Assembly: GCA_028708605.1 (NCBI GenBank)
Contig: JAQVYS010000003.1
Span: 2,436 to 66,435 of the forward strand
Source of the DNA: Bacillota bacterium
GTDB lineage: Bacteria; Bacillota; DTU065
Direction of reading: 5' to 3'
DNA length: 64,000 bases
In this document: piece by piece, positions 1 through 64,000 of the stretch
Position numbering within the stretch: the first letter of the stretch is position 1
Layout of the letters: each line of letters begins with the position of its first letter
Translations under genes and position numbers: made by a program
Notes under the pieces: generated by a model
Database searches by the model: none
What the model was told of the DNA's origin: nothing
What the model saw: only the letters and a program-made list of their open reading frames with translations

Positions 1-92
1 TTAGGCGTTTTGCGGTAATGTAGGTTATTTTCTAGAATCGAAGAAGATGAGAAAATTCGTGTTTGGTTTTTTCTAAAGAGGTGTGACAGAAT

Positions 93-1991
93 ATGAGTGA
101 TCGCTACAATTTTGAACTGGTAGAAAAAAAGTGGCAAGAAAAGTGGCGAGAATCGGGGCTTTATAAAACCAAAGCTTTCACAGAGCCTAAGTTCTACTGT
201 CTCGATATGCCTCCTGATTCATTTATCGAGTTCCATATGGGTTATGCGAGAAATTACACCGCATCTGATGTGATTAGTCGCTTTTATCGCATGCAGGGCT
301 ACAATGTTTTCCATCCTCTAGGCTTTTTTATGCTAGCATTAACAGACTTAAAAGAAGCTAAGCTTAGGACCAGAGACGAGATAGCCACAAAAGTTGATCA
401 AATAACACAGTTTCTCGAAAAGCTAGGCTTAAGTTATGATTTTGAAGAGGATCTGTGGGGCCTAGAAACTCAGGTTTTAAAATGGAGTAAGTGGCTGTTT
501 TTAGAGCTCTTTAAAAAAGGTTTTATCTATAAGAAAAAGAGCTCGAGAGCTTGGTGCCCTTCTTGTAAGGTTTTTCTTGTAGAAGAGGAGGTTACTGGAA
601 AAAGTTGTGAAAAATGTGGCAGTGAAACCCTTCTAAAAGAAACCTTTGAGTGGTTTTTAAACTTAACCCCGTATGCTAAAAGTCTACTAAATAACTTAGA
701 TACACTCTCTGGCTTACCAGATAGGGTAATTGCTATGCAGAAAAATTGCCTAACAAAAAGGCTCTATCTGGATGGGAGATCCGAGAGATATTTACTTAGC
801 GATTGGTTAATTGCCAAAGAAAGTTCTTTTGGCATTCCGGTTCCTATTTTGCATTGCAAAAACTGTGGAATGATGCCTGATGAAAAGTTGCCAATAGTAG
901 TCTCTCAGAATAATGAAAAACAACAAGAAAATCAAGAAAAAAGCTTAGGTACTTTTTGCCCAAGGTGTAAAGGGGAGGCCAAAAGAGATACTGCTAAGCT
1001 AGATAGTTCTTTTGTTTCTTCTTGGTTCTATCTACTATTTGCAGATGTTTCCATGGCGGAGCTCACTAAAAGCATAACTACAAAACACTGGATGAATGTG
1101 GATCTTCTTATTGAAAACATAGATCAAGCAGGTTTAAATCTTTTACATGCTAGGTTTATCAATATGTTTTTATATGATCTTGGTTTGTCTCTAACTCAGG
1201 AGCCATTTAATAAAATAGTAGTTAGTGGTACTGTGTTACTTAACGGAACTAAGATGGAGGGTTCTAACACCGTAGAATTAGACAGGATGGTCAGAGTTTA
1301 CGGAGCAGATACTTGTCGGTGGTTTATGATTTTTTCAGCTCCCATAAAAAGCGACTTTGAGTGGAACGATGATGCCATAGAAGGCTCGTACCGCTTCATA
1401 AACCGAGTTTGGCGGGTAGTTTGTGATGCAAAGCATATACTGGAGGACTCCAAAGCAGACCTAAAACAAGAGTTTACAAAGAATGATAACAAGCTTAAAG
1501 AATGTCTTTACCAGACTGTAAAAAACGTCACCGTGATCTTGCAAAATGGCTCTCAGCTTAATACTGCCTGTAGCTTACTGATGGAGTATACAAATGAGAT
1601 CCAAAGCTATCTCTATACATCAAAAAGCGTTGGAAAAAAGTTTAATGCTAGCTTATTAAAAGAAGCTATAGAGAGCCTTTTAAAAATGCTTGCTCCTTTT
1701 GTTCCTCACGTAGTATCCGAGTTATGGGAAATTCTAGGATATAACGAAGATGTCCATAGTTGCATTTGGCCAAGCTTTAACAGTGATCTTGTCAACTTTA
1801 CAGATAGAGAAGTTGTTCTACAGATTAATGGCAAAAAGAGGGCTAAACTCACCCTGCCTTTAGATACAGATCAAGAGGATCTTAAGAGACAGGCTCTAGA
1901 AAACGAGAAGATAAAAAGCTTTTTAGAAGGTATGGAGATAAAGAAGATTATCGTTGTTCCTGGAAAAGTTGTTAATATTGTTGCAGGATAA
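93..1991 (+). CDS. Leucyl-tRNA synthetase-like paralog (632 aa), predicted catalytically inactive. HIGH motif reads HMGY, KMSKS reads KMEGS, the WDAFGLP motif is lost and the CP1 editing domain is absent. The Zn knuckles, anticodon-binding domain and C-terminal domain are conserved.
   Basis: N-terminus (EKKWQEKW...KFYCLDM...RNYTASDVISRFYRMQGYNVFHP) aligns to bacterial LeuRS. GADTCRWFMIFSAP...RFINRVW and the C-terminus VLQINGKKRAKLTLP...FLEG...VVPGKVVNIVAG are LeuRS-like. Length is 632 aa versus about 800-860 for a bacterial LeuRS. Confidence 0.75.
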   Translation: MSDRYNFELVEKKWQEKWRESGLYKTKAFTEPKFYCLDMPPDSFIEFHMGYARNYTASDVISRFYRMQGYNVFHPLGFFMLALTDLKEAKLRTRDEIATKVDQITQFLEKLGLSYDFEEDLWGLETQVLKWSKWLFLELFKKGFIYKKKSSRAWCPSCKVFLVEEEVTGKSCEKCGSETLLKETFEWFLNLTPYAKSLLNNLDTLSGLPDRVIAMQKNCLTKRLYLDGRSERYLLSDWLIAKESSFGIPVPILHCKNCGMMPDEKLPIVVSQNNEKQQENQEKSLGTFCPRCKGEAKRDTAKLDSSFVSSWFYLLFADVSMAELTKSITTKHWMNVDLLIENIDQAGLNLLHARFINMFLYDLGLSLTQEPFNKIVVSGTVLLNGTKMEGSNTVELDRMVRVYGADTCRWFMIFSAPIKSDFEWNDDAIEGSYRFINRVWRVVCDAKHILEDSKADLKQEFTKNDNKLKECLYQTVKNVTVILQNGSQLNTACSLLMEYTNEIQSYLYTSKSVGKKFNASLLKEAIESLLKMLAPFVPHVVSELWEILGYNEDVHSCIWPSFNSDLVNFTDREVVLQINGKKRAKLTLPLDTDQEDLKRQALENEKIKSFLEGMEIKKIIVVPGKVVNIVAG

Positions 1992-2034
1992 TACCGGCTA
2001 ATACAGAAAAATAGAATTACAACAGGGAACTTCA

Positions 2035-2071
2035 TCTAGTGTAGATGAGGCTCCCTTTTTTGTTTTGGAGG
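2035..2071 (+). terminator. Rho-independent terminator downstream of the LeuRS-like gene
   Basis: GGGAACTTCATCTA-gtg-TAGATGAGGCTCCC stem followed by TTTTTT. Confidence 0.65.
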
Positions 2072-2079
2072 GATTTTAG

Positions 2080-2622
2080 ATGAAACTATCAGGTAGAGAA
2101 AAGAGGTTTTTGGTAGTTGTAGCTTTAGCGATCCTATTTTTCTCAGTAACAGAGTCTGTTCTTACAAGCTATCGGATTGGACTTGCAAAAGGTTTAGAAA
2201 CAGAGCTACAAAAAGAGGAAATCGCAACAAGTACAAACTTAAATTTGTCTGTAGAAAAAAGTCAAGATGAGAGAAGGCTAGTTGTAAAATCAGAAGACCT
2301 AAAACCTGAAGTTAAAGATACCGATGAAGCCGGAATCGAAGAGGCAAAAAAGTCAAATCATCTAGAAAGCACCTCTTCTAGTACCACTCAAAACGCAGAT
2401 TCTAAAGTAGCTAAAACTGCAAACGGAAAACCTTTGCTAAACATTAATACAGCAGATTACGATCAGCTTGTTGAGCTACCTGGAATAGGACCAGTATTAG
2501 CAGAGCGAATTTTGACTTATCGCCTAGAAAAAGGACGGTTTCTTTCTCTAGATGAGCTAATGGAGGTCAGGGGTATTGGAGAAAAACTACTTCTCAAAAT
2601 TAAGCCATATCTTACAATCTAA
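2080..2622 (+). CDS. comEA: Competence protein ComEA (membrane-anchored DNA receptor with a C-terminal helix-hairpin-helix)
   Basis: N-terminal TM segment; C-terminal LNINTADYDQLVELPGIGPVLAERIL...LMEVRGIGEKLLLKIKP tandem HhH; RBS GGAGGG 7 nt before the ATG. Confidence 0.85.
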   Translation: MKLSGREKRFLVVVALAILFFSVTESVLTSYRIGLAKGLETELQKEEIATSTNLNLSVEKSQDERRLVVKSEDLKPEVKDTDEAGIEEAKKSNHLESTSSSTTQNADSKVAKTANGKPLLNINTADYDQLVELPGIGPVLAERILTYRLEKGRFLSLDELMEVRGIGEKLLLKIKPYLTI

Positions 2623-4882
2623 GCTTGGTTTTTGGCCTTTACTCTTTCTCTTTCTTGTATTTGGTATTTTGTTCGGTGAGTATGTTCACGTGCCTAGTTA
2701 CTTTTATCTTTGTGTTCTCATAGCATGCGTTTTTTTCTGGCTTTATGCTTTAAAGATCCCAACGATTTTTTATTGGCTTTTAATTGTTTTTGCAAGCTCT
2801 CTTTTGCCTCAGCATCTAAAGATCAATGATAATATGCTAGAAGATTACCTTAGTGTTGATCTATGTTTTTATGTAGAGGAGGTAAAAGGCTCAGTAGAAG
2901 AAGGTTTTAAAGCTCAGATATTAAGTGAAGAGGGAAGATTTTATCTCTACAGCAATTTGCCACTATATCCCGGGGAACTAATGCAGGTTAGAACCCAGTT
3001 AAAACCAGTTTCTCCTGCAAAAAACCCCGGCGAGTTTTGCTTTTTTAGCTATCTAAAAAGCCAAAATCTGAGAGGGACTGGACAGCTCAACTTTGAGTGG
3101 CAAATTATCGAAAGAAAGCAAACACTAAAAAGTATTATCTTTAAGGTACTTTATAATCTACGTGATCTTGGTAAGCTCCGCTTTGAGAACCTAACAACAG
3201 GTAGTCTTTATAGCGCTTTGGTTTTTGGTACAGGCTTAGACGAAGAACTGGCTGAGACATCTAGAACTGCCGGGACGTCACATTTTCTAGTTGTCTCTGG
3301 ACTGCATGTAGGATATCTGGCAATTATTATTCAAAAACTCGCAGTCTTTGGCTCCGGTTCAATTATGACAGTTGTCTTTTTGTTTTTTTATGCTTTTTTA
3401 GTAGGAGGCACACCTTCTGTATGGAGGGCAGTCTTATCTTACCTTATTGCACAAAAGTCTAAATCACGAATGCTAGATCGATTGGCCTTAACATTGACTC
3501 TAATGCTAGTTTTAAAACCTTCTTGGTTATTTTCACTCTCGTTCCAATATAGTGCTCTTGCGGTTTTTGGCATCGCTCTTTTAGAAAATTGGGAGATCTG
3601 GGGGCCCTTAAAAGTCGGATTAGGAGCTTCTTTAATGGTGCTTCCACTGTCACTTGTTAAAAACCGGAAAATGAATCTACTTAGTCTTCCAGTTAACATC
3701 CTCTTAGGTCCTGTGATTGGAGTTATGATGCTGCTTGCTTTGGTCTATTTGGTAGTTCCGGTGGGACTTTTAGGAAGTGTCTTGGATTTTTTAGGCTTGG
3801 CGTTTGTTTGGATAAACGAAGTGATGACCTCATTTACCTTTGCGGTTTCAGGGTTTAATAATTGTGAAGCAATATTCTTTTGGGTTTTGTTGTTTTTTAT
3901 CTGGCATGAAGGCCGGATACTTCCACAAAAAAGGCTCCTACTTCGCAGAGTTGTTGTTGTTTTTTTAGTAATCTGCGTCACAATTAGCGTCAATTTTCTA
4001 TTGGAGGCACTTCGCCCGGTAGAACTGTATTTCTTACAAATTCTCGATGGTGATGCTGCTTTGGTGCGCTTACCATATGGTAGAGGTGTTTTAATCGACA
4101 CTGGCTCTAGAACAGATACATTTGATGGAGCAGAAAGGATCTTAAATCCCGCTCTCTTATTTTTAGGGATAAAGAGGATTGAAACTGTATATTTAACTCA
4201 CAGTCATTTAGATCATATAGGTGGCTTAGAAAACTTAGTTTTCTGTGATAAGATAATGATAGGAAATGAACTCTTAAATCAGAAAGAAAAGCTTAGACAA
4301 AAAGCTCCTGTTTTGTTAGCTAAAGATGAAGCCTTTTCTTATGGAACAAAGTTTGAGGTACTAGATTTAGGACAAGAAGGGGGAGATCCCAATAACAACT
4401 CCTTAATACAGGTTGTTGAGATTTTGGGATGGAAGATTCTTTTTACTGCCGACAGGGAGATGGAAGGTCTAGAGGTCCTAAATGAGCTAGCTCTTCCTGT
4501 AGATATTGTAAAGGTACCACATCATGGCTCACCTGGGTCTTTGCATAGAGAGTGGATGGAGACAACTACAGCGTCAGTTGCCGTCTTTACTGGTGGGAAA
4601 TACGGTCGGCCAGACCCAATGGTTGTCGAAGCATGGCAGGATCTTTCTGCAAGAGCATTAGTGACAAAAACTGATGGGGCAGTAAGAATTCGGTTTTATT
4701 TAGATAGGATGCAGGTGGATCAATGGCAAAATGGTGCTTTCGCAGAGCAATTTACCATAAATAGGGATCTAAAGAGACAGAACTTAGGTGGGATAAATCT
4801 ATGGCAAAAGCTAAAAACCACATATTTCTCTTGTTTGGAGAAGATGAATATCTACTTGAGGAAAATACAAAAAAGCTTTTAG
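2576..4882 (+). CDS. comEC: DNA internalisation competence protein ComEC/Rec2 (polytopic membrane domain plus C-terminal metallo-beta-lactamase domain)
   Basis: 768 aa with multiple TM helices and a C-terminal LTHSHLDHIGG...VPHHGS MBL signature; synteny after comEA. The start may lie downstream of the listed one. Confidence 0.85.
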   Translation: MEKNYFSKLSHILQSKLGFWPLLFLFLVFGILFGEYVHVPSYFYLCVLIACVFFWLYALKIPTIFYWLLIVFASSLLPQHLKINDNMLEDYLSVDLCFYVEEVKGSVEEGFKAQILSEEGRFYLYSNLPLYPGELMQVRTQLKPVSPAKNPGEFCFFSYLKSQNLRGTGQLNFEWQIIERKQTLKSIIFKVLYNLRDLGKLRFENLTTGSLYSALVFGTGLDEELAETSRTAGTSHFLVVSGLHVGYLAIIIQKLAVFGSGSIMTVVFLFFYAFLVGGTPSVWRAVLSYLIAQKSKSRMLDRLALTLTLMLVLKPSWLFSLSFQYSALAVFGIALLENWEIWGPLKVGLGASLMVLPLSLVKNRKMNLLSLPVNILLGPVIGVMMLLALVYLVVPVGLLGSVLDFLGLAFVWINEVMTSFTFAVSGFNNCEAIFFWVLLFFIWHEGRILPQKRLLLRRVVVVFLVICVTISVNFLLEALRPVELYFLQILDGDAALVRLPYGRGVLIDTGSRTDTFDGAERILNPALLFLGIKRIETVYLTHSHLDHIGGLENLVFCDKIMIGNELLNQKEKLRQKAPVLLAKDEAFSYGTKFEVLDLGQEGGDPNNNSLIQVVEILGWKILFTADREMEGLEVLNELALPVDIVKVPHHGSPGSLHREWMETTTASVAVFTGGKYGRPDPMVVEAWQDLSARALVTKTDGAVRIRFYLDRMQVDQWQNGAFAEQFTINRDLKRQNLGGINLWQKLKTTYFSCLEKMNIYLRKIQKSF

Positions 4883-5748
4883 ATGGTTTTACAGAGACTG
4901 CTATCATCTCAGCTAGTGAAGCTGAGGAGTCGCAGATTAGAAATGAATTATGTAGTTTAGGTTTTTTTACAGACTCGAAAGCTGTAATAATAGAGGATTT
5001 AGAAAAACTTGATGTAAATAGGGGAGAAAGTATTACTGCCTTTTTGGAGAATGTACCAGATAAAATAAGAGTAATATTTAAGGCCAGGAGCTTAGAGGGC
5101 ACTCGCAAATGGGTCAAGTCGTTAAAAAAACAGGCCGAAGTAATTGATTGTGCTCCGCCAAAGCCTTATCAAATAACTAGGATGTTAGCAAAAGAAATAG
5201 CTGAGTTAAAACTTGATAGAGAGGAAACTGAGTATCTTACAAATGCTCTTCCGTTAGATCTTGCAGGTTCCCACAGTGAACTTGATAAACTCAGTCTTTA
5301 TCCAGACAAGCTTGATTTAAAAACCCTTAAGCTTCTGATCGAACCAGCGCTAGAAAATCAAGTGTTTACTTTGATAGATTTTTTGGTAAAACAGGATCTA
5401 AAAAACTCTTTAATTACTGTCAAAGAATTGATGGGATCAGGTAACGACCCCTTTGCAATATTGGGGGCTATTATTTGGCAGCTCCGCGTCCTATATAAGG
5501 TCTCTGATTACAGAGGTAACGATCCTGTGCGCGAATTAAATGTTAAAGAATACCCTTATAAAAAAGCTAAAGAGTCTCTTAGAAGGCTTTCTAAAGCCCA
5601 AATCGAAGAGTGGTTCTTGCTTACCCTTGAGTCCGATATGAGTATTAAAAGAGGGGTTCTTAGAGCGGATGCTGCTCTTGAAGTACTTGTCACTAAGATG
5701 TGCTTAAGTCTTCCGCCAAACAGAGTATTAAAGTGTGAAAACACCTGA
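4801..5748 (+). CDS. holA: DNA polymerase III delta subunit
   Basis: 315 aa, HIFLLFGEDEYLLEE N-terminus typical of HolA/YqeN; position after comEC matches B. subtilis. Confidence 0.75.
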   Translation: MAKAKNHIFLLFGEDEYLLEENTKKLLDGFTETAIISASEAEESQIRNELCSLGFFTDSKAVIIEDLEKLDVNRGESITAFLENVPDKIRVIFKARSLEGTRKWVKSLKKQAEVIDCAPPKPYQITRMLAKEIAELKLDREETEYLTNALPLDLAGSHSELDKLSLYPDKLDLKTLKLLIEPALENQVFTLIDFLVKQDLKNSLITVKELMGSGNDPFAILGAIIWQLRVLYKVSDYRGNDPVRELNVKEYPYKKAKESLRRLSKAQIEEWFLLTLESDMSIKRGVLRADAALEVLVTKMCLSLPPNRVLKCENT

Positions 5749-5792
5749 TTACCTAAAACGTATTACAGCTTCGAGTTTGGCTTCATATGGTT

Positions 5793-5843
5793 TAAAAAAA
5801 TAACCGCTAATCAATTTTGGTTGATTAGCGGTTATTTGCTTTT
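5793..5843. terminator. Bidirectional rho-independent terminator between convergent holA and the ADP-ribosylglycohydrolase gene
   Basis: Perfect 15-bp inverted repeat ATAACCGCTAATCAA-ttttgg-TTGATTAGCGGTTAT flanked by an A-run and a T-run. Confidence 0.75.
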
Positions 5844-5849
5844 ACCTTT

Positions 5850-7484
5850 TTAGTAAGTCGATGTCTCTAGTCTTAAATAGTCCCAGTATGCAGCTTCAAA
5901 TGACCAGTTATTAGGGTAGTTTTCTACTCTAATATCAACAGTTTGACCAGCATACTTAGCTAAAGAAACTTCTAGATCATACCAGACGATCTTCTGGTCT
6001 TGTCTCTCAATTAGTTTGGTAAAGATTAACTCATCATTCACATACACCCTAAGCTCCCAATCCGCAGTTAAATGTGTTGGGTGAGCACTCCCGTTAAAAC
6101 TAGTTACGCCCATTTTAAGCGTAGTAGAGGTTTGCTCTGGTAGAGTTTGTGTCCGGACAAAACTAAAGGGAGTGTTTTGATTTAGTGGATGGCTGGCAAA
6201 AACTGTATCTCTGCCTTCATAGGATTGCATAATGCCAGGGTTCATGTCCCAACCAAGGTTCTGTATCTCCCAGCCTTCTTCCCAGTCCTGTATCATACTC
6301 CCAGCTATCATATCATCTGACCAGGGCTCCTTATATTCGGGAGTTACTGTATTAAAATCTGGTAAAGCGATGGTTTCGCTTTGATCTAAGGATCCGCCAT
6401 TTTTTCTGATGTTTTCAATTCCTATCTTAACAGTTCTTTCTGCAATATCAGTTATCGTAAGATAAGCCGGAGCCATTTGGAGAACACTATTATAATACAG
6501 GTTGTTCAAGGGACTTTTCCAACGCTCAGGAATATTTTCAGCTCCAAGAAACGTCCCTATAATACCGCCAGCAGATGCAGCATTACAGTCATTATCTAGA
6601 CCAAACTGTACTGCTAAAGCTAAAGTTTTGTCAAAATCTCCCTCCCCGTATAACAAGGAGAGAACCACCATTGCTCCATTAATGTCAGCGATAACCCAGC
6701 CTCCAGTAGGTGTTTGACCGGCTTTATAATATTTTCGATAAACCATACTTCGTGCACGTTTACAGCTATCAGGGTAGGTCTGATATGCTTCAATTGCATA
6801 TTTAATTACTTCATAGTAGCGGCTTTCAGCTGGTATAAACTCGAGAGCCTGATTAATCAATGACGGGATATCGTCTTCAATAAACGCAAGGCTATATAGA
6901 GCAGCGATAAAGCGACCGCCATATTCGCCGTCAGAATAGGCCATGAGTTCACCCATCTTCGAGGCGTACTCAGTTCCAATATCGGGCATACCAGGTGAAA
7001 TTAATCCCCAAATGTCCGCCTCTATCTGAGCATCGATGTAAAGAGAATATTCGTTATTAGAAGGATGACCTGTAAGTGGAGGCATAATTCCTTCTTCAAT
7101 ATTGAGCCTAGCTCTGTAGTTAGCACATGCCATCGACCCAGCAACAATTTGTCTTTGCCATTCTTTGGCTAAATCTGCACTTGTTAGTTCTATACCATAT
7201 CTTTCTAAAGCATATAACCAAACTAAATCGTTAAATGTATCATCATCTGATATAGCATAAGACGGTGTGTTCGCGTAGTAGGTTAGTGATGTCGGACCCA
7301 TACCAGAAATAAAGTGACCCTCAGTTGGTAAGCCAAAGATATTACCTATCATTTGTCCTAGCCAACCTCCGTGGATCTTGTCTTGGTAGGAGTCTAGTGA
7401 AATTGTAGCTGCACTTCCTACTAAACTAAGAAGGATAACAACCAGAAGAAGATAATAAGATTTTTTGATTTTAAGGTTATACAA
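5850..7484 (-). CDS. Secreted or membrane-anchored ADP-ribosylglycohydrolase (ARH/DraG) family protein with a C-terminal beta-sandwich, carbohydrate-binding-like module. TTG start.
   Basis: N-terminal signal/anchor KIKKSYYLLLVVILLSLVGSAA; DKIHGGWLGQMIGNIFGLPTE and FGLDNDCNAASAGGIIGTFLG resemble ARH-fold metal-site motifs; about 170-aa C-terminal extension ending WSFEAAYWDYLRLE. Confidence 0.7.
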   Translation of the reverse strand: MYNLKIKKSYYLLLVVILLSLVGSAATISLDSYQDKIHGGWLGQMIGNIFGLPTEGHFISGMGPTSLTYYANTPSYAISDDDTFNDLVWLYALERYGIELTSADLAKEWQRQIVAGSMACANYRARLNIEEGIMPPLTGHPSNNEYSLYIDAQIEADIWGLISPGMPDIGTEYASKMGELMAYSDGEYGGRFIAALYSLAFIEDDIPSLINQALEFIPAESRYYEVIKYAIEAYQTYPDSCKRARSMVYRKYYKAGQTPTGGWVIADINGAMVVLSLLYGEGDFDKTLALAVQFGLDNDCNAASAGGIIGTFLGAENIPERWKSPLNNLYYNSVLQMAPAYLTITDIAERTVKIGIENIRKNGGSLDQSETIALPDFNTVTPEYKEPWSDDMIAGSMIQDWEEGWEIQNLGWDMNPGIMQSYEGRDTVFASHPLNQNTPFSFVRTQTLPEQTSTTLKMGVTSFNGSAHPTHLTADWELRVYVNDELIFTKLIERQDQKIVWYDLEVSLAKYAGQTVDIRVENYPNNWSFEAAYWDYLRLETSTY

Positions 7485-7574
7485 AAAACCCCCCCTTTTT
7501 TTATAATGAATTCACTACCTCGTAGAGGTCTTTGGCAAAGTAGTAGGTAATTCCTGTGTCAAAGAGTGGATTGT

Positions 7575-7599
7575 AGAAAAAAGCACAAAAACTTTGTGC
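7575..7599 (-). promoter_or_regulatory. Intrinsic-terminator-like hairpin inside the 5' leader of the ARH gene (candidate attenuator or riboswitch expression platform)
   Basis: On the minus strand: GCACAAA-gtt-TTTGTGC followed by TTTTTT, about 105 nt upstream of the TTG start and about 190 nt downstream of the rpsT terminator. Confidence 0.4.
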
Positions 7600-7800
7600 T
7601 ATCAGATGAGACGTATATTGTTGTTGCATTTAGGATAGGGGAATTTATAAAACAATTAAATGCTTCACGGTCTTTGAAGGAGAATAATAAGAAGCAGTCT
7701 TTTTTGTTTTGCATAAATTAAAGAAGAAATGACGGATCAAAGGTATACATCAAGTTGCTCAGGATTTAACTTGTGGTGGCCAGTTCAAATTATTTGGTTA

Positions 7801-7830
7801 AAAAAAGAGACCGATCATCGTGGATCGGTC
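7801..7830 (-). terminator. rpsT rho-independent terminator
   Basis: Minus strand GACCGATC-cacgat-GATCGGTC followed by TTTTTT immediately after the rpsT stop. Confidence 0.75.
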
Positions 7831-7835
7831 AGAAG

Positions 7836-8096
7836 TTACATAGCAGCTAATTTTTGGTGAAGTCTTGCTTTACGTCTATCAGCCTGATTCTTATGAATAA
7901 CACCCTTTTTAGCAGCTTTATCAATAGTGCTAAAGGCTTTAACTAAAGATGATTGAGCTACTTCTTTGTTCCCATCTTCTACTGCACTTAGAAATTTTTT
8001 AATCGAAGTACGCATACTTGAGAGTACGGTACGGTTTCTCTCAGAATTACGCTGCGTAGTTAGAATACGTTTTTGCGCGGACTTAATATTCGCCAT
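7836..8096 (-). CDS. rpsT: 30S ribosomal protein S20
   Basis: MANIKSAQKRILTTQRNSERNRTV...; RBS GGGAGGTG upstream. Confidence 0.9.
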   Translation of the reverse strand: MANIKSAQKRILTTQRNSERNRTVLSSMRTSIKKFLSAVEDGNKEVAQSSLVKAFSTIDKAAKKGVIHKNQADRRKARLHQKLAAM

Positions 8097-8132
8097 TAAA
8101 AATCCCACCTCCCTGAAAGGCAATTACACCTT

Positions 8133-8161
8133 AGTATACCATTTTACTTATGGTATTACAA
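8133..8161 (-). promoter_or_regulatory. Sigma-A-type promoter for rpsT (TTGTAA-17-TATACT with a TG extended -10)
   Basis: Minus strand TTGTAAtaccataagtaaaaTGgTATACT about 30 nt upstream of the rpsT start. Confidence 0.5.
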
Positions 8162-8274
8162 GTTACCCAAAGTATTACTCTGTTTTATTAAGGCAAAAAT
8201 TGGGTTCTAATTATGTTCCTAATAATAAATTTTAAGGTCTTTTGGTCTTTTATGCAAGCATTTTAAAATGCTTG

Positions 8275-9018
8275 CTAGAATTTAAAAAACCAAAAGCCTC
8301 TTTTTTTATACTCTCTAGGATCACCAGGCTCTAAATACTCTTTATTCAAGATAGTTTCTGGGTTAGTAGTAACTAGATCAAGAGCATTCTCGGTATACTT
8401 ACTTGCTTCGTCTACAGCTTCTTTTAATGAGTAGTAGCGGTTTTTATCCGAATGCATGTCACTAGCGATAAAATGGACCATATTATGCTCTAAAAGTATT
8501 TGGGCGGTTTTTTTGGACTCTTTACCGTATCTACCTAATATACTGCCTGCATTTATCTGAGTTAATACCCCGGCATGAATGATATCAATAAGAAGATTTG
8601 GGTCTGAAACAACTGAACCGTTCCTTTCGGGATGGGCAAAGATACATTCATAGCCTTTTGTTTGGAGTTCAAAAAAAATTTCGTCTACATATCCTGGGAG
8701 CTCAGCACGAGGAAATTCAATGAGTAAGTAATTACTATCACCTAAAGTAATTAGGTTTTCATCACTTTTTAAAACAGCATCATCTGCAAAGATCTCACTG
8801 CCTGGTATTAGTTCAATCTCAGCTTGGTTTAGAAGCGAAATTGCCTCCATAATTTCCTCTTTTCTGCCTTCGATTGGTGTAAGCATATGAGGAGTTGCAA
8901 CTATCGTTTTTACGCCGTCTTCAGCAGCTTTTTGCAGCATAAGGCGGCTCCTGTTAATATCTCTAGGGCCGTCGTCATTCCGTATATTATTAAGCACATG
9001 AGTGTGAATGTCGATCAA
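8275..9018 (-). CDS. PHP-family Mn-dependent protein-tyrosine phosphatase (CpsB/YwqE-like), orphan with no kinase partner in the window. TTG start.
   Basis: MIDIHTHVLNNIRNDDGP..., ATPHM, FAHPERNG and ASDMHS PHP motifs; RBS AAGGAG. Confidence 0.7.
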   Translation of the reverse strand: MIDIHTHVLNNIRNDDGPRDINRSRLMLQKAAEDGVKTIVATPHMLTPIEGRKEEIMEAISLLNQAEIELIPGSEIFADDAVLKSDENLITLGDSNYLLIEFPRAELPGYVDEIFFELQTKGYECIFAHPERNGSVVSDPNLLIDIIHAGVLTQINAGSILGRYGKESKKTAQILLEHNMVHFIASDMHSDKNRYYSLKEAVDEASKYTENALDLVTTNPETILNKEYLEPGDPREYKKRGFWFFKF

Positions 9019-9171
9019 TGGTTTTCACTCCTTTAAACCTTAAAACCTCAATTCCCTAGTAGTTTTCGAGTCAATTTGAGTGATATCCTGCAATTAAAAC
9101 CTTGGTTAGAATTACAAAGAGTTCTGACGGATAAACTAGGAAGGATAAATACCAAGGGAAGTGAGAAAGGT

Positions 9172-10134
9172 ATGGAAAGTCAGAAAAATTGGAGAACGGA
9201 CCTAGCTATCGACGTACAAGAGAAATTAACTGGAGCGGATAGTTTTGGAACCATCCCCGGTGTTAATAAAAGTGTTGAAGAGACCTCTGTTGGTGATGTG
9301 ATCCGTCTAGAAGTAACTAATATGCAAGCAGCCCAGATTATGCACAAGGCGCCAGGAACCTATGTCACTATTGAAGCTCCTTGTTTAGGTTTAAGGGAAA
9401 GGGATAAACAAAACCAGGTGGCAGAGCTTCTTGCAAGGGAGATCGAAAAATACCTTACCCCGCTGCAATTTGAAGCACCGATTTTGGTTATCGGTCTTGG
9501 TAACAGAAATGTTACTCCAGACTCTTTAGGACCTCTAGTAGCAGAAAAAATATTGGTTACAAGGCATCTTCGTGGTTTTGTTCCACCTGAGCTCAAGGGG
9601 CAGCTAAGACCCATTATGGCTTTAGCCCCAGGAGTTTTAGGCACTACCGGTATGGAGACGTTTGATATTGTTAAGGCTTTAGTGGAACAAAATAAGCCAC
9701 AGTTGGTACTGGCGATTGATGCACTTGCAACTAACTCTATTGAGCGTTTGGGGATTACAATTCAGATCTCTGATGCTGGAATTAATCCGGGAAGTGGTGT
9801 AGGCAACCACCGAGCAGCTTTAACATATGAGTCTTTAGGGGTGCCGGTAATAGCTGTAGGAGTACCGATGGTTGTAGATGCAATTACTCTTGTAGAAAAT
9901 GCCGTAGATTACATGGATGACAAAGGATATGACATGGGCAGAATAGGACAAAATGCTCTAAATAAACCTAAGATCGTCCGAGATATTCTCTCACGCTATT
10001 TTGGCAGCCTGTTTGTTACACCCAGACAGGTTGATGCTCTTGTGGCGGATATTGCACAGGTTGTAGCAGGCGGATTAAATGGAGCCTTCCATCATGGGAT
10101 AGGCCCAGATCAGTTAAGCACTTATTTAAACTGA
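9172..10134 (+). CDS. gpr: Germination protease (spore SASP endopeptidase)
   Basis: PILVIGLGNRNVTPDSLGP..., ISDAGINPGSGVGN and GVPVIAVGVPMVVDA align to B. subtilis Gpr; the RBS favours the ATG at 9172 over the listed TTG at 9076. Confidence 0.85.
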   Translation: MESQKNWRTDLAIDVQEKLTGADSFGTIPGVNKSVEETSVGDVIRLEVTNMQAAQIMHKAPGTYVTIEAPCLGLRERDKQNQVAELLAREIEKYLTPLQFEAPILVIGLGNRNVTPDSLGPLVAEKILVTRHLRGFVPPELKGQLRPIMALAPGVLGTTGMETFDIVKALVEQNKPQLVLAIDALATNSIERLGITIQISDAGINPGSGVGNHRAALTYESLGVPVIAVGVPMVVDAITLVENAVDYMDDKGYDMGRIGQNALNKPKIVRDILSRYFGSLFVTPRQVDALVADIAQVVAGGLNGAFHHGIGPDQLSTYLN

Positions 10135-10191
10135 CATATTCTTGCACTTATAGGCATATTACTGTCTAGTAGTATGCCTAGGAGTGAGTCT

Positions 10192-11379
10192 ATGACTAGA
10201 AGATCAGCATTATTAATCTGGCATATTCGTTACAAACGTCGGTTGCAGCGTCAGATTATGGAAATAGCTGCTTTATCGGCAGCTTTTCTTTTTTTAGGAT
10301 TAGCTCTGTCTCTAGCAGCCTATTTTTCTAACATGCTAGTTTTGGACACTCCCTTGCTACAGATGATTTTAGATTCTACCTTTCCTGGAATTAAAGAGAT
10401 GAATATCTCAATTGGCAGAGAAGAGGAACCACAACTTGGTCTTTTTGCAAGTCTGTTGTTTGTTTTTACAGAAGGGGGTTTTCTTTCGCCAAAGAGTATT
10501 GTAGCTGAGGCACTGCCGGCATTTAGTATGGCATCCTTAGAGGTTCCAACGCTTCCTGCTCATAATCTAGGGGAAGTTGCAAATGTGCCAAGCTCTAGAA
10601 ACACAGAAATTGAGAGTATAACAAGTCATGTAGCGCCTTTAGAACCTAAAATATATGATGTAGATGCTTTAGGGATAGGTTCATCTGGGGATTCTACCGT
10701 TAACGCCGATCAGGCTTTAATAACAAAGACGTCAAGATCAAATGTTGTTGATGTTATAATATATAATACGCATTCGTCTGAGGCATATCATGGAATGATT
10801 GGTGCGAATCATCAAAGTGATGCTTTAGACTATGCCTTCGGGCGCTGGAGAGACGATGCAGGTGTTATAGGGGTTGCTAGTGAATTAGAAAAACAGTTAA
10901 CGCAATTGGGAGTAAATGTGTATCGCATTAAAAAGATTCATGATGGCGAAGTATTTCGCTTGGCATACCTCTATAGCGAAGAATCAGTAAGAGAGGCGCT
11001 AAACCAGTATCAAACTGCAAAACTCGTAATAGATATCCACCGCGATGCTGCTCCAGATTCGCAACCTTTTAGGATTCCTGTACAAGGTCAGTATGCTGCC
11101 CAGGTCTCCTTGGTAGTTGCAACAGGGGAGCGAAGCAGCAGAAATTGGGACGTTAAGCTGACCCGTGAACTTGCAGCGAGATTGATCAGTATGATAAACA
11201 GCCGTTATCCTAGTCTTTGCCGTGGGGCGATATTTAAGACAGGGGCTTATAACCAGCATCTTCATCCCGGTTCTTTGTTAATTGAAGTCGGTAACGACTG
11301 TAATACCGATGCAGAGGCCCAATATACCGCAAGACTTATAGCACCGATACTTAGAGATTTTCTTTTGGAGGTGAGATAG
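10192..11379 (+). CDS. spoIIP: Stage II sporulation protein P (SpoIIP cell-wall amidase)
   Basis: N-terminal TM segment, IIYNTHSSEAY and C-terminal amidase-like region; synteny after gpr; RBS AGGAG 7 nt before the ATG at 10192. Confidence 0.8.
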   Translation: MTRRSALLIWHIRYKRRLQRQIMEIAALSAAFLFLGLALSLAAYFSNMLVLDTPLLQMILDSTFPGIKEMNISIGREEEPQLGLFASLLFVFTEGGFLSPKSIVAEALPAFSMASLEVPTLPAHNLGEVANVPSSRNTEIESITSHVAPLEPKIYDVDALGIGSSGDSTVNADQALITKTSRSNVVDVIIYNTHSSEAYHGMIGANHQSDALDYAFGRWRDDAGVIGVASELEKQLTQLGVNVYRIKKIHDGEVFRLAYLYSEESVREALNQYQTAKLVIDIHRDAAPDSQPFRIPVQGQYAAQVSLVVATGERSSRNWDVKLTRELAARLISMINSRYPSLCRGAIFKTGAYNQHLHPGSLLIEVGNDCNTDAEAQYTARLIAPILRDFLLEVR

Positions 11380-11805
11380 ATGTATTTTAGTAGTCATCTC
11401 TCCTGTGGCCTTTTACTTGGGGCACTGACAAAAAGTTCTGTAGGAGCATTTGGGCTAGGTTTAGTAAGCCATGCTGCCTTAGATATGGTTCCTCATCATG
11501 ACTATAGATCAGTGGGAGGAGCTGCAATTGACTTAGTAACCGGACTTACGATTTTATCGACAATTAGGACGCTCTTTGCAGATATCTCTGGTCCGCTTTT
11601 TTGGGGCGCAGTAGGAGCTACTATTCCAGATCTAGAGGTAGCACTTAGGCATGTTTTGCCAAGATATAACTTTAAGGCGTTGTTTCCGAGCCATAGCGGA
11701 GCGTTGCCCCATCCACAAAGGAAATTTCCGAGAGGAGTTTTTGTACAAGTAGTTTTAACAACTGTTTGTCTGTTTTTAACCTGTTATTTTGGAGTTGTGT
11801 GCTAA
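11380..11805 (+). CDS. Small polytopic membrane protein, possibly a DUF457/YdjM-like metal-dependent hydrolase
   Basis: 141 aa, SSHLSCGLLLG...HAALDMVPHHDY pattern; its start codon abuts the spoIIP stop. Confidence 0.5.
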   Translation: MYFSSHLSCGLLLGALTKSSVGAFGLGLVSHAALDMVPHHDYRSVGGAAIDLVTGLTILSTIRTLFADISGPLFWGAVGATIPDLEVALRHVLPRYNFKALFPSHSGALPHPQRKFPRGVFVQVVLTTVCLFLTCYFGVVC

Positions 11806-11845
11806 AATTCTCACCCATCGCGTAGAGTTACTTGGGTGATAGATA

Positions 11846-13186
11846 ATGAAAGTAGCGAGAAAGTCCCGTCTATATGGCAGTATTATGCTTTTTATCTTAC
11901 TGGCAAAGGTAACTATTGTATCAAGACCACTTACTCTCTATGTTCCAGACTCTCTGCATGAGGTAGGTAAAGCTGTGGCAAGGCAAAATGGACTGGTTCT
12001 TACTTCAGTTAGTGCAGCAGCAGACTTTTACTTAACACTTGAAGACGGCATAAAAATTGGAGAAGAGCCTCTAGTACTTTACGCAAATGATAAAAATGAA
12101 TCTATGATAGTACCGTACCTAGAAAAATCACCACTTTATCGGTCGATTCCAGTTAATGGGTGCCTGCCGCATGAAAGTGAGTATCCAAATAAGAGAGACA
12201 TTAACTTAGCAAAAAGAGAAGTATCTCTGTTTGAGAAAATTTGGCAAGGCAGTAGGACTTTACAAGTAGACAAGGCCTATCGGCATATTAGTTTTGAGTT
12301 AAAGCCAACTGTTGTGGCTTTAACAGGTGACATTATGTTAGGCAGAAGAGTTGGAGAAAAGATTCTAGATAAAGGGCCAGAGTATCCTTTTACGAAGGTA
12401 TATCAGAATCTGCAGAAAGCAGATATAAGCTTCGCTAATTTAGAAGCGCCGACCTGCGTTACAGGTGAGTTTATCAACCTCTTTCGTGCCCACCCTTCAG
12501 TGATTGATGGCTTGAAGATATCGGGAATCGATGTGGTTAGTCTTGCCAACAATCACATCTTAGATTACCATCAAGAAGGTATGTTTGAAACATGGGAGCA
12601 TCTAAACAAGGCTGGAATACTCCAGATTGGTACAGGAATGAATTTGACTGAGGCAACTAAGGGTGTAGTCTTTGATGTTAACGGTATAAGGATCGGCTTT
12701 CTGGCTTATACTGAAACTTGGTTTTTGTATTCCAGAAAAGGGATTAAATGGGTAGCAGATGAGTATCCTGGGGTTGCTCCAATTAACAAAGACTTAATCA
12801 TTTCTGATGTAAAAAGGTTAAAAAAAGACGATGTAGATATTGTTATCGTAAGTCTTCACTGGGGAATCGAATATTCCCAAACAACTACTAAAGAAGAAGA
12901 GGGTCTTGCCAAAGCGATCATCAATGCAGGTGGAGATGTAGTGTTTGGACACCATCCTCACGTTATTAAACCATGGGGATTTTATAAAGAAAAACCAGTC
13001 TTTTATAGTGTAGGTAATTTTATCTTTGATACGTTAAAGCCACCTCTGACAGAAAAAGGCTTACTAGTAGAGCTAGTTTATTTGGACGGACTTAGGGATG
13101 TTTATGTGACGATTACCAGACTAGAGGACTGTCAAGTGCAACTTACTAAGTTGCCCCCACCAAAACCTAATGCTATAATTAATTGA
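11846..13186 (+). CDS. CapA/PgsA-family (poly-gamma-glutamate capsule synthesis, metallophosphatase-like) protein with an about 150-aa N-terminal extension
   Basis: LTGDIMLGRRVGE, FANLEAP, VVSLANNHILDYHQEG and GIRIGFLAYTE motifs of the PGA_cap family. Confidence 0.65.
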   Translation: MKVARKSRLYGSIMLFILLAKVTIVSRPLTLYVPDSLHEVGKAVARQNGLVLTSVSAAADFYLTLEDGIKIGEEPLVLYANDKNESMIVPYLEKSPLYRSIPVNGCLPHESEYPNKRDINLAKREVSLFEKIWQGSRTLQVDKAYRHISFELKPTVVALTGDIMLGRRVGEKILDKGPEYPFTKVYQNLQKADISFANLEAPTCVTGEFINLFRAHPSVIDGLKISGIDVVSLANNHILDYHQEGMFETWEHLNKAGILQIGTGMNLTEATKGVVFDVNGIRIGFLAYTETWFLYSRKGIKWVADEYPGVAPINKDLIISDVKRLKKDDVDIVIVSLHWGIEYSQTTTKEEEGLAKAIINAGGDVVFGHHPHVIKPWGFYKEKPVFYSVGNFIFDTLKPPLTEKGLLVELVYLDGLRDVYVTITRLEDCQVQLTKLPPPKPNAIIN

Positions 13187-13233
13187 TTGACAAGGGTTAA
13201 GACCCAACTTAATTCAGGGGGTGCCGGAAGAAA

Positions 13234-15042
13234 GTGCAGGAAAGATCTCAGAACCAAATTCGTAATTTTTGTATAATCGCCCATATCGACCATGGCAAAT
13301 CTACACTAGCCGACAGGCTCCTGGAGATAACAAATACTGTTTCCCAAAGGGAGATGAAAGAGCAGCTTCTTGACTCTATGGAATTAGAACGAGAAAGAGG
13401 TATCACCATCAAAGCTAAAGCTATCAGAATGCACTACGAGGCAAATGATGGCAAAGTTTACCAGCTTAACTTGATTGATACCCCAGGCCATGTAGACTTC
13501 AGCTATGAGGTCTCTCGTTCTCTTGCTGCTTGTGAAGGAGCACTTTTAGTGGTCGATGCGACCCAAGGTATAGAAGCGCAGACTCTTGCAAACCTTTACC
13601 AAGCTTTAGAGCACGATCTAAAGATAATACCTATCATTAATAAGATTGATCTGCCAAGTGCCCAAGTAGACGAGGCAACTCAGGAAATTGACGAAGTACT
13701 AGGCAGTAGTGATGTGTATCCTGTAAGTGCTAAAACCGGTCAAGGAGTCAGCGTTGTTCTAGAGGCTATCGTAAAAGAAGTTCCACCACCTAAAGGTGAT
13801 ATGAACGCGCCATTTAGAGCGCTAATTTTTGACTCCTATTTTGACTCCTATAGAGGGGCGGTTGCAAATATTAGGGTTGTAGATGGTCATGTTAAAGTCG
13901 GGGATAGGATTTCGATGTTTTCTACAGGTAAGACCTTTGAGGTCACTGAGGTAGGTACGATGATACCAGCTCAAGTTTCCCTAGATAGTCTATCAAGCGG
14001 TGAAGTTGGTTATCTTGTAGCTTCTATGAGAGACGTTAAGGATACTAGCGTAGGAGATACAATAATAAATGCTGATAACCCCGCAAAAGATCCTCTTCCA
14101 GGGTATCGTAAAGCCAAACCTATGGTTTTTTGCGGGTTATATCCTGTTGATAATGACCAGTTCCCTGATCTTCGTACAGCCTTAGAGAAGCTCCAACTAA
14201 ACGACGCATCCTTAGTTTTTGAACCAGAGACTTCAGCAGCTCTTGGCTTTGGGTTTAGATGTGGATTTTTAGGGCTTTTGCATATGGATATTATCCAGGA
14301 GCGCCTTGAGAGAGAATATAATCTTAGTTTAATAATTACAGCTCCAAGTGTTATTTATGAAGTATTTACAACAAAAGATAGTGTGTTAGAGATTGATAAC
14401 CCATCAAAATTGCCTCCAACTCAGGAGATCCTTGAGATCCACGAACCGATGGTTAAGACTACAATTATCACACCAGATAATTATGTCGGAGCTATTATGC
14501 AGCTCTGCCAAGATCGACGGGGCACGTTTAAAAATATGGAGTATTTAAACCCAACAAGGGCGATGCTCACATATCATATGCCTCTTTCTGAGATCCTAAT
14601 GGACTTTTTTGATCGCTTAAAATCTTCTAGTCAAGGCTATGCTAGTTTAGATTATGAACTAACTAGCTATGAAAAAGCTGATTTAGTAAAATTAGATATT
14701 CTAATAAATGGTAAGCCTGTAGATGCATTATCTAGCATTATTCATCGTGATAAAGCAGCTTACTATGGTAGGTCACTAGCCAAAAAGCTCAAAGAGGTTA
14801 TTCCAGAGCAATTATTTGAAATACCAATCCAAGCTGCGATCGGTTCCAAGGTTATTGCTAGAGAAACTGTAAGAGCGCTTCGCAAGGATGTTCTTGCAAA
14901 ATGTTACGGTGGCGATATTTCTCGTAAAAGGAAACTGATTGAAAAGCAAAAAGAAGGTAAAAAACGCATGAAATCCATTGGTAATGTTGAGATACCACAA
15001 GAGGCTTTCATGGCAGTTTTGAAAGTTGATGACAATGATTAA
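13234..15042 (+). CDS. lepA: Elongation factor 4 (translational GTPase LepA)
   Basis: [23 protein letters not shown]1 motif, [13 protein letters not shown]; full-length EF4. GTG start. Confidence 0.9.
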
Positions 15043-16138
15043 ATCAGGTGTATATGTCCATATACCTTTTTGCTTGAAAAAATGTGCTTACTGCGATTTC
15101 TTATCTCACAGACCAAGGTCTCTTGAAGTTAATGAATATATGGAGGCTTTGGCGAAAGAGATTGAACGCTTTAAGGTAGAGGGACAGACATTGTTTATTG
15201 GTGGCGGTACTCCCTCGATAGTACCGCCTTCTTTAATGGAGAGGCTAATTAAAAAATTAGATAAACAATATGGACCTTTTTTAGAAGCTACCATCGAAGT
15301 GAACCCAGGTACAGTTGATTTAGACTATTTAAAAATGCTCTATGATCTTGGTATAGACCGGTTAAGTATTGGAGTACAAAGTTTTGATGATGATACTCTT
15401 AAGAAGATGGGACGCATTCACTCATCAAATGAAGCTCAAGAAGCGGTTTTAAAGGCCTGTGAAGTTGGATTTACAAATATTAGTATTGATCTAATCTATG
15501 GTTATCCACAGACTACAATTAAGACTCTAGAAGAAACCTTGAAGACAGCAATATCTCTTCCTATAAGTCATGTCTCCTTTTATGGTCTGCAGCTTGAAGA
15601 AGGTACAGAGCTAATGAAAGAAAGACCTCAGATGCTCTCTGACAAGGAGTATGTAGGGATGTATTACAGAGGTATGGAAGTTTTGGAGGCTAGTGGCTTT
15701 ATGCAATATGAGATCTCTAACTTCGCCAAGCCAGATTTTGAGTGTAAGCATAACCTAATATACTGGAAAAACCTAGAGTATCTAGGTTTAGGGGTAGGTG
15801 CAGTAAGCCGTCTTGGCAAAGTGCGCTACAAAAATATTGAGTCGGTTTTAACATATGTAAAAAGCATTGAAGATGGCGCAAGGACTCTTTTAGTAGAAGA
15901 ACAGCTTACAGCTCCTGTTATACTAAAAGAGAATATTATGCTTGGTCTAAGACTAAAAGAAGGCATAGGTCCGAATGAACTTGGTGGATTTAGTCTAGAT
16001 GACTTGTACCCAGAGGCTGTAGCCCTCTTAAGCGGAGCAGGGTATCTAGAGCAGTTTAATCAATTGGGCGTCAATCGTTATCGGTTAACAAAGAAAGCAC
16101 TACCTGTAATGAACTCAGTGCTAAGCTATTTTTTTTAA
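15035..16138 (+). CDS. hemW: Radical-SAM heme chaperone HemW (HemN-like, YqeR)
   Basis: [17 protein letters not shown] CxxxCxxC; position between lepA and hrcA as in B. subtilis; the start is ambiguous between 15026, 15029 and 15035. Confidence 0.8.
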
Positions 16139-16161
16139 TTGAAAGTATAATTTTGTATATG

Positions 16162-16190
16162 TTGACAATGACTCCACCTAGTGGTATCTT
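16162..16190 (+). promoter_or_regulatory. Sigma-A promoter of the hrcA-grpE-dnaK-dnaJ operon (TTGACA-17-TGgTATCTT)
   Basis: Consensus -35 and extended -10 located 15 nt upstream of CIRCE. Confidence 0.55.
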
Positions 16191-16204
16191 TATTTATGAA
16201 AGTC

Positions 16205-16231
16205 TTAGCACTCGTCTCAAACGAGTGCTAA
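16205..16231 (+). promoter_or_regulatory. CIRCE operator (HrcA binding site)
   Basis: Perfect TTAGCACTC-N9-GAGTGCTAA inverted repeat. Confidence 0.92.
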
Positions 16232-16256
16232 AAGTTAAAAGAAAGGTGATGGCAGA

Positions 16257-17288
16257 ATGAATAACCTTAATGACCGTAAAAAATGCATACTAAGAGCTAT
16301 CACCGATGACTATATAGATACAGCTGAACCAGTCGGCTCAACAACAATAGCTAAAAAACATAAATTAGGCATTTCTTCGGCTACGATAAGAAATGAAATG
16401 GCAAGTCTTGAAGAAGATGGTTACCTTTACCAGCCACATACTTCAGCTGGAAGAATACCATCAGATAAGGGCTATCGCTATTATGTCGATGTGCTTTTAG
16501 AACTGCCGAGAGTCACTTCCGAAGATAACAAAAAGATTAGTCAGATCTCCGATTATAAAAAAGATGCAATTGAGAAAACCATCCGTAGATCAACAAAAAT
16601 CTTGGCTGAGCTAACAGAGTATATCTCTATTGCAGTAATTCCGGAGCATCGCAATGCAGTCTTTAGACACATTCAACTGGTGTCTTTAGATCTCCGCAAT
16701 ATTTTGGTTATTTTAGTTGTTGACCCAGGTGTCATCGAAAACAGAGTATTGTTTAGTCCTAGAGTGTTTTCTCCTATTGAATTAGATGAAATCTCCTCTT
16801 ATCTAAATCAAAGATTGCGGGGGAAAAAAGGCGAGGCTTTAACAAAGACGCTTTTAAATGAGTTAAGAAATAGCGTTCCTGAAGCAAGGGATCTTATTAG
16901 TTGTATTATCGATCTTGTTCAAGAGGTATTAACCGATAATGACGATGAAGTTTTAGTTGCAGACGGTCTTTTAAATCTTTTAGATCAGCCTGAGTTTCAA
17001 GATTTAGATAAAACTAAGCTAGTCCTTAGTATGTTTGAGGATCATGCAGCCCTTGCTAAGGTATTATTTGGTTTAACACAGACCTCAGGTGCGAAGGTTC
17101 GAATCGGAGAAGAAAACAAAAGCCCAGAGCTTAAAGAGTTTAGCTTAGTAACTGCGACATACTATCATAATGGCAATAATGTGGGAACAATAGGCGTATT
17201 GGGCCCAACACGTATGGCATATGGTAGAGCTATTAGTGTAGTTAACGAAGTAGCCTTGTCTCTAAGTGAACTTTTAGAATTATTTTAA
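16257..17288 (+). CDS. hrcA: Heat-inducible transcription repressor HrcA
   Basis: 343 aa, N-terminal wHTH (LRAITDDYIDTAEPVGSTTIA); CIRCE upstream; grpE downstream. Confidence 0.9.
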   Translation: MNNLNDRKKCILRAITDDYIDTAEPVGSTTIAKKHKLGISSATIRNEMASLEEDGYLYQPHTSAGRIPSDKGYRYYVDVLLELPRVTSEDNKKISQISDYKKDAIEKTIRRSTKILAELTEYISIAVIPEHRNAVFRHIQLVSLDLRNILVILVVDPGVIENRVLFSPRVFSPIELDEISSYLNQRLRGKKGEALTKTLLNELRNSVPEARDLISCIIDLVQEVLTDNDDEVLVADGLLNLLDQPEFQDLDKTKLVLSMFEDHAALAKVLFGLTQTSGAKVRIGEENKSPELKEFSLVTATYYHNGNNVGTIGVLGPTRMAYGRAISVVNEVALSLSELLELF

Positions 17289-17304
17289 AAAGGAGGTTTT
17301 GCTG

Positions 17305-17853
17305 GTGGATGAAGATATCAAAGTAACAAGTGATATAGACCAAGATACTGTAGGTAACCAAGATCCAAGCATAGAGGATCCGGCTAAACCAAGTAATGAT
17401 GGAACAGTTTTAAATGAGACAGATTTAGAGATCAAGGAAAAAATCACTGCACTTGAGGTGCAGATAAATGAGTCTGAAAACCGCTACTTAAGATTACAGG
17501 CTGATTTTACGAATTTCAGAAGAAGGGTCCAAAAGGAAAAAGAAGACCTTCTTTTAAGCGGGAACATGGAACTAGTTAAATCGTTGCTTCCAGTTATGGA
17601 TAGTTTGGAAAAAGCCGAGGAGCAGGGAGATGCAGGAACAGTTCAGATTTTCAAGCAATTTACTGACATTCTCTATAAAGAAGGCTTAGCAGCAGTTGAT
17701 GCGTTGGGTAAGCCCTTTGATCCTCACTTTCATCAAGCAATCGACCAAGTTGAGTGTGACAAAGAAAGTGGTATAATTGTTGACGAATTACGTAAAGGTT
17801 ATACTTTTAAAGGTGTATTGATCCGCCCTTCTGTGGTAAGGGTTGCAAAGTAG
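17305..17853 (+). CDS. grpE: Nucleotide exchange factor GrpE
   Basis: RLQADFTNFRRR and C-terminal GrpE fold; GTG at 17305 sits 8 nt after AGGAGG. Confidence 0.85.
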   Translation: MDEDIKVTSDIDQDTVGNQDPSIEDPAKPSNDGTVLNETDLEIKEKITALEVQINESENRYLRLQADFTNFRRRVQKEKEDLLLSGNMELVKSLLPVMDSLEKAEEQGDAGTVQIFKQFTDILYKEGLAAVDALGKPFDPHFHQAIDQVECDKESGIIVDELRKGYTFKGVLIRPSVVRVAK

Positions 17854-17865
17854 GAGGTAGAAAAA

Positions 17866-19668
17866 ATGGGAAAAATCATAGGAATTGACTTAGGAACTAC
17901 AAACTCAGTTGTTGCTGTCATAGAAGGTGGCGAACCAACGGTTATATCAAATACCGAGGGCAATCGTACAACACCATCTGTTGTAGCTTTTAAAGAAGAT
18001 GGCGAGATGTTAGTAGGTGAACTTGCTAAGAGGCAAGCTGTAGTAAATCCAGATCGTACGGTCAGCTCTATTAAACGAAACATGGGTTCAGATCATAAAG
18101 TGAAAATTGGTTCTAAAAATTATACTCCACAACAAATATCTGCATTTATATTAAGTAAGTTAAAAAAAGACGCAGAAGACTATCTAGGAGAAACAGTAAC
18201 TCAAGCGGTCATTACTGTTCCAGCCTATTTTAAAGACGCTCAGAGGCAGGCAACAAAAGATGCCGGGCGCATTGCAGGTCTTGAAGTTTTAAGAATTATC
18301 AATGAGCCAACTGCAGCTGCTATGGCCTACGGTCTTGATAAGTTAGAACAAAATGAAACGATCTTAGTTTATGACTTAGGCGGAGGTACCTTTGATGTTT
18401 CAATTCTTGAAATTGGTGATGGTGTATTCGAAGTAAAGGCAACTAGTGGTAATACTAAGCTAGGTGGCGATGATTTTGATAACCGCATCACAGACTTTTT
18501 AGTTAAAGAGTTCAAATCTAAAGAAGGCTTAGATCTTTCTAAAGATAAACAAGCAATGCAAAGATTAAAAGAAGCTGCTGAAAATGCGAAAAAGGAACTG
18601 TCTAATGTTGTCTCTACCAACATTAACCTTCCTTATGTCACTTTAACAAGTGATGGACCAAAGCATTTAGACATTACTTTATCTAGAGCTAAATTTGATG
18701 AGCTTACTAAGGATTTAGTTGAGGCAACTATTAAACCAACAAAGATTGCTATGGAAGATGCTGGACTGAAGCCTGCAGATATTGATAAAATACTACTTGT
18801 TGGCGGTTCTACTAGGATTCCAGCTGTTCAGGATGCAATTAAAAAATACTTTGGTAAAGAGCCACATAAGGGTATTAATCCAGATGAGTGTGTGTCGATC
18901 GGCGCAGCTATCCAAGCAGGTGTGCTTGGCGGCGAGGTTCACGATATTGTGCTTTTGGATGTAACCCCATTGTCTCTTGGAATTGAAGTAGAAGGTGGTT
19001 TGTTTAACAAAATTATTGATAGAAATACTACCATCCCTACGAAAAATTCCAGAATATATACAACTGCAACAGATAATCAATCAGCAGTAACCGTCAATGT
19101 TCTTCAAGGTGAAAGAACACTTGCAAAAGACAATATTAGCCTTGGGACATTTAACTTAGAAGGTATTCCACCTGCACGAAGAGGAGTACCTCAAATCGAA
19201 GTAACTTTTGATATTGATGCAAACGGGATTGTAAACGTTACAGCAAAAGATAAAGCTACAAACCGCGAAAACCGCATTACCGTTACAGGTTCTAAGACCT
19301 TGTCAGAGGCCGAGATCGAACGTATGATTAAAGAGGCTGAAGCTCACCAGGCTGAAGACGAGGCTAGAAAGAAGGATATCGAGACCAAAAATGAGGCGCA
19401 GACTCTGTTATATTCTGTAGACAAGACACTTGAGGATGTCAAAGATCAGATCTCAGATGATCAGAAGGCGCAGGTCGAAGAAGCCAAAAAAGAGCTAAAT
19501 GATGCTATAGAAGCTGATAATATTGAAGACATTAAGACCAAGAAAGAAGCCTTAGAAAAGATTCTCTATGATATCAGCTCAGAGATCTACGCTAAAAAGC
19601 AAGAAAATCAAGACGCAAACCAAGCCGACAATCAAGGTGAAGGTGAAGACCAAATCGATATTGAATAG
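17866..19668 (+). CDS. dnaK: Chaperone DnaK (Hsp70)
   Basis: [18 protein letters not shown] and [11 protein letters not shown] signatures; 600 aa. Confidence 0.95.
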
Positions 19669-19686
19669 ATATTTTTGGGGCGGTTA

Positions 19687-19710
19687 GCCGCCCCATTTTT
19701 AGGTTTTAGG
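19687..19710 (+). terminator. Partial terminator or attenuator between dnaK and dnaJ
   Basis: GGGGCGG-ttag-CCGCCCC followed by ATTTTT. Confidence 0.6.
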
Positions 19711-19721
19711 AGGTGATAAGT

Positions 19722-20852
19722 TTGAGCGATAGCAAACGCGATTATTATGAGGTATTAGGTGTGTCTAAAGGATCTAATAAGGATGAAATTAAAAAGGCTT
19801 ATCGTAAGCTCGCTAAAAAATATCATCCTGATTTAAATAAAGACAATCCCCAAGCTGAAGAGATTTTTAAGGAAGTAAACGAAGCTTACCAAGTTTTAAG
19901 CGATGACGAGGCTAGAGCTAGGTATGATCAATTAGGCCATGCAGCCTTCGATCAAAGCGCTGGTGGACCTGGACCAGGTGGCTTTGGTGATTTCTTTGGC
20001 GATTTTGGCGATATCTTTGATTTATTTGGTGGTTTTTCAGGTGGATCTAGAAGACGTGGTCCTACAAGGGGGCAGGATCTTTCTACGACACTTGAGATCA
20101 GCTTTGAGGAAGCAGCTTTTGGCACTAAAAAAACCGTAAAATATAGGCGCCTTTCAGTATGTAGAAAATGCAACGGTAATGGGGCAGAGCCTGGAACGCC
20201 AATTGTCGAGTGTTCACAATGTCATGGCAGGGGGCAGATCCAACAAGAAGTTAACACGATCTTTGGCCGTAGCGTAACTGTAAGAACCTGTCCTACCTGT
20301 GGTGGGGACGGGCGCATCGCTAAAACACCTTGTAGTCTTTGTCGTGGAGAGGGCAGAGCCTATGAAAATGAGGAAATAGAAATAAATATTCCTCCAGGTG
20401 TAGATACTGGTAATAGGGTTATTGCCCGTGGTCGTGGGGCTAAAGGAGAGATGGGCGGCGAGTTTGGGGACTTAATCATAAATTTGAAGGTTCGTTCCCA
20501 TGAAATTTTCAAACGTGATGGAGCAAATCTGCTTTTGGATGTTCCCATAACTTTTGCTCAGGCAGCGTTAGGTGATGAGATAGAGGTGCCAACATTAGAA
20601 GGTGTTGAAAACTATAAAATACCCGCAGGTATACAGTCAGGAGAGACTAGACGTATTAGGGGTAAGGGCTTAAATCACCTTAATTCTAACAATAAAGGCG
20701 ATCTGATTTTAAAGATAATAGTGCAGACTCCAAAACGATTGTCTCAAGAAGAAAGAGAACTTTTTGAAAAGCTAAAAGGGATCCAAACCACAGAGAATGA
20801 ATCTAGAAGCCCTTTGGGTAAATTTATCGATCTTTTAAGAGGCAAAAAATGA
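19722..20852 (+). CDS. dnaJ: Co-chaperone DnaJ
   Basis: J-domain ([10 protein letters not shown]...HPD), G/F-rich linker, four CxxCxGxG zinc repeats; the TTG at 19722 is 8 nt after AGGAGGTGA. Confidence 0.9.
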
Positions 20853-20865
20853 GGAGCGAAAGGTA

Positions 20866-21681
20866 ATGAAATGGCTTGAAATCACAGTATTATTTACTGA
20901 AGAGATAAAAGAAGCACTATTAGTTTATCTGCTTGATTTGGATATTCAAGGGGTAATAGAGGAAGAATCAGCTTATAAGTTTTATTTGCCAGAGAATGTA
21001 GATCCGGAAACGATTCTTACAGGTGACTTTGGTTCTTTAACCTATCAAACTCAGCTTGTTGAGGACGAAAATTGGGCAGAAAATTGGAAAAAATATTGGC
21101 ATGCTAACAAAATTGGCCGTTTTGTGATAGTGCCGTCCTGGGAGCAGTATGATAAGAGGTCAGATGAGACTATTATTGATCTTGATCCAGGGATGGCCTT
21201 TGGGACAGGAGCTCACGAAACTACAGCTCTTGTTTTGGAACTATTAGGAGAGGTTTTACCTTTACCAAAAACTGTTTATGATATAGGCACAGGAACTGGT
21301 ATACTGGCAATTGCAGCGGCTAAATTAGGCGCTAAGATATTTGCCTTTGATACCGATCCTTTGGCTGTAGATGCATCTTTGGAGAATGCTAAGAAAAATG
21401 GTGTAAAAGATCAAGTTTTAGTATTTGGAGGCGATCTCTTAGAGGATGAGAGTCTATTTCCTAACGAGACTCCAGATTTAGTGATGACCAATATTATTGC
21501 AGAGGTTATTGTGCAGTTTGTTCCTCTGTTAAAAGAAAAACTAGGCCATTTCACCTGGTTACTTTCAGGGATTATTGTTGAAAGATTGCCACTTGTCCTT
21601 GGTTGCCTCAAAGAACACGGCTTTACCGTAACAAAAAGGATCGATAAGGGTGAATGGGTGGCTTTGGAGGCGAGGATCTAG
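20866..21681 (+). CDS. prmA: Ribosomal protein L11 methyltransferase
   Basis: VIVPSWE...IDLDPGMAFGTGAHETT...DIGTGTGILAIAA SAM-MTase motifs. Confidence 0.85.
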   Translation: MKWLEITVLFTEEIKEALLVYLLDLDIQGVIEEESAYKFYLPENVDPETILTGDFGSLTYQTQLVEDENWAENWKKYWHANKIGRFVIVPSWEQYDKRSDETIIDLDPGMAFGTGAHETTALVLELLGEVLPLPKTVYDIGTGTGILAIAAAKLGAKIFAFDTDPLAVDASLENAKKNGVKDQVLVFGGDLLEDESLFPNETPDLVMTNIIAEVIVQFVPLLKEKLGHFTWLLSGIIVERLPLVLGCLKEHGFTVTKRIDKGEWVALEARI

Positions 21682-22400
21682 TGCAGCAGTTTTTTGTGGA
21701 TCAGATACAAGACCTTACCGAGGTGGTAGGCGAAGAAGTTAAACATATGCATGTTTTAAGACTGAAAAACGGTGAAGAAGTCTATCTTTCAGACGGTAAA
21801 AAACTAGTCAAAGGTATCTTGGAGGATCTTCAAAAAACTCGGGCTAAGTTTAGGGTGATCTGTGAGGTTCCTTCTTCTGAGCCTCCTTATGAGATTACGC
21901 TTTTTCAAGGTCTACCAAAGGCTGATAAACTAGATCTAATAGTACAAAAAGCAGTGGAATTAGGAGTTGCAAAAATAGTCCCTGTACAGACTAGTCGTAG
22001 CATTGTTAAATGGGATGATACTAAAGCCCTAAACAAGGTAAACAGGTTAAACAGAATTGCACAAGAAGCAGCAAAGCAATCTCACAGAGTGATACTACCC
22101 ATAGTTGAGATGCCCGTGAGCTGGCCTGTGTTTTTAGAAAGATGGTTTAAAGAAGAAGGCCTAAAACTAGTGTTTTGGGAAGAAGGTAGTTCTAATCTTG
22201 TTCAGGCATTTGTGGAGACTCCTAAAAAAGTTGCTGTTTTTATTGGCCCTGAAGGAGGCCTATCTAAAGACGAAGTAGACAAACTTCAGGTCCTTACCTA
22301 TACTTTAGGTCCTAGAATTCTTAGAACAGAGACAGCAGGGATTGTGGCTCTAGCCCATTTGATGTTTGGGCTGGAGATGAAAGGAGAGAACTATATTTGA
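21681..22400 (+). CDS. rsmE: 16S rRNA (uracil1498-N3)-methyltransferase RsmE
   Basis: VQQFFVD N-terminus and C-terminal SPOUT fold (IGPEGGLS); the GTG start overlaps the prmA stop (TAGTG). Confidence 0.8.
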   Translation: MQQFFVDQIQDLTEVVGEEVKHMHVLRLKNGEEVYLSDGKKLVKGILEDLQKTRAKFRVICEVPSSEPPYEITLFQGLPKADKLDLIVQKAVELGVAKIVPVQTSRSIVKWDDTKALNKVNRLNRIAQEAAKQSHRVILPIVEMPVSWPVFLERWFKEEGLKLVFWEEGSSNLVQAFVETPKKVAVFIGPEGGLSKDEVDKLQVLTYTLGPRILRTETAGIVALAHLMFGLEMKGENYI

Positions 22401-23677
22401 GGACAATTGCTGCCTACACTCTTGGCTGCAAGGTAAATCAATATGATACAGAAGGTGTCCTCAGTCTCTTTGCAAAGAGGGGCTACAATATTGTTCCTTT
22501 TAATGAGAAGGCTGATGTTTACATTATAAATACCTGCACAGTTACAGCTGAAAGTGATAAAAAATCTCGCCAGATGATTAGACGGGCTAAAGAAAAAAAC
22601 CCAGATGGACTTGTTTGTGTCATGGGGTGCTACACTCAAACTGCAGCGACTGAAGTTAAAGACCTCGGTGCAGATGTCATAGTAGGGACTGCAGGGAGAG
22701 ACAAAATAATCGATCTGGTTGACGAATTTGAGATAGATAAAAAGCCAAAAGTAAGGATCACTGAGCCCGATTTGTTTGAGGATTTACCTGTAACATATCA
22801 CGAAAAAACGAGGGCTTATATTAAAATCGAAGACGGTTGTGAAAACTTCTGTGCATATTGTAAGATACCGTATTCGAGGGGAAAAATTAGAAGTAGAAGC
22901 CCAAGGTCGGTTCTAGATGAAGTTAAAAGGCTCAGAGACTTAGGTGTAAAGGAAGTAGTATTTACAGGAATTCATGTGGGATACTATGGCAAGGACCTCT
23001 CTGGCTGGAATTTAGCAAGGATCCTAAGAGAATCTCTAAAGACTCAAGATATAAGAATCAGATTAAGCTCTTTAGATCCTCATGAAGTAGACGATGAGAT
23101 TATTGAGCTTTTAGATCATCCACGCTTTTGTAGGCATTTGCACATTCCGCTTCAAAGTGGTACAGATAAAATCTTAAAAAAAATGAACCGCAATTATGAC
23201 ACTGAATATTATAGAAATATAATCAATAGACTGAAGCAGTATCAACCTCTTGGTCTAACAACGGATATTATTGTAGGTTTTCCAGGCGAAACAACAGAGG
23301 ACTTTAAAAAAACCTATGATTTTGTCGAAGAAATGGGCTTTACAAAGCTTCATGTTTTTCCGTTTTCAAGAAGAGAGAACACTGCAGCTTATGATATGCC
23401 TTTACAGGTGTTAAAAAAAGAAAAAACTAACCGAGTGAAGGAATTAATTAGTCTTGGGAGTAAGATGATGTTAGACTACCTTTCAAGTCAAATAGGTAGA
23501 AGCGCTCAGGTAGTTGTGGAACAAGAAACTTTAATAAATGGAAAAAGATATTATACAGGCACATCTGAAGACTATATAAAAGTTTTTATTGACAACCCTT
23601 GCACAGGTCTAGTAAATGTTAGGCTAGAAAAGGTTTTTGAAAATGGCATGCTTGGGATTTTGGCAGAAACTGTCTAA
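22397..23677 (+). CDS. mtaB: tRNA threonylcarbamoyladenosine (t6A37) methylthiotransferase MtaB (radical SAM, MiaB-like)
   Basis: YTLGCKVNQYD UPF0004 domain, CAYCKIP radical-SAM cysteines, TRAM C-terminus; position equals B. subtilis yqeV. Confidence 0.8.
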   Translation: MRTIAAYTLGCKVNQYDTEGVLSLFAKRGYNIVPFNEKADVYIINTCTVTAESDKKSRQMIRRAKEKNPDGLVCVMGCYTQTAATEVKDLGADVIVGTAGRDKIIDLVDEFEIDKKPKVRITEPDLFEDLPVTYHEKTRAYIKIEDGCENFCAYCKIPYSRGKIRSRSPRSVLDEVKRLRDLGVKEVVFTGIHVGYYGKDLSGWNLARILRESLKTQDIRIRLSSLDPHEVDDEIIELLDHPRFCRHLHIPLQSGTDKILKKMNRNYDTEYYRNIINRLKQYQPLGLTTDIIVGFPGETTEDFKKTYDFVEEMGFTKLHVFPFSRRENTAAYDMPLQVLKKEKTNRVKELISLGSKMMLDYLSSQIGRSAQVVVEQETLINGKRYYTGTSEDYIKVFIDNPCTGLVNVRLEKVFENGMLGILAETV

Positions 23678-23756
23678 ACATCTAGTGTTTTCTGCAGGAA
23701 TTCATTTCTTCAAGAGAGAATATGTAAAATAATCATGCGTGAGAGGAGGTGTCGGT

Positions 23757-24104
23757 GTGGCTGATGATTGTATATTCTGCAAAATTGCAGAAAAAGCTAT
23801 TCCAAGCACCATAGTCTATGAGGATGAATTAGTTGTAGCTTTTAAAGACAACAACCCACAGGCACCAGTTCATATTTTGTTAATACCGAAAAAGCATATC
23901 AGTACAGTTATAACTCTTACACATGATGATAAAGAGTTAGTCGGTCACATGTTTTTAGTTGCCGCCTCCCTTGCTAGAGAGCAGCAAATAGCCCAAGATG
24001 GGTTTAGGTTGGTAACAAACTGCAATCAAGATGGTGGTCAAACAGTATTCCATCTTCATATGCATCTTTTGGGCGGCCGTTCTCTTACGTGGCCTCCCGG
24101 ATAA
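23757..24104 (+). CDS. HIT-family nucleotide hydrolase (Hint)
   Basis: CIFCKI...HLHMHLLGG histidine triad. Confidence 0.8.
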   Translation: MADDCIFCKIAEKAIPSTIVYEDELVVAFKDNNPQAPVHILLIPKKHISTVITLTHDDKELVGHMFLVAASLAREQQIAQDGFRLVTNCNQDGGQTVFHLHMHLLGGRSLTWPPG

Positions 24105-24155
24105 GTCCTTGGGTTATTCTGTTGTTGTAGAGAAGTTTCGGGGAGGAGGGAAAAT

Positions 24156-24335
24156 ATGGCCGAAGTTAGAGTTGGAAAAAATGAGGATCTTGATCAAGCC
24201 CTCCGACGTTTTAAAACCAAGTGTCGGCGTGCTGGTATCTTCACAGAATCACGCAAGCATGAGCACTACGAAAAGCCCAGCGTGCGTAAGAAGAAAAAGC
24301 GTGAAGAGGCAAGAAAAAGAGGTCGCTCTTTCTGA
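24156..24335 (+). CDS. rpsU: 30S ribosomal protein S21 (59 aa; missing from the ORF track because it is under 60 aa and overlaps a spurious 102-aa ORF in another frame)
   Basis: [59 protein letters not shown]; RBS GGAGGAGGG 6 nt upstream. Confidence 0.9.
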
Positions 24336-24341
24336 TTAGGT

Positions 24342-24375
24342 GGGCTTGCCCCTATTTTGGGGCAGGCCTTTTTTA
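24342..24375 (+). terminator. rpsU rho-independent terminator
   Basis: GGCTTGCCCC-tatttt-GGGGCAGGCC followed by TTTTTT. Confidence 0.7.
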
Positions 24376-24394
24376 TCTCTTTTTTTGAATTAGA

Positions 24395-24421
24395 TGAAAC
24401 CTTTTACATATTATTGACGTA
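24395..24421 (+). promoter_or_regulatory. Sigma-W-type (ECF) autoregulatory promoter, TGAAAC-N17-CGTA
   Basis: TGAAACcttttacatattattgaCGTA located 25 nt upstream of the ECF sigma start. Confidence 0.6.
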
Positions 24422-24446
24422 GAAAGGGGTAGAAGTCGGTAAAACT

Positions 24447-25004
24447 ATGTATAACGATCAAGAACTTGTAAGAATGACCTTAAAAGGTCATAAAGATTCC
24501 TTTGATGAGATTGTTATGCGTTATTCAGGAAAAGTTTATAATTTGAGCCTTAGAATGTTAAGGAATCCTGCAAACGCTGAGGATTTAACTCAAGAAGCAT
24601 TTCTTCGGGCATACAGGTCGCTAGACACCTATAATCCCGCTTACCCCTTTCTTAATTGGTTGTTAAAAATAACCTCCAATCTTTGTATTGATCGGTTAAG
24701 AAGAGAAAGAGATGTCTCTTTTACAGAAACAGACGAGACATTAGATTTTAAATCTCAAGAAACTTATCCTGACCCAGAAAACGCTGTATTGTACAATGAG
24801 AAACTTACAGAGATCGAGAAGGTACTAGTAAGTTTGCCACCTAGATATCAGCTGGTACTTGTCTTAAGGTTTGTAGAGGATCTTAAATATGAACAGATTG
24901 CTGAGATATTAGAAGCGCCAATCGGAACTGTGAAAACCCAGATTCATAGGGCAAGAAAGCTTATCAAAGAACGCTATTTTAGTCTAAACAGCAAAAGCGT
25001 CTAG
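24447..25004 (+). CDS. sigW: ECF RNA polymerase sigma factor (SigW-like)
   Basis: 185 aa; region 2 (LTQEAFLRAYRSL...NWLLKITSNLCIDRLRR) and region 4 (LVLRFVEDLKYEQIAEILEAPIGTVKTQIHRARKLI); promoter motif upstream. Confidence 0.8.
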   Translation: MYNDQELVRMTLKGHKDSFDEIVMRYSGKVYNLSLRMLRNPANAEDLTQEAFLRAYRSLDTYNPAYPFLNWLLKITSNLCIDRLRRERDVSFTETDETLDFKSQETYPDPENAVLYNEKLTEIEKVLVSLPPRYQLVLVLRFVEDLKYEQIAEILEAPIGTVKTQIHRARKLIKERYFSLNSKSV

Positions 25005-25149
25005 ACTTTTGTGGGAATTAAAGAATTCTACTAAACTAAGATTTTCCAAGGCAAAAAGTGTAGAAGTTAGAAAACAGTAGACTGGAAAGGAGGTCTAGGC
25101 TGCATTTGTCTGAGGTCAAAAAGACCATGGATTTTTTGCAGCATCTATC

Positions 25150-25737
25150 GTGAGTACTAACGATCAAACAACCTCTAAATGTGAATATATTAAGACTAAA
25201 CTTGATGATTATGTAGATGGTGAACTCTCGCCATTAGAAGAAAGAGAGGTAAAATCTCATCTTTACACCTGTTTTAGTTGCAGCGAAGAAGCTGAAAAGC
25301 TATTTGTTGTCTCCGAAGCATTGCTAGATTTGGGGGCTTTGCCAAAAGAGACGCAACTAGTTACAAAGAGAGTTCAAAAAGCGGTAAGAAAAGATGGCAA
25401 ATGGTATAAAAAGAAGCGAAAAAAGATCTCTAGCCTAGTTGCAGCTAGTATCGTCTTTGTCTTTTTCTGGTCGTTTTACTGTAGACCCCATACTATACCA
25501 TTTGAGATGGATGGAGATAATGTTGCTTTTCATTCAAGAGGCAAGAATGTTTATGTTGATGGTTCAACTCTCTCTGGTGACTTGACTGTTATTGGTGGGA
25601 ACGTCTATGTTGAAGGACCAATTGACGGAAATGTCACTTCTATAGACGGACGCATTTTGGCTAAGGTAGAAGATGCTAGTATTTTTAGGCAAATGTATGA
25701 GTCGTTGAAGGCAATGTGGAATAGAATCTGGAGGTGA
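25150..25737 (+). CDS. rsiW: Zinc-binding anti-sigma factor (RsiW-like)
   Basis: N-terminal HLYTCFSCSEE (HxxxCxxC ZAS), single TM segment, C-terminal GDLTVIGGNVYVEGPIDGNVTSIDG repeat similar to the RsiW ectodomain; GTG start with no SD. Confidence 0.7.
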   Translation: MSTNDQTTSKCEYIKTKLDDYVDGELSPLEEREVKSHLYTCFSCSEEAEKLFVVSEALLDLGALPKETQLVTKRVQKAVRKDGKWYKKKRKKISSLVAASIVFVFFWSFYCRPHTIPFEMDGDNVAFHSRGKNVYVDGSTLSGDLTVIGGNVYVEGPIDGNVTSIDGRILAKVEDASIFRQMYESLKAMWNRIWR

Positions 25738-25742
25738 AAGCT

Positions 25743-27029
25743 TTGAAAAGAAAAATCCCTAAGGTAATTCTATCAGTTATCATTAGTCTAATGGTTGTAA
25801 TACCAGCGTTTGCGGATGTATATCTAATTCCTATTAAAGGTGATATTGACTTTGGGGTAGCAGGCTTTGTAGGTAGAGCTCTAAAAGAGGCTGAGAGATA
25901 CAAAGCTGATGTAGCGATCTTTGAAATCGATACCTTAGGTGGGCGAGTTGATGCTGCCCTAGAGATAAGAGACAGTATTATGAACGCAACTGTTCCTACA
26001 ATAACATTTGTTTCAGGTAGAGCGTGGTCTGCTGGAGCCTTAATTGCACTTTCAGGGGAAGAACTCTATATGGTAAAAAGCAGTAGCATTGGCTCTGCTG
26101 AGACCATTCCTAAAGAGGAAAAAACGATTTCAGCTGTTCGCAGGGAATTCAAGGCTACAGCTGAAGCTAGAGGTAAAGATGGTAGAATAGCCGAGGCTAT
26201 GGTAGATAGTGACGTAGAGATACCTGATTTAAGTCCCAAAGGAAAAATTCTTAATCTTACAGCTATAGAAGCTACAGAGGTAAAAATCTCTGATGGCATC
26301 GTAGTAAACCTTAATGATCTATTAGAACAAAAAGGTTTTACACATGAAGATATAGTCAACAAACAACCATCTGGAGCAGAAAAGTTTGCCCGGTTCTTGA
26401 CTGACCCTGTTGTAAGTTCCCTACTCCTTACTATTGGGTTTTTGGGGATAATTCTTGAGTTTTTTACTGCTGGTTGGGGAGCAGCTGGAACCGTAGGTAT
26501 CATCAGTTTGGCTTTGTTTTTTGGTGGACGATATCTTACAGGTTTAGCAGGCCTAGAGAATGTAGTGTTATTTATAGCAGGACTCATCTTTTTGATACTA
26601 GAAATCTTTGTTATTCCCGGTTTTGGTATTGTAGGGATATTGGGAATAGCAGGCATTTTTACAAGTATTGTTTTAAGCTTTGAGAACTTTGCGCAAGCTA
26701 TTTGGGTATTAGTTGCCGCAATTGCTCTTACGGCTTTAGCAATAAAGCTTTTGTGGAAAAGACTTAAAAAAGCTCCGATTATGAAAAAGATTATACTTGA
26801 AGCAAGTCTAGATGATCAAAAGGGGTATAGCGCGTCTTCCAACAAACTAAAAGAGCTTGAAGGAAAAGATGGCATTACGGTAACTGTAATGAGACCTTCT
26901 GGTATGGTTGAAATTGAAAGTAGACGCTATAGTGCCCAGACTGATGGTGAATTTTTAGAAAAAGGCATTCGAGTTAGAGTAGTAGAAGTTCAGGGTAATC
27001 GTATTGTTGTAGAAAGTATTAAAGAATAA
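25743..27029 (+). CDS. nfeD: NfeD-family membrane serine protease (YqeZ-like)
   Basis: Signal peptide, ClpP-like domain (FEIDTLGGRVDAALEI...GRAWSAGALIA), TM bundle, C-terminal OB domain; the TTG at 25743 is 8 nt after GGAGG, and the in-frame GTG at 25734 overlaps the rsiW stop. Confidence 0.8.
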   Translation: MKRKIPKVILSVIISLMVVIPAFADVYLIPIKGDIDFGVAGFVGRALKEAERYKADVAIFEIDTLGGRVDAALEIRDSIMNATVPTITFVSGRAWSAGALIALSGEELYMVKSSSIGSAETIPKEEKTISAVRREFKATAEARGKDGRIAEAMVDSDVEIPDLSPKGKILNLTAIEATEVKISDGIVVNLNDLLEQKGFTHEDIVNKQPSGAEKFARFLTDPVVSSLLLTIGFLGIILEFFTAGWGAAGTVGIISLALFFGGRYLTGLAGLENVVLFIAGLIFLILEIFVIPGFGIVGILGIAGIFTSIVLSFENFAQAIWVLVAAIALTALAIKLLWKRLKKAPIMKKIILEASLDDQKGYSASSNKLKELEGKDGITVTVMRPSGMVEIESRRYSAQTDGEFLEKGIRVRVVEVQGNRIVVESIKE

Positions 27030-27057
27030 GCTAATCGGAAGTATAGGAGGGTAAAAT

Positions 27058-28041
27058 ATGGGAGTTTTAGGTGTTGTCATTCTAGTTATTGTTTTAATTG
27101 TGATCATTGTGATCTTTTCACTTGTGCCAGTCGGTCTTTGGATCTCAGCGCTTGCAGCCAATGTTCCCGTATCTCTAGGTTATCTAATTGGTATGCGTCT
27201 TAGAAGGGTTCAACCAAATGCGATTGTTCTGCCTCTTATAAAGGCCAGAAAAGGTGGTTTGAGTGAAGTCGCCCTCGATCAGCTCGAAGCCCACTATCTA
27301 GCTGGAGGTAATGTAGACAGAGTCATCGATGCCTTAATTGCTGCAAGACGTGCAGATATTGACATGAGCTTTGAACGTTGTACTGCGATTGATCTTGCTG
27401 GGAGAAACGTTCTAGAAGCAGTACAGATGAGTGTTCAACCAAAAGTTATTGAAACTCCTCTAATCTCTGCTGTAGCTAAAAATGGTATTGAACTAAAGGT
27501 TAAAGCTAGAGTTACAGTCCGTGCAAATATTGATAGGCTAGTCGGCGGTGCTGGTGAAGAGACAATTATCGCTCGTGTAGGCGAGGGTATTGTTACAACT
27601 GTAGGTTCTTCAAAAACCCATGAAGACGTGCTTGAAAACCCAGACAGCATCTCCAAGACAGTCTTGACTAAAAGTTTAGATGCTGGAACTGCTTTTGAAA
27701 TTCTGTCTATTGATATCGCAGACGTCGATGTAGGTAAAAACATCGGTGCGCAGCTCTCTATAGATCAAGCAGAAGCAGAGAAAAATATTGCCCAAGCAAA
27801 AGCTGCAGAAAGGCGCTTTGCTGCTCAAGCTGTAGAGCAAGAAATGAGAGCTAGAACTCAAGAGATGAGAGCGAAGGTAGTTGAAGCTGAAGCTTTGATT
27901 CCTGAAGCAATGGCTGAGGCCTTTAGGGCAGGTAAACTTGGTGTCATGGATTATTATAATATGCAAAACATTTTGTCGGATACTAAGATGAGAGAGTCAT
28001 TAGCTCAATCTACAGAAAAACCGAGCGAACAGAACAAATAA
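27058..28041 (+). CDS. floA: Flotillin-like protein FloA (YqfA)
   Basis: N-terminal hairpin anchor, SPFH domain, EA-rich C-terminus; follows nfeD as in B. subtilis. Confidence 0.85.
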
Positions 28042-28056
28042 AAATGAGGTGATTCT

Positions 28057-28512
28057 GTGGAGTTTGTAGGTCTTCTTATCGTGATAATTTCCATGATCGC
28101 TTCAATTGTAGATAGTCAAAACAAGAAAAAACAAAAAAACAGTGGAAGACGAGGTCAACAGCCAGATTGGAAAAAGCTTTTTCAGGAAAACCCTAGTAAG
28201 TTAGAGAAAAAGCCTCAGCCAGTCAAAGTTCCTGATATTAAGCAGGTGGTTGAAACCATAGAGGTTAAATCGACTGCAAAACCAATGCAGCTAGTACAGC
28301 AAGTAAAAGACGGGACTAGCGACTATGTAGACTTGAACCTTCAAGAAGGAGACGAATCTCTCAAGCCTGTAAAGGTCAGTGTTGAACTCGCAGCAAAACA
28401 ACAAGAGGAGCATCTAGATGAATATACGGATGCGACATTTCTAAGAAAAGCGATTATTGCCAAGGAGATTATTGACAAACCGAGAGCCATTAACCCTTGG
28501 CAGAGAAGATGA
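28057..28512 (+). CDS. YqfB-like small membrane-anchored protein
   Basis: 151 aa with an N-terminal TM segment and a charged tail; third gene of the nfeD-floA operon by position. Confidence 0.55.
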   Translation: MEFVGLLIVIISMIASIVDSQNKKKQKNSGRRGQQPDWKKLFQENPSKLEKKPQPVKVPDIKQVVETIEVKSTAKPMQLVQQVKDGTSDYVDLNLQEGDESLKPVKVSVELAAKQQEEHLDEYTDATFLRKAIIAKEIIDKPRAINPWQRR

Positions 28513-28534
28513 TCAGGTATATATGGTTTGTCAA

Positions 28535-28571
28535 AGTAGCATCAGCCTTTGAGGCTGGTGCTACTTTTTTG
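28535..28571 (+). terminator. Rho-independent terminator ending the sigW-rsiW-nfeD-floA-yqfB unit
   Basis: AGTAGCATCAGCC-tttgag-GGCTGGTGCTACT followed by TTTTTT. Confidence 0.75.
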
Positions 28572-28741
28572 TGTTTAAGTAAGCTGATCCTCAAGTTTTA
28601 TTATATAGGTGCAATTAAAGATTAAAACCATATTCTAGTCTTTAGATGGTTATGATCTGAATTTCTGTTTGGTGAAACTAGATAAGCATCTTCTAAGATC
28701 CGTAGATTTCGAATAGATTTAGTATCTAGGGAGGGATTAGA

Positions 28742-29017
28742 GTGCAGAGGATTTGGCAAATACTTCATAAAAAACTAGAACTACCACCAGAGTTAATTGG
28801 CAAAGAACCAAGAGTAGCATTTTATCCCGGTCAAAAGCGCGTTATTATCGATAATCCCTGTCGAATTCTCAAATACGAAAATGGCAAGATAGTGGTTAAT
28901 ATAGCTTCTGGCAACTTGATTTTAACTGGTAGAAATCTCAAGCTTAATATTTTATTGCCAGACTCTTTGGAGGTAATAGGAGAACTACTGCAACTTGAGG
29001 TGGAGAAAGATGGCTAA
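28742..29017 (+). CDS. yqfC: Sporulation protein YqfC
   Basis: 91 aa; pattern and position before yqfD; GTG start after AGGGAGGG. Confidence 0.7.
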   Translation: MQRIWQILHKKLELPPELIGKEPRVAFYPGQKRVIIDNPCRILKYENGKIVVNIASGNLILTGRNLKLNILLPDSLEVIGELLQLEVEKDG

Positions 29018-30104
29018 AGTAGTCTTTATGGTACTGGGGAAAAACATTGAAGATTTTTTGTCAAATGTGAAGGAGATTAGACTAACAGAGCTTCGCCGAA
29101 GTGGCCAAGCTCTTTATGGAAAATGCCTTTATAAGGATCTTGACAAGGTAAAGGATCTTGCTAAAGGCCATAGTTTAGAGTTTAGTATCTTGTTACAAAC
29201 TTACAGACCAGTTGGCTACTTTCTGGTAATTATCTTTCTTACTAGCTTCTTATTAACAGTTTTTTGGTCTAGTAGAACATGGACGTTTGTGTATAATAGT
29301 AATAATGATGAGCTTATTGAAGCTGTTCACGAGTATCTTTGTCTAAAAGGTATTAAGCCAGGTACTAGTGGAGACAGAAGGTATTATGACGAAGTAAGCA
29401 AGGAACTAATCAAGGCATTTCCTGAGCTTAATTTTATTAATCTAACCAAAGATGGAATCAGACTGAAAATTGACATGAATGTAAGACCGGTAACTGAAGA
29501 AAAGATGCCAAAACAAAAAATATATGCAGCTTTAGGTGGAATCGTACGCTCTGTCCATGTTTTTATGGGAGAGAGCCTAGTTAATCCAAGCGATGTAGTT
29601 TATAAAGGACAGCTTCTAATCAACGGAACTCCCTATGCCGAAGGCAGCATAATCGGAGAAACAGTAGTAGAGATCGCAAATATGACCTTGCTAAAGCAGC
29701 CTATTTTAGTTGAGACTGGACACAAGGAAAACGAATATCATTTAAAGATTGGTGGTCTTCACTACAGCTGGGGTTTTAAGGATGACAATCAGACACCATG
29801 GAGTAAAACTGTGAAGCGCTATGGCTGGGAAGGAAGCAGAAGACAGTTTGTCGAAGTAACAGTAATCGAATATAATCAGTTAAAAGAGACAGTTGTTTTG
29901 AGGACAGAAGAAGAGGCTTTAAGCCTAGCATTAACTGCAGTAGAAGAAGAATTTGTAGCTTTATTTGGAAAGAGCAATATTATTGAAAAGAAAATTGAAA
30001 AAACCTTAGGCACTGATAAAGTAAAGGTGACCTTAAGGGCGATAATAGAGACTGATCTAACACAAGAAAGGTTAGGTGAAGGTATTGGCAGAGCAGGTTC
30101 ATAG
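29010..30104 (+). CDS. yqfD: Stage IV sporulation protein YqfD
   Basis: 369 aa with a central TM segment; ATG overlaps the yqfC stop (ATGGCTAA); synteny before phoH. Confidence 0.75.
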   Translation: MAKVVFMVLGKNIEDFLSNVKEIRLTELRRSGQALYGKCLYKDLDKVKDLAKGHSLEFSILLQTYRPVGYFLVIIFLTSFLLTVFWSSRTWTFVYNSNNDELIEAVHEYLCLKGIKPGTSGDRRYYDEVSKELIKAFPELNFINLTKDGIRLKIDMNVRPVTEEKMPKQKIYAALGGIVRSVHVFMGESLVNPSDVVYKGQLLINGTPYAEGSIIGETVVEIANMTLLKQPILVETGHKENEYHLKIGGLHYSWGFKDDNQTPWSKTVKRYGWEGSRRQFVEVTVIEYNQLKETVVLRTEEEALSLALTAVEEEFVALFGKSNIIEKKIEKTLGTDKVKVTLRAIIETDLTQERLGEGIGRAGS

Positions 30105-31047
30105 GGTAATATCTGTTAATGACATAAAAACTATGAAAGTTCTAATGGGGCCAGCAGACTCTAATTGGCGCATATTAGAGAAGAATTTTAACGGAAAAAT
30201 TATGTCTCGCGGCAGTGAAATTCACATAATTGGTGATCAAGAGGATATAGAAAAGATGGAAAAAATCCTTAGTTCTCTAATCACTAAAGCTGAAGAACAG
30301 GAAGAATTAAGTGAACAAGACACGTCGTTGGCTTTTTCGCTAACTGGTGAAAGAAGTGAACTCGCAGCCGATCCTGTACAGATAAATGCCCGTGGCAAAG
30401 CTATTCGCCCAAAAACTCCTGGACAACTAAAGTATGTACAAGCAATTAGAAGAAATGAAATTGTTTTTGCAATAGGACCTGCAGGAACAGGGAAAACTTA
30501 TCTAGCCATGGCAATGGCTGTAGCAGCATTAAAGCGTAAAGAGGTAAACCACCTAGTTCTGTGTAGACCGGCAGTTGAAGCAGGAGAAAACTTAGGCTTT
30601 CTGCCAGGAGATCTCCAAGATAAAGTCGATCCGTATTTAAGACCTCTTTATGACGCTCTTTATGATATACTCGGACCTGAAGTCTTTAAACGTTATATGG
30701 AAAAAGAGATTATTGAAGTAGCCCCACTAGCATATATGAGGGGTAGGACGTTAGATGATGCTTTTGTTATTTTAGACGAGGCCCAAAACACTACAAAAGA
30801 GCAGATGAAAATGTTTATTACCAGACTTGGTTTTGGCTCCAAGATGATTGTTACCGGAGATATAACACAGATTGATCTTCCAAAGGACAAGTCTTCGGGG
30901 CTTTGTCATGTGACAAAGATGCTTAGAGGAATTCCAGGTATTGAATTTATAAATCTAACTGAAAAAGACGTTGTACGTAACCCTCTAGTACAACAAATTA
31001 TTTTAGCATATGAAAGGTATGAAAAATCTCCAGACAGCGATAGCTGA
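30076..31047 (+). CDS. phoH: PhoH-like ATPase
   Basis: FAIGPAGTGKTYLAMAMAV Walker A, ILDEAQNTT Walker B; the start is uncertain (GTG 30076 or ATG 30133). Confidence 0.85.
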   Translation: MKVLAEQVHRVISVNDIKTMKVLMGPADSNWRILEKNFNGKIMSRGSEIHIIGDQEDIEKMEKILSSLITKAEEQEELSEQDTSLAFSLTGERSELAADPVQINARGKAIRPKTPGQLKYVQAIRRNEIVFAIGPAGTGKTYLAMAMAVAALKRKEVNHLVLCRPAVEAGENLGFLPGDLQDKVDPYLRPLYDALYDILGPEVFKRYMEKEIIEVAPLAYMRGRTLDDAFVILDEAQNTTKEQMKMFITRLGFGSKMIVTGDITQIDLPKDKSSGLCHVTKMLRGIPGIEFINLTEKDVVRNPLVQQIILAYERYEKSPDSDS

Positions 31048-31061
31048 GTAAGGAGGAAGCT

Positions 31062-33215
31062 ATGAAGACTGAACCTAAACCTAAAGGCGAAAAGTTTAAA
31101 TTTCCTTCCTTAGAATTTACAGGGATTAATGATGATATAAAATCCTTTCTAAAAAGAGCGTGGGAATATTTAAAACGCGATGAAACACAACGGCGTTTGT
31201 TAGGGATTGGTACAACTCTTTTGCTCTGTATAGTATTTTTAAGTTCTGTTTATGAAGAAAGACTAAACTTAAATATAGGGGATGTTTTAACAAGGGATAT
31301 AGTTGCCACACATGAGGTGTTAGACTATACCAATTGGGAGGAACTCCAAAGAGAAGTAGAAAGAAGTGTTTCAAAGACAGCAAGTGAAGATGTTTTAAAT
31401 TATCGTGTCGAAAAGACCTATCTATTATCTGCAGAAGAAGATTTTCAAGAGATAGCACAATTGATAATCGAAAACAGAACTGATGAGGATGCCAAGGCCA
31501 AAGACATTGGCATGGTACAAAACCTAATTAAAACACACACAAAATTAGATATACCTGCTTCAACCTTAAGAAATCTGATGCAGATCCCAGAGGAGAACCT
31601 TGAAACATTTAGGACAATGGGTTTAGAGATCATAAATGAGATCATGAATAAAGGTGTATCAACTTCATCTTTGCCGGAAGCCAGAGAAAAGGTAGCCCAA
31701 CTGTTCTTAAACTCAGAGGCCGAGGTCGAGTTTGAAGTTCTAACTAGCGCAGCCGAAGTAGTTCAAGCTGTTATTAGGCCTAATCTGCAATTAGATAGTC
31801 AGAAAGTTAATAAGATTGTAAATGATGCAATTGAACAAGCGCGTCTTAGCGCACCGACTATTAAAAAGGGCCAGGTTATCGTCAGAGAAGGCGATGTTCT
31901 CACCGAAAATGATCTAATGATTTTAGATGCACTAAATATGGTGAAGAGAAACTGGAACTGGCAAAAAGCGATTGGAATTGTGATTATCACGCTTCTTCTT
32001 GCAGGTGTTTTTTATTACTATCTTTACTCTTTTTATAGATCGTTAGAAAACAAATACTTCGTTCTCTTTTGCACAATCGCTGTCTTTATAGCTGTTTTAG
32101 GGAAATTATTAACGTTGATTGATTGGCCATATGCTATTTATTTTTTCCCAGCTTCAGCAGCCACTATGTTTGTGACTCTCTTGATTAACGCCTCTCTTGG
32201 GGTTTTTACAGCGATTTTATATGCCATTATGACTGCTTTCTTTTCAGAGTTTGCTATAGCGCCTGTTTTACTTAGCCTTTTTGGGGCGACAGTGGGTGTT
32301 TATTGTGTAAGAGGAGCAACTCAAAGAGGTAGTCTGATGCAAGCGGGTCTTATAGTTGGATTAGTAAACTCTCTGACCATGGTTTCTTGTGGCTTAATTC
32401 TTCAAGATTCTAGTTTAGTTGTAATGAGTTTTATCGGTTTGATTAACGGTATTATCTCGGCAGTTTTAACTATAGGCTTATTGCCATACCTCGAACTGAT
32501 CTTTGGGGTAGCATCACCTATGAGGCTTTTAGAACTATCTAACCCGAATAACACCTTACTAAGAAAACTGTCCTTGGAAGCACCTGGTACTTACCATCAT
32601 TCAATTGTGGTAGGCAACCTTGCGGAAGCAGCAGCTGAAGCTATCGGAGCAGACTCATTGCTTACAAGAGTTGGCGCTATGTACCACGACGTTGGGAAGT
32701 TAGCGCGCCCTTACTTTTTCGTGGAAAATCAACGAGGAGAAAATCCTCATGATAAAATGTCTCCGAACCTTTCTAGAATGGTGATTCTAAACCATGTTAA
32801 AGAAGGTTTAGAACTTGCAAAAGAATACAAGCTACCAAAGATTATTACTGATTTTATCTCTGAGCATCACGGCACATCTACTGTTAAACACTTTTACCAA
32901 AAAGCTAAAGAAAAAGATCAAAACCCAGTACTGCTTGAGGATTTTAGCTATCCAGGTCCTAAACCACATTCAAAAGAAACAGCAATTTTAATGATTGCAG
33001 ACTCTGCAGAAGCAGCCGTACGCTCAATGACACAGCCAACTTATGATAAAATTCAGTCTATGATAAAAACTATTGCTAAAGCAAAGCTTGAAGATGAACA
33101 GTTAAGCCATTCCACACTGACCTTAAGAGAAATTGATGTTATCACTGAAGTAATGAGCCGTGTGGCTGCAGGTATTCATCATAATAGGTTAAAATATCCT
33201 GGACAGAAGTTGTAG
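31062..33215 (+). CDS. pgpH: 7TM-receptor HD-domain phosphodiesterase (PgpH/YqfF-type c-di-AMP phosphodiesterase)
   Basis: Extracellular N-domain, 7 TM helices, HD domain (HHSIVVGNLAEAAA...YHDVGK). Confidence 0.8.
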   Translation: MKTEPKPKGEKFKFPSLEFTGINDDIKSFLKRAWEYLKRDETQRRLLGIGTTLLLCIVFLSSVYEERLNLNIGDVLTRDIVATHEVLDYTNWEELQREVERSVSKTASEDVLNYRVEKTYLLSAEEDFQEIAQLIIENRTDEDAKAKDIGMVQNLIKTHTKLDIPASTLRNLMQIPEENLETFRTMGLEIINEIMNKGVSTSSLPEAREKVAQLFLNSEAEVEFEVLTSAAEVVQAVIRPNLQLDSQKVNKIVNDAIEQARLSAPTIKKGQVIVREGDVLTENDLMILDALNMVKRNWNWQKAIGIVIITLLLAGVFYYYLYSFYRSLENKYFVLFCTIAVFIAVLGKLLTLIDWPYAIYFFPASAATMFVTLLINASLGVFTAILYAIMTAFFSEFAIAPVLLSLFGATVGVYCVRGATQRGSLMQAGLIVGLVNSLTMVSCGLILQDSSLVVMSFIGLINGIISAVLTIGLLPYLELIFGVASPMRLLELSNPNNTLLRKLSLEAPGTYHHSIVVGNLAEAAAEAIGADSLLTRVGAMYHDVGKLARPYFFVENQRGENPHDKMSPNLSRMVILNHVKEGLELAKEYKLPKIITDFISEHHGTSTVKHFYQKAKEKDQNPVLLEDFSYPGPKPHSKETAILMIADSAEAAVRSMTQPTYDKIQSMIKTIAKAKLEDEQLSHSTLTLREIDVITEVMSRVAAGIHHNRLKYPGQKL

Positions 33216-33223
33216 GTGTACAA

Positions 33224-33679
33224 ATGGAACTTTACATTGAAAACGAACAAGAAAAGGTCATAATTGCGACAAGCACCATAGAGTTTTTACACAAGGCTAT
33301 GAATATTGCGTCTGATCTTCATAGCCTTGACGACTGTAAAGTAAGTATCGTCTTGATTGACAATCAAAGGATTCAAAGAATAAACATGGACTATCGTAAG
33401 ATAGATAGACCGACTGATGTTATCTCATTTGCCCTCAATGACTCTGAGTCAGAATATGCCTGGGAAAAAGAGGAATTGGGAGATATTTTTATTTCAGTTG
33501 AGAAAGCCCTTTCACAGAGCGAAGAATACGGGCATTCTTTTGAGCGAGAATTGGTCTATTTAGCAGTTCATGGTCTCTTGCATCTTTTAGGGTTTGATCA
33601 TCTAGAAGAAACCGATAAAAAAGTAATGAGAAAAGAAGAAGAAAACATCATGAAGCACATTGGTCTTTTGCGTGAATAA
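33224..33679 (+). CDS. ybeY: rRNA maturation endoribonuclease YbeY
   Basis: HGLLHLLGFDH zinc motif. Confidence 0.9.
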   Translation: MELYIENEQEKVIIATSTIEFLHKAMNIASDLHSLDDCKVSIVLIDNQRIQRINMDYRKIDRPTDVISFALNDSESEYAWEKEELGDIFISVEKALSQSEEYGHSFERELVYLAVHGLLHLLGFDHLEETDKKVMRKEEENIMKHIGLLRE

Positions 33680-33716
33680 CTTACTTCTACTTGATTTTCA
33701 AACTTAGAATAAGGTA

Positions 33717-34445
33717 GTGATTGAGTTGGATCATAAAAGACACTCTTTATATCAAAGCTTTAACTGCGCTATTAGTGGTATAATAGCGGCAGTAAAGCTA
33801 GAAAGAAACTTAAAGATTCACCTTATGCTAGCGGTTCTAGCGCTAGTTCTTGGCGTTATTCTGGATCTTTCTCGCATAGAGTATGTGATTTTATTTTTAA
33901 CAATAACTTTAGTAATATCCTTAGAGTTGGTAAATACTGCTATCGAGAAGACTATCGATGTTGTAACTCAAAAATACCATCCACTAGCACGCCTTGCTAA
34001 AGATATTGCAGCAGGAGCTGTTTTTATTGCTGCCATTAACGCAGTAGTTGTGGGTTGGTTTATATTTGGCCAAAAATTAGTGGATGTTGCACGAGAACCA
34101 TTAAGATCAAGCTTTATTGTGCATCCAGTTGAGTTAACTGTAGTAGGAATCTTTGCTGCTTTTATCCTTGTTATATTCTTTAAAGGTGTCACAAACGCCA
34201 AAAAACCTCTAACGGGAGGTTGGCCTTCAGGGCACGCGGCCATTGCTTTTGCAATGGCAACAGCGGTCGCTTTTTATGTAGAGAGTGCTCTAATTATTGT
34301 CCTTGGCTTTGCTTTAGCGATTCTTGTTGCTCAAAGTAGAGTAGAAGGAAGTATTCACACCGTCCCAGAGGTTATAGCAGGAGCAGCACTTGGTACTTTG
34401 ATTATGGCGTTGGTTTTGCTGGTTTCACTTATTTGGACCATTTAA
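33717..34445 (+). CDS. dgkA: Fusion protein: N-terminal DgkA-type undecaprenol/diacylglycerol kinase plus C-terminal PAP2 lipid phosphatase
   Basis: N-terminal 120 aa DgkA-like (SFNCAISGI...ELVNTAIE); C-terminal PAP2 motifs KGVTNAKKP, PSGH and SRVEGSIHTVPE. Confidence 0.7.
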   Translation: MIELDHKRHSLYQSFNCAISGIIAAVKLERNLKIHLMLAVLALVLGVILDLSRIEYVILFLTITLVISLELVNTAIEKTIDVVTQKYHPLARLAKDIAAGAVFIAAINAVVVGWFIFGQKLVDVAREPLRSSFIVHPVELTVVGIFAAFILVIFFKGVTNAKKPLTGGWPSGHAAIAFAMATAVAFYVESALIIVLGFALAILVAQSRVEGSIHTVPEVIAGAALGTLIMALVLLVSLIWTI

Positions 34446-34457
34446 GGAGGCTACATT

Positions 34458-34835
34458 GTGGACAAACTTCTAGAAGAAGCCCTAAAGGCTAGAGAAAACG
34501 CTTACGCTCCGTATTCTAGTTTTAAAGTTGGCGCAGCACTCCTTGCTAAAGATGGCTCGATCTATACTGGTTGTAATGTTGAAAATGCAAGCTATGGCGC
34601 AACAATATGTGCTGAAAGAAATGCGATTTTCAGTGCCGTATCTAGTGGTAATATAAGATTTGAGAAGATAGCAATAGCCACAGATGGCAGACTTACACCG
34701 CCATGTGGGATTTGCCTACAGGTAATTAGAGAATTTAACATTAAAAACATAACTTTGGTTAACCTAGAAAGAAAATGGCGGAGCTATACTTTAGATGAAC
34801 TTTTGCCAGTATCATTTGGTCCTGAAAATTTATAG
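34458..34835 (+). CDS. cdd: Cytidine deaminase
   Basis: CAERNAIF...PCGICLQV zinc-binding motifs. Confidence 0.9.
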   Translation: MDKLLEEALKARENAYAPYSSFKVGAALLAKDGSIYTGCNVENASYGATICAERNAIFSAVSSGNIRFEKIAIATDGRLTPPCGICLQVIREFNIKNITLVNLERKWRSYTLDELLPVSFGPENL

Positions 34836-34904
34836 ATTTTATCTAGAAAAAACACAGATGGGAGGGACAATTCTTACGTAAAATACGTTGGAGTTGGCGC
34901 TTTA

Positions 34905-37051
<2,147 letters not shown>

Positions 37052-37065
37052 AAGGAGGGGTTGTA

Positions 37066-37359
37066 ATGAACGGAGACGCAAGTAGTGTTGGAACTTTTGG
37101 CGCGTATTTACCGATGATAATTATCTTGGTGGCAATGTATTTTGTCTTAATACTTCCTCAAAAAAAGCAACAAAAGAAGCGCAAAGCTTTGTTAGATAGC
37201 TTATCTGCTGGAGATGAGGTAGTTACTATTGGTGGTATCATAGGGCTTATTACTCATTTAGATGAAACAACTGTATTGCTAAAGCTTGCAGATAGTACCG
37301 AAGTAAGATTTTTACGTTCAGCCGTCGCAAGAAAATACGAAACAGAAGAAGAAAAATAA
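37066..37359 (+). CDS. yajC: Preprotein translocase subunit YajC
   Basis: 97 aa, single TM segment, position before secD. Confidence 0.85.
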   Translation: MNGDASSVGTFGAYLPMIIILVAMYFVLILPQKKQQKKRKALLDSLSAGDEVVTIGGIIGLITHLDETTVLLKLADSTEVRFLRSAVARKYETEEEK

Positions 37360-37394
37360 CATAGCTACTTTATGTTGCAAAGGAGGAACGGGTT

Positions 37395-38645
37395 TTGAGA
37401 TCACAGAATAAAATTCGCGTAACAGTTGTTCTAGCTGTAGTAATAGCTGCTGTACTGCTTTTAGGTATCCGTGGATATAATCGAGAAACTAAAACCTACA
37501 GTTTTCCGATTAATCTAGGTTTAGATCTAAAAGGCGGTGTCTATGTTGTTTTAGCACCTACAGACGAAGTAACCCTAACTGGGGCAGAACTTGATAACGC
37601 TTTAAGAGAAACACGTAATGTTATTAGTAATCGTATCGATGAGTTCGGTGTAGCCGAACCGACAATCCAATTGGATTTAGACAACGATCGGATTCTTGTC
37701 CAGATCCCTGGCGTAAGAAGCCCAGATGAAGTCGCAAAATTGATTGGACGTACTGCACAACTTACCTTTGAAGATATAGACGGTAATGTGTTGCTTGTAG
37801 GTAGTGATGTTAAAAGAGCTCAAGTTAGTGCAAATCAAGACGGCTTCGGGGGAGCCCAGATTAATCTTTCGTTCACAGATGAGGGGAGCAAGAAGTTTGC
37901 TGAAGCTACTACAAGGCTTGTTGGCCAGCAAATTATTATTAAGTTAGACGAAGAAGTCTTACTTGATGCTTTAGTAAGCGAAGCGATTACCCATGGAGGT
38001 GCAAGAGTCACTGGACGCTGGAGCTTTTCAGAGGCTAGAGACACTGCAAATTTGATCAATGCCGGAGCCCTTCCTGTGCCCCTTGAAAGAATCGCCAGTA
38101 GCACTGTGGGACCGACACTAGGATCTCGTTCTATAAAACAGAGTTTAAACGCTGGTATTATCGGTATTGTCTTAGTTTTGTTCTTTATGTTCATTGTTTA
38201 CCGCAGTCTTGGCTTACTTGCTGATATCGCTTTAGTGATTTATGGATTAATCGCTTTGGCTGTATTTTCCGCTTTTAATGCTACCTTGACGCTGCCAGGA
38301 ATTGCTGGGTTTATTCTTGCTGTAGGTATGGCAGTTGATGCCAATGTTATTGTTTTTGAACGTATTAAGGATGAGATTAGATCTGGACGATCCGTAAGAA
38401 GCGGTATAGATGCCGGATTTAACAGAGCACTGCTTCCTATTTTTGACTCTAATATTACAACTTTGATTGCAGCAGGTGTTTTGTTCTATTTTGGTACAGC
38501 TCAGATAAGAGGTTTTGCTGTAACATTAAGCGTAGGTATTTTCACAAGTCTGTTTACTGCCCTCTATGTTACAAGAACCTTGATCGAATTGGTTGCAGAA
38601 AAGAACCCAGAAATACTCAGTCGCTATTTTGCAAAGAGGGGGTAG
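37395..38645 (+). CDS. secD: Protein translocase subunit SecD
   Basis: Periplasmic domain plus six C-terminal TM helices; TTG start after AAAGGAGG. Confidence 0.9.
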   Translation: MRSQNKIRVTVVLAVVIAAVLLLGIRGYNRETKTYSFPINLGLDLKGGVYVVLAPTDEVTLTGAELDNALRETRNVISNRIDEFGVAEPTIQLDLDNDRILVQIPGVRSPDEVAKLIGRTAQLTFEDIDGNVLLVGSDVKRAQVSANQDGFGGAQINLSFTDEGSKKFAEATTRLVGQQIIIKLDEEVLLDALVSEAITHGGARVTGRWSFSEARDTANLINAGALPVPLERIASSTVGPTLGSRSIKQSLNAGIIGIVLVLFFMFIVYRSLGLLADIALVIYGLIALAVFSAFNATLTLPGIAGFILAVGMAVDANVIVFERIKDEIRSGRSVRSGIDAGFNRALLPIFDSNITTLIAAGVLFYFGTAQIRGFAVTLSVGIFTSLFTALYVTRTLIELVAEKNPEILSRYFAKRG

Positions 38646-38649
38646 CAAT

Positions 38650-39546
38650 ATGAAAATACAGATTATAAAACACAGGAAGTTATTTCTTAGTCTCAGCATT
38701 TTCTTAGTAGTTGCTTCTATAGTATTGCTACTTACTAGAGGCCTAAACTACGGTATTGATTATACTGGGGGAACAGTTTTACAGATAGCAACTAAGGCCA
38801 ATATTAGTCTTGGAATGGTCCAGGATGAGGTTCTAGCAGATCCTAGAGTAGAGGCTCTTGAACTTGGTTCTTCTTCAGTACAGCTGTTTGACCCAGGTGA
38901 TGAATTAAATGGTGCTCTGATTAAAACCCGTTTTTTAGAGGATGTTGAAGAGGAAAAAGTATTGAATGTTTTTGAAGAAAAGATTGGAGCAATTGATAAG
39001 GATCTTCTTCAAATACAAAAAGTAGGGCCAGCGATTGGTAGTGAACTTTTAGCAAATGCATTAAAATCTTTACTTATTGCTGGTTTACTGATGTTGATTT
39101 ATATTAGTTTCCGCTTTAAATTTAAAAGTGGTGTGGCTGCAGTTGTAGCTTTAGCTCATGACGTAGTAATTGTGCTTGGCTTTTTTGTTCTAACACAATT
39201 TGAAGTCGATGGGACATTTCTAGCTGCAATATTGACATTGGTCGGTTACTCCATAAATGATACTATCGTAATTTTCGATAAGGTCCGCGAAAACAGCAAA
39301 ACTAGACGGGGCAACGAAAGTTTTGATTTGACTGTAGAAAAGTCTATAAATCAAAGCCTAAGACGAACCATCAATACTTCAGTCACTACTCTATTAGCTG
39401 TTATCGCACTATTGATATTTGGTGGTGCTTCTATTCGCAACTTCACAGCGGCCATAACTTTGGGTATTCTAGTTGGAACATACTCATCTATCTTTGTGGC
39501 TACCCAAGTTTGGGCACTGTGGGAGACAAAAACCACCACAAAATGA
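38650..39546 (+). CDS. secF: Protein translocase subunit SecF
   Basis: ATG at 38650 after AGAGGGGG; SecF TM topology. Confidence 0.9.
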   Translation: MKIQIIKHRKLFLSLSIFLVVASIVLLLTRGLNYGIDYTGGTVLQIATKANISLGMVQDEVLADPRVEALELGSSSVQLFDPGDELNGALIKTRFLEDVEEEKVLNVFEEKIGAIDKDLLQIQKVGPAIGSELLANALKSLLIAGLLMLIYISFRFKFKSGVAAVVALAHDVVIVLGFFVLTQFEVDGTFLAAILTLVGYSINDTIVIFDKVRENSKTRRGNESFDLTVEKSINQSLRRTINTSVTTLLAVIALLIFGGASIRNFTAAITLGILVGTYSSIFVATQVWALWETKTTTK

Positions 39547-39605
39547 AAGAATTGATCTACGCCTAAAAGGCCTGATTTACTCAGGTCTTTTTGTGTTAAA
39601 GGTAG

Positions 39606-42071
39606 GTGATTTATGTGCCAAAAGAGATATGGAAGGTATTGCAAATACCAACTTCAAAGCAGGTCGATCTAGCAGAAAAGCTTGGTTGTTCACTGACACT
39701 CGCTCAGATTTTAGCTTTGCGCGGTATAGAGGATCCTGAGAAAGCGCAGCTTTTCCTTAAAGAAGGTGGACCTTTTCATTCTCCTTATAAGTTAAAGGAC
39801 ATGGACAAAGCTGTAAAAAGGATAATAAAGGCTCTAGATAATCAAGAAAAGATTATGATCTATGGAGACTACGATGTTGATGGGATTACAGCTACAGCTA
39901 TCCTCTTCGATCTTCTTGAAGGAAGCAAAGTAGACGTTAGTTATTATCTCCCAGATAGGCTCGAAGAAGGCTACGGTCTTAATATAGAGGCAATTGAGCT
40001 CTTACACCAAAACGGAACCGATCTACTTATTACAGTAGATTGTGGCATAACTTCAGTTGAAATTGCCAAAGAAGCTAAAGAAATGGGTATGGATTTAATC
40101 ATTACGGATCACCATACGCCACAAGACACTCTTCCAGAGGCTATCGCGGTAATAAATCCCCACTTAAATAGTTATCCCGCATCTTTGTGTGGAGCAGGGG
40201 TTGCGTTAAAGTTAGCTCAGGCGCTAAGCAGGGAGGCACCCCATTATTTTCAACTTACCCCACTTACAGTTCAACTAGCAGCCTTTGGTACGATTGCAGA
40301 CATTGTTGATTTAACTGATGAAAACCGCCGCATTGTCAAAAATGGACTCTATAGCATGAACAAAGAACCTATTCCAGGTATTAAAGCCTTAATAGATGCT
40401 ACAGGTATAACAGACAGCGAAATAGATGCAACGAAGGTCTCTTTTGTCTTAGCTCCTAAAATCAATGCAGCTGGAAGAATTGATTCAGCTGAGGTTGGTC
40501 TTAAAATGCTATGTGAAAAGGATTATGAAAAAGCCTTAGAGATTGCCCACAGCCTTTGTCAGTTAAATACAGAAAGACGATCTATAGAAGATGATATTCT
40601 TACTGAAGCAATTGAAATGGCAGATCAGCAATCTCACCACAAGGCGCTTTTAGTCGCGGGTGAAAAATGGCACAGTGGTGTTATCGGGATTGTAGCCTCT
40701 AGGTTAGTTGAAAAATACCATAAACCAGCGGTAGTAGTTGGGCTAGAAGATGAAGTGTGCCATGGCTCTTGCCGCAGCATTGAAAGCTTTGATATCAACA
40801 AGGCTTTAGGGGATCTTGAGGAACACCTAGTCACATTTGGTGGTCACAAGATGGCAGCTGGTTTGTCTGTTAAAAAGGATCAGTTTATCAGCTTTCAAGA
40901 GGCATTTTTTGAATATAGTGATACCCACATAACAGAAGAGGAATTAATTCCTAGGGCTACAATTGATTTGGTAGCAGACTCTAAGCTTTCAACTAGCTTA
41001 GTTGAGGAACTTGCACTGTTAGAGCCTTGTGGTGCCGGCAATCCTAAGCCTGTTATCGGGATAAGAGCTGCAACGTTAGAAAAGGCCTATTTGGTTGGTT
41101 CTAATAGGCATCTCAAGCTTCAAGTAGGATACGCTGGTGAGAGCTATGATGCGATAGCCTTTAATATGGCTCATTTAGAGAAGGAGATCCAAGAGACAGA
41201 AAGTGTAGATATAGCAGGTTATATGCAAATCAATGATTATCAAGGTAGAAGGTCTCTAAACCTGAACGTCAAGCATCTCAGAAAAAGCGATTTTTTATGG
41301 GAGGGCCCAAGCGAGGAGCTTCTATGGCTATTTTGGCAGTCTCTGCCCTCAGGGGAGCTAAACCATTTAGCGACAAAGTGCCTAGAAGGTAAAACACAGC
41401 TTGATCTACCTAAGTGTGGTATTATTTCTACACTTAATGAAATAAAGTCTAGATTGTTTATAAGCCCAAAAGTAACATTTGTCCAAACCTCAAGAGAGAT
41501 AGAAATGCCAACTGTTAAGCCTCAGCTTGTCAAGGGAGAAGCTGGCTTTGTGATAGATGATGATAACAAACTTTTGGCTTTTATTGCCTCAGGGGCTAAG
41601 CAATGCACTTTATCATATTTACCACTAGATTATTGGCTGTGGAGGCTATTTTGGGAGGTCGCCCAAAACTCTGATGTAGTCGGTATTGATTTTGAGAAAA
41701 ATGAGTTTACAAAAGTAATAAGAGCTCATCATATAAAATATCCCAAAGACGATGACTTAAGAAGAATCTATATCTATTTCAAAAGTACAAGCCAAGGATC
41801 GATTTGGCAAGAGAGCTTTCGACAGGGTGCCTTAGATATGCAAAATCGCTATCATAAGCCTTTTAGCGAAGACAGCATTAAAACAGCAGTCAGGATTTTT
41901 GGAGAATTGGGCCTACTAGAGAAAGTTAAAATCAATGGTAGTAATAAAATAGGATATTTACTTAAAGATACTAAGCAAAAACTAGACTTGACGAGCTCTC
42001 TAAGCTATAATGAGGGTATATTTATAGAGCAAGAATTAGACAAGTACGCTATTGAAATAGAAGCGATTTAA
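39606..42071 (+). CDS. recJ: Single-stranded-DNA-specific exonuclease RecJ (with a long C-terminal extension)
   Basis: DHH (IYGDYDVDGITA...ITDHH) and DHHA1 domains; the start is probably the GTG at 39615. Confidence 0.85.
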   Translation: MIYVPKEIWKVLQIPTSKQVDLAEKLGCSLTLAQILALRGIEDPEKAQLFLKEGGPFHSPYKLKDMDKAVKRIIKALDNQEKIMIYGDYDVDGITATAILFDLLEGSKVDVSYYLPDRLEEGYGLNIEAIELLHQNGTDLLITVDCGITSVEIAKEAKEMGMDLIITDHHTPQDTLPEAIAVINPHLNSYPASLCGAGVALKLAQALSREAPHYFQLTPLTVQLAAFGTIADIVDLTDENRRIVKNGLYSMNKEPIPGIKALIDATGITDSEIDATKVSFVLAPKINAAGRIDSAEVGLKMLCEKDYEKALEIAHSLCQLNTERRSIEDDILTEAIEMADQQSHHKALLVAGEKWHSGVIGIVASRLVEKYHKPAVVVGLEDEVCHGSCRSIESFDINKALGDLEEHLVTFGGHKMAAGLSVKKDQFISFQEAFFEYSDTHITEEELIPRATIDLVADSKLSTSLVEELALLEPCGAGNPKPVIGIRAATLEKAYLVGSNRHLKLQVGYAGESYDAIAFNMAHLEKEIQETESVDIAGYMQINDYQGRRSLNLNVKHLRKSDFLWEGPSEELLWLFWQSLPSGELNHLATKCLEGKTQLDLPKCGIISTLNEIKSRLFISPKVTFVQTSREIEMPTVKPQLVKGEAGFVIDDDNKLLAFIASGAKQCTLSYLPLDYWLWRLFWEVAQNSDVVGIDFEKNEFTKVIRAHHIKYPKDDDLRRIYIYFKSTSQGSIWQESFRQGALDMQNRYHKPFSEDSIKTAVRIFGELGLLEKVKINGSNKIGYLLKDTKQKLDLTSSLSYNEGIFIEQELDKYAIEIEAI

Positions 42072-42152
42072 GTTATCGATTTTCTTTACCACTTTACTAT
42101 TTAGTTAGAGTTTAGTAATAAAGTGGGCATATCTGTATTGGGGGTACAACAG

Positions 42153-42665
42153 ATGGATTTTAGCACTAAAATAAGAACAATTGAAGGTTTTCCAAAAGAG
42201 GGAGTAAGCTTTAAGGATATCACCACGCTCTTTCAAGATAGTGAAGCTTTCCATGCCTTAATCGATACTCTAAAAGAACACTACAAAAATGAAAAGATCG
42301 ATACTATTGTTGGTATCGAATCACGTGGCTTTTTAGTTGGCGCGCCACTTGCTTATGCATTAGGAGCTGGGTTTGTTTTAGTACGCAAACCAGGCAAGCT
42401 GCCAAGTAAGGTTGAGAGGGTTGAATATGAACTAGAATATGGTTCTGACGCTCTGGAGATACATGCAGATGCTCTCAAACTTGGAGAGAGAGTTGTTATT
42501 TGTGATGACTTACTTGCTACAGGCGGAACCACTAGAGCAACTGTTGATCTAGTAACGAAATTAGGCGCTGACGTAGTAAGTTTAGCCTTTATTATCGAAT
42601 TAACATACTTGAATGGACGCGATAAGTTAGAGGGCTATGATATCTTTTCTTTAGTTAAATACTAA
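42153..42665 (+). CDS. apt: Adenine phosphoribosyltransferase
   Basis: [16 protein letters not shown] motif; ATG 8 nt after GGGGG. Confidence 0.9.
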
Positions 42666-42730
42666 TAAGTAAGGAGCAGTCATGAGTGGCCGCTCCTTAT
42701 CTCAAATTACAAAAAGGAGGGCAGTGTCGT

Positions 42731-44881
42731 ATGGAGATAGGTGATCTATTGCAAAGAATGAGGCAGTATACATCAGAAGATGGCTTAAAGCTTGTTAAAA
42801 AAGCTTATGAGTTTGCCAAGAATGCTCATGATGGGCAGTTTCGTGAGTCTGGCGAAGCATACATCGAGCATCCTCTCGAAGTGAGTTATATTCTTGCTGA
42901 TTTAGAGCTCGATGTGGATACCATTGTGGCAGGGCTCCTACACGATGTAGTTGAAGATACTGCCATCCGAGAAGAAACCATTAAAGAAGAATTTAACGAA
43001 CAGGTAGCACTGCTTGTAGATGGTGTAACTAAACTTGAAAAGATTCCTACGCTTTCTAAGGAAGAGCAGCAGGCTGAAAACATCCGGAAGATGTTTTTAG
43101 CAATGGCAAAGGATCTACGCGTGGTCTTGATTAAACTTGCAGATCGTTTAAACAACATGAGAACCTTACGCTACCTCTCCCCTGAAAGACAAAAGAAGAA
43201 TGCTCGGGAGACTTTAGAGATCTATGCCCCGCTTGCTCATCGCCTTGGTATGTGGCGAATTAAATGGGAACTAGAGGATCTTGCTTTTCGCTACCTATAC
43301 CACGATGAATACTACTACATTGTGGAGAAAGTCGCCAAAAACCGCAACGAACGTGAGACATTTATTAATGATGTTATAGAAAAGCTAAAGACGAGGTTAG
43401 AAGAGCTGGACATCCATGCTGAGATCTATGGTAGACCTAAACACTTCTATAGCATCTATCTAAAAATGGTAAAGCAGGGCAAAGAGTTTGAGGAGATCTA
43501 TGACTTAACCGCGGTTAGGGTCATTGTTGATTCTGTTAAAGACTGCTATGGGGTTTTAGGCACAGTCCATACACTGTGGAAACCAATGCCTGGACGTTTT
43601 AAGGACTACATAGCAATGCCTAAATCCAATATGTATCAATCTCTCCATAGCACAGTAATCGGTGATAACGGTGAACCGTTTGAAGTGCAGATTAGAACAT
43701 GGGAGATGCACCGCACTGCAGAGTACGGAATTGCAGCTCACTGGAAATATAAAGAGGGCTCAAAAGGCCACGAATCAATGGATGAGAAGCTCACTTGGCT
43801 AGGACGGATCTTAGAGTGGCAAAGAGAAATGAAGGATGTTGAAGAGTTCATGGAGACTCTCAAGATCGATCTCTTTGAGGATGAGGTTTTTGTCTTTACA
43901 CCTAAAGGCGATGTGGTAACCCTGCCGACTGATTCTACACCTGTAGATTTTGCCTATGAAGTGCATACAGCGGTAGGAAACACCTGTGTAGGGGCTAAGG
44001 TCAACGGTAAAATTGTGCCTCTTGATTACAGATTAAAGACTGGTGAGTTCGTCGAGATCCTTACATCAAAGCATTCGTCTCCAAGCCAAGACTGGATAAA
44101 TTTTGTTAAGACTTCAAAAGCCAAAAATCGTATACGGCAAAAATTAAGAGAGCTCCAAAGAGAAGACTCTATTGTTAAGGGTAAGGAGCTTTTGCAAAGA
44201 GAATGTCGCCGTATGGAGTGGGAGCCTAGTAGCCTACTTCTGATAGATAAGCTTGAGGAGCTATCAAAAGACTTGAATTACAGCTCAATTGATGATCTTT
44301 ACGCTGCAATCGGTTATGGTACGATTACCTCTGGCAGTGTTTTAAGAGCCTTAGTTGGAGATAGGGAGTATAATGCTAGAAAACGGGATCTTAGGACTAA
44401 GCAGCTAGTTAAGTCTAGCCAGAAGGTTGTCAAACCTGGCGCTGCAGTAAGTGTAAAGGGCACAGACAATATGTTGATAAAACTCGCAAAATGTTGTTCG
44501 CCAGTGCCTGGAGACTCAATTCTTGGCTACATTACTAGAGGACGTGGAGTAACAGTTCATCGCAGGGACTGTCCTAATGTAGAGGACTTAGGCGATGAAA
44601 GGCTTCTTGAGGTGACATGGGACGAAACAGACTCAGGATACTATCCTGTTGAGCTTCATCTTGAAGGCTATGATAGACCAAATCTACTAACCTCAGTTAT
44701 GGCTGCTTTAACCGATAGTAAGACCACTACTGCTGCTGTCAATGCTAGGGCATTAGACGATGGTAGAGCTAGTATTCAGCTGGTTGTAAATATCGAGAGC
44801 ACCTCAGATTTAGAGATGGTTATGAATCGCTTAAGACAAGTTAGAGGGATTGTTTTGGTTACTAGAGCAAGACCCACTTAA
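42731..44881 (+). CDS. relA: Bifunctional (p)ppGpp synthetase/hydrolase RelA/SpoT
   Basis: HD hydrolase, synthetase, TGS and ACT domains; ATG at 42731 after AAAAGGAGGG. Confidence 0.9.
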   Translation: MEIGDLLQRMRQYTSEDGLKLVKKAYEFAKNAHDGQFRESGEAYIEHPLEVSYILADLELDVDTIVAGLLHDVVEDTAIREETIKEEFNEQVALLVDGVTKLEKIPTLSKEEQQAENIRKMFLAMAKDLRVVLIKLADRLNNMRTLRYLSPERQKKNARETLEIYAPLAHRLGMWRIKWELEDLAFRYLYHDEYYYIVEKVAKNRNERETFINDVIEKLKTRLEELDIHAEIYGRPKHFYSIYLKMVKQGKEFEEIYDLTAVRVIVDSVKDCYGVLGTVHTLWKPMPGRFKDYIAMPKSNMYQSLHSTVIGDNGEPFEVQIRTWEMHRTAEYGIAAHWKYKEGSKGHESMDEKLTWLGRILEWQREMKDVEEFMETLKIDLFEDEVFVFTPKGDVVTLPTDSTPVDFAYEVHTAVGNTCVGAKVNGKIVPLDYRLKTGEFVEILTSKHSSPSQDWINFVKTSKAKNRIRQKLRELQREDSIVKGKELLQRECRRMEWEPSSLLLIDKLEELSKDLNYSSIDDLYAAIGYGTITSGSVLRALVGDREYNARKRDLRTKQLVKSSQKVVKPGAAVSVKGTDNMLIKLAKCCSPVPGDSILGYITRGRGVTVHRRDCPNVEDLGDERLLEVTWDETDSGYYPVELHLEGYDRPNLLTSVMAALTDSKTTTAAVNARALDDGRASIQLVVNIESTSDLEMVMNRLRQVRGIVLVTRARPT

Positions 44882-44922
44882 TAAAGGAGATGACAAAAAG
44901 CTGGTAGTAGTCAGCTTAAATT

Positions 44923-45384
44923 ATGCTTGCCCTAATACAACGTGTTAAAGAAGCTAGAGTAAGTGTAGAAGATAAAACTGTATCTAGGATAAAAAGTGGG
45001 CTTTTAGTTCTGCTTGGTATTGTTAATGGTGACCAGCTAAGAGACGCTGATTATCTGGCAGAAAAAATAGTGAATCTAAGAGTTTTTCCCCAAGAAAACA
45101 AAGACTTTGATCTATCAGTAAAAGATATTGGGGGCGAGATTCTTATAGTCAGTCAGTTTACCTTAGCAGGAGATTGCAGAAAAGGCAGAAGACCAAGCTT
45201 TTCTGATGCTATGAGCCCAGAGGAAGCTAAAAAATACTATGAGTATACAACAGAGATTCTAAAAAAGCAGGTCCCTGTAAAGACTGGTATTTTTGGAGCT
45301 CATATGGATGTTAGCTTAATCAACGATGGTCCTGTAACTCTTTTAGTTGATAGCAAAAAAGGAGCAAAAAAAGATGAAAATTAA
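44923..45384 (+). CDS. dtd: D-aminoacyl-tRNA deacylase
   Basis: MLALIQRV...SQFTL motif. Confidence 0.9.
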   Translation: MLALIQRVKEARVSVEDKTVSRIKSGLLVLLGIVNGDQLRDADYLAEKIVNLRVFPQENKDFDLSVKDIGGEILIVSQFTLAGDCRKGRRPSFSDAMSPEEAKKYYEYTTEILKKQVPVKTGIFGAHMDVSLINDGPVTLLVDSKKGAKKDEN

Positions 45385-45991
45385 GACCGTAAAGACAAGT
45401 CTTTCAAACTCCTATATCATCATAGATAAAGATCAAAACGACAATCTATGTGCAGTGGTTATTGATCCTGCGTTAGAGTTAGAGGAGGTTTTAGAGTTTG
45501 ATGTAGTGATGTGCCTTGCAACTCATGGGCACGCTGACCATATTAATAACGCGAAGTTAATTTGCGATCACTACCAGATACCTCTCTTTCTTCATAAAGA
45601 CGAAGCAATCTATGCTAAAGACGATAGCTTTAACTTAAGCCATTATGTAATTCAAAGACCTCTAGCTAAAGTAAAAGATTTAAATTTGCTTGAAGATAAT
45701 CAGGAACTAACATTTTTAAACCACACTCTAAAGGTATGGCATACCCCAGGGCATACCAAGGGCTCTGTAATGTATCTTTTAGACAATCACTATCTTTTTA
45801 GTGGCGATACTGTTTTTAAAGATGCGATTGGCCGTACTGATCTGCCTGGTTCAAGCAGTAAGGTTATGAGCAACACTTTAGCTAAATTAGCCGAGATTGA
45901 CTCTGATTATAAAGTTCTACCTGGACATGGCATGGTTACGAGCTTTAAGGAAGTAAAACATCAAATGGAATATTGGAGGAGGCTGCTTTAA
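45374..45991 (+). CDS. MBL-fold metallo-hydrolase
   Basis: HGHADHI...HTPGHT...LPGHG. Confidence 0.75.
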   Translation: MKIKTVKTSLSNSYIIIDKDQNDNLCAVVIDPALELEEVLEFDVVMCLATHGHADHINNAKLICDHYQIPLFLHKDEAIYAKDDSFNLSHYVIQRPLAKVKDLNLLEDNQELTFLNHTLKVWHTPGHTKGSVMYLLDNHYLFSGDTVFKDAIGRTDLPGSSSKVMSNTLAKLAEIDSDYKVLPGHGMVTSFKEVKHQMEYWRRLL

Positions 45992-47427
45992 TGTGTTCTC
46001 CTTCCATTGAGGCGCCTAAATACTTGTTAGAGACTGTATATGGCGCCTTAAATATTTTCGAAGATAATCCTCTGTTAAAAGACTTAAAAATAAAAGTTAA
46101 AGAGGAAAGAAGTGGGATATCTGTAGAGGTAATAGGACCAAGAGGTAGATCAATCTTTACAACTAGCAATATTTTCTGTGACGACCGAAGATGGAAGACA
46201 GGTGATCTAAAACAGAGACCACACCAACTTACGAAAACAGCCGTAGTATTTGCTCTTGCAAAATATACAGGAGAAAATCTCTACTGGGGATCTTTAGAAG
46301 GTGTAAGGCCAAGCAGACTTTATAGATTTCTTAGGGAAAGAGGATTTGATGCAAATGAGACAGAATTAATACTAAAATCTATTTATGGTGTAAACGGCGA
46401 AAAATCAAGTCTTCTAGAAAGTCTCTATGAAAAACAGAATATTTTTTTAAAAGGCGAAACTAAAAATGGCATAAGCTTATATGTGGGTATCCCTTTTTGT
46501 CCCACTAGATGTAGCTATTGTTCTTTTCCAGCGTATCCTCTTAAAACTCATGGTCATTTAAAAAATGAGTTTCTTCAGGCTCTGCTTTTGGAGCTTAAAG
46601 AAATAAAAAGTTTCTGTGAATCAAACAGTTTAGCTGTAAAGAGCGTCTACATAGGAGGTGGTACTCCTACTTCGCTTACCAAAACAGAACTATCGAGCAT
46701 CTTAGAATTACTGCCAAAGACTGATGAGCTGACAATAGAGGCTGGTAGACCAGATACTATCGATTCAGAAAAACTAGCGATATTTAAAAAGGCAGGTGTT
46801 GAAAGAGTCTCGGTTAATCCGCAGACTTTAAATGAAAAAACATTAAAATTAATTGGCAGGGATCATACTGTAGAAGAGTTTTTTAGAGCGGTAGAGGAAG
46901 TTAGAAAGGCAGGCATACCTGTTTTAAATATTGATTTAATTGCAGGCCTGCCAGGTGAGAATCTAACTGATATGCAAAACACTGTAAATCGAATCTTGGA
47001 GCTTGATCCTGAAAATGTCACTGTGCATACATTAGCTCTAAAAAGGGCTTCTTTATGGTATAAGGATGTAAAAAAGTGGTCTCTCCCTAGTTCTACTGTT
47101 ACTGAAGAGATGGTAGATGAGGCAAAGAAAAAACTCATGCAAAAAAGCCTTAAGCCGTACTACATGTACAGACAAAGACATATGGCGGCAAACTTGGAGA
47201 ATATAGGTTATGCAAAAAGAGGCGCAGAGTGTTATTATAATATTGTTATGATTGAAGAGCTTCAGACTGTAATTGGAGTAGGAGCAGGAGCTTCAACTAG
47301 ATTTGTTGGAGAAAGGATCTCGAGGGTTGTCAATCCCAAATGCCCATCAATGTATGCTAAGAGAGTAAATGAATTAATTAGGGAAAAAAGGGAGTATCTT
47401 GCTCAGCTACTTAGCTTATCTAATTGA
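45991..47427 (+). CDS. Radical-SAM coproporphyrinogen dehydrogenase-like protein (HemZ-like)
   Basis: GIPFCPTRCSYCSF cluster motif; 478 aa; ATG overlaps the upstream stop (TAATG). Confidence 0.7.
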   Translation: MCSPSIEAPKYLLETVYGALNIFEDNPLLKDLKIKVKEERSGISVEVIGPRGRSIFTTSNIFCDDRRWKTGDLKQRPHQLTKTAVVFALAKYTGENLYWGSLEGVRPSRLYRFLRERGFDANETELILKSIYGVNGEKSSLLESLYEKQNIFLKGETKNGISLYVGIPFCPTRCSYCSFPAYPLKTHGHLKNEFLQALLLELKEIKSFCESNSLAVKSVYIGGGTPTSLTKTELSSILELLPKTDELTIEAGRPDTIDSEKLAIFKKAGVERVSVNPQTLNEKTLKLIGRDHTVEEFFRAVEEVRKAGIPVLNIDLIAGLPGENLTDMQNTVNRILELDPENVTVHTLALKRASLWYKDVKKWSLPSSTVTEEMVDEAKKKLMQKSLKPYYMYRQRHMAANLENIGYAKRGAECYYNIVMIEELQTVIGVGAGASTRFVGERISRVVNPKCPSMYAKRVNELIREKREYLAQLLSLSN

Positions 47428-47453
47428 CAACCTCTGTAAAATTCGGGTAAAAT
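47424..47453 (+). promoter_or_regulatory. Sigma-A promoter (TTGACA-18-TAAAAT) for the parvulin gene
   Basis: Consensus hexamers 40 nt upstream of the TTG start at 47495. Confidence 0.5.
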
Positions 47454-47494
47454 GATATAGTATTTGCTGAGCAATGCTAAGGAGGGGAAAAGTT

Positions 47495-48961
47495 TTGACT
47501 TTCATGTCTAAACTTCGTGCTAATACTAAAGCCATTCTAGTGGCTGCAGGTCTTTTATTGGTTATAGGAACAGTGGCAGGTTATGTTGCGATGGCAGGAT
47601 CAACACCAAAAGCTCCATCTAGGTATGTTGCAGAAATCAATGGAAAGAAAATTGATAGAACCCAGTTCGAAAGAAATTTCGCTATGGTTTGGCAACAAAA
47701 ATACCAATCAAGTTATGGTCAACTTACCGGATTTGACATAGAGCCTATGAAGGCACAATATTTGATGCAAGTATTGTTACAGGAAGCCCTTCTTGATGAA
47801 GCAAACAAAATGAAGATAGTAGTTAGCGATGACGAAATCAATGAATCCATAAAAGATATTGAAGAACAAGTCGGTGGCGCTGACGAGCTTAAAGCACAGC
47901 TAGAGTATAGTAACATTACCATGGATCAGTTAAAAGATGATATTAAAAAATCTTTGCTTCTTACTAAACTACAAGATGATATTGCTAAAGACATTACTGT
48001 AAACGATGAGGAGATTCGCGCTCAATTAGAGGAAGTTCAAGCAAGTCACATCCTTGTAGAAGATAAAGCTTTAGCAGATAACCTTCTTCAACAAATAAAA
48101 GAAGGTGCAGACTTTGCAGAGCTTGCAAAAGAACACTCAGAAGATCCAGGTTCTAAAGAAGATGGTGGCAACTTAGGATTTTTTGGCCGTGGTGTAATGG
48201 TAAAAGCGTTCGAAGAAGCTGCTTTTGCTCTTGAAGTAGGAGAGGTTTCTGATCTTGTTGCATCTGATTATGGTTATCATATTATTACTGTTACAGATCG
48301 TAAAACTGTAGATGACAAAACCTTTGACGAGAAAAAGGAAGAGACCAGAGAGACACTTCTAAATTCTAAGAAAAGTAGCGTTATCACAGATTATGTCATG
48401 GCTCTAGAAGACAAGTCTAATATTGTTATTTATGACGCACAACTAAAAGGTTACCAGGCCATGGGAGAAGGCAGAGTTGAAGATGCAATCAAAGCATATA
48501 ATGAAGCTTTAGAGTATGCACCCAATGATCCATATCTCATGATCTCTCTAGGCGAAGCTCATCGTAGAAAAGGTGATCTAGATGCAGCATGGGATCTTAA
48601 TAAGAAAGCAGCTAATGTTTCTAATGATCCATATGTAAAGATTCAGATGGCTTTAGTTGGAGAGACTAAGATCCGTAATCTTATTAACGCTCAAGAGACT
48701 GAAGAAGAAAAGAGTGTCTTTGAGTGGGCAAGTGCAGATACTGAAATAGGTAGCCTCTATACTGATATTTCAACTGCCCTAGACAAAGCCTCAAGCGATG
48801 CTGGCAATGATATTATGGCTCATTACCAGTTAGCTCAAGTTTATAGTTACTTTGGTGATAAAGAAAGAGAAACAGCTTCAATGGCTAAGATCTCAGAGAT
48901 TACTGCACAATTGTATGGGAATGAAGAGGACACAGAGGCCGAAGCTGAAGTCACTGAGTAA
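47495..48961 (+). CDS. Membrane-anchored parvulin-type peptidyl-prolyl isomerase (SurA-like N-domain, PpiC domain, TPR-like acidic C-terminus)
   Basis: N-terminal TM segment; SHILVED...GGNLGFF...GYHIITV PpiC signature; the TTG at 47495 is 7 nt after AAGGAGGGG. Confidence 0.75.
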   Translation: MTFMSKLRANTKAILVAAGLLLVIGTVAGYVAMAGSTPKAPSRYVAEINGKKIDRTQFERNFAMVWQQKYQSSYGQLTGFDIEPMKAQYLMQVLLQEALLDEANKMKIVVSDDEINESIKDIEEQVGGADELKAQLEYSNITMDQLKDDIKKSLLLTKLQDDIAKDITVNDEEIRAQLEEVQASHILVEDKALADNLLQQIKEGADFAELAKEHSEDPGSKEDGGNLGFFGRGVMVKAFEEAAFALEVGEVSDLVASDYGYHIITVTDRKTVDDKTFDEKKEETRETLLNSKKSSVITDYVMALEDKSNIVIYDAQLKGYQAMGEGRVEDAIKAYNEALEYAPNDPYLMISLGEAHRRKGDLDAAWDLNKKAANVSNDPYVKIQMALVGETKIRNLINAQETEEEKSVFEWASADTEIGSLYTDISTALDKASSDAGNDIMAHYQLAQVYSYFGDKERETASMAKISEITAQLYGNEEDTEAEAEVTE

Positions 48962-48999
48962 TACAAAGACAAGCGTAACTTTTTGATGAAAAAGATTTC

Positions 49000-49038
49000 G
49001 GGAAGTGGTGGCACTTGTCACCACTTCCCTTTATAATT
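49000..49038 (+). terminator. Rho-independent terminator 24 nt upstream of hisS
   Basis: GGGAAGTGGTG-gcacttgt-CACCACTTCCC followed by TTTATAATT. Confidence 0.75.
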
Positions 49039-49061
49039 AGGGATATAACGAGGTGGTAAAA

Positions 49062-50297
49062 GTGATATCGCGGCCAAAAGGGACCAATGATTTACTCCCG
49101 GAGGACATATGGCGTTGGCAAAAACTTGAATTACTTATCCGTGAAGAGTGCGCTAAGTTTAATTATCAAGAGATACGTACACCGATTTTTGAAGAGACAG
49201 GACTTTTTCAAAGAGGATTAGGTGAAGCTACAGACATAGTCGAGAAAGAGATGTACACCTTTAATGACAAAGGTGGAAGGAGCATGACTCTGCGTCCAGA
49301 AGGAACTGCATCTGTAGTTAGGGCTTATGTAGAGAACAACTTAAAAGGTACAGGTTTGCCTGCAAAACTGTATTATTTGGGACCTATGTTTCGCTATGAA
49401 AGGCCTCAAGCGGGAAGATACAGACAGTTTCATCAGTTTGGAATTGAATGTTTTGGCTCATCTGAGCCCTCATTAGATGCTGAAGTAATCATGCTTGCCT
49501 ATGGCATTTATACAAAACTTGGTGCAAAAAACGTGGAATTAAAGCTTAATTCTATTGGTTGTCCAAACTGTCGTCCAAACTATCTAGAAAAGTTAAAAGA
49601 AGCGTTAAAAGAAAACCAGGAAAGCCTCTGCTCTAATTGTAGAAAGCGTTCTTTAACTAATCCGTTACGAGTTCTAGACTGCAAAGAGAAAGGCTGCCAA
49701 GCGACAATTAGTGCTTTACCACGCATCACTGATTACCTTTGTACAGATTGTAGTGATCATTACACAGAGGTAAAAGAGACACTTACGCTTTGGAACGTTG
49801 ATTTTGTAGAGGATTCACGCCTGGTTCGAGGCTTAGATTATTACACAAAAACAGTCTTTGAGTTTAGCGTGGAAAATTTGGGAGCTCAAAATGCTGTAGG
49901 TGGTGGAGGGCGCTATGATAAGCTTGTCGAAGAGATTGGTGGCGAGCCAACCCCTGCTGTAGGGTTTGCTATGGGTATCGAACGGACAATTTTGGCTGTA
50001 GGAGATGCCTGGCAAAAAGAACCTGATGTGGATCTATATATAGTCATAATAGGTGATACCAAAAAAGAGGCTCTACTAGAGCTAATTCGAGCTAGAAAAC
50101 AGGGTTTAAAAGCCGAAATGGACCACTTAAACAGATCTGTAAAAGCCCAGTTTAAGCAGGCTAACAGGCTAAATGCTAAATACTGCCTAATTTTAGGTCC
50201 TGATGAAATCAAGCAAGGAAAAGTTAAATTAAAAAACATGCGAGATGGTGAAGAAATCCAGTTAACACTAAGTGACTGGCTAGGGGGCATAAAATAA
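49062..50297 (+). CDS. hisS: Histidyl-tRNA synthetase
   Basis: Class II motifs (RPEGTASVVRAY, FHQFGIE, GGGRYD); GTG at 49062 after GAGGTGG. Confidence 0.9.
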   Translation: MISRPKGTNDLLPEDIWRWQKLELLIREECAKFNYQEIRTPIFEETGLFQRGLGEATDIVEKEMYTFNDKGGRSMTLRPEGTASVVRAYVENNLKGTGLPAKLYYLGPMFRYERPQAGRYRQFHQFGIECFGSSEPSLDAEVIMLAYGIYTKLGAKNVELKLNSIGCPNCRPNYLEKLKEALKENQESLCSNCRKRSLTNPLRVLDCKEKGCQATISALPRITDYLCTDCSDHYTEVKETLTLWNVDFVEDSRLVRGLDYYTKTVFEFSVENLGAQNAVGGGGRYDKLVEEIGGEPTPAVGFAMGIERTILAVGDAWQKEPDVDLYIVIIGDTKKEALLELIRARKQGLKAEMDHLNRSVKAQFKQANRLNAKYCLILGPDEIKQGKVKLKNMRDGEEIQLTLSDWLGGIK

Positions 50298-52061
50298 ATG
50301 TTGAAGGATACAAATTGCGGCTTATTACGCAAAGATGACGCAGGTAAAGTTGTAACATTAAGCGGATGGGTACATCGCCGTAGAGACCATGGTGGTCTAA
50401 TCTTTGTCGACTTAAGAGATAGGTCTGGTTTAGTTCAAGTGGTTTTTGATCCAGATACAAGTAAAGAAAACTTTTTGCTTGCAGAAAAACTTCGATCTGA
50501 GTTTTGTGTAAGGATCCAAGGAGAAGTCTCTGTCAGGCCTCAAGGGTTAGAAAACAAAGAGATTGCAACTGGTGAAGTTGAGATTAAGGCTCAATCTCTT
50601 GAGATCCTCTCGCAATCACAAGCCCTACCTTTTGCACTTGACACTAGAGTTGATGTTGACGAAAATGTCAGGCTCAAATACCGTTATTTAGATTTAAGAC
50701 GCCCTGAGCTGCAAAAAAACTTTATTTTAAGGCACAATATTACTAAAGCAGTGCGGGACTTTTTAGATGGCGAAGGCTTTTTAGAGATAGAAACTCCTAT
50801 GCTCACAAAATCTACTCCGGAAGGAGCTAGAGACTATTTGGTGCCAAGTCGCATCAACCCAGGGACTTTCTTTGCCCTTCCACAGTCGCCACAGCTTTTC
50901 AAACAGCTACTTATGGTCTCTGGATTTGAAAAGTACTTTCAAATAGTCAAGTGCTTTCGCGACGAGGATCTACGTAAAGATCGCCAGCCCGAGTTCACAC
51001 AGATTGACCTTGAGATGTCTTTTATAGATGAAAAAGACATCCAGAATCTGATGGAAAGAATGTTTTCCTATGTCTTTGACAGAGTACTTGGAGTGAAGCT
51101 AACTACACCTTTTCCAAAAATGAGTTACGCAGAAGCTATGGAGAGATTTGGTTCTGATAAACCAGACACTCGTTTTGGTATGGAACTGCTTGATCTTTCT
51201 GACATTGCAGCAGACTGTGGCTTTAAGGTCTTTAGCGATGCTGTGAAAAATGGAGGTCAGGTAAAGGGTCTTTGTGTAAAGGGTTGTGCGGATTACACTA
51301 GAAAGCAGCTTGATGAATTGACTCTGCTTGCTCAAGAGTTAGGCGCAAAAGGCCTGGCATACATCTTGTACAAAGATGAGGTTAAGAGTCCGATTGCCAA
51401 ATTCTTCACAGAAGATGAAATCAACAAAATCCTAACTAAAATGGGAGCAGAAAAAGGCGATCTCTTGTTGTTTGTCGCTGACAAAAAAGAAACTGTAGCT
51501 GCAGTTTTAGGTAGACTACGTCTTGATTTAGGAGAAGCTCTTGGGCTTATTCCTCATGAAAAGATGGATTTTCTATGGGTTGTAGATTGGCCACTTTTGG
51601 AATGGGATAGTGAAGAGAAACGCTTTAGTGCTGTCCATCATCCGTTTACCTCTCCAAAGGAAAAGGACTTTGATAAAGACCCAGCTAATGCTTTGGCTAA
51701 AGCGTATGATCTTGTCTTAAATGGTGTTGAGTTAGGCGGTGGTTCGATTAGAATCCACGATGCAGACTTGCAGTCTAGACTCTTTAAAACCTTAGGAATT
51801 TCAGCAAAAGAAGCAGAAGAGAAGTTTGGTTTTCTTCTAAAAGCTTTCAAGTTTGGACCACCTCCACATGGTGGCATAGCCTTCGGTCTAGACCGGATGA
51901 TTTGGCTTCTAGCAGGTGCTGAATCCATTAGAGATGTTATTGCTTTTCCAAAGACTCAAAAGGCTGTCTGCGTTCTGACAGAGGCTCCATCTATAGTAGA
52001 TTTAAAACAACTGCGTGAATTACACATAGCTTCAACTGTTGTCAAGGAAAAAATGGAATAA
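50298..52061 (+). CDS. aspS: Aspartyl-tRNA synthetase
   Basis: GWVHRRRDHGGLIFVDLRD, FRDEDLRKDRQPEFTQID, GGGSIRIHD; canonical full-length AspRS. Confidence 0.95.
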   Translation: MLKDTNCGLLRKDDAGKVVTLSGWVHRRRDHGGLIFVDLRDRSGLVQVVFDPDTSKENFLLAEKLRSEFCVRIQGEVSVRPQGLENKEIATGEVEIKAQSLEILSQSQALPFALDTRVDVDENVRLKYRYLDLRRPELQKNFILRHNITKAVRDFLDGEGFLEIETPMLTKSTPEGARDYLVPSRINPGTFFALPQSPQLFKQLLMVSGFEKYFQIVKCFRDEDLRKDRQPEFTQIDLEMSFIDEKDIQNLMERMFSYVFDRVLGVKLTTPFPKMSYAEAMERFGSDKPDTRFGMELLDLSDIAADCGFKVFSDAVKNGGQVKGLCVKGCADYTRKQLDELTLLAQELGAKGLAYILYKDEVKSPIAKFFTEDEINKILTKMGAEKGDLLLFVADKKETVAAVLGRLRLDLGEALGLIPHEKMDFLWVVDWPLLEWDSEEKRFSAVHHPFTSPKEKDFDKDPANALAKAYDLVLNGVELGGGSIRIHDADLQSRLFKTLGISAKEAEEKFGFLLKAFKFGPPPHGGIAFGLDRMIWLLAGAESIRDVIAFPKTQKAVCVLTEAPSIVDLKQLRELHIASTVVKEKME

Positions 52062-52090
52062 GCTTCAAGCCTCTAGAATGATCTTAAACG

Positions 52091-52119
52091 TTGAAGAAAC
52101 ACTCTTGTTGTGCTATTAT
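52091..52119 (+). promoter_or_regulatory. Sigma-A promoter (TTGAAG-17-TATTAT) driving the intergenic RNA
   Basis: Near-consensus hexamers with a 17-nt spacer, 30 nt downstream of the aspS stop. Confidence 0.5.
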
Positions 52120-52125
52120 ATAGAC

Positions 52126-52342
52126 ATAGCAAACCCTGCTGTGTTCGTAGTCAAGCTGAAGAAGTTATGAGCCAACACTCACTATAAGGGAGTTCGGAGT
52201 TTTGCAGTAGCCGCCAAGCTATATTAGCTTTGCCTAAGTTGCAAACAGAGCACCCACCTGCCTAAGCAGGTTCATCAACATTCAGCACCAACGGCATGGC
52301 GGGGACACTTGTGGGAGCCACTAAAGGGCTCCCTTTCTTATT
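52126..52342 (+). ncRNA. ssrS: Candidate 6S RNA (SsrS), about 215 nt. An irregular long hairpin with internal bubbles, ending in an intrinsic terminator.
   Basis: A promoter and a terminator (GGGAGCC-actaaag-GGCTCCC then TTTCTTATT) bracket a non-coding stretch. Distal 5' (CCCUGCUGUGUU, GCUGAA, UGAGCC) and 3' (GGUUCA, UUCAGC, CGGCAUGGCGGGG) segments pair with G-U wobbles around an apical GCCAAGCU-auauu-AGCUUUGC hairpin. From memory, B. subtilis has its 6S-1 RNA at this position (aspS - bsrA - yrvM/tcdA). Confidence 0.5.
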
Positions 52343-52436
52343 GCCAAGGAGTATAAAAGGGAATCACAGGAACTTAGTTAATACTAAAGGCAAGAATAGT
52401 TGTTTCTATAGTACATCAATAGAGGGTTGTGATTTT

Positions 52437-53150
52437 GTGGCAGAATTGGAAAGAAAAAGTTTACTTAGGACAAGTTTAATAATAGGGTCAAGAGCTTTAG
52501 AAAAGCTTGCAAAAAGTAGAGTAATAGTTTGCGGCCTAGGAGGGGTAGGAGGTAGTGCTGCAGAGGCTTTAGCTCGCTCTGGAATAGGTTTCATAAAGCT
52601 TATTGACGGAGACGTTATTGATGTTACTAACTTGAACCGTCAGTTAATCGCGACTTTAGATAACATCGGCAACTATAAGGTCATAGAGATGGAAAAAAGG
52701 CTTAAAAGCGTGGCAAAAAAGGTAATATTAGAGCCACTGAAGGTAATGCTGACTCCAGAAAACCTTAGAGACTACATCAAAGATACAGATTATGTAGTTG
52801 ATTGTATTGATGATGTTCCAACAAAAACAGCCCTTATCTTCTTTTGTCTAGAAAATCAAATCCCAATTGTTTCAGCAATGGGGGCTGGAGGCAGGCTAGA
52901 CCCTTCTTTGATTCGAATAGGGGATATATCTGAGACCAAAATCGATCCTCTTAGTAAGGTTATGAGAAAGCGCTTAAGAGATAACGGGGTTAGATCAGGA
53001 CTTCAAGTAGTCTATTCTTTAGAGACTCCGGTAAAAGCCAAAGAGGTGGAGGGTAAGATGATAATTGGTTCTAGTTCATTTGTGCCTCCCGCTTTTGGTC
53101 TTAGCTTAGCTTCTGTCGTAGTAAAAGGTCTCGTAGGGACTGTAGAATAA
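52437..53150 (+). CDS. tcdA: tRNA threonylcarbamoyladenosine dehydratase (ThiF/MoeB-family E1-like, TcdA/YrvM)
   Basis: VIVCGLGGVGGSAAEALARSGIG Rossmann motif; GTG at 52437 after AGAGGG. The 284-aa track ORF upstream of it overlaps the RNA and is not coding. Confidence 0.8.
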   Translation: MAELERKSLLRTSLIIGSRALEKLAKSRVIVCGLGGVGGSAAEALARSGIGFIKLIDGDVIDVTNLNRQLIATLDNIGNYKVIEMEKRLKSVAKKVILEPLKVMLTPENLRDYIKDTDYVVDCIDDVPTKTALIFFCLENQIPIVSAMGAGGRLDPSLIRIGDISETKIDPLSKVMRKRLRDNGVRSGLQVVYSLETPVKAKEVEGKMIIGSSSFVPPAFGLSLASVVVKGLVGTVE

Positions 53151-53215
53151 AGCTAAAAGGCGATTTTAAAGGCTAGAAAATTTAAAAAAACTCTGGCCTT
53201 TTCTCATTTTAGGTA

Positions 53216-53244
53216 TTGACTATCTTGAAAAAATACCTCATAAT
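53216..53244 (+). promoter_or_regulatory. Sigma-A promoter (TTGACT-17-CATAAT) with an about 150-nt structured leader for the symporter
   Basis: Hexamers at the correct spacing; leader hairpins described in findings. Confidence 0.5.
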
Positions 53245-53399
53245 CAGTTCTCGTAAGGATTTATTTTAGGATAGAGCAGTTAAGATCGGTTTTCCTCAAA
53301 AGTCCTCCGCTTTTGTACCGGAATTGGGGAAAACTAGATTTGCACTATCTTAATCTCCAAAGATTATTTAATCAGAAATTAAGGAGGACGATCGTTTGG

Positions 53400-54902
53400 A
53401 TGAACAATCCGTGGGTAATAGGTGGAGTTTTAGTCTACATCCTAATAATGCTTGCAATAGGTTTTTTTTCTAGTAAAAACATTAATGATGCGACAGACTA
53501 CATAGTAGCTGGAAGAAGACTACCTTTAGGACTCGCGACCGCTGCTTTATTTGCGACATGGTTTGGTGGCGGAACATCGATGGGCGCCGCTGGCGAGTCT
53601 TACTGGAATGGCTTTTTAGGTGCGATTGCAGATCCTTTTGGAGCAGGTGTTTGTCTATTACTGGCAGGTCTTTTTTATGTCAGAACCATGCGTCGAATGA
53701 AGCTATTAACAATTGCAGACTTTTTTGCTATAAAATTTGGCAAAACAAGCGAGCTATTAGTGTCCCTTATTACTTTACCTGCTTTTATTGGGTGGGTAGG
53801 TGCGGAATTAGTTGCTTTAGGTTTAGTTGTTCATTCAATAACTGGGATTTCTCCAGTTTTGGGCATTATTATATCAGCAATTGTCGTGCTGATTTATACT
53901 TATCAAGGCGGTATGTGGGCTGATACCCTTACTGACTTTGTTCAGATGGTTATTTTAATCGCAGGACTTATTATTATGTTCCCGATTGTTATTAAAGATA
54001 TTGGTGGTTTTGCCACTTTAAGAACGCGAATCCCCGATGAGATGTTTTATTTTTTTCCAAGAAATGCCAACTTCTCGGGCTGGATGTTCTATGTACAGGC
54101 CTGGATAATTATCGGTTTAGGTTCAGTCCCTGGCCAAGATGTCATGCAACGTGCTCTCTCTAGTAAAGATGAGAATACAGCGCAAAGAGCGTCATATCTA
54201 GCAGGACTAGGCTATATCATACTTGGTATTATACCGGTTACTCTTGGTATTGTTGGAAGACTAATCTTTCCAGAACTCGGAAACTCTGAGTTAGTTTTAG
54301 TTGATCTTGCTGTAAGATATCTGCCGAATTTTGTTATAGCCTTATTTGTAGGAGCTTTGCTCTCTGCAATCATGTCTTCAACTGATAGTGCAATCCTTGC
54401 TCCTGCAAGTATTGTTACTAGAAATATCATGCCATATTTTAAGAAGCTAGACTCTAAGGATGAACTTAAGGTAGCCAGAATTGCTACAGTAATTATTACT
54501 GCCTTAGCATTAGCAACTGCGTTGTGGTTCCAAAACATCTACGATTTAATGGTTTCTGCTTGGGGCTTCTTGCTTGTTGGCTGTTTTGTACCTTTAACAT
54601 TTGGGATCTGGAGTAAGAAGGCTAACACCCCTGCAGCAATTTCGTCCTCAGTAATCGGATTTGCTTCATGGATTCTCTTAGGAGTCTTTTCTCCTAACAC
54701 ACCAAATGACATAATTGGGGTTGTAATAAGTTTTGTAGTCTTTGTTGTTGTAATGGCTGCAACGTATAAAAAGGTTGCTCCAAGGCCTTTAGTAGATATT
54801 TATGGAGAGCCTATTGCTCTTAAATTCCGTGGGCCAGTCCATCCAAAAGACTACGAACCATCATTGGAAAAAATCGAAGAAGGCATGATGGTAAATAAAT
54901 AA
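53400..54902 (+). CDS. Sodium:solute symporter family (SSF) transporter, substrate unknown
   Basis: 13-14 TM helices, SSF signature region (GGGTSMGAAGESYW...); ATG at 53400 after AAGGAGG. Confidence 0.8.
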   Translation: MNNPWVIGGVLVYILIMLAIGFFSSKNINDATDYIVAGRRLPLGLATAALFATWFGGGTSMGAAGESYWNGFLGAIADPFGAGVCLLLAGLFYVRTMRRMKLLTIADFFAIKFGKTSELLVSLITLPAFIGWVGAELVALGLVVHSITGISPVLGIIISAIVVLIYTYQGGMWADTLTDFVQMVILIAGLIIMFPIVIKDIGGFATLRTRIPDEMFYFFPRNANFSGWMFYVQAWIIIGLGSVPGQDVMQRALSSKDENTAQRASYLAGLGYIILGIIPVTLGIVGRLIFPELGNSELVLVDLAVRYLPNFVIALFVGALLSAIMSSTDSAILAPASIVTRNIMPYFKKLDSKDELKVARIATVIITALALATALWFQNIYDLMVSAWGFLLVGCFVPLTFGIWSKKANTPAAISSSVIGFASWILLGVFSPNTPNDIIGVVISFVVFVVVMAATYKKVAPRPLVDIYGEPIALKFRGPVHPKDYEPSLEKIEEGMMVNK

Positions 54903-54913
54903 GTGGACATTAA

Positions 54914-54945
54914 AAAGAGGTGGCATTGCCACCTCTTTTGGTTTA
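54914..54945. terminator. Bidirectional rho-independent terminator between the convergent symporter and CE4 genes
   Basis: AAAGAGGTGGC-att-GCCACCTCTTT flanked by A- and T-runs. Confidence 0.8.
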
Positions 54946-54994
54946 TAGACTGAGAATCTAAAGGCTAAAAATCTGTTAAATATTTAAGCAGTTG

Positions 54995-56059
54995 TTACTC
55001 GATTACGTAAGACCACCCATAGACATAAAACCGGCCATCATTTCCTAAGAGTTTTACAGTCATGTTGTGATGTCCTTTGCCAACAGAGCTTGTATTAACA
55101 ATAATACGTTGCTTTTCGGTATCAAATCTTGCATTTAATACCTCTGATTCAATATCTGCAAAGGTCTTTGTCACTTCCACACCTTCAGGTACCTTTACAT
55201 CAACGATTACTGTGGCAGGTCGGTAGGTAATCACTTGAGCTTGACTTGGGATAGTTTGGATAACCTCTAGAGGAGAACTGTTTACTTTGTAAGCAAAGTC
55301 TTCAAGAGTATCTTTGGCATAGAGCATATGGCGCTTTATTCTATAAGGGTGAGGCTCAAATGTATTTGGACCTTCTTCAATTAAAAAGGCTACAACAAAA
55401 CCAGCTTCCTTTGCCCAAGCTTCTACTTCCGGGGTATAAGCTCCATATGGATAAGCTAACCCTGTAACCTCAGTTTGGAGCGAGGCTTCAATATATTTCT
55501 TGTTTTCTTGCATCTCGCGCATGGCACCAGTTTTGTTGTCGGGTGAGAAAAGACTAAGGTCAGCATGAGAGACTGTATGGGCTTGAATTGACCATCCTTT
55601 TTCTTGCATCTCCAAAAGCTCACTTACTGATAGGCCACCAGCAAATGACTCCGTTTTTAAACGATTTGAATAAATAAACAAAGTTGCAGGCATTTCATGT
55701 TTTTCAAGTATGGGCATTGCATTGGTATAGGTCTCCTTGTAACCGTCGTCGAAGGTAATGAGCACTGGCTTTTCAGGGAGGCTAGCTTTGCCTTCTATGA
55801 AATCTGCAAAAGTATCATAATGAATAACATTATAGCCGTTATCTGTAAGCCATGTTAACTGGTCGTCAAACATGGCTGTTGATACATCAATGAAAGAAGG
55901 ACCTCCATCCAATATACGATGATAGGCAAGGACAGTGATGGTAGGGGTTTGACTTTCAGGTATATCAAACTTAGCTACCTCTTTACTGCATCCTACAAGT
56001 AAAATCAGGCTAAGAAGTAAAAGTACAATAAAAGATCTATTTTGCCAATTTTTTCTCAA
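54995..56059 (-). CDS. Lipoprotein polysaccharide deacetylase (CE4 NodB domain) with a C-terminal beta-sandwich domain
   Basis: Lipobox LLVGCSK; NodB motifs (TFDDGY, HTVSHADL); RBS AAGGAG. Confidence 0.8.
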   Translation of the reverse strand: MRKNWQNRSFIVLLLLSLILLVGCSKEVAKFDIPESQTPTITVLAYHRILDGGPSFIDVSTAMFDDQLTWLTDNGYNVIHYDTFADFIEGKASLPEKPVLITFDDGYKETYTNAMPILEKHEMPATLFIYSNRLKTESFAGGLSVSELLEMQEKGWSIQAHTVSHADLSLFSPDNKTGAMREMQENKKYIEASLQTEVTGLAYPYGAYTPEVEAWAKEAGFVVAFLIEEGPNTFEPHPYRIKRHMLYAKDTLEDFAYKVNSSPLEVIQTIPSQAQVITYRPATVIVDVKVPEGVEVTKTFADIESEVLNARFDTEKQRIIVNTSSVGKGHHNMTVKLLGNDGRFYVYGWSYVIE

Positions 56060-56073
56060 GTTTTACCCACTCC

Positions 56074-57015
56074 TTAAAGATTAAAATGTGCTAATGTAAA
56101 TTCCATTGCAGCCTTGCCAAATAAAGATCCTCCTCCATCATGACCACTAAACGGATAAGCCAAAATTTTCTTTGGTGTATTTATCCTGTTATAAGCTGCA
56201 AAAACTGTTTTTGGTAAGCAGACAGGATCTTGCATGCCAACTGAAATCAAAACAGGACATTCAATTCGGTCAGCTAAATTAAGAATATCGAAATATCTCA
56301 GCGTGTCAAAGTAACTAGGCGCTTTGTCAGGGTATAATTTGAGGTACTCGGAAACTTCCCTTAGTGAACTACTAGAGTTAAGCACTCCATACTCGATATA
56401 GCACATATTCGGTACGCCAGCGATACATAACGCAACATCGCTTAGAGCTGCAACTGCAAGTGCAAGACCTCCTCCTTGGGATGAACCTGTGACGAGAATA
56501 CGACTGCTGTCAAGATCGGGCAGGCTCTTAGCTAAGTCTACCATCCGCAAACAGTCCACCAATACCCGGCGGTAATAACATTCGTAGGGATTATCAAGAC
56601 CTTGATTCATCCATCCAGGTACATGACCACTTTCATAGCCTCTATCGCCACTTTGTCCAACTTGACCTCTTAGATCAAAGGCAAGAACAGCGATTCCATT
56701 GAGGAGATAGGAGGCAAAGACAGAGGGAGAGGATGCATAGCCTCTGTAGCCATGAAAAACCAAAGCAACAGGGTAGGTTTTGCTTGAATCTTCTGGAAGC
56801 AGGTACCAACCTTTAATCTCTGTATCGCCAAAACCAACTATTGTAGCTTTGAAGACACGAGCTTTTAGTGGATAGTTGACTTTATCTAAGGAAAACTCCA
56901 GTTTTTCTTTGGCAAGACTAACTGTATCGTCCCAGAATTTATCAAAATTCGCTGGTTTTTCAATCTCCACAGTAAAATCAGATACTTCCTGAACTAGCTT
57001 CTCATATAAGTACAT
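56074..57015 (-). CDS. Acetyl-xylan esterase / cephalosporin-C deacetylase (CE7 family)
   Basis: GxSQG nucleophile elbow (TGSSQGGGLA), CE7 N-terminal region, HDGG C-terminal His; 14-nt gap to the CE4 gene suggests an operon. Confidence 0.85.
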   Translation of the reverse strand: MYLYEKLVQEVSDFTVEIEKPANFDKFWDDTVSLAKEKLEFSLDKVNYPLKARVFKATIVGFGDTEIKGWYLLPEDSSKTYPVALVFHGYRGYASSPSVFASYLLNGIAVLAFDLRGQVGQSGDRGYESGHVPGWMNQGLDNPYECYYRRVLVDCLRMVDLAKSLPDLDSSRILVTGSSQGGGLALAVAALSDVALCIAGVPNMCYIEYGVLNSSSSLREVSEYLKLYPDKAPSYFDTLRYFDILNLADRIECPVLISVGMQDPVCLPKTVFAAYNRINTPKKILAYPFSGHDGGGSLFGKAAMEFTLAHFNL

Positions 57016-57071
57016 TTAAGAACCTCCAATTACAAAATCTGCTTTTTTTCTTTCTTAAGTAAATTAGGCAA

Positions 57072-57120
57072 TAAAAAAAAAAGACCTTCTTTTAATCTAT
57101 AGCAGATTAAAAGAAGGTCT
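57072..57120 (-). terminator. Rho-independent terminator after the beta-propeller gene
   Basis: 17-bp perfect stem AGACCTTCTTTTAATCT-atagc-AGATTAAAAGAAGGTCT; minus-strand T10 run. Confidence 0.8.
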
Positions 57121-57129
57121 GATTAGAAA

Positions 57130-57990
57130 CTATTTGGTGTAGCCCATTACAAGACCACCCATTGCTGATTGTTCTTCAACTAAGAAAAGTTTTGAACCAT
57201 CTTTGCTTACAGCGATACCGCCAATATTTGAGATAATACCAAATTCAGAAGGAGAGATTTCGGTGACTTTATCACCATCTACTATTGAAACAGCGACATT
57301 TGGATTAGCGTAGTGAGCAACGTAGACAATCCCAGCATCATCAACAGCTACTGCAAAACCACTCGAATCTAAGTAAGCAAGCCTTGTTACTTTGCCACTA
57401 GAAAGCTCAACTTTGTACAAAGTAGAAGATGCATGGTCTACAGCATAGAGCGCGTCATCTTTAACACAGGCTAAACGGACAAATCCAACATCAACCCAGC
57501 CACCTTGGCCCCATTTAGCATCTAGATCGCCGTCTTTTTTTCTGATCTTATAGATGCCACCAAGCCCTTTACGATCTGCAGCATAGATGTTACCTTCTGA
57601 GTCAGCTACAGCGCCTTCACAGTCTTCAATACCAAAGCCTTCAATGTCATAAGTATCGATATGGAAGAGTTCAGAATCAAAATGAAAGATCTCTAAAACA
57701 TCACTTCCAGGGGCATAAACATCGCCATTATCGGTGACCCATACAGCTTTAGCCCATGCACCAGGGTTATAGTCTGTAAGGAGAACATCGGTTATGACAT
57801 CGCCACTTTTTGTGTCGATAGCCACAATCTTTTTATCACGAATTGCGCCAACATAAACGGTTTTTCCATCAGGACTCAAAGCTACCCCTCTTGCAGTTTC
57901 ACCGACAGGAACTTCTAGGAAATTGTTCCATGCTAAAACAGGTAAAGATGCAATCAACAGTACAAGGAAAACCAATGTAGACCTTTTCAT
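57130..57990 (-). CDS. Secreted beta-propeller repeat protein (NHL/YVTN-like)
   Basis: Signal peptide MKRSTLVFLVLLIASLPVLA; recurring hydrophobic-x-Y-V/A-x-D/H blade motifs (VYVGA, IYAAD, LYAVD, VYVAH); RBS GGAGG. Confidence 0.6.
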   Translation of the reverse strand: MKRSTLVFLVLLIASLPVLAWNNFLEVPVGETARGVALSPDGKTVYVGAIRDKKIVAIDTKSGDVITDVLLTDYNPGAWAKAVWVTDNGDVYAPGSDVLEIFHFDSELFHIDTYDIEGFGIEDCEGAVADSEGNIYAADRKGLGGIYKIRKKDGDLDAKWGQGGWVDVGFVRLACVKDDALYAVDHASSTLYKVELSSGKVTRLAYLDSSGFAVAVDDAGIVYVAHYANPNVAVSIVDGDKVTEISPSEFGIISNIGGIAVSKDGSKLFLVEEQSAMGGLVMGYTK

Positions 57991-58275
57991 AATAGGACCT
58001 CCATTTTCATTTTACTTACTACTGTATTAGGATTCTTTGAGAATAGTGCAACTCCTCCCAAAAACACCTTCGAATTATCATAGACTTTAAAAGTTTTCTG
58101 AGGGAAAGGAATCAACAACGCTTTGCTGGAGAAAATATTTGAAGATAGGCCAAACGCATCTATCTCTTGTTAAATAGAGATAATGGATATTTTTGTTGAA
58201 AAATTCTATCTTTACCCTAGGTGAAATGGTAAGATTAAAGGAGAAAGCAAGATATACCTTTTAGGAGGGGAGAAA

Positions 58276-59091
58276 ATGGCAGCCCTTTTTAGAAACATTA
58301 GCTTATTAGATATAATCGATATTTTGCTTGTGGCATTTGTTGTATATCGTGTGATGCTTTTGATAAAGGGCACCCGTGCAGTCTCCTTGCTTAAAGGAGT
58401 TGCTGTTGTCTTTACTTTTAGTGTTTTGAGTGAGTTTTTTGGTTTTCGTACTGTTAATTGGTTAATTCAGCAAGCTGTAACATTGTTTCTCGTAGCGCTA
58501 CCTATTGTTTTTTACCCAGAGCTTAGAAAATTATTAGAACGTTTAGGTCGTGGTGTATTAAAAGAAGAACGCTTTGGTCTCTTTGATAAAGGTCAATCTC
58601 AAAAGGCAGTAGGTGAGATCGTCCGCGCGGTAGAAAGCTTTTCAGAAAACGGCACTGGGGCTCTTATCGTACTTAAAAGAGACAGTGGTTTAATGGAATA
58701 TATTGAAACAGGGACATTAGTCGATGCAATGGTAAGTGTTTCAACCCTTGAAACCATCTTTTTTCCCAACACTCCCTTACATGACGGAGCAGTGATAATC
58801 GAAGGAGACCGTATATTGGCTGCAGGGTGTTTACTACCACTGTCGGAGAATCTTGAGATAGCTAAGGAACTAGGTACTCGACACAGGGCAGCTGTTGGGT
58901 TATCTGAAATGAGCGATGCTCTGGTCATAGTCGTATCAGAGGAGACAGGTAGTATTTCATTAGCCGAAGACGGAAAACTAAATCGCTACCTAACTCCAAA
59001 GCAACTTCAAGAGCGCTTTTTGTCACATAGTCGCAAGAAGTCAGAGCGTTTCTGGCCCTTTGGACGGGAGGGAAAGCAACGTGAAAATTAG
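58276..59091 (+). CDS. cdaA: Diadenylate cyclase CdaA (c-di-AMP synthase)
   Basis: Three N-terminal TM helices, DAC domain (GALIVL...HDGAVII...RHRAA...VSEETG). Confidence 0.9.
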   Translation: MAALFRNISLLDIIDILLVAFVVYRVMLLIKGTRAVSLLKGVAVVFTFSVLSEFFGFRTVNWLIQQAVTLFLVALPIVFYPELRKLLERLGRGVLKEERFGLFDKGQSQKAVGEIVRAVESFSENGTGALIVLKRDSGLMEYIETGTLVDAMVSVSTLETIFFPNTPLHDGAVIIEGDRILAAGCLLPLSENLEIAKELGTRHRAAVGLSEMSDALVIVVSEETGSISLAEDGKLNRYLTPKQLQERFLSHSRKKSERFWPFGREGKQREN

Positions 59092-60007
59092 AATAAGCAA
59101 TAGTGATTTGTACTTAAGAATTATCTCTTTAGTAGTTGCGATAATCTTTTGGTTGTTTGCTAAACAAAATATGCAAATCCCAAATATAACTCAGAGGCAG
59201 CAGTATCAGAAGGTTATGAAAAAGGTTGTTTTTACAGATATTGCTGAGGGCATTATTTTAACCTCTGAAGTTCCAGAGGTGTTTTTGGAGATTTCTGGAC
59301 CTTTTTGGGAGTTAACGCAAAATCAAGATCAGATTGTAGTCTACGCCAGTTTAAAAAACAGACGTGCAGGTAGGCACAGCGTGGATGTTGAAGTTAGAGT
59401 CCCAGAAGGTGTTAATATTATTCAATATTATCCAGAAGCAATTGATATTCGTCTTGAAGGTTTAAGAAATAGAGAATTAAGCGTCAGCCCCATATCGCTT
59501 GGAAGCTTATCTAGTGGACAGGAACTAAAAAATATTACAATTACTCCTGATCAAGTTACTATTTACGGACCTGATTCATTAGTAAACACAGCTTCTATTG
59601 CTACTGTAACTCTTGATCTATCTGATATAGAAAAAGGGCAGCACCAGCTTAATTTACCTATCCAAATAAGAGCGCGAGACGGATCAAACATAAGTGGCTT
59701 AAACTTAGACCCTACACAGGCTCAAGTAAACTTCGATATTCTCGAACAAGCAGTGCGCACCGTTCCAGTAGTTTTGGATATGTTAACCGAAGAACTTGAT
59801 TTTGAGAATCTAGAGATTACAATAACTCCTGACGAGGTATCTGTTGTAGGAAACTCAAAAATTGAGGCTATCTCCTCAGAACAGTTCATGGTAGAAGAAA
59901 TACCTTTTATAGGTGAGGTAGAATTAGTTACACCTCCTGATAGTGAGATCTGGCCGAAAAATGTAGAGGTCAGTATCGAAGAAATTATAAAGGAGGAGGA
60001 GGAATGA
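59081..60007 (+). CDS. cdaR: CdaA regulator CdaR (YbbR-domain protein)
   Basis: N-terminal TM segment plus YbbR-like repeats; GTG at 59081 after GGGAGGG; position in the operon. Confidence 0.8.
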   Translation: MKIRISNSDLYLRIISLVVAIIFWLFAKQNMQIPNITQRQQYQKVMKKVVFTDIAEGIILTSEVPEVFLEISGPFWELTQNQDQIVVYASLKNRRAGRHSVDVEVRVPEGVNIIQYYPEAIDIRLEGLRNRELSVSPISLGSLSSGQELKNITITPDQVTIYGPDSLVNTASIATVTLDLSDIEKGQHQLNLPIQIRARDGSNISGLNLDPTQAQVNFDILEQAVRTVPVVLDMLTEELDFENLEITITPDEVSVVGNSKIEAISSEQFMVEEIPFIGEVELVTPPDSEIWPKNVEVSIEEIIKEEEE

Positions 60008-61374
60008 AGATGCCCAACTTTTTTGGAACAGATGGAGTTAGAGGAGTTGCAAATAAAGAGCTTACACCTGAGATCGCCTTTAGACTTGGCCGCGTAGTTG
60101 GCTACCTTGCAGTAAAAGAAGGTCAAGGGAAGGTATTAATTGGAAGAGACACGAGGATTTCTGGACAGATGTTTAAGGCCGCCCTAATAGCTGGGTTAAC
60201 TAGCTCAGGCGCTGATTGTTATGATTTAGGGATCATTCCCACTCCTGCTGTCGCCTTTATCTGTAGGAAGTTAGATGCAGACTATGGCGCAGTAATTTCG
60301 GCTTCTCACAACCCATACGACGACAACGGCATTAAGTTCTTTGACAAAGATGGCTTTAAGCTCACAGACGAGCATGAGGGTAAAATTGCCTCTTATATTG
60401 TGAGTAGCGACGGAGACTCATTAGAAGACAAGTTACCAGTTCCAGTTGCAGATGATATCGGCACAGTCTATGAGGTAAATGATGCGGAGAGTCTGTATAT
60501 TGACTTTATTTTAGAGACTGTAGATTATTCTTTAGAGGGGTACAAGATTGTAGTCGACTGTGCCAATGGTGCTAGTTATAAAGTTGCACCAAAGGTCTAC
60601 GAGAGTCTAGGCGCTAAGCTAGTCTTAATTAATACAGATCCAGACGGCACAAACATTAATCGCAGTTGTGGTTCAACCCATCCTGAACAGCTTCAAGAGG
60701 CTGTACTTAGAAGCAATGCTCATCTAGGTATAGCTCATGACGGCGATGCTGATCGGGTGATCTTTGTTGATGAAAAAGGTGAGATCATAGACGGTGATAG
60801 GCAATTAGCAATTATGGCACTTTATCTACTAAAAGAAAATCGCTTGCCAGGAAAAGCTATTGCAGCAACTGTCTACTCAAACCTAGGGTTAAAAGATAGC
60901 CTTGCACGCTTTGGCGGTTCGGTCCATTTTACCAGTAACGGTGACCGTTATGTGCTAAAAGAAATGATAGAACGTGGACTGATTCTAGGTGGCGAACAAT
61001 CAGGTCATATCATTCACCTAAACTATAATTCTACAGGTGATGGTATCTTATCTGCAGTAAGACTCCTAGAGGTTGTGGTTAAAGAGAAGACCCCACTGTC
61101 TGAGCTTGCAGCACAGATGCCGACCTTTCCTCAGCTTTTAGTTAATGTCAAGGTTAAAGATAAGATGAAGGTTATGGAATCAGAGATTGTAATGGATGCT
61201 GTGAAAAAGGCTCAAGAAGAGATCGGCAGAGAAGGACGCTTGTATGTTAGACCATCAGGTACGGAGCCTCTGATTAGAATTATGGGAGAAGCTAGAGATA
61301 TCACTGTAGTCCGTAGGATTGTCAATGAAGTTGCAGCAGCTGTTGCTTTAGTTGATAAAGAAGACTTAGATTAA
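60004..61374 (+). CDS. glmM: Phosphoglucosamine mutase
   Basis: FGTDGVRG and SASHNPYDDNGIKF active-site motifs; ATGA overlap with the cdaR stop. Confidence 0.95.
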   Translation: MKMPNFFGTDGVRGVANKELTPEIAFRLGRVVGYLAVKEGQGKVLIGRDTRISGQMFKAALIAGLTSSGADCYDLGIIPTPAVAFICRKLDADYGAVISASHNPYDDNGIKFFDKDGFKLTDEHEGKIASYIVSSDGDSLEDKLPVPVADDIGTVYEVNDAESLYIDFILETVDYSLEGYKIVVDCANGASYKVAPKVYESLGAKLVLINTDPDGTNINRSCGSTHPEQLQEAVLRSNAHLGIAHDGDADRVIFVDEKGEIIDGDRQLAIMALYLLKENRLPGKAIAATVYSNLGLKDSLARFGGSVHFTSNGDRYVLKEMIERGLILGGEQSGHIIHLNYNSTGDGILSAVRLLEVVVKEKTPLSELAAQMPTFPQLLVNVKVKDKMKVMESEIVMDAVKKAQEEIGREGRLYVRPSGTEPLIRIMGEARDITVVRRIVNEVAAAVALVDKEDLD

Positions 61375-61379
61375 ACTGT

Positions 61380-61407
61380 AGCAGGCAGCAATGCCTGCTG
61401 GTTTTAT
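61380..61407 (+). terminator. glmM terminator
   Basis: AGCAGGCA-gcaa-TGCCTGCT followed by GGTTTTA. Confidence 0.65.
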
Positions 61408-61436
61408 AATGGCAATTTAGTTAAGGAGGAATAGCA

Positions 61437-61826
61437 TTGGCTATTCTAGGATTAGGCGTTGATTTAGTGGAAGTTGAAAGATTTGAGAGTGTAAGTAAGC
61501 GGTTTTTAGAGCGAGTTTACACAAAAGACGAGTTAAGCTATGCATTTAAAAATAAATTCCCTGCCCAAAGCCTTGCTGCTCGTTTTGCAGCAAAAGAGGC
61601 AGTAATAAAGGCCTTTGGCTGGAGACTTTTTGGACAGGAACTTAAAGAAATCGCTGTTAAAAAAGACAAGGTAGGCAAACCTTTGATAGAACTTACAGGT
61701 AAAGCTAGATCTAAAGCAAATCTTTGTGGGGCAAAAAAAATCCTTCTTAGTTTTACACATACAAAAACGATGGCCCTTGCAGAGGTTATTGTACTTGGTG
61801 GTGAAAAAGATGAAACTAGTCTCTAA
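61437..61826 (+). CDS. acpS: Holo-[acyl-carrier-protein] synthase
   Basis: ILGLGVDLVEVERF N-terminus, 129 aa; TTG start after AAGGAGG. Confidence 0.85.
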   Translation: MAILGLGVDLVEVERFESVSKRFLERVYTKDELSYAFKNKFPAQSLAARFAAKEAVIKAFGWRLFGQELKEIAVKKDKVGKPLIELTGKARSKANLCGAKKILLSFTHTKTMALAEVIVLGGEKDETSL

Positions 61827-63315
61827 AGTAAAGATGCAAGAGATAGACTTAAAAGCCCAAGAGGACTACGGTATACCTGGGTTGGTATTAATGGAGCAAG
61901 CTGGCCAAAAGGCTACGGCTTTTTTATTAGAAAGTTTTGGAAAAGGGGCTTGTTATGTAGTTTTGGCGGGAAGTGGCAAAAATGGTGGAGATGCGCTTGT
62001 GGTATCTCGAGGTTTATTGCTATCTGGGGCAAAAGTCTGGACCTATCTTATAGGAGATCAGGACAAGCTTGCCGAACCAACTAAAATAAACTTAAGGATC
62101 TACGAAAAACTAGGTGGAAAAGTACAAAAGATCACGAAGATGAACAAGGATTTAGAGGCTATTTTTGAGTTTTGCGACGTTGTCGTAGATGGACTTGTGG
62201 GAATTGGCATACAAGGAGACCTAAAGGAGCCTTATCTTACTGTCGCTCGGCTTTTAAACAAAGCAGACGCAACTGTAGTTGCGTTAGATGTTCCAACTGG
62301 TATCGATGCAACTGACGGCAAGATACTTAAAAGCGCTATCGAGGCAGACTATACGATAACTTTTGGTCTACCAAAACTTGGTCTATATCTTTACCCAGGA
62401 GCAGATTATGTTGGAGAGGTTATTGTAGAAGCATTATCCTTTCCACCAAAGCTTTTAAATGATCCGGCTATCTTGTCTCACCTTACAGACGTAGATGAGC
62501 TAAAGGGTCTTCAAAGACCAGAAAACAGCCATAAAGGTAGCTTTGGAAAAGGGCTTCTAGTTGCTGGCTCCTATGGCATGGCAGGAGCTGCAGCTTTTAC
62601 TGGAAAAGCTGCTTTAACGGCAGGAGCAGGTTTAATCCAAGCTTTAGCTTCAAGAGATATAGCAGCTATCTTGCAGGTGTTAGTGCCAGAGATGACGATA
62701 AAAGATTCTAGCCTTAACTTTGATATATCTGAATATAGCTGTCTAATGATTGGTCCTGGAATGGGAGTTACAGAAGAAAATGCAGCTCTTCTAAAAAAGA
62801 TAATCTCTGATGCAAAAGAAGCAGATATCCCCCTGGTTTTAGATGCAGATGCGCTTAGCTTGACAGCAAAATATAAGCTTTTAACAAGAAATAACCATGG
62901 ACCTGTGATACTTACGCCGCATCCAGGTGAAATGAGTAGGCTTACCGCTTTGGATATAGAGACTATTCTCCAAAACCGCATGTCTATAGCGCTATCTTTA
63001 GCAAAGAATCTTGATGCAGTGGTAGTTTTAAAAGGAGCGCATACAGTAATCGCCTTAAGTGATGGAAGCATTTATATCAACCCTACAGGAAATGCAGGAA
63101 TGGCAACTGCCGGTTCTGGCGATGTTTTAACTGGTGTTATTGGTGGACTATTGCTTCAAGGTCTTTCACCAAAAGATGCCGCTGTAGGAGGCGTTTACTT
63201 ACACGGCTTAGCAGGTGATCTAGCTAAAGAAGCTGTGGGTGCACGTTCAATTATTGCAAGTGATCTTATTGAGTATTTGCCTGATGCATTAAAATCGGTT
63301 TATGGAATAAACTAA
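61810..63315 (+). CDS. nnr: Bifunctional NAD(P)H-hydrate repair enzyme Nnr (YjeF-N epimerase plus carbohydrate-kinase-like dehydratase)
   Basis: YjeF-N (VLAGSGKNGGDALV) and C-terminal GSGDVLTG motifs; ATG at 61810 overlaps the acpS 3' end. Confidence 0.85.
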   Translation: MKLVSKVKMQEIDLKAQEDYGIPGLVLMEQAGQKATAFLLESFGKGACYVVLAGSGKNGGDALVVSRGLLLSGAKVWTYLIGDQDKLAEPTKINLRIYEKLGGKVQKITKMNKDLEAIFEFCDVVVDGLVGIGIQGDLKEPYLTVARLLNKADATVVALDVPTGIDATDGKILKSAIEADYTITFGLPKLGLYLYPGADYVGEVIVEALSFPPKLLNDPAILSHLTDVDELKGLQRPENSHKGSFGKGLLVAGSYGMAGAAAFTGKAALTAGAGLIQALASRDIAAILQVLVPEMTIKDSSLNFDISEYSCLMIGPGMGVTEENAALLKKIISDAKEADIPLVLDADALSLTAKYKLLTRNNHGPVILTPHPGEMSRLTALDIETILQNRMSIALSLAKNLDAVVVLKGAHTVIALSDGSIYINPTGNAGMATAGSGDVLTGVIGGLLLQGLSPKDAAVGGVYLHGLAGDLAKEAVGARSIIASDLIEYLPDALKSVYGIN

Positions 63316-63337
63316 CGAGATTTTGGCTGGTGATAAA

Positions 63338-64000
63338 ATGGAAGACTTAAGAGCCTGGATCGAAGTCGATCTAAGTGCTATTATTGCTAATTTAAAATTA
63401 ATACAACAGATGAACCCCGAAATCGGGATTATGGCTGTGATTAAAGCTAATGCCTATGGTCTAGGTGCAATACCAGTTGCAAAGACAGTTATTTCCCATG
63501 GAGCAAGTTGGCTTGGCGTTGCACTTGTAGAAGAAGGCATTGCTTTAAGAGAAGCAGGCATAGCTGCGCCTATTCTTGTTTTGGGTGTAGTGCCTAATAC
63601 ACAAGTTCCCCTTGCTGTGAGGTGGAATCTCTCAGTAGCTTTTACGGATTATAGTGGGGCAGAAGTTTTGGCAGAAGCTGGCAGAAGTCTTGGTAAAACT
63701 GCATCAGGACAGCTAAAGGTTGATACAGGTATGCATAGACTGGGAGTTAAGCCAGACAAAGTTAAAGAGGTCCTAGAAAAAAGCCGAAGGCTAAAAGGAC
63801 TAAAGGTTGATGGTATCTTTACGCATCTTGCAACCGCTGACCTTTCAGACGATAGCGAAGCTAGAAAACAAGTAGAGACTATGAAGATGCTCCGTCAGGA
63901 ACTTGGGAAAGACTGCCCAAGATTAGTCCATTGGTCTAATAGTAGCGGTTTGTTAAAGCTTGCTAAAGGCAGTAGTTTTATCAGAGCTGGAATTGCTCTA
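63338..64000 (+). CDS. alr: Alanine racemase (5' partial, runs off the window)
   Basis: AVIKANAYGLG PLP-lysine motif, 11 aa after the N-terminus; no stop before the window end. Confidence 0.85.
   Translation, partial: MEDLRAWIEVDLSAIIANLKLIQQMNPEIGIMAVIKANAYGLGAIPVAKTVISHGASWLGVALVEEGIALREAGIAAPILVLGVVPNTQVPLAVRWNLSVAFTDYSGAEVLAEAGRSLGKTASGQLKVDTGMHRLGVKPDKVKEVLEKSRRLKGLKVDGIFTHLATADLSDDSEARKQVETMKMLRQELGKDCPRLVHWSNSSGLLKLAKGSSFIRAGIAL

Follow-up and report, generated by a model that had tools for sequence, protein, structure and literature searches.

The leucyl-tRNA synthetase (LeuRS) of Mycoplasma mobile (PDB 3ZIU) is the working LeuRS of its organism. This enzyme is active, with a kcat of about 1.8 s-1 (PMC3643597, which is also the source of the CP1 and LSD linker definitions used here). 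A second group of described proteins comprises archaeal LeuRS duplicates that do not charge tRNA, namely LeuRS-I of the Sulfolobaceae and LeuRS2 of Natrialba magadii (PMC9437257, PMC4005665). According to the former source, a review, both proteins bind tRNA(Leu) but charge it little or not at all, and their function is thought to be tRNA-dependent (PMC9437257). The same review states that LeuRS-I has a disrupted CP1 domain, matters for optimal growth and still forms leucyl-adenylate (PMC9437257). Literature searches for a bacterial LeuRS pseudoenzyme or a "LeuRS-like" protein yielded no relevant description.

We analysed a 64-kb stretch of DNA from an uncultured member of the Bacillota (referred to below, at its full length, as the window), which contains a LeuRS-derived ORF encoding a protein of 632 aa. 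With moderate confidence, we favour the view that an ancestral leuS gene has turned, at its original locus, into the gene of a catalytically inactive pseudo-LeuRS that is kept by selection and likely binds tRNA(Leu), the charging of this tRNA being performed by another LeuRS. The features of the locus are listed in Table 1.

Table 1. Features of the putative pseudo-LeuRS gene and its surroundings (positions in the window; window coordinate = L001 coordinate - 9093; Tt, T. thermophilus LeuRS)
Feature	Position	Strand	Basis or remarks
Only surviving remnant of the ancestral Leu T-box leader: 3′ half of the terminator with T-run, SD sequence AAAGAGGTG (75-83), spacer to ATG	55-92	+	Alignment with the leaders of relatives
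LeuRS-derived ORF (putative pseudo-LeuRS), 632 aa	93-1991 (including stop codon)	+	ATG start
Degenerate HIGH, H48-M-G-Y51	234-245	+	Alignments; Tt His52 replaced by Tyr
Degenerate WDAFGLPAE block, FFMLALTDL	324-350	+	Alignments; Tt Asp80 replaced by Phe79
ZN1 module	555-617	+	4/4 cysteines kept (C155, C158, C172, C175)
CP1 deletion junction, stump of about 16 residues NCLTKRLYLDGRSERY in place of the editing domain of about 190 aa	744-791	+	Alignment
Second zinc module	855-968	+	4/4 cysteines kept (C255, C258, C289, C292)
Degenerate GGxEHAxLH block, ENIDQAGLN	1113-1139	+	Alignments
Degenerate KMSKS loop, K387-M-E-G-S391	1251-1265	+	Second Lys replaced by Gly, followed by a 2-residue deletion
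Anticodon-binding helical domain (ABD), residues 441-565	1413-1787	+	PF08264, 75.5 bits
C-terminal tRNA-elbow-binding domain (CTD), residues 566-632	1788-1988	+	8/9 conserved columns kept
Two overlapping terminator-like hairpins in the gap between the short gene and comEA	2030-2073	+	L001 11123-11166
comEA (2080-2622), comEC (2576-4882) and holA (4801-5748), conserved 3′ neighbours marking the ancestral leuS locus	2080-5748	+	

Identity and domain structure of the 632-aa protein

The LeuRS origin of the protein, already recognized in the original prediction, was confirmed by the agreement of Pfam, NCBIfam and an alignment with the LeuRS of T. thermophilus. The matching Pfam families are tRNA-synt_1 and Anticodon_1. 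The top NCBIfam model is leuS_bact (TIGR00396), whose score (447.1 bits) lies below the equivalog cutoff of 548.4, compared with 1099.7 bits for P0002, an ortholog from the same locus of a related species. The leuS_arch model scores 122 bits against the 447 of leuS_bact, which identifies the protein as bacterial-type. The alignment with the T. thermophilus enzyme is composed of three pieces: (i) residues 3-219 (Tt 2-223), (ii) residues 232-383 (Tt 416-579) and (iii) residues 392-630 (Tt 644-875). The HisRS and AspRS encoded in the window are canonical, as had been stated, and score well above their cutoffs (500 bits, cutoff 287, and 886 bits, cutoff 443, respectively). Since these two enzymes and the syntenic LeuRS orthologs are canonical, the loss of motifs described below is specific to the short leuS gene. 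Seven independent assemblies contain the same short gene, with no more than a single synonymous SNP (at nt 1588 of its sequence) between them, and this agreement rules out an assembly artefact. The protein is carried by four MAGs (MDD2430898.1, MDD4264000.1, MDD4692918.1 and MFA6693991.1), the assemblies known being GCA_028684605.1 and GCA_028702985.1; landfill leachate (JGI 3300014206) and the SRR223155xx samples represent its source habitats.

The HIGH, WDAFGLPAE and KMSKS motifs had all been reported as altered, and each of these changes was confirmed in a gapped alignment that included, besides the 632-aa protein, six syntenic orthologs as well as two outgroup sequences. The ortholog sequence PYPSGRLHMGH reads PDSFIEFHMGY in the short protein, with PDSFI in place of the PYPSG loop and Asp42 in place of Tt Tyr43; the fourth HIGH position, occupied here by Tyr51, is His in all or nearly all of 79 aligned LeuRSs. 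The segment GWDAFGLPAENAA of the orthologs is changed to GFFMLALTDLKEA (GWDAFGLPAE to GFFMLALTDL), IGGVEHAILHL to IENIDQAGLNL (Tt Glu540, His541 and His545 replaced by Asp344, Gln345 and Asn349, respectively), and KMSKSKGN to KMEGS--N, with replacement of Tt Lys640 of the KMSKS loop. The equivalent of Tt Gln574 is S378. At least eight substrate-contact equivalents (Tt Tyr43, His52, Asp80, Glu540, His541, His545, Gln574 and Lys640) are thus replaced together; six of them (Tyr43, Asp80, Glu540, His541, His545 and Gln574) are residues that we take to line the leucine/adenylate pocket of the T. thermophilus enzyme. When columns conserved in at least 95% of the 79 LeuRSs were considered (222 aligned), the short protein was found to deviate at 91, whereas its relatives deviate at 1.4 columns on average and at no more than 13. 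As the replacements include the equivalents of residues that bind leucine, the role of leucine sensor that had been suggested for the protein is unlikely.

The CP1 editing domain is absent, as predicted: alignment columns 224-415 (about 190 aa) are gapped, a Pfam search gave no match to PF13603 in the protein, and residues 224-229 form a low-pLDDT linker in the AlphaFold model. The deletion is in frame and lies at domain boundaries. The missing Leu-specific insertion, by contrast, does not set the protein apart, as had been assumed, but is a clade-wide trait, since the canonical orthologs of the clade likewise lack the large insertion (they read ..LLGGAKMSKSKGN..).

The tRNA-binding part of the protein is much better preserved. 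The ABD keeps 17 of the 18 columns that are at least 95% conserved across LeuRSs, and the ABD and CTD together keep 25 of 27 highly conserved columns, versus 86 of 167 near-invariant columns in the catalytic body (p = 3e-5), where the remaining 81 are changed. The GADTCRWFMIF stretch and the C-terminal QINGKKR...VPGKVVNIVAG motifs are intact, in line with the expected presence of both tRNA-binding modules, and so are all eight cysteines of the two zinc knuckles, likewise expected. Within the CTD, Q577 (Tt Gln822) and R583 (Mtb Arg921 / Ec Arg811) are retained; their equivalents contact tRNA-Leu at G19 and the variable arm (PMC3561953). Both domains were modelled at pLDDT 80-98 by AlphaFold, using an alignment of 80 sequences (a run with 9 sequences, pLDDT 52, was set aside); this model is threaded on the family alignment and does not constitute independent proof of folding. 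No new domain or motif was detected in the protein by Pfam or in the model. Judging from these sequence features, the 632-aa protein probably still binds tRNA-Leu.

The leuS locus and the search for another LeuRS

The gene order RRM-SBP-HD-LytR-RsfS-MTase-[leuS]-comEA-comEC-holA-rpsT is shared by L001, which carries the short form, and by L007, L011 and L017, which carry full-length leuS. The genomic context of the short gene is that of a Firmicute. In six related species this slot is occupied by a canonical leuS gene (820 aa) controlled by a Leu T-box, and comEA and comEC are located 3′ of leuS in P0005-P0007 as well, wherever flanking DNA is available. Conserved gene order therefore identifies the short gene as the positional ortholog of the only leuS visible in the clade, and the term "paralog" used in the original prediction is misleading if taken to mean an additional copy at a different locus. 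The placement of the gene upstream of comEA-comEC, with a terminator of its own, agrees with this order and with the terminator-like hairpin structure that follows the gene.

The leuS leader of the relatives contains a full Leu (CUC) T-box (RF00230, 108-111 bits). The idea that a T-box or another leader might precede the short gene found no support: an Rfam search of the upstream DNA detected no T-box even at E<=10, and no other credible leader or riboswitch at this threshold. A simple scan of the same region revealed no clear sigma-70 promoter. A rearrangement upstream of the gene has brought in a UvdE-DUF1722 gene and an ORF of 264 aa (no match in Pfam), and the T-box has been removed. The short form nevertheless shares with its relatives the SD sequence, the start codon and the N-terminal residues MSDRYNFE.

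The window encodes no other class I synthetase; an ORF of 821 aa (39606-42071), considered as a second LeuRS, encodes RecJ. No second copy from within the clade was found in the databases searched. The full-length LeuRSs P0002-P0007 originate from other samples and, wherever flanks are available, have comEA/comEC at their 3′ side, which makes them orthologs of other species and not second copies of the same genome. Two further sets of candidates were rejected: (i) P0104, which comes from the same source mix as the short form yet belongs to another organism, and (ii) ten LeuRSs labelled "[Firmicutes/Bacillota bacterium]", whose accession numbers are not adjacent to that of the short form. In the representative-genome collection, from which both the species and the clade are absent, the best match is 33% identical. 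Among 5.8 billion protein clusters (1.84 billion representatives), the short form constitutes a singleton species-level lineage; its restriction to one species weakens the idea of a family conserved in relatives.

Divergence, selection and competing explanations

Comparison of L001 with L007, and of L017 with L007, gave nearly the same identities for ComEC (57 vs 56%) and HolA (58 vs 59%), in contrast to those for LeuRS (46 vs 77%). At the split dated by these neighbouring genes, intact LeuRS orthologs are 77-80% identical, whereas the short protein reaches 45-46%, and dN amounts to 0.47 for the short form and 0.145 for the intact orthologs. Synonymous sites are saturated (pS 0.71-0.89), which makes dN/dS unusable; only comparisons of dN and simulations are therefore employed here. 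The short protein has evolved 2.3-5.9 times faster than its orthologs along its whole length (ABD 2.3-fold, CTD 3.4-fold). This acceleration of all domains, including the ABD and CTD, means that tRNA binding is less strongly constrained than in a functional LeuRS.

In the history that we consider most plausible, the short gene is the vertically inherited leuS of the lineage. It lies in the conserved slot, where a clean in-frame deletion has removed the CP1 editing domain and the upstream rearrangement (UvdE-DUF1722 gene, 264-aa ORF) has removed the Leu T-box leader. Replacement of the leucine- and ATP-binding residues is predicted to have abolished the formation of Leu-AMP and the charging of tRNA. 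If the protein is unable to charge tRNA, Leu-tRNA(Leu) has to be made by another LeuRS; this enzyme would be encoded elsewhere and was most likely acquired horizontally, displacing the old copy. The reading frame, the zinc modules, the LeuRS fold and the conserved core of the ABD and CTD are preserved, selection presumably keeping the relic for a useful activity of the protein. The likeliest activity, as suggested by the sequence, is the binding of tRNA(Leu) or a tRNA-like RNA by the C-terminal half without charging, which could mean sequestering, chaperoning or sensing of tRNA. The 632-aa protein is thus probably the remnant of a synthetase that has lost catalysis and taken on another role, a situation rare among bacteria.

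It is rather unlikely that the protein has been neofunctionalized for a role unrelated to tRNA(Leu), such as the binding of a new ligand in the Rossmann pocket or action as a HisZ-like partner or regulator. Aminoacyl-tRNA synthetase-like proteins with non-translational functions are common, the catalytic body has been remodelled and not deleted (both zinc modules and roughly half of the conserved positions persist), and the gene has gained new upstream neighbours, one of them without a Pfam match. However, the best-kept positions (25 of 27) lie in the tRNA-binding ABD and CTD and include the equivalents of the G19 and variable-arm contacts, and neither a new domain nor a new motif is seen in the model. 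The degradation of the nucleotide-binding HIGH and KMSKS equivalents speaks against a new adenylate-forming activity.

A functionless relic, i.e. a pseudogene whose frame is still open after another leuS took over, appears improbable. Such decay would be consistent with the loss of all catalytic motifs and of the T-box, with the accelerated evolution of the whole protein and with its confinement to a singleton lineage. Polymorphism within this one species-level lineage, whose strains are 99.9% identical, is limited to 2 synonymous and 3 nonsynonymous SNPs, a ratio compatible with decay; so few SNPs are uninformative, however, and give no sign of current purifying selection. Against this stands the state of the frame itself, 632 codons in DNA of 38% GC with neither frameshift nor stop codon. 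In neutral simulations (indels ignored) the observed excess divergence broke the ORF in 1000 of 1000 copies, leaving none open, and as little as 15% aa change left it open in only 2 of 1000. Moreover, the pattern of substitutions differs from the neutral one: retention is not uniform but follows family conservation (60% of family-invariant, 42% of clade-invariant and 26% of variable sites; Fisher p = 6e-4) and domain. The in-frame CP1 deletion at domain boundaries and the intact zinc cysteines, SD sequence and ATG also speak against decay. The earlier view of a selected non-catalytic protein, as opposed to a decaying pseudogene, is thus upheld by the simulations and by retention according to conservation class and domain.

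We regard as very improbable the possibility that the 632-aa protein is the only LeuRS of the cell, working by means of compensating residues or a partner protein. Its gene is found at the single leuS locus conserved in the clade, the databases searched hold no second copy from the clade, and the M. mobile enzyme is active without CP1 and LSD. The active site of the latter, by contrast, holds Leu-AMS, while in the short protein at least eight substrate-contact equivalents are replaced at once, together with 81 of the 167 near-invariant positions of the catalytic body. Furthermore, an essential, sole enzyme would not be expected to evolve about 5 times faster or to lose its T-box control. There is a similarly slim chance that the genome encodes no LeuRS homolog besides it, so that Leu-tRNA(Leu) would be made either at a radically remodelled class I site without HIGH, KMSKS or the Asp that binds leucine, perhaps together with a partner protein, or by an unknown route; if true, this might extend to the independently reduced leuS of Ca. 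Fermentithermobacillus carboniphilus, which is also present at the ancestral locus and for which a second copy within its clade is likewise not seen. Finally, maintenance of the open frame solely against transcriptional polarity on comEA-comEC-holA can be dismissed almost entirely, for although the presumably essential holA is encoded 3′ of the gene in the same orientation, polarity would not yield residue-level, domain-specific conservation, and terminator-like hairpins separate the short gene from comEA.

Comparison with known systems

Pseudo-synthetases illustrate the recycling of essential translation enzymes into new roles, and the non-charging LeuRSs studied so far are solely archaeal duplicates. 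A pseudo-LeuRS at the locus described here would be a bacterial case with an unusually clear history, in which a riboswitch, an editing domain and an active site were lost at a conserved position, while a folded scaffold with its tRNA-binding surfaces was kept. It would imply two linked events: the displacement of an essential leuS by another, and the retention of the displaced copy for a different purpose. The protein would also provide a natural, minimal and (as predicted) catalytically silent LeuRS scaffold with which to ask what a binding-only synthetase does. The case rests on one uncultured species.

The syntenic orthologs P0002-P0007 share with the 632-aa protein their ancestry, locus, MSDRYNFE start, zinc modules, ABD, CTD and the VPGK-VNIVAG motif. 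They differ in their length (820 aa), in having CP1 and the canonical HMGH, GWDAFGLPAE, GGVEHAILH and KMSKS motifs, and in their Leu T-box.

The original prediction was aware of no described LeuRS-like paralog family with this architecture. Precedents do exist, the nearest being the M. mobile LeuRS and the archaeal duplicates, and several other phyla likewise have CP1-less LeuRS-like proteins. The M. mobile enzyme is of similar size (about 635 aa), has CP1 reduced to a short linker, lacks a Leu-specific domain, and shares with the 632-aa protein the catalytic body, zinc modules, anticodon-binding domain and CTD. The two proteins align from end to end (residues 3-630 vs 7-636), and the model superimposes on 3ZIU with a TM score of 0.73-0.80, normalized to either length, and 26% identity over the structural alignment. 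The active site of 3ZIU is occupied by Leu-AMS, and the equivalent residues are lost in the 632-aa protein. The higher identity of the latter to full-length syntenic Firmicute orthologs (45%, vs 26% to 3ZIU) indicates that CP1 was lost independently and not through descent from the M. mobile enzyme.

CP1-less proteins annotated elsewhere as "class I tRNA ligase family protein" are also LeuRS-derived (584-706 aa), and in some of them the motifs are partly degenerate: (i) P0146 of Ca. Fermentithermobacillus carboniphilus (QUL97605.1; NMEH, GMSKS), encoded directly upstream of comEA, (ii) P0254 of a Leptolyngbyaceae cyanobacterium (NLEH, KMSIS) and (iii) P0167 of a nanoarchaeon (HIGY, KFSKR). No second LeuRS of Ca. 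Fermentithermobacillus (complete genome) appeared among the best 120 matches listed. Most of these proteins keep GWDAFGLPAE and a workable KMSKS, and none is as degenerate as the 632-aa protein, to which they are only 30-35% identical; each must therefore have arisen independently. None of them is known to have been characterized. This suggests that the PGAP label hides scattered, independently reduced relatives of LeuRS.

LeuRS-I and LeuRS2 resemble the 632-aa protein in being LeuRS-derived and in having lost charging, or nearly so (in the case of the 632-aa protein, as predicted). They are archaeal-type or chimeric proteins of archaea, whereas the 632-aa protein is bacterial-type, and they are extra copies beside a canonical LeuRS, whereas it is the copy at the ancestral locus. 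Unlike LeuRS-I, it has an ablated adenylate site and a cleanly deleted CP1. HisZ-type pseudoenzymes are more distant, since they belong to another synthetase class and family, have a known partner and function, and are widely conserved, in contrast to the single-lineage 632-aa protein. The principle is nevertheless the same as in HisZ, a paralog of HisRS and regulator of HisG, in which a synthetase scaffold without aminoacylation activity is kept for another role.

Architecture and active-site residues of the short form

The product of the short leuS gene (the short form) matches the Pfam families tRNA-synt_1 and Anticodon_1. Its best NCBIfam model is that of bacterial leuS (TIGR00396; 447 bits), and because this score lies below the equivalog cutoff of 548 bits, the identical protein bears a generic NCBI label, "class I tRNA ligase family protein [Firmicutes bacterium]". 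This protein is present in four NCBI MAGs and several metagenomes, and seven assemblies, made independently, contain the same gene and differ in it by no more than a single synonymous SNP. An assembly artefact is therefore excluded. As originally predicted, the HisRS and AspRS of the window are canonical, exceeding their own equivalog cutoffs by wide margins.

Alignment with the LeuRS of T. thermophilus (Tt) gave three pieces (residues 3-219, 232-383 and 392-630, corresponding to Tt 2-223, 416-579 and 644-875), which left the Tt editing domain (CP1) and the Tt Leu-specific domain (LSD) without a counterpart. In alignment A1, in which the short form stands beside its six closest relatives and two outgroup sequences, CP1 (~190 residues) is reduced to a stump of ~16 residues. 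Both absences had been predicted correctly, but the canonical relatives also lack the large LSD, reading ..LLGGAKMSKSKGN.. in A1, so that of these two losses the CP1 deletion alone sets the short form apart.

The same alignment bore out all of the predicted motif replacements: (i) PYPSGRLHMGH by PDSFIEFHMGY, (ii) GWDAFGLPAENAA of the relatives by GFFMLALTDLKEA, (iii) IGGVEHAILHL by IENIDQAGLNL and (iv) KMSKSKGN by KMEGS--N. In Tt numbering, the changes include Tyr43 to Asp, His52 to Tyr, Asp80 to Phe, Glu540 to Asp, His541 to Gln, His545 to Asn, Gln574 to Ser and Lys640 to Gly, all at positions which, from LeuRS structures, we take to be leucine/ATP-binding. The zinc-module cysteines are intact (8/8). 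Q577 and R583 are also retained; the former aligns with the residue that touches G19 of the tRNA elbow in Tt (Gln822), and the latter with one that touches the long variable arm of the tRNA (Arg921 in Mtb, Arg811 in Ec; PMC3561953).

An AlphaFold model obtained with an 80-sequence alignment is LeuRS-like (pLDDT 81, pTM 0.79), with low-confidence segments at residues 86-91 (right after the degenerate WDAFGLPAE block), in the CP1 stump (224-229) and in a loop (269-280). It fits LeuRS structures with TM values of 0.77-0.82 and superposes with the CP1-less M. mobile LeuRS across both full lengths; being threaded on the family alignment, it constitutes only weak independent evidence.

Coordinates of the short leuS gene, of features in related loci and of the domains of the short form
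Feature	Sequence	Position	Strand	Remarks
Short leuS ORF	window	93-1991	+	632 codons, ATG start
Shine-Dalgarno sequence	window	75-83	+	AAAGAGGTG, rated good, before the short leuS ATG
T-box leader with embedded tRNA	L007	6297-6569		tRNA 6452-6527
T-box leader with embedded tRNA	L011	5688-5961		tRNA 5844-5919
P0146 gene	L114	7001-8755		
Catalytic body	short form	1-383		conserved columns kept, 86/167
Following segment	short form	384-440		conserved columns kept, 20/28
Anticodon-binding domain (ABD)	short form			conserved columns kept, 17/18
C-terminal domain (CTD)	short form			conserved columns kept, 8/9

The leuS locus and its leader

The gene order of the short-form locus (L001; upstream DNA taken from GCA_028684605.1) is: rRNA/tRNA array, RRM protein, SBP, HD, LytR, RsfS, methyltransferase, UvdE-DUF1722, 264-aa ORF, short leuS, comEA, comEC, holA, ADP-ribosylglycohydrolase, rpsT, and so on. 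The nearest homologs of the short form are six clusters of canonical LeuRS (P0002-P0007; 819-820 aa, 41-46% identity), each from a different sample than the short form. Every member with flanking DNA carries comEA/comEC 3′ of leuS. The entire upstream synteny is also visible at three relatives' loci with full-length leuS (L007, L011 and L017), and the RsfS-leuS arrangement is present even in a more distant Firmicute. By this shared gene order, the short leuS and the leuS of the clade are positional orthologs; the gene is no additional copy, and the original term "paralog" does not apply.

Between the methyltransferase gene and the short leuS, the short-form lineage alone carries a UvdE-DUF1722 fusion gene (420 aa) and the 264-aa ORF, which has no Pfam match, at the exact site of the relatives' T-box leader. 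This segment (L001 6835-8923) lies just 5′ of the window, whose position 1 is L001 9094. A second lineage-specific insertion is the ADP-ribosylglycohydrolase-family gene (PF03747; 544 aa; window 5850-7484, minus strand) between holA and rpsT, missing from the corresponding interval of loci L007, L011 and L018. The first 47 nt of the comEC ORF (TTG start, 2576) coincide with the end of comEA (window 2576-2622), and holA (4801), as listed, overlaps the end of comEC (4882) by 82 nt; the true start codons of comEC and holA may lie further downstream.

A T-box leader (RF00230, 108-111 bits) stands 5′ of leuS in the relatives, and its Leu specifier (GAA-CUC-G) is conserved. No T-box, a leader considered in the original prediction, was detectable 5′ of the short leuS even at E≤10. 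The only alignable remnant is approximately the last 40 nt, comprising the terminator 3′ half, T-run, Shine-Dalgarno sequence and ATG. The riboswitch has been cut off by the rearrangement that inserted the UvdE-DUF1722 gene and the 264-aa ORF.

A perfect 12-bp hairpin (GCAAAACGCCTA-TAAT-TAGGCGTTTTGC; L001 9079-9106), with weak T tracts on both strands, is located ~80 nt 5′ of the short leuS start, and only its 3′ half lies inside the window (1-13). It has no Rfam match and might act as a terminator for the ORF on its 5′ side or as a novel regulatory element.

In two relatives (L007 and L011), a complete tRNA-Ala(GGC) with encoded CCA is embedded in the Leu (CUC) T-box leader of the full-length leuS; it separates the stem III region from the antiterminator and is called by both Rfam (62.7 bits) and ARAGORN. 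In the L017 leader (4464-4750) this position is occupied by an unrelated ~70-nt insert. To our knowledge, no tRNA gene embedded in a T-box riboswitch has been described.

Rate of evolution and selection

Judged by the identity of neighbouring proteins to those of L007/L011 (ComEC 57 vs 56%, HolA 58 vs 59%, HD protein 55 vs 54%), the short-form species is about as distant from these relatives as L017. At equal distance the intact LeuRS orthologs are 77-80% identical, whereas the short form shares 45-46% identity with them; dN is 0.47-0.48 for the short form vs 0.145 for the intact orthologs, with synonymous sites saturated. These values correspond to a roughly five-fold acceleration specific to this lineage, to a rate similar to that of ComEA and the methyltransferase, which are the neighbours under least constraint. 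Every domain is accelerated: the KMSKS-distal region and ABD 2.3x, the CTD 3.4x, and ZN1 and the second Rossmann half 5.4-5.9x.

Neutral decay was simulated by random mutation under the gene's own base composition until amino-acid identity fell by the excess amount, with indels ignored. The open frame was kept in 0/1000 replicates at full excess divergence, and in 2/1000 after only 15% amino-acid change. The short form retains 174 of 291 family-invariant sites, 57 of 137 invariant only in the close clade (Fisher p = 6e-4 between these classes) and 50 of 194 variable sites. In an alignment of 80 sequences (A2), it deviates at 91 of the 222 aligned columns that are ≥95% conserved among 79 LeuRS (relatives: mean 1.4, maximum 13), and retention differs between the catalytic body and the ABD plus CTD (p = 3e-5). 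The simulation and the retention by site class and by domain argue against neutral decay and, together with the active-site replacements, support the original description of the protein as non-catalytic and selected. For present-day selection the population data are too sparse to be informative: the changes in the single variant, P0121 (F44L, E46K, F136L and a synonymous one), all fall within the dead catalytic half.

Proposed history and comparison with known systems

The ancestral leuS has lost its T-box, CP1 domain and active-site residues, and has kept its frame, translation signals, scaffold and conserved tRNA-binding positions. Since the product is predicted to be unable to activate leucine or charge tRNA, Leu-tRNA(Leu) would be supplied by another LeuRS of the genome. 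The 64-kb window contains no second leuS. No in-clade second copy was found among 5.8 billion clusters and 1.84 billion representatives; for this reason the supplying enzyme was most likely acquired horizontally, as a xenolog that displaced the short leuS. The relic would have been retained for some remaining activity as a protein, most likely tRNA(Leu) binding via the ABD and CTD without charging, as in archaeal LeuRS-I/LeuRS2. A leucine-sensor role, also proposed originally, is unlikely because the replaced residues include those corresponding to the leucine pocket.

A new function unrelated to tRNA, to be weighed against the retained tRNA-binding positions, is rather improbable. There is a smaller chance that the gene is a functionless relic, a reading to be set beside the three results against neutral decay. 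That the short form is still the sole, active LeuRS is very improbable, and a frame kept open only against polarity on downstream genes is the least credible explanation.

An exhaustive search revealed that CP1-less LeuRS-like proteins (584-706 aa; P0125, P0130, P0133, P0141, P0146, P0151, P0167, P0190, P0213, P0240 and P0254) recur in Bacillota, Armatimonadota, a Leptolyngbyaceae cyanobacterium and a nanoarchaeon, with the PGAP label 'class I tRNA ligase family protein'. The motifs are workable in the majority and partly degenerate in a few (P0146, NMEH/GMSKS; P0254, NLEH/KMSIS; P0167, HIGY/KFSKR). P0146, from the complete genome of Ca. Fermentithermobacillus carboniphilus, lacks the CTD and is encoded directly 5′ of comEA; no in-clade full-length copy occurs among its top hits. 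Since all of these proteins share only 30-35% identity with the short form, the reductions are independent events. The short form, whose function is predicted, is known from a single uncultured lineage and does not represent the "family" first envisaged. Its evolutionary history is clean and unusual, and its scaffold could serve experiments.

The architecture, initially thought unprecedented, resembles that of the M. mobile LeuRS, an active enzyme of 637 aa with a 9-residue linker in place of CP1 and GKDG in place of the LSD (PMC3643597); the two are not related by descent. A literature search brought up no description of a LeuRS pseudoenzyme from bacteria. Closest in function would be the archaeal non-charging LeuRS duplicates: LeuRS-I and LeuRS2 bind tRNA(Leu) and charge it barely or not at all (PMC9437257, PMC4005665). 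These are archaeal extra copies, whereas the short form is the ancestral gene; LeuRS-I still makes Leu-AMP, whereas the short form is predicted to be unable to activate leucine. The short form would represent a synthetase-derived pseudoenzyme, or non-charging LeuRS, a kind of protein that is already known.
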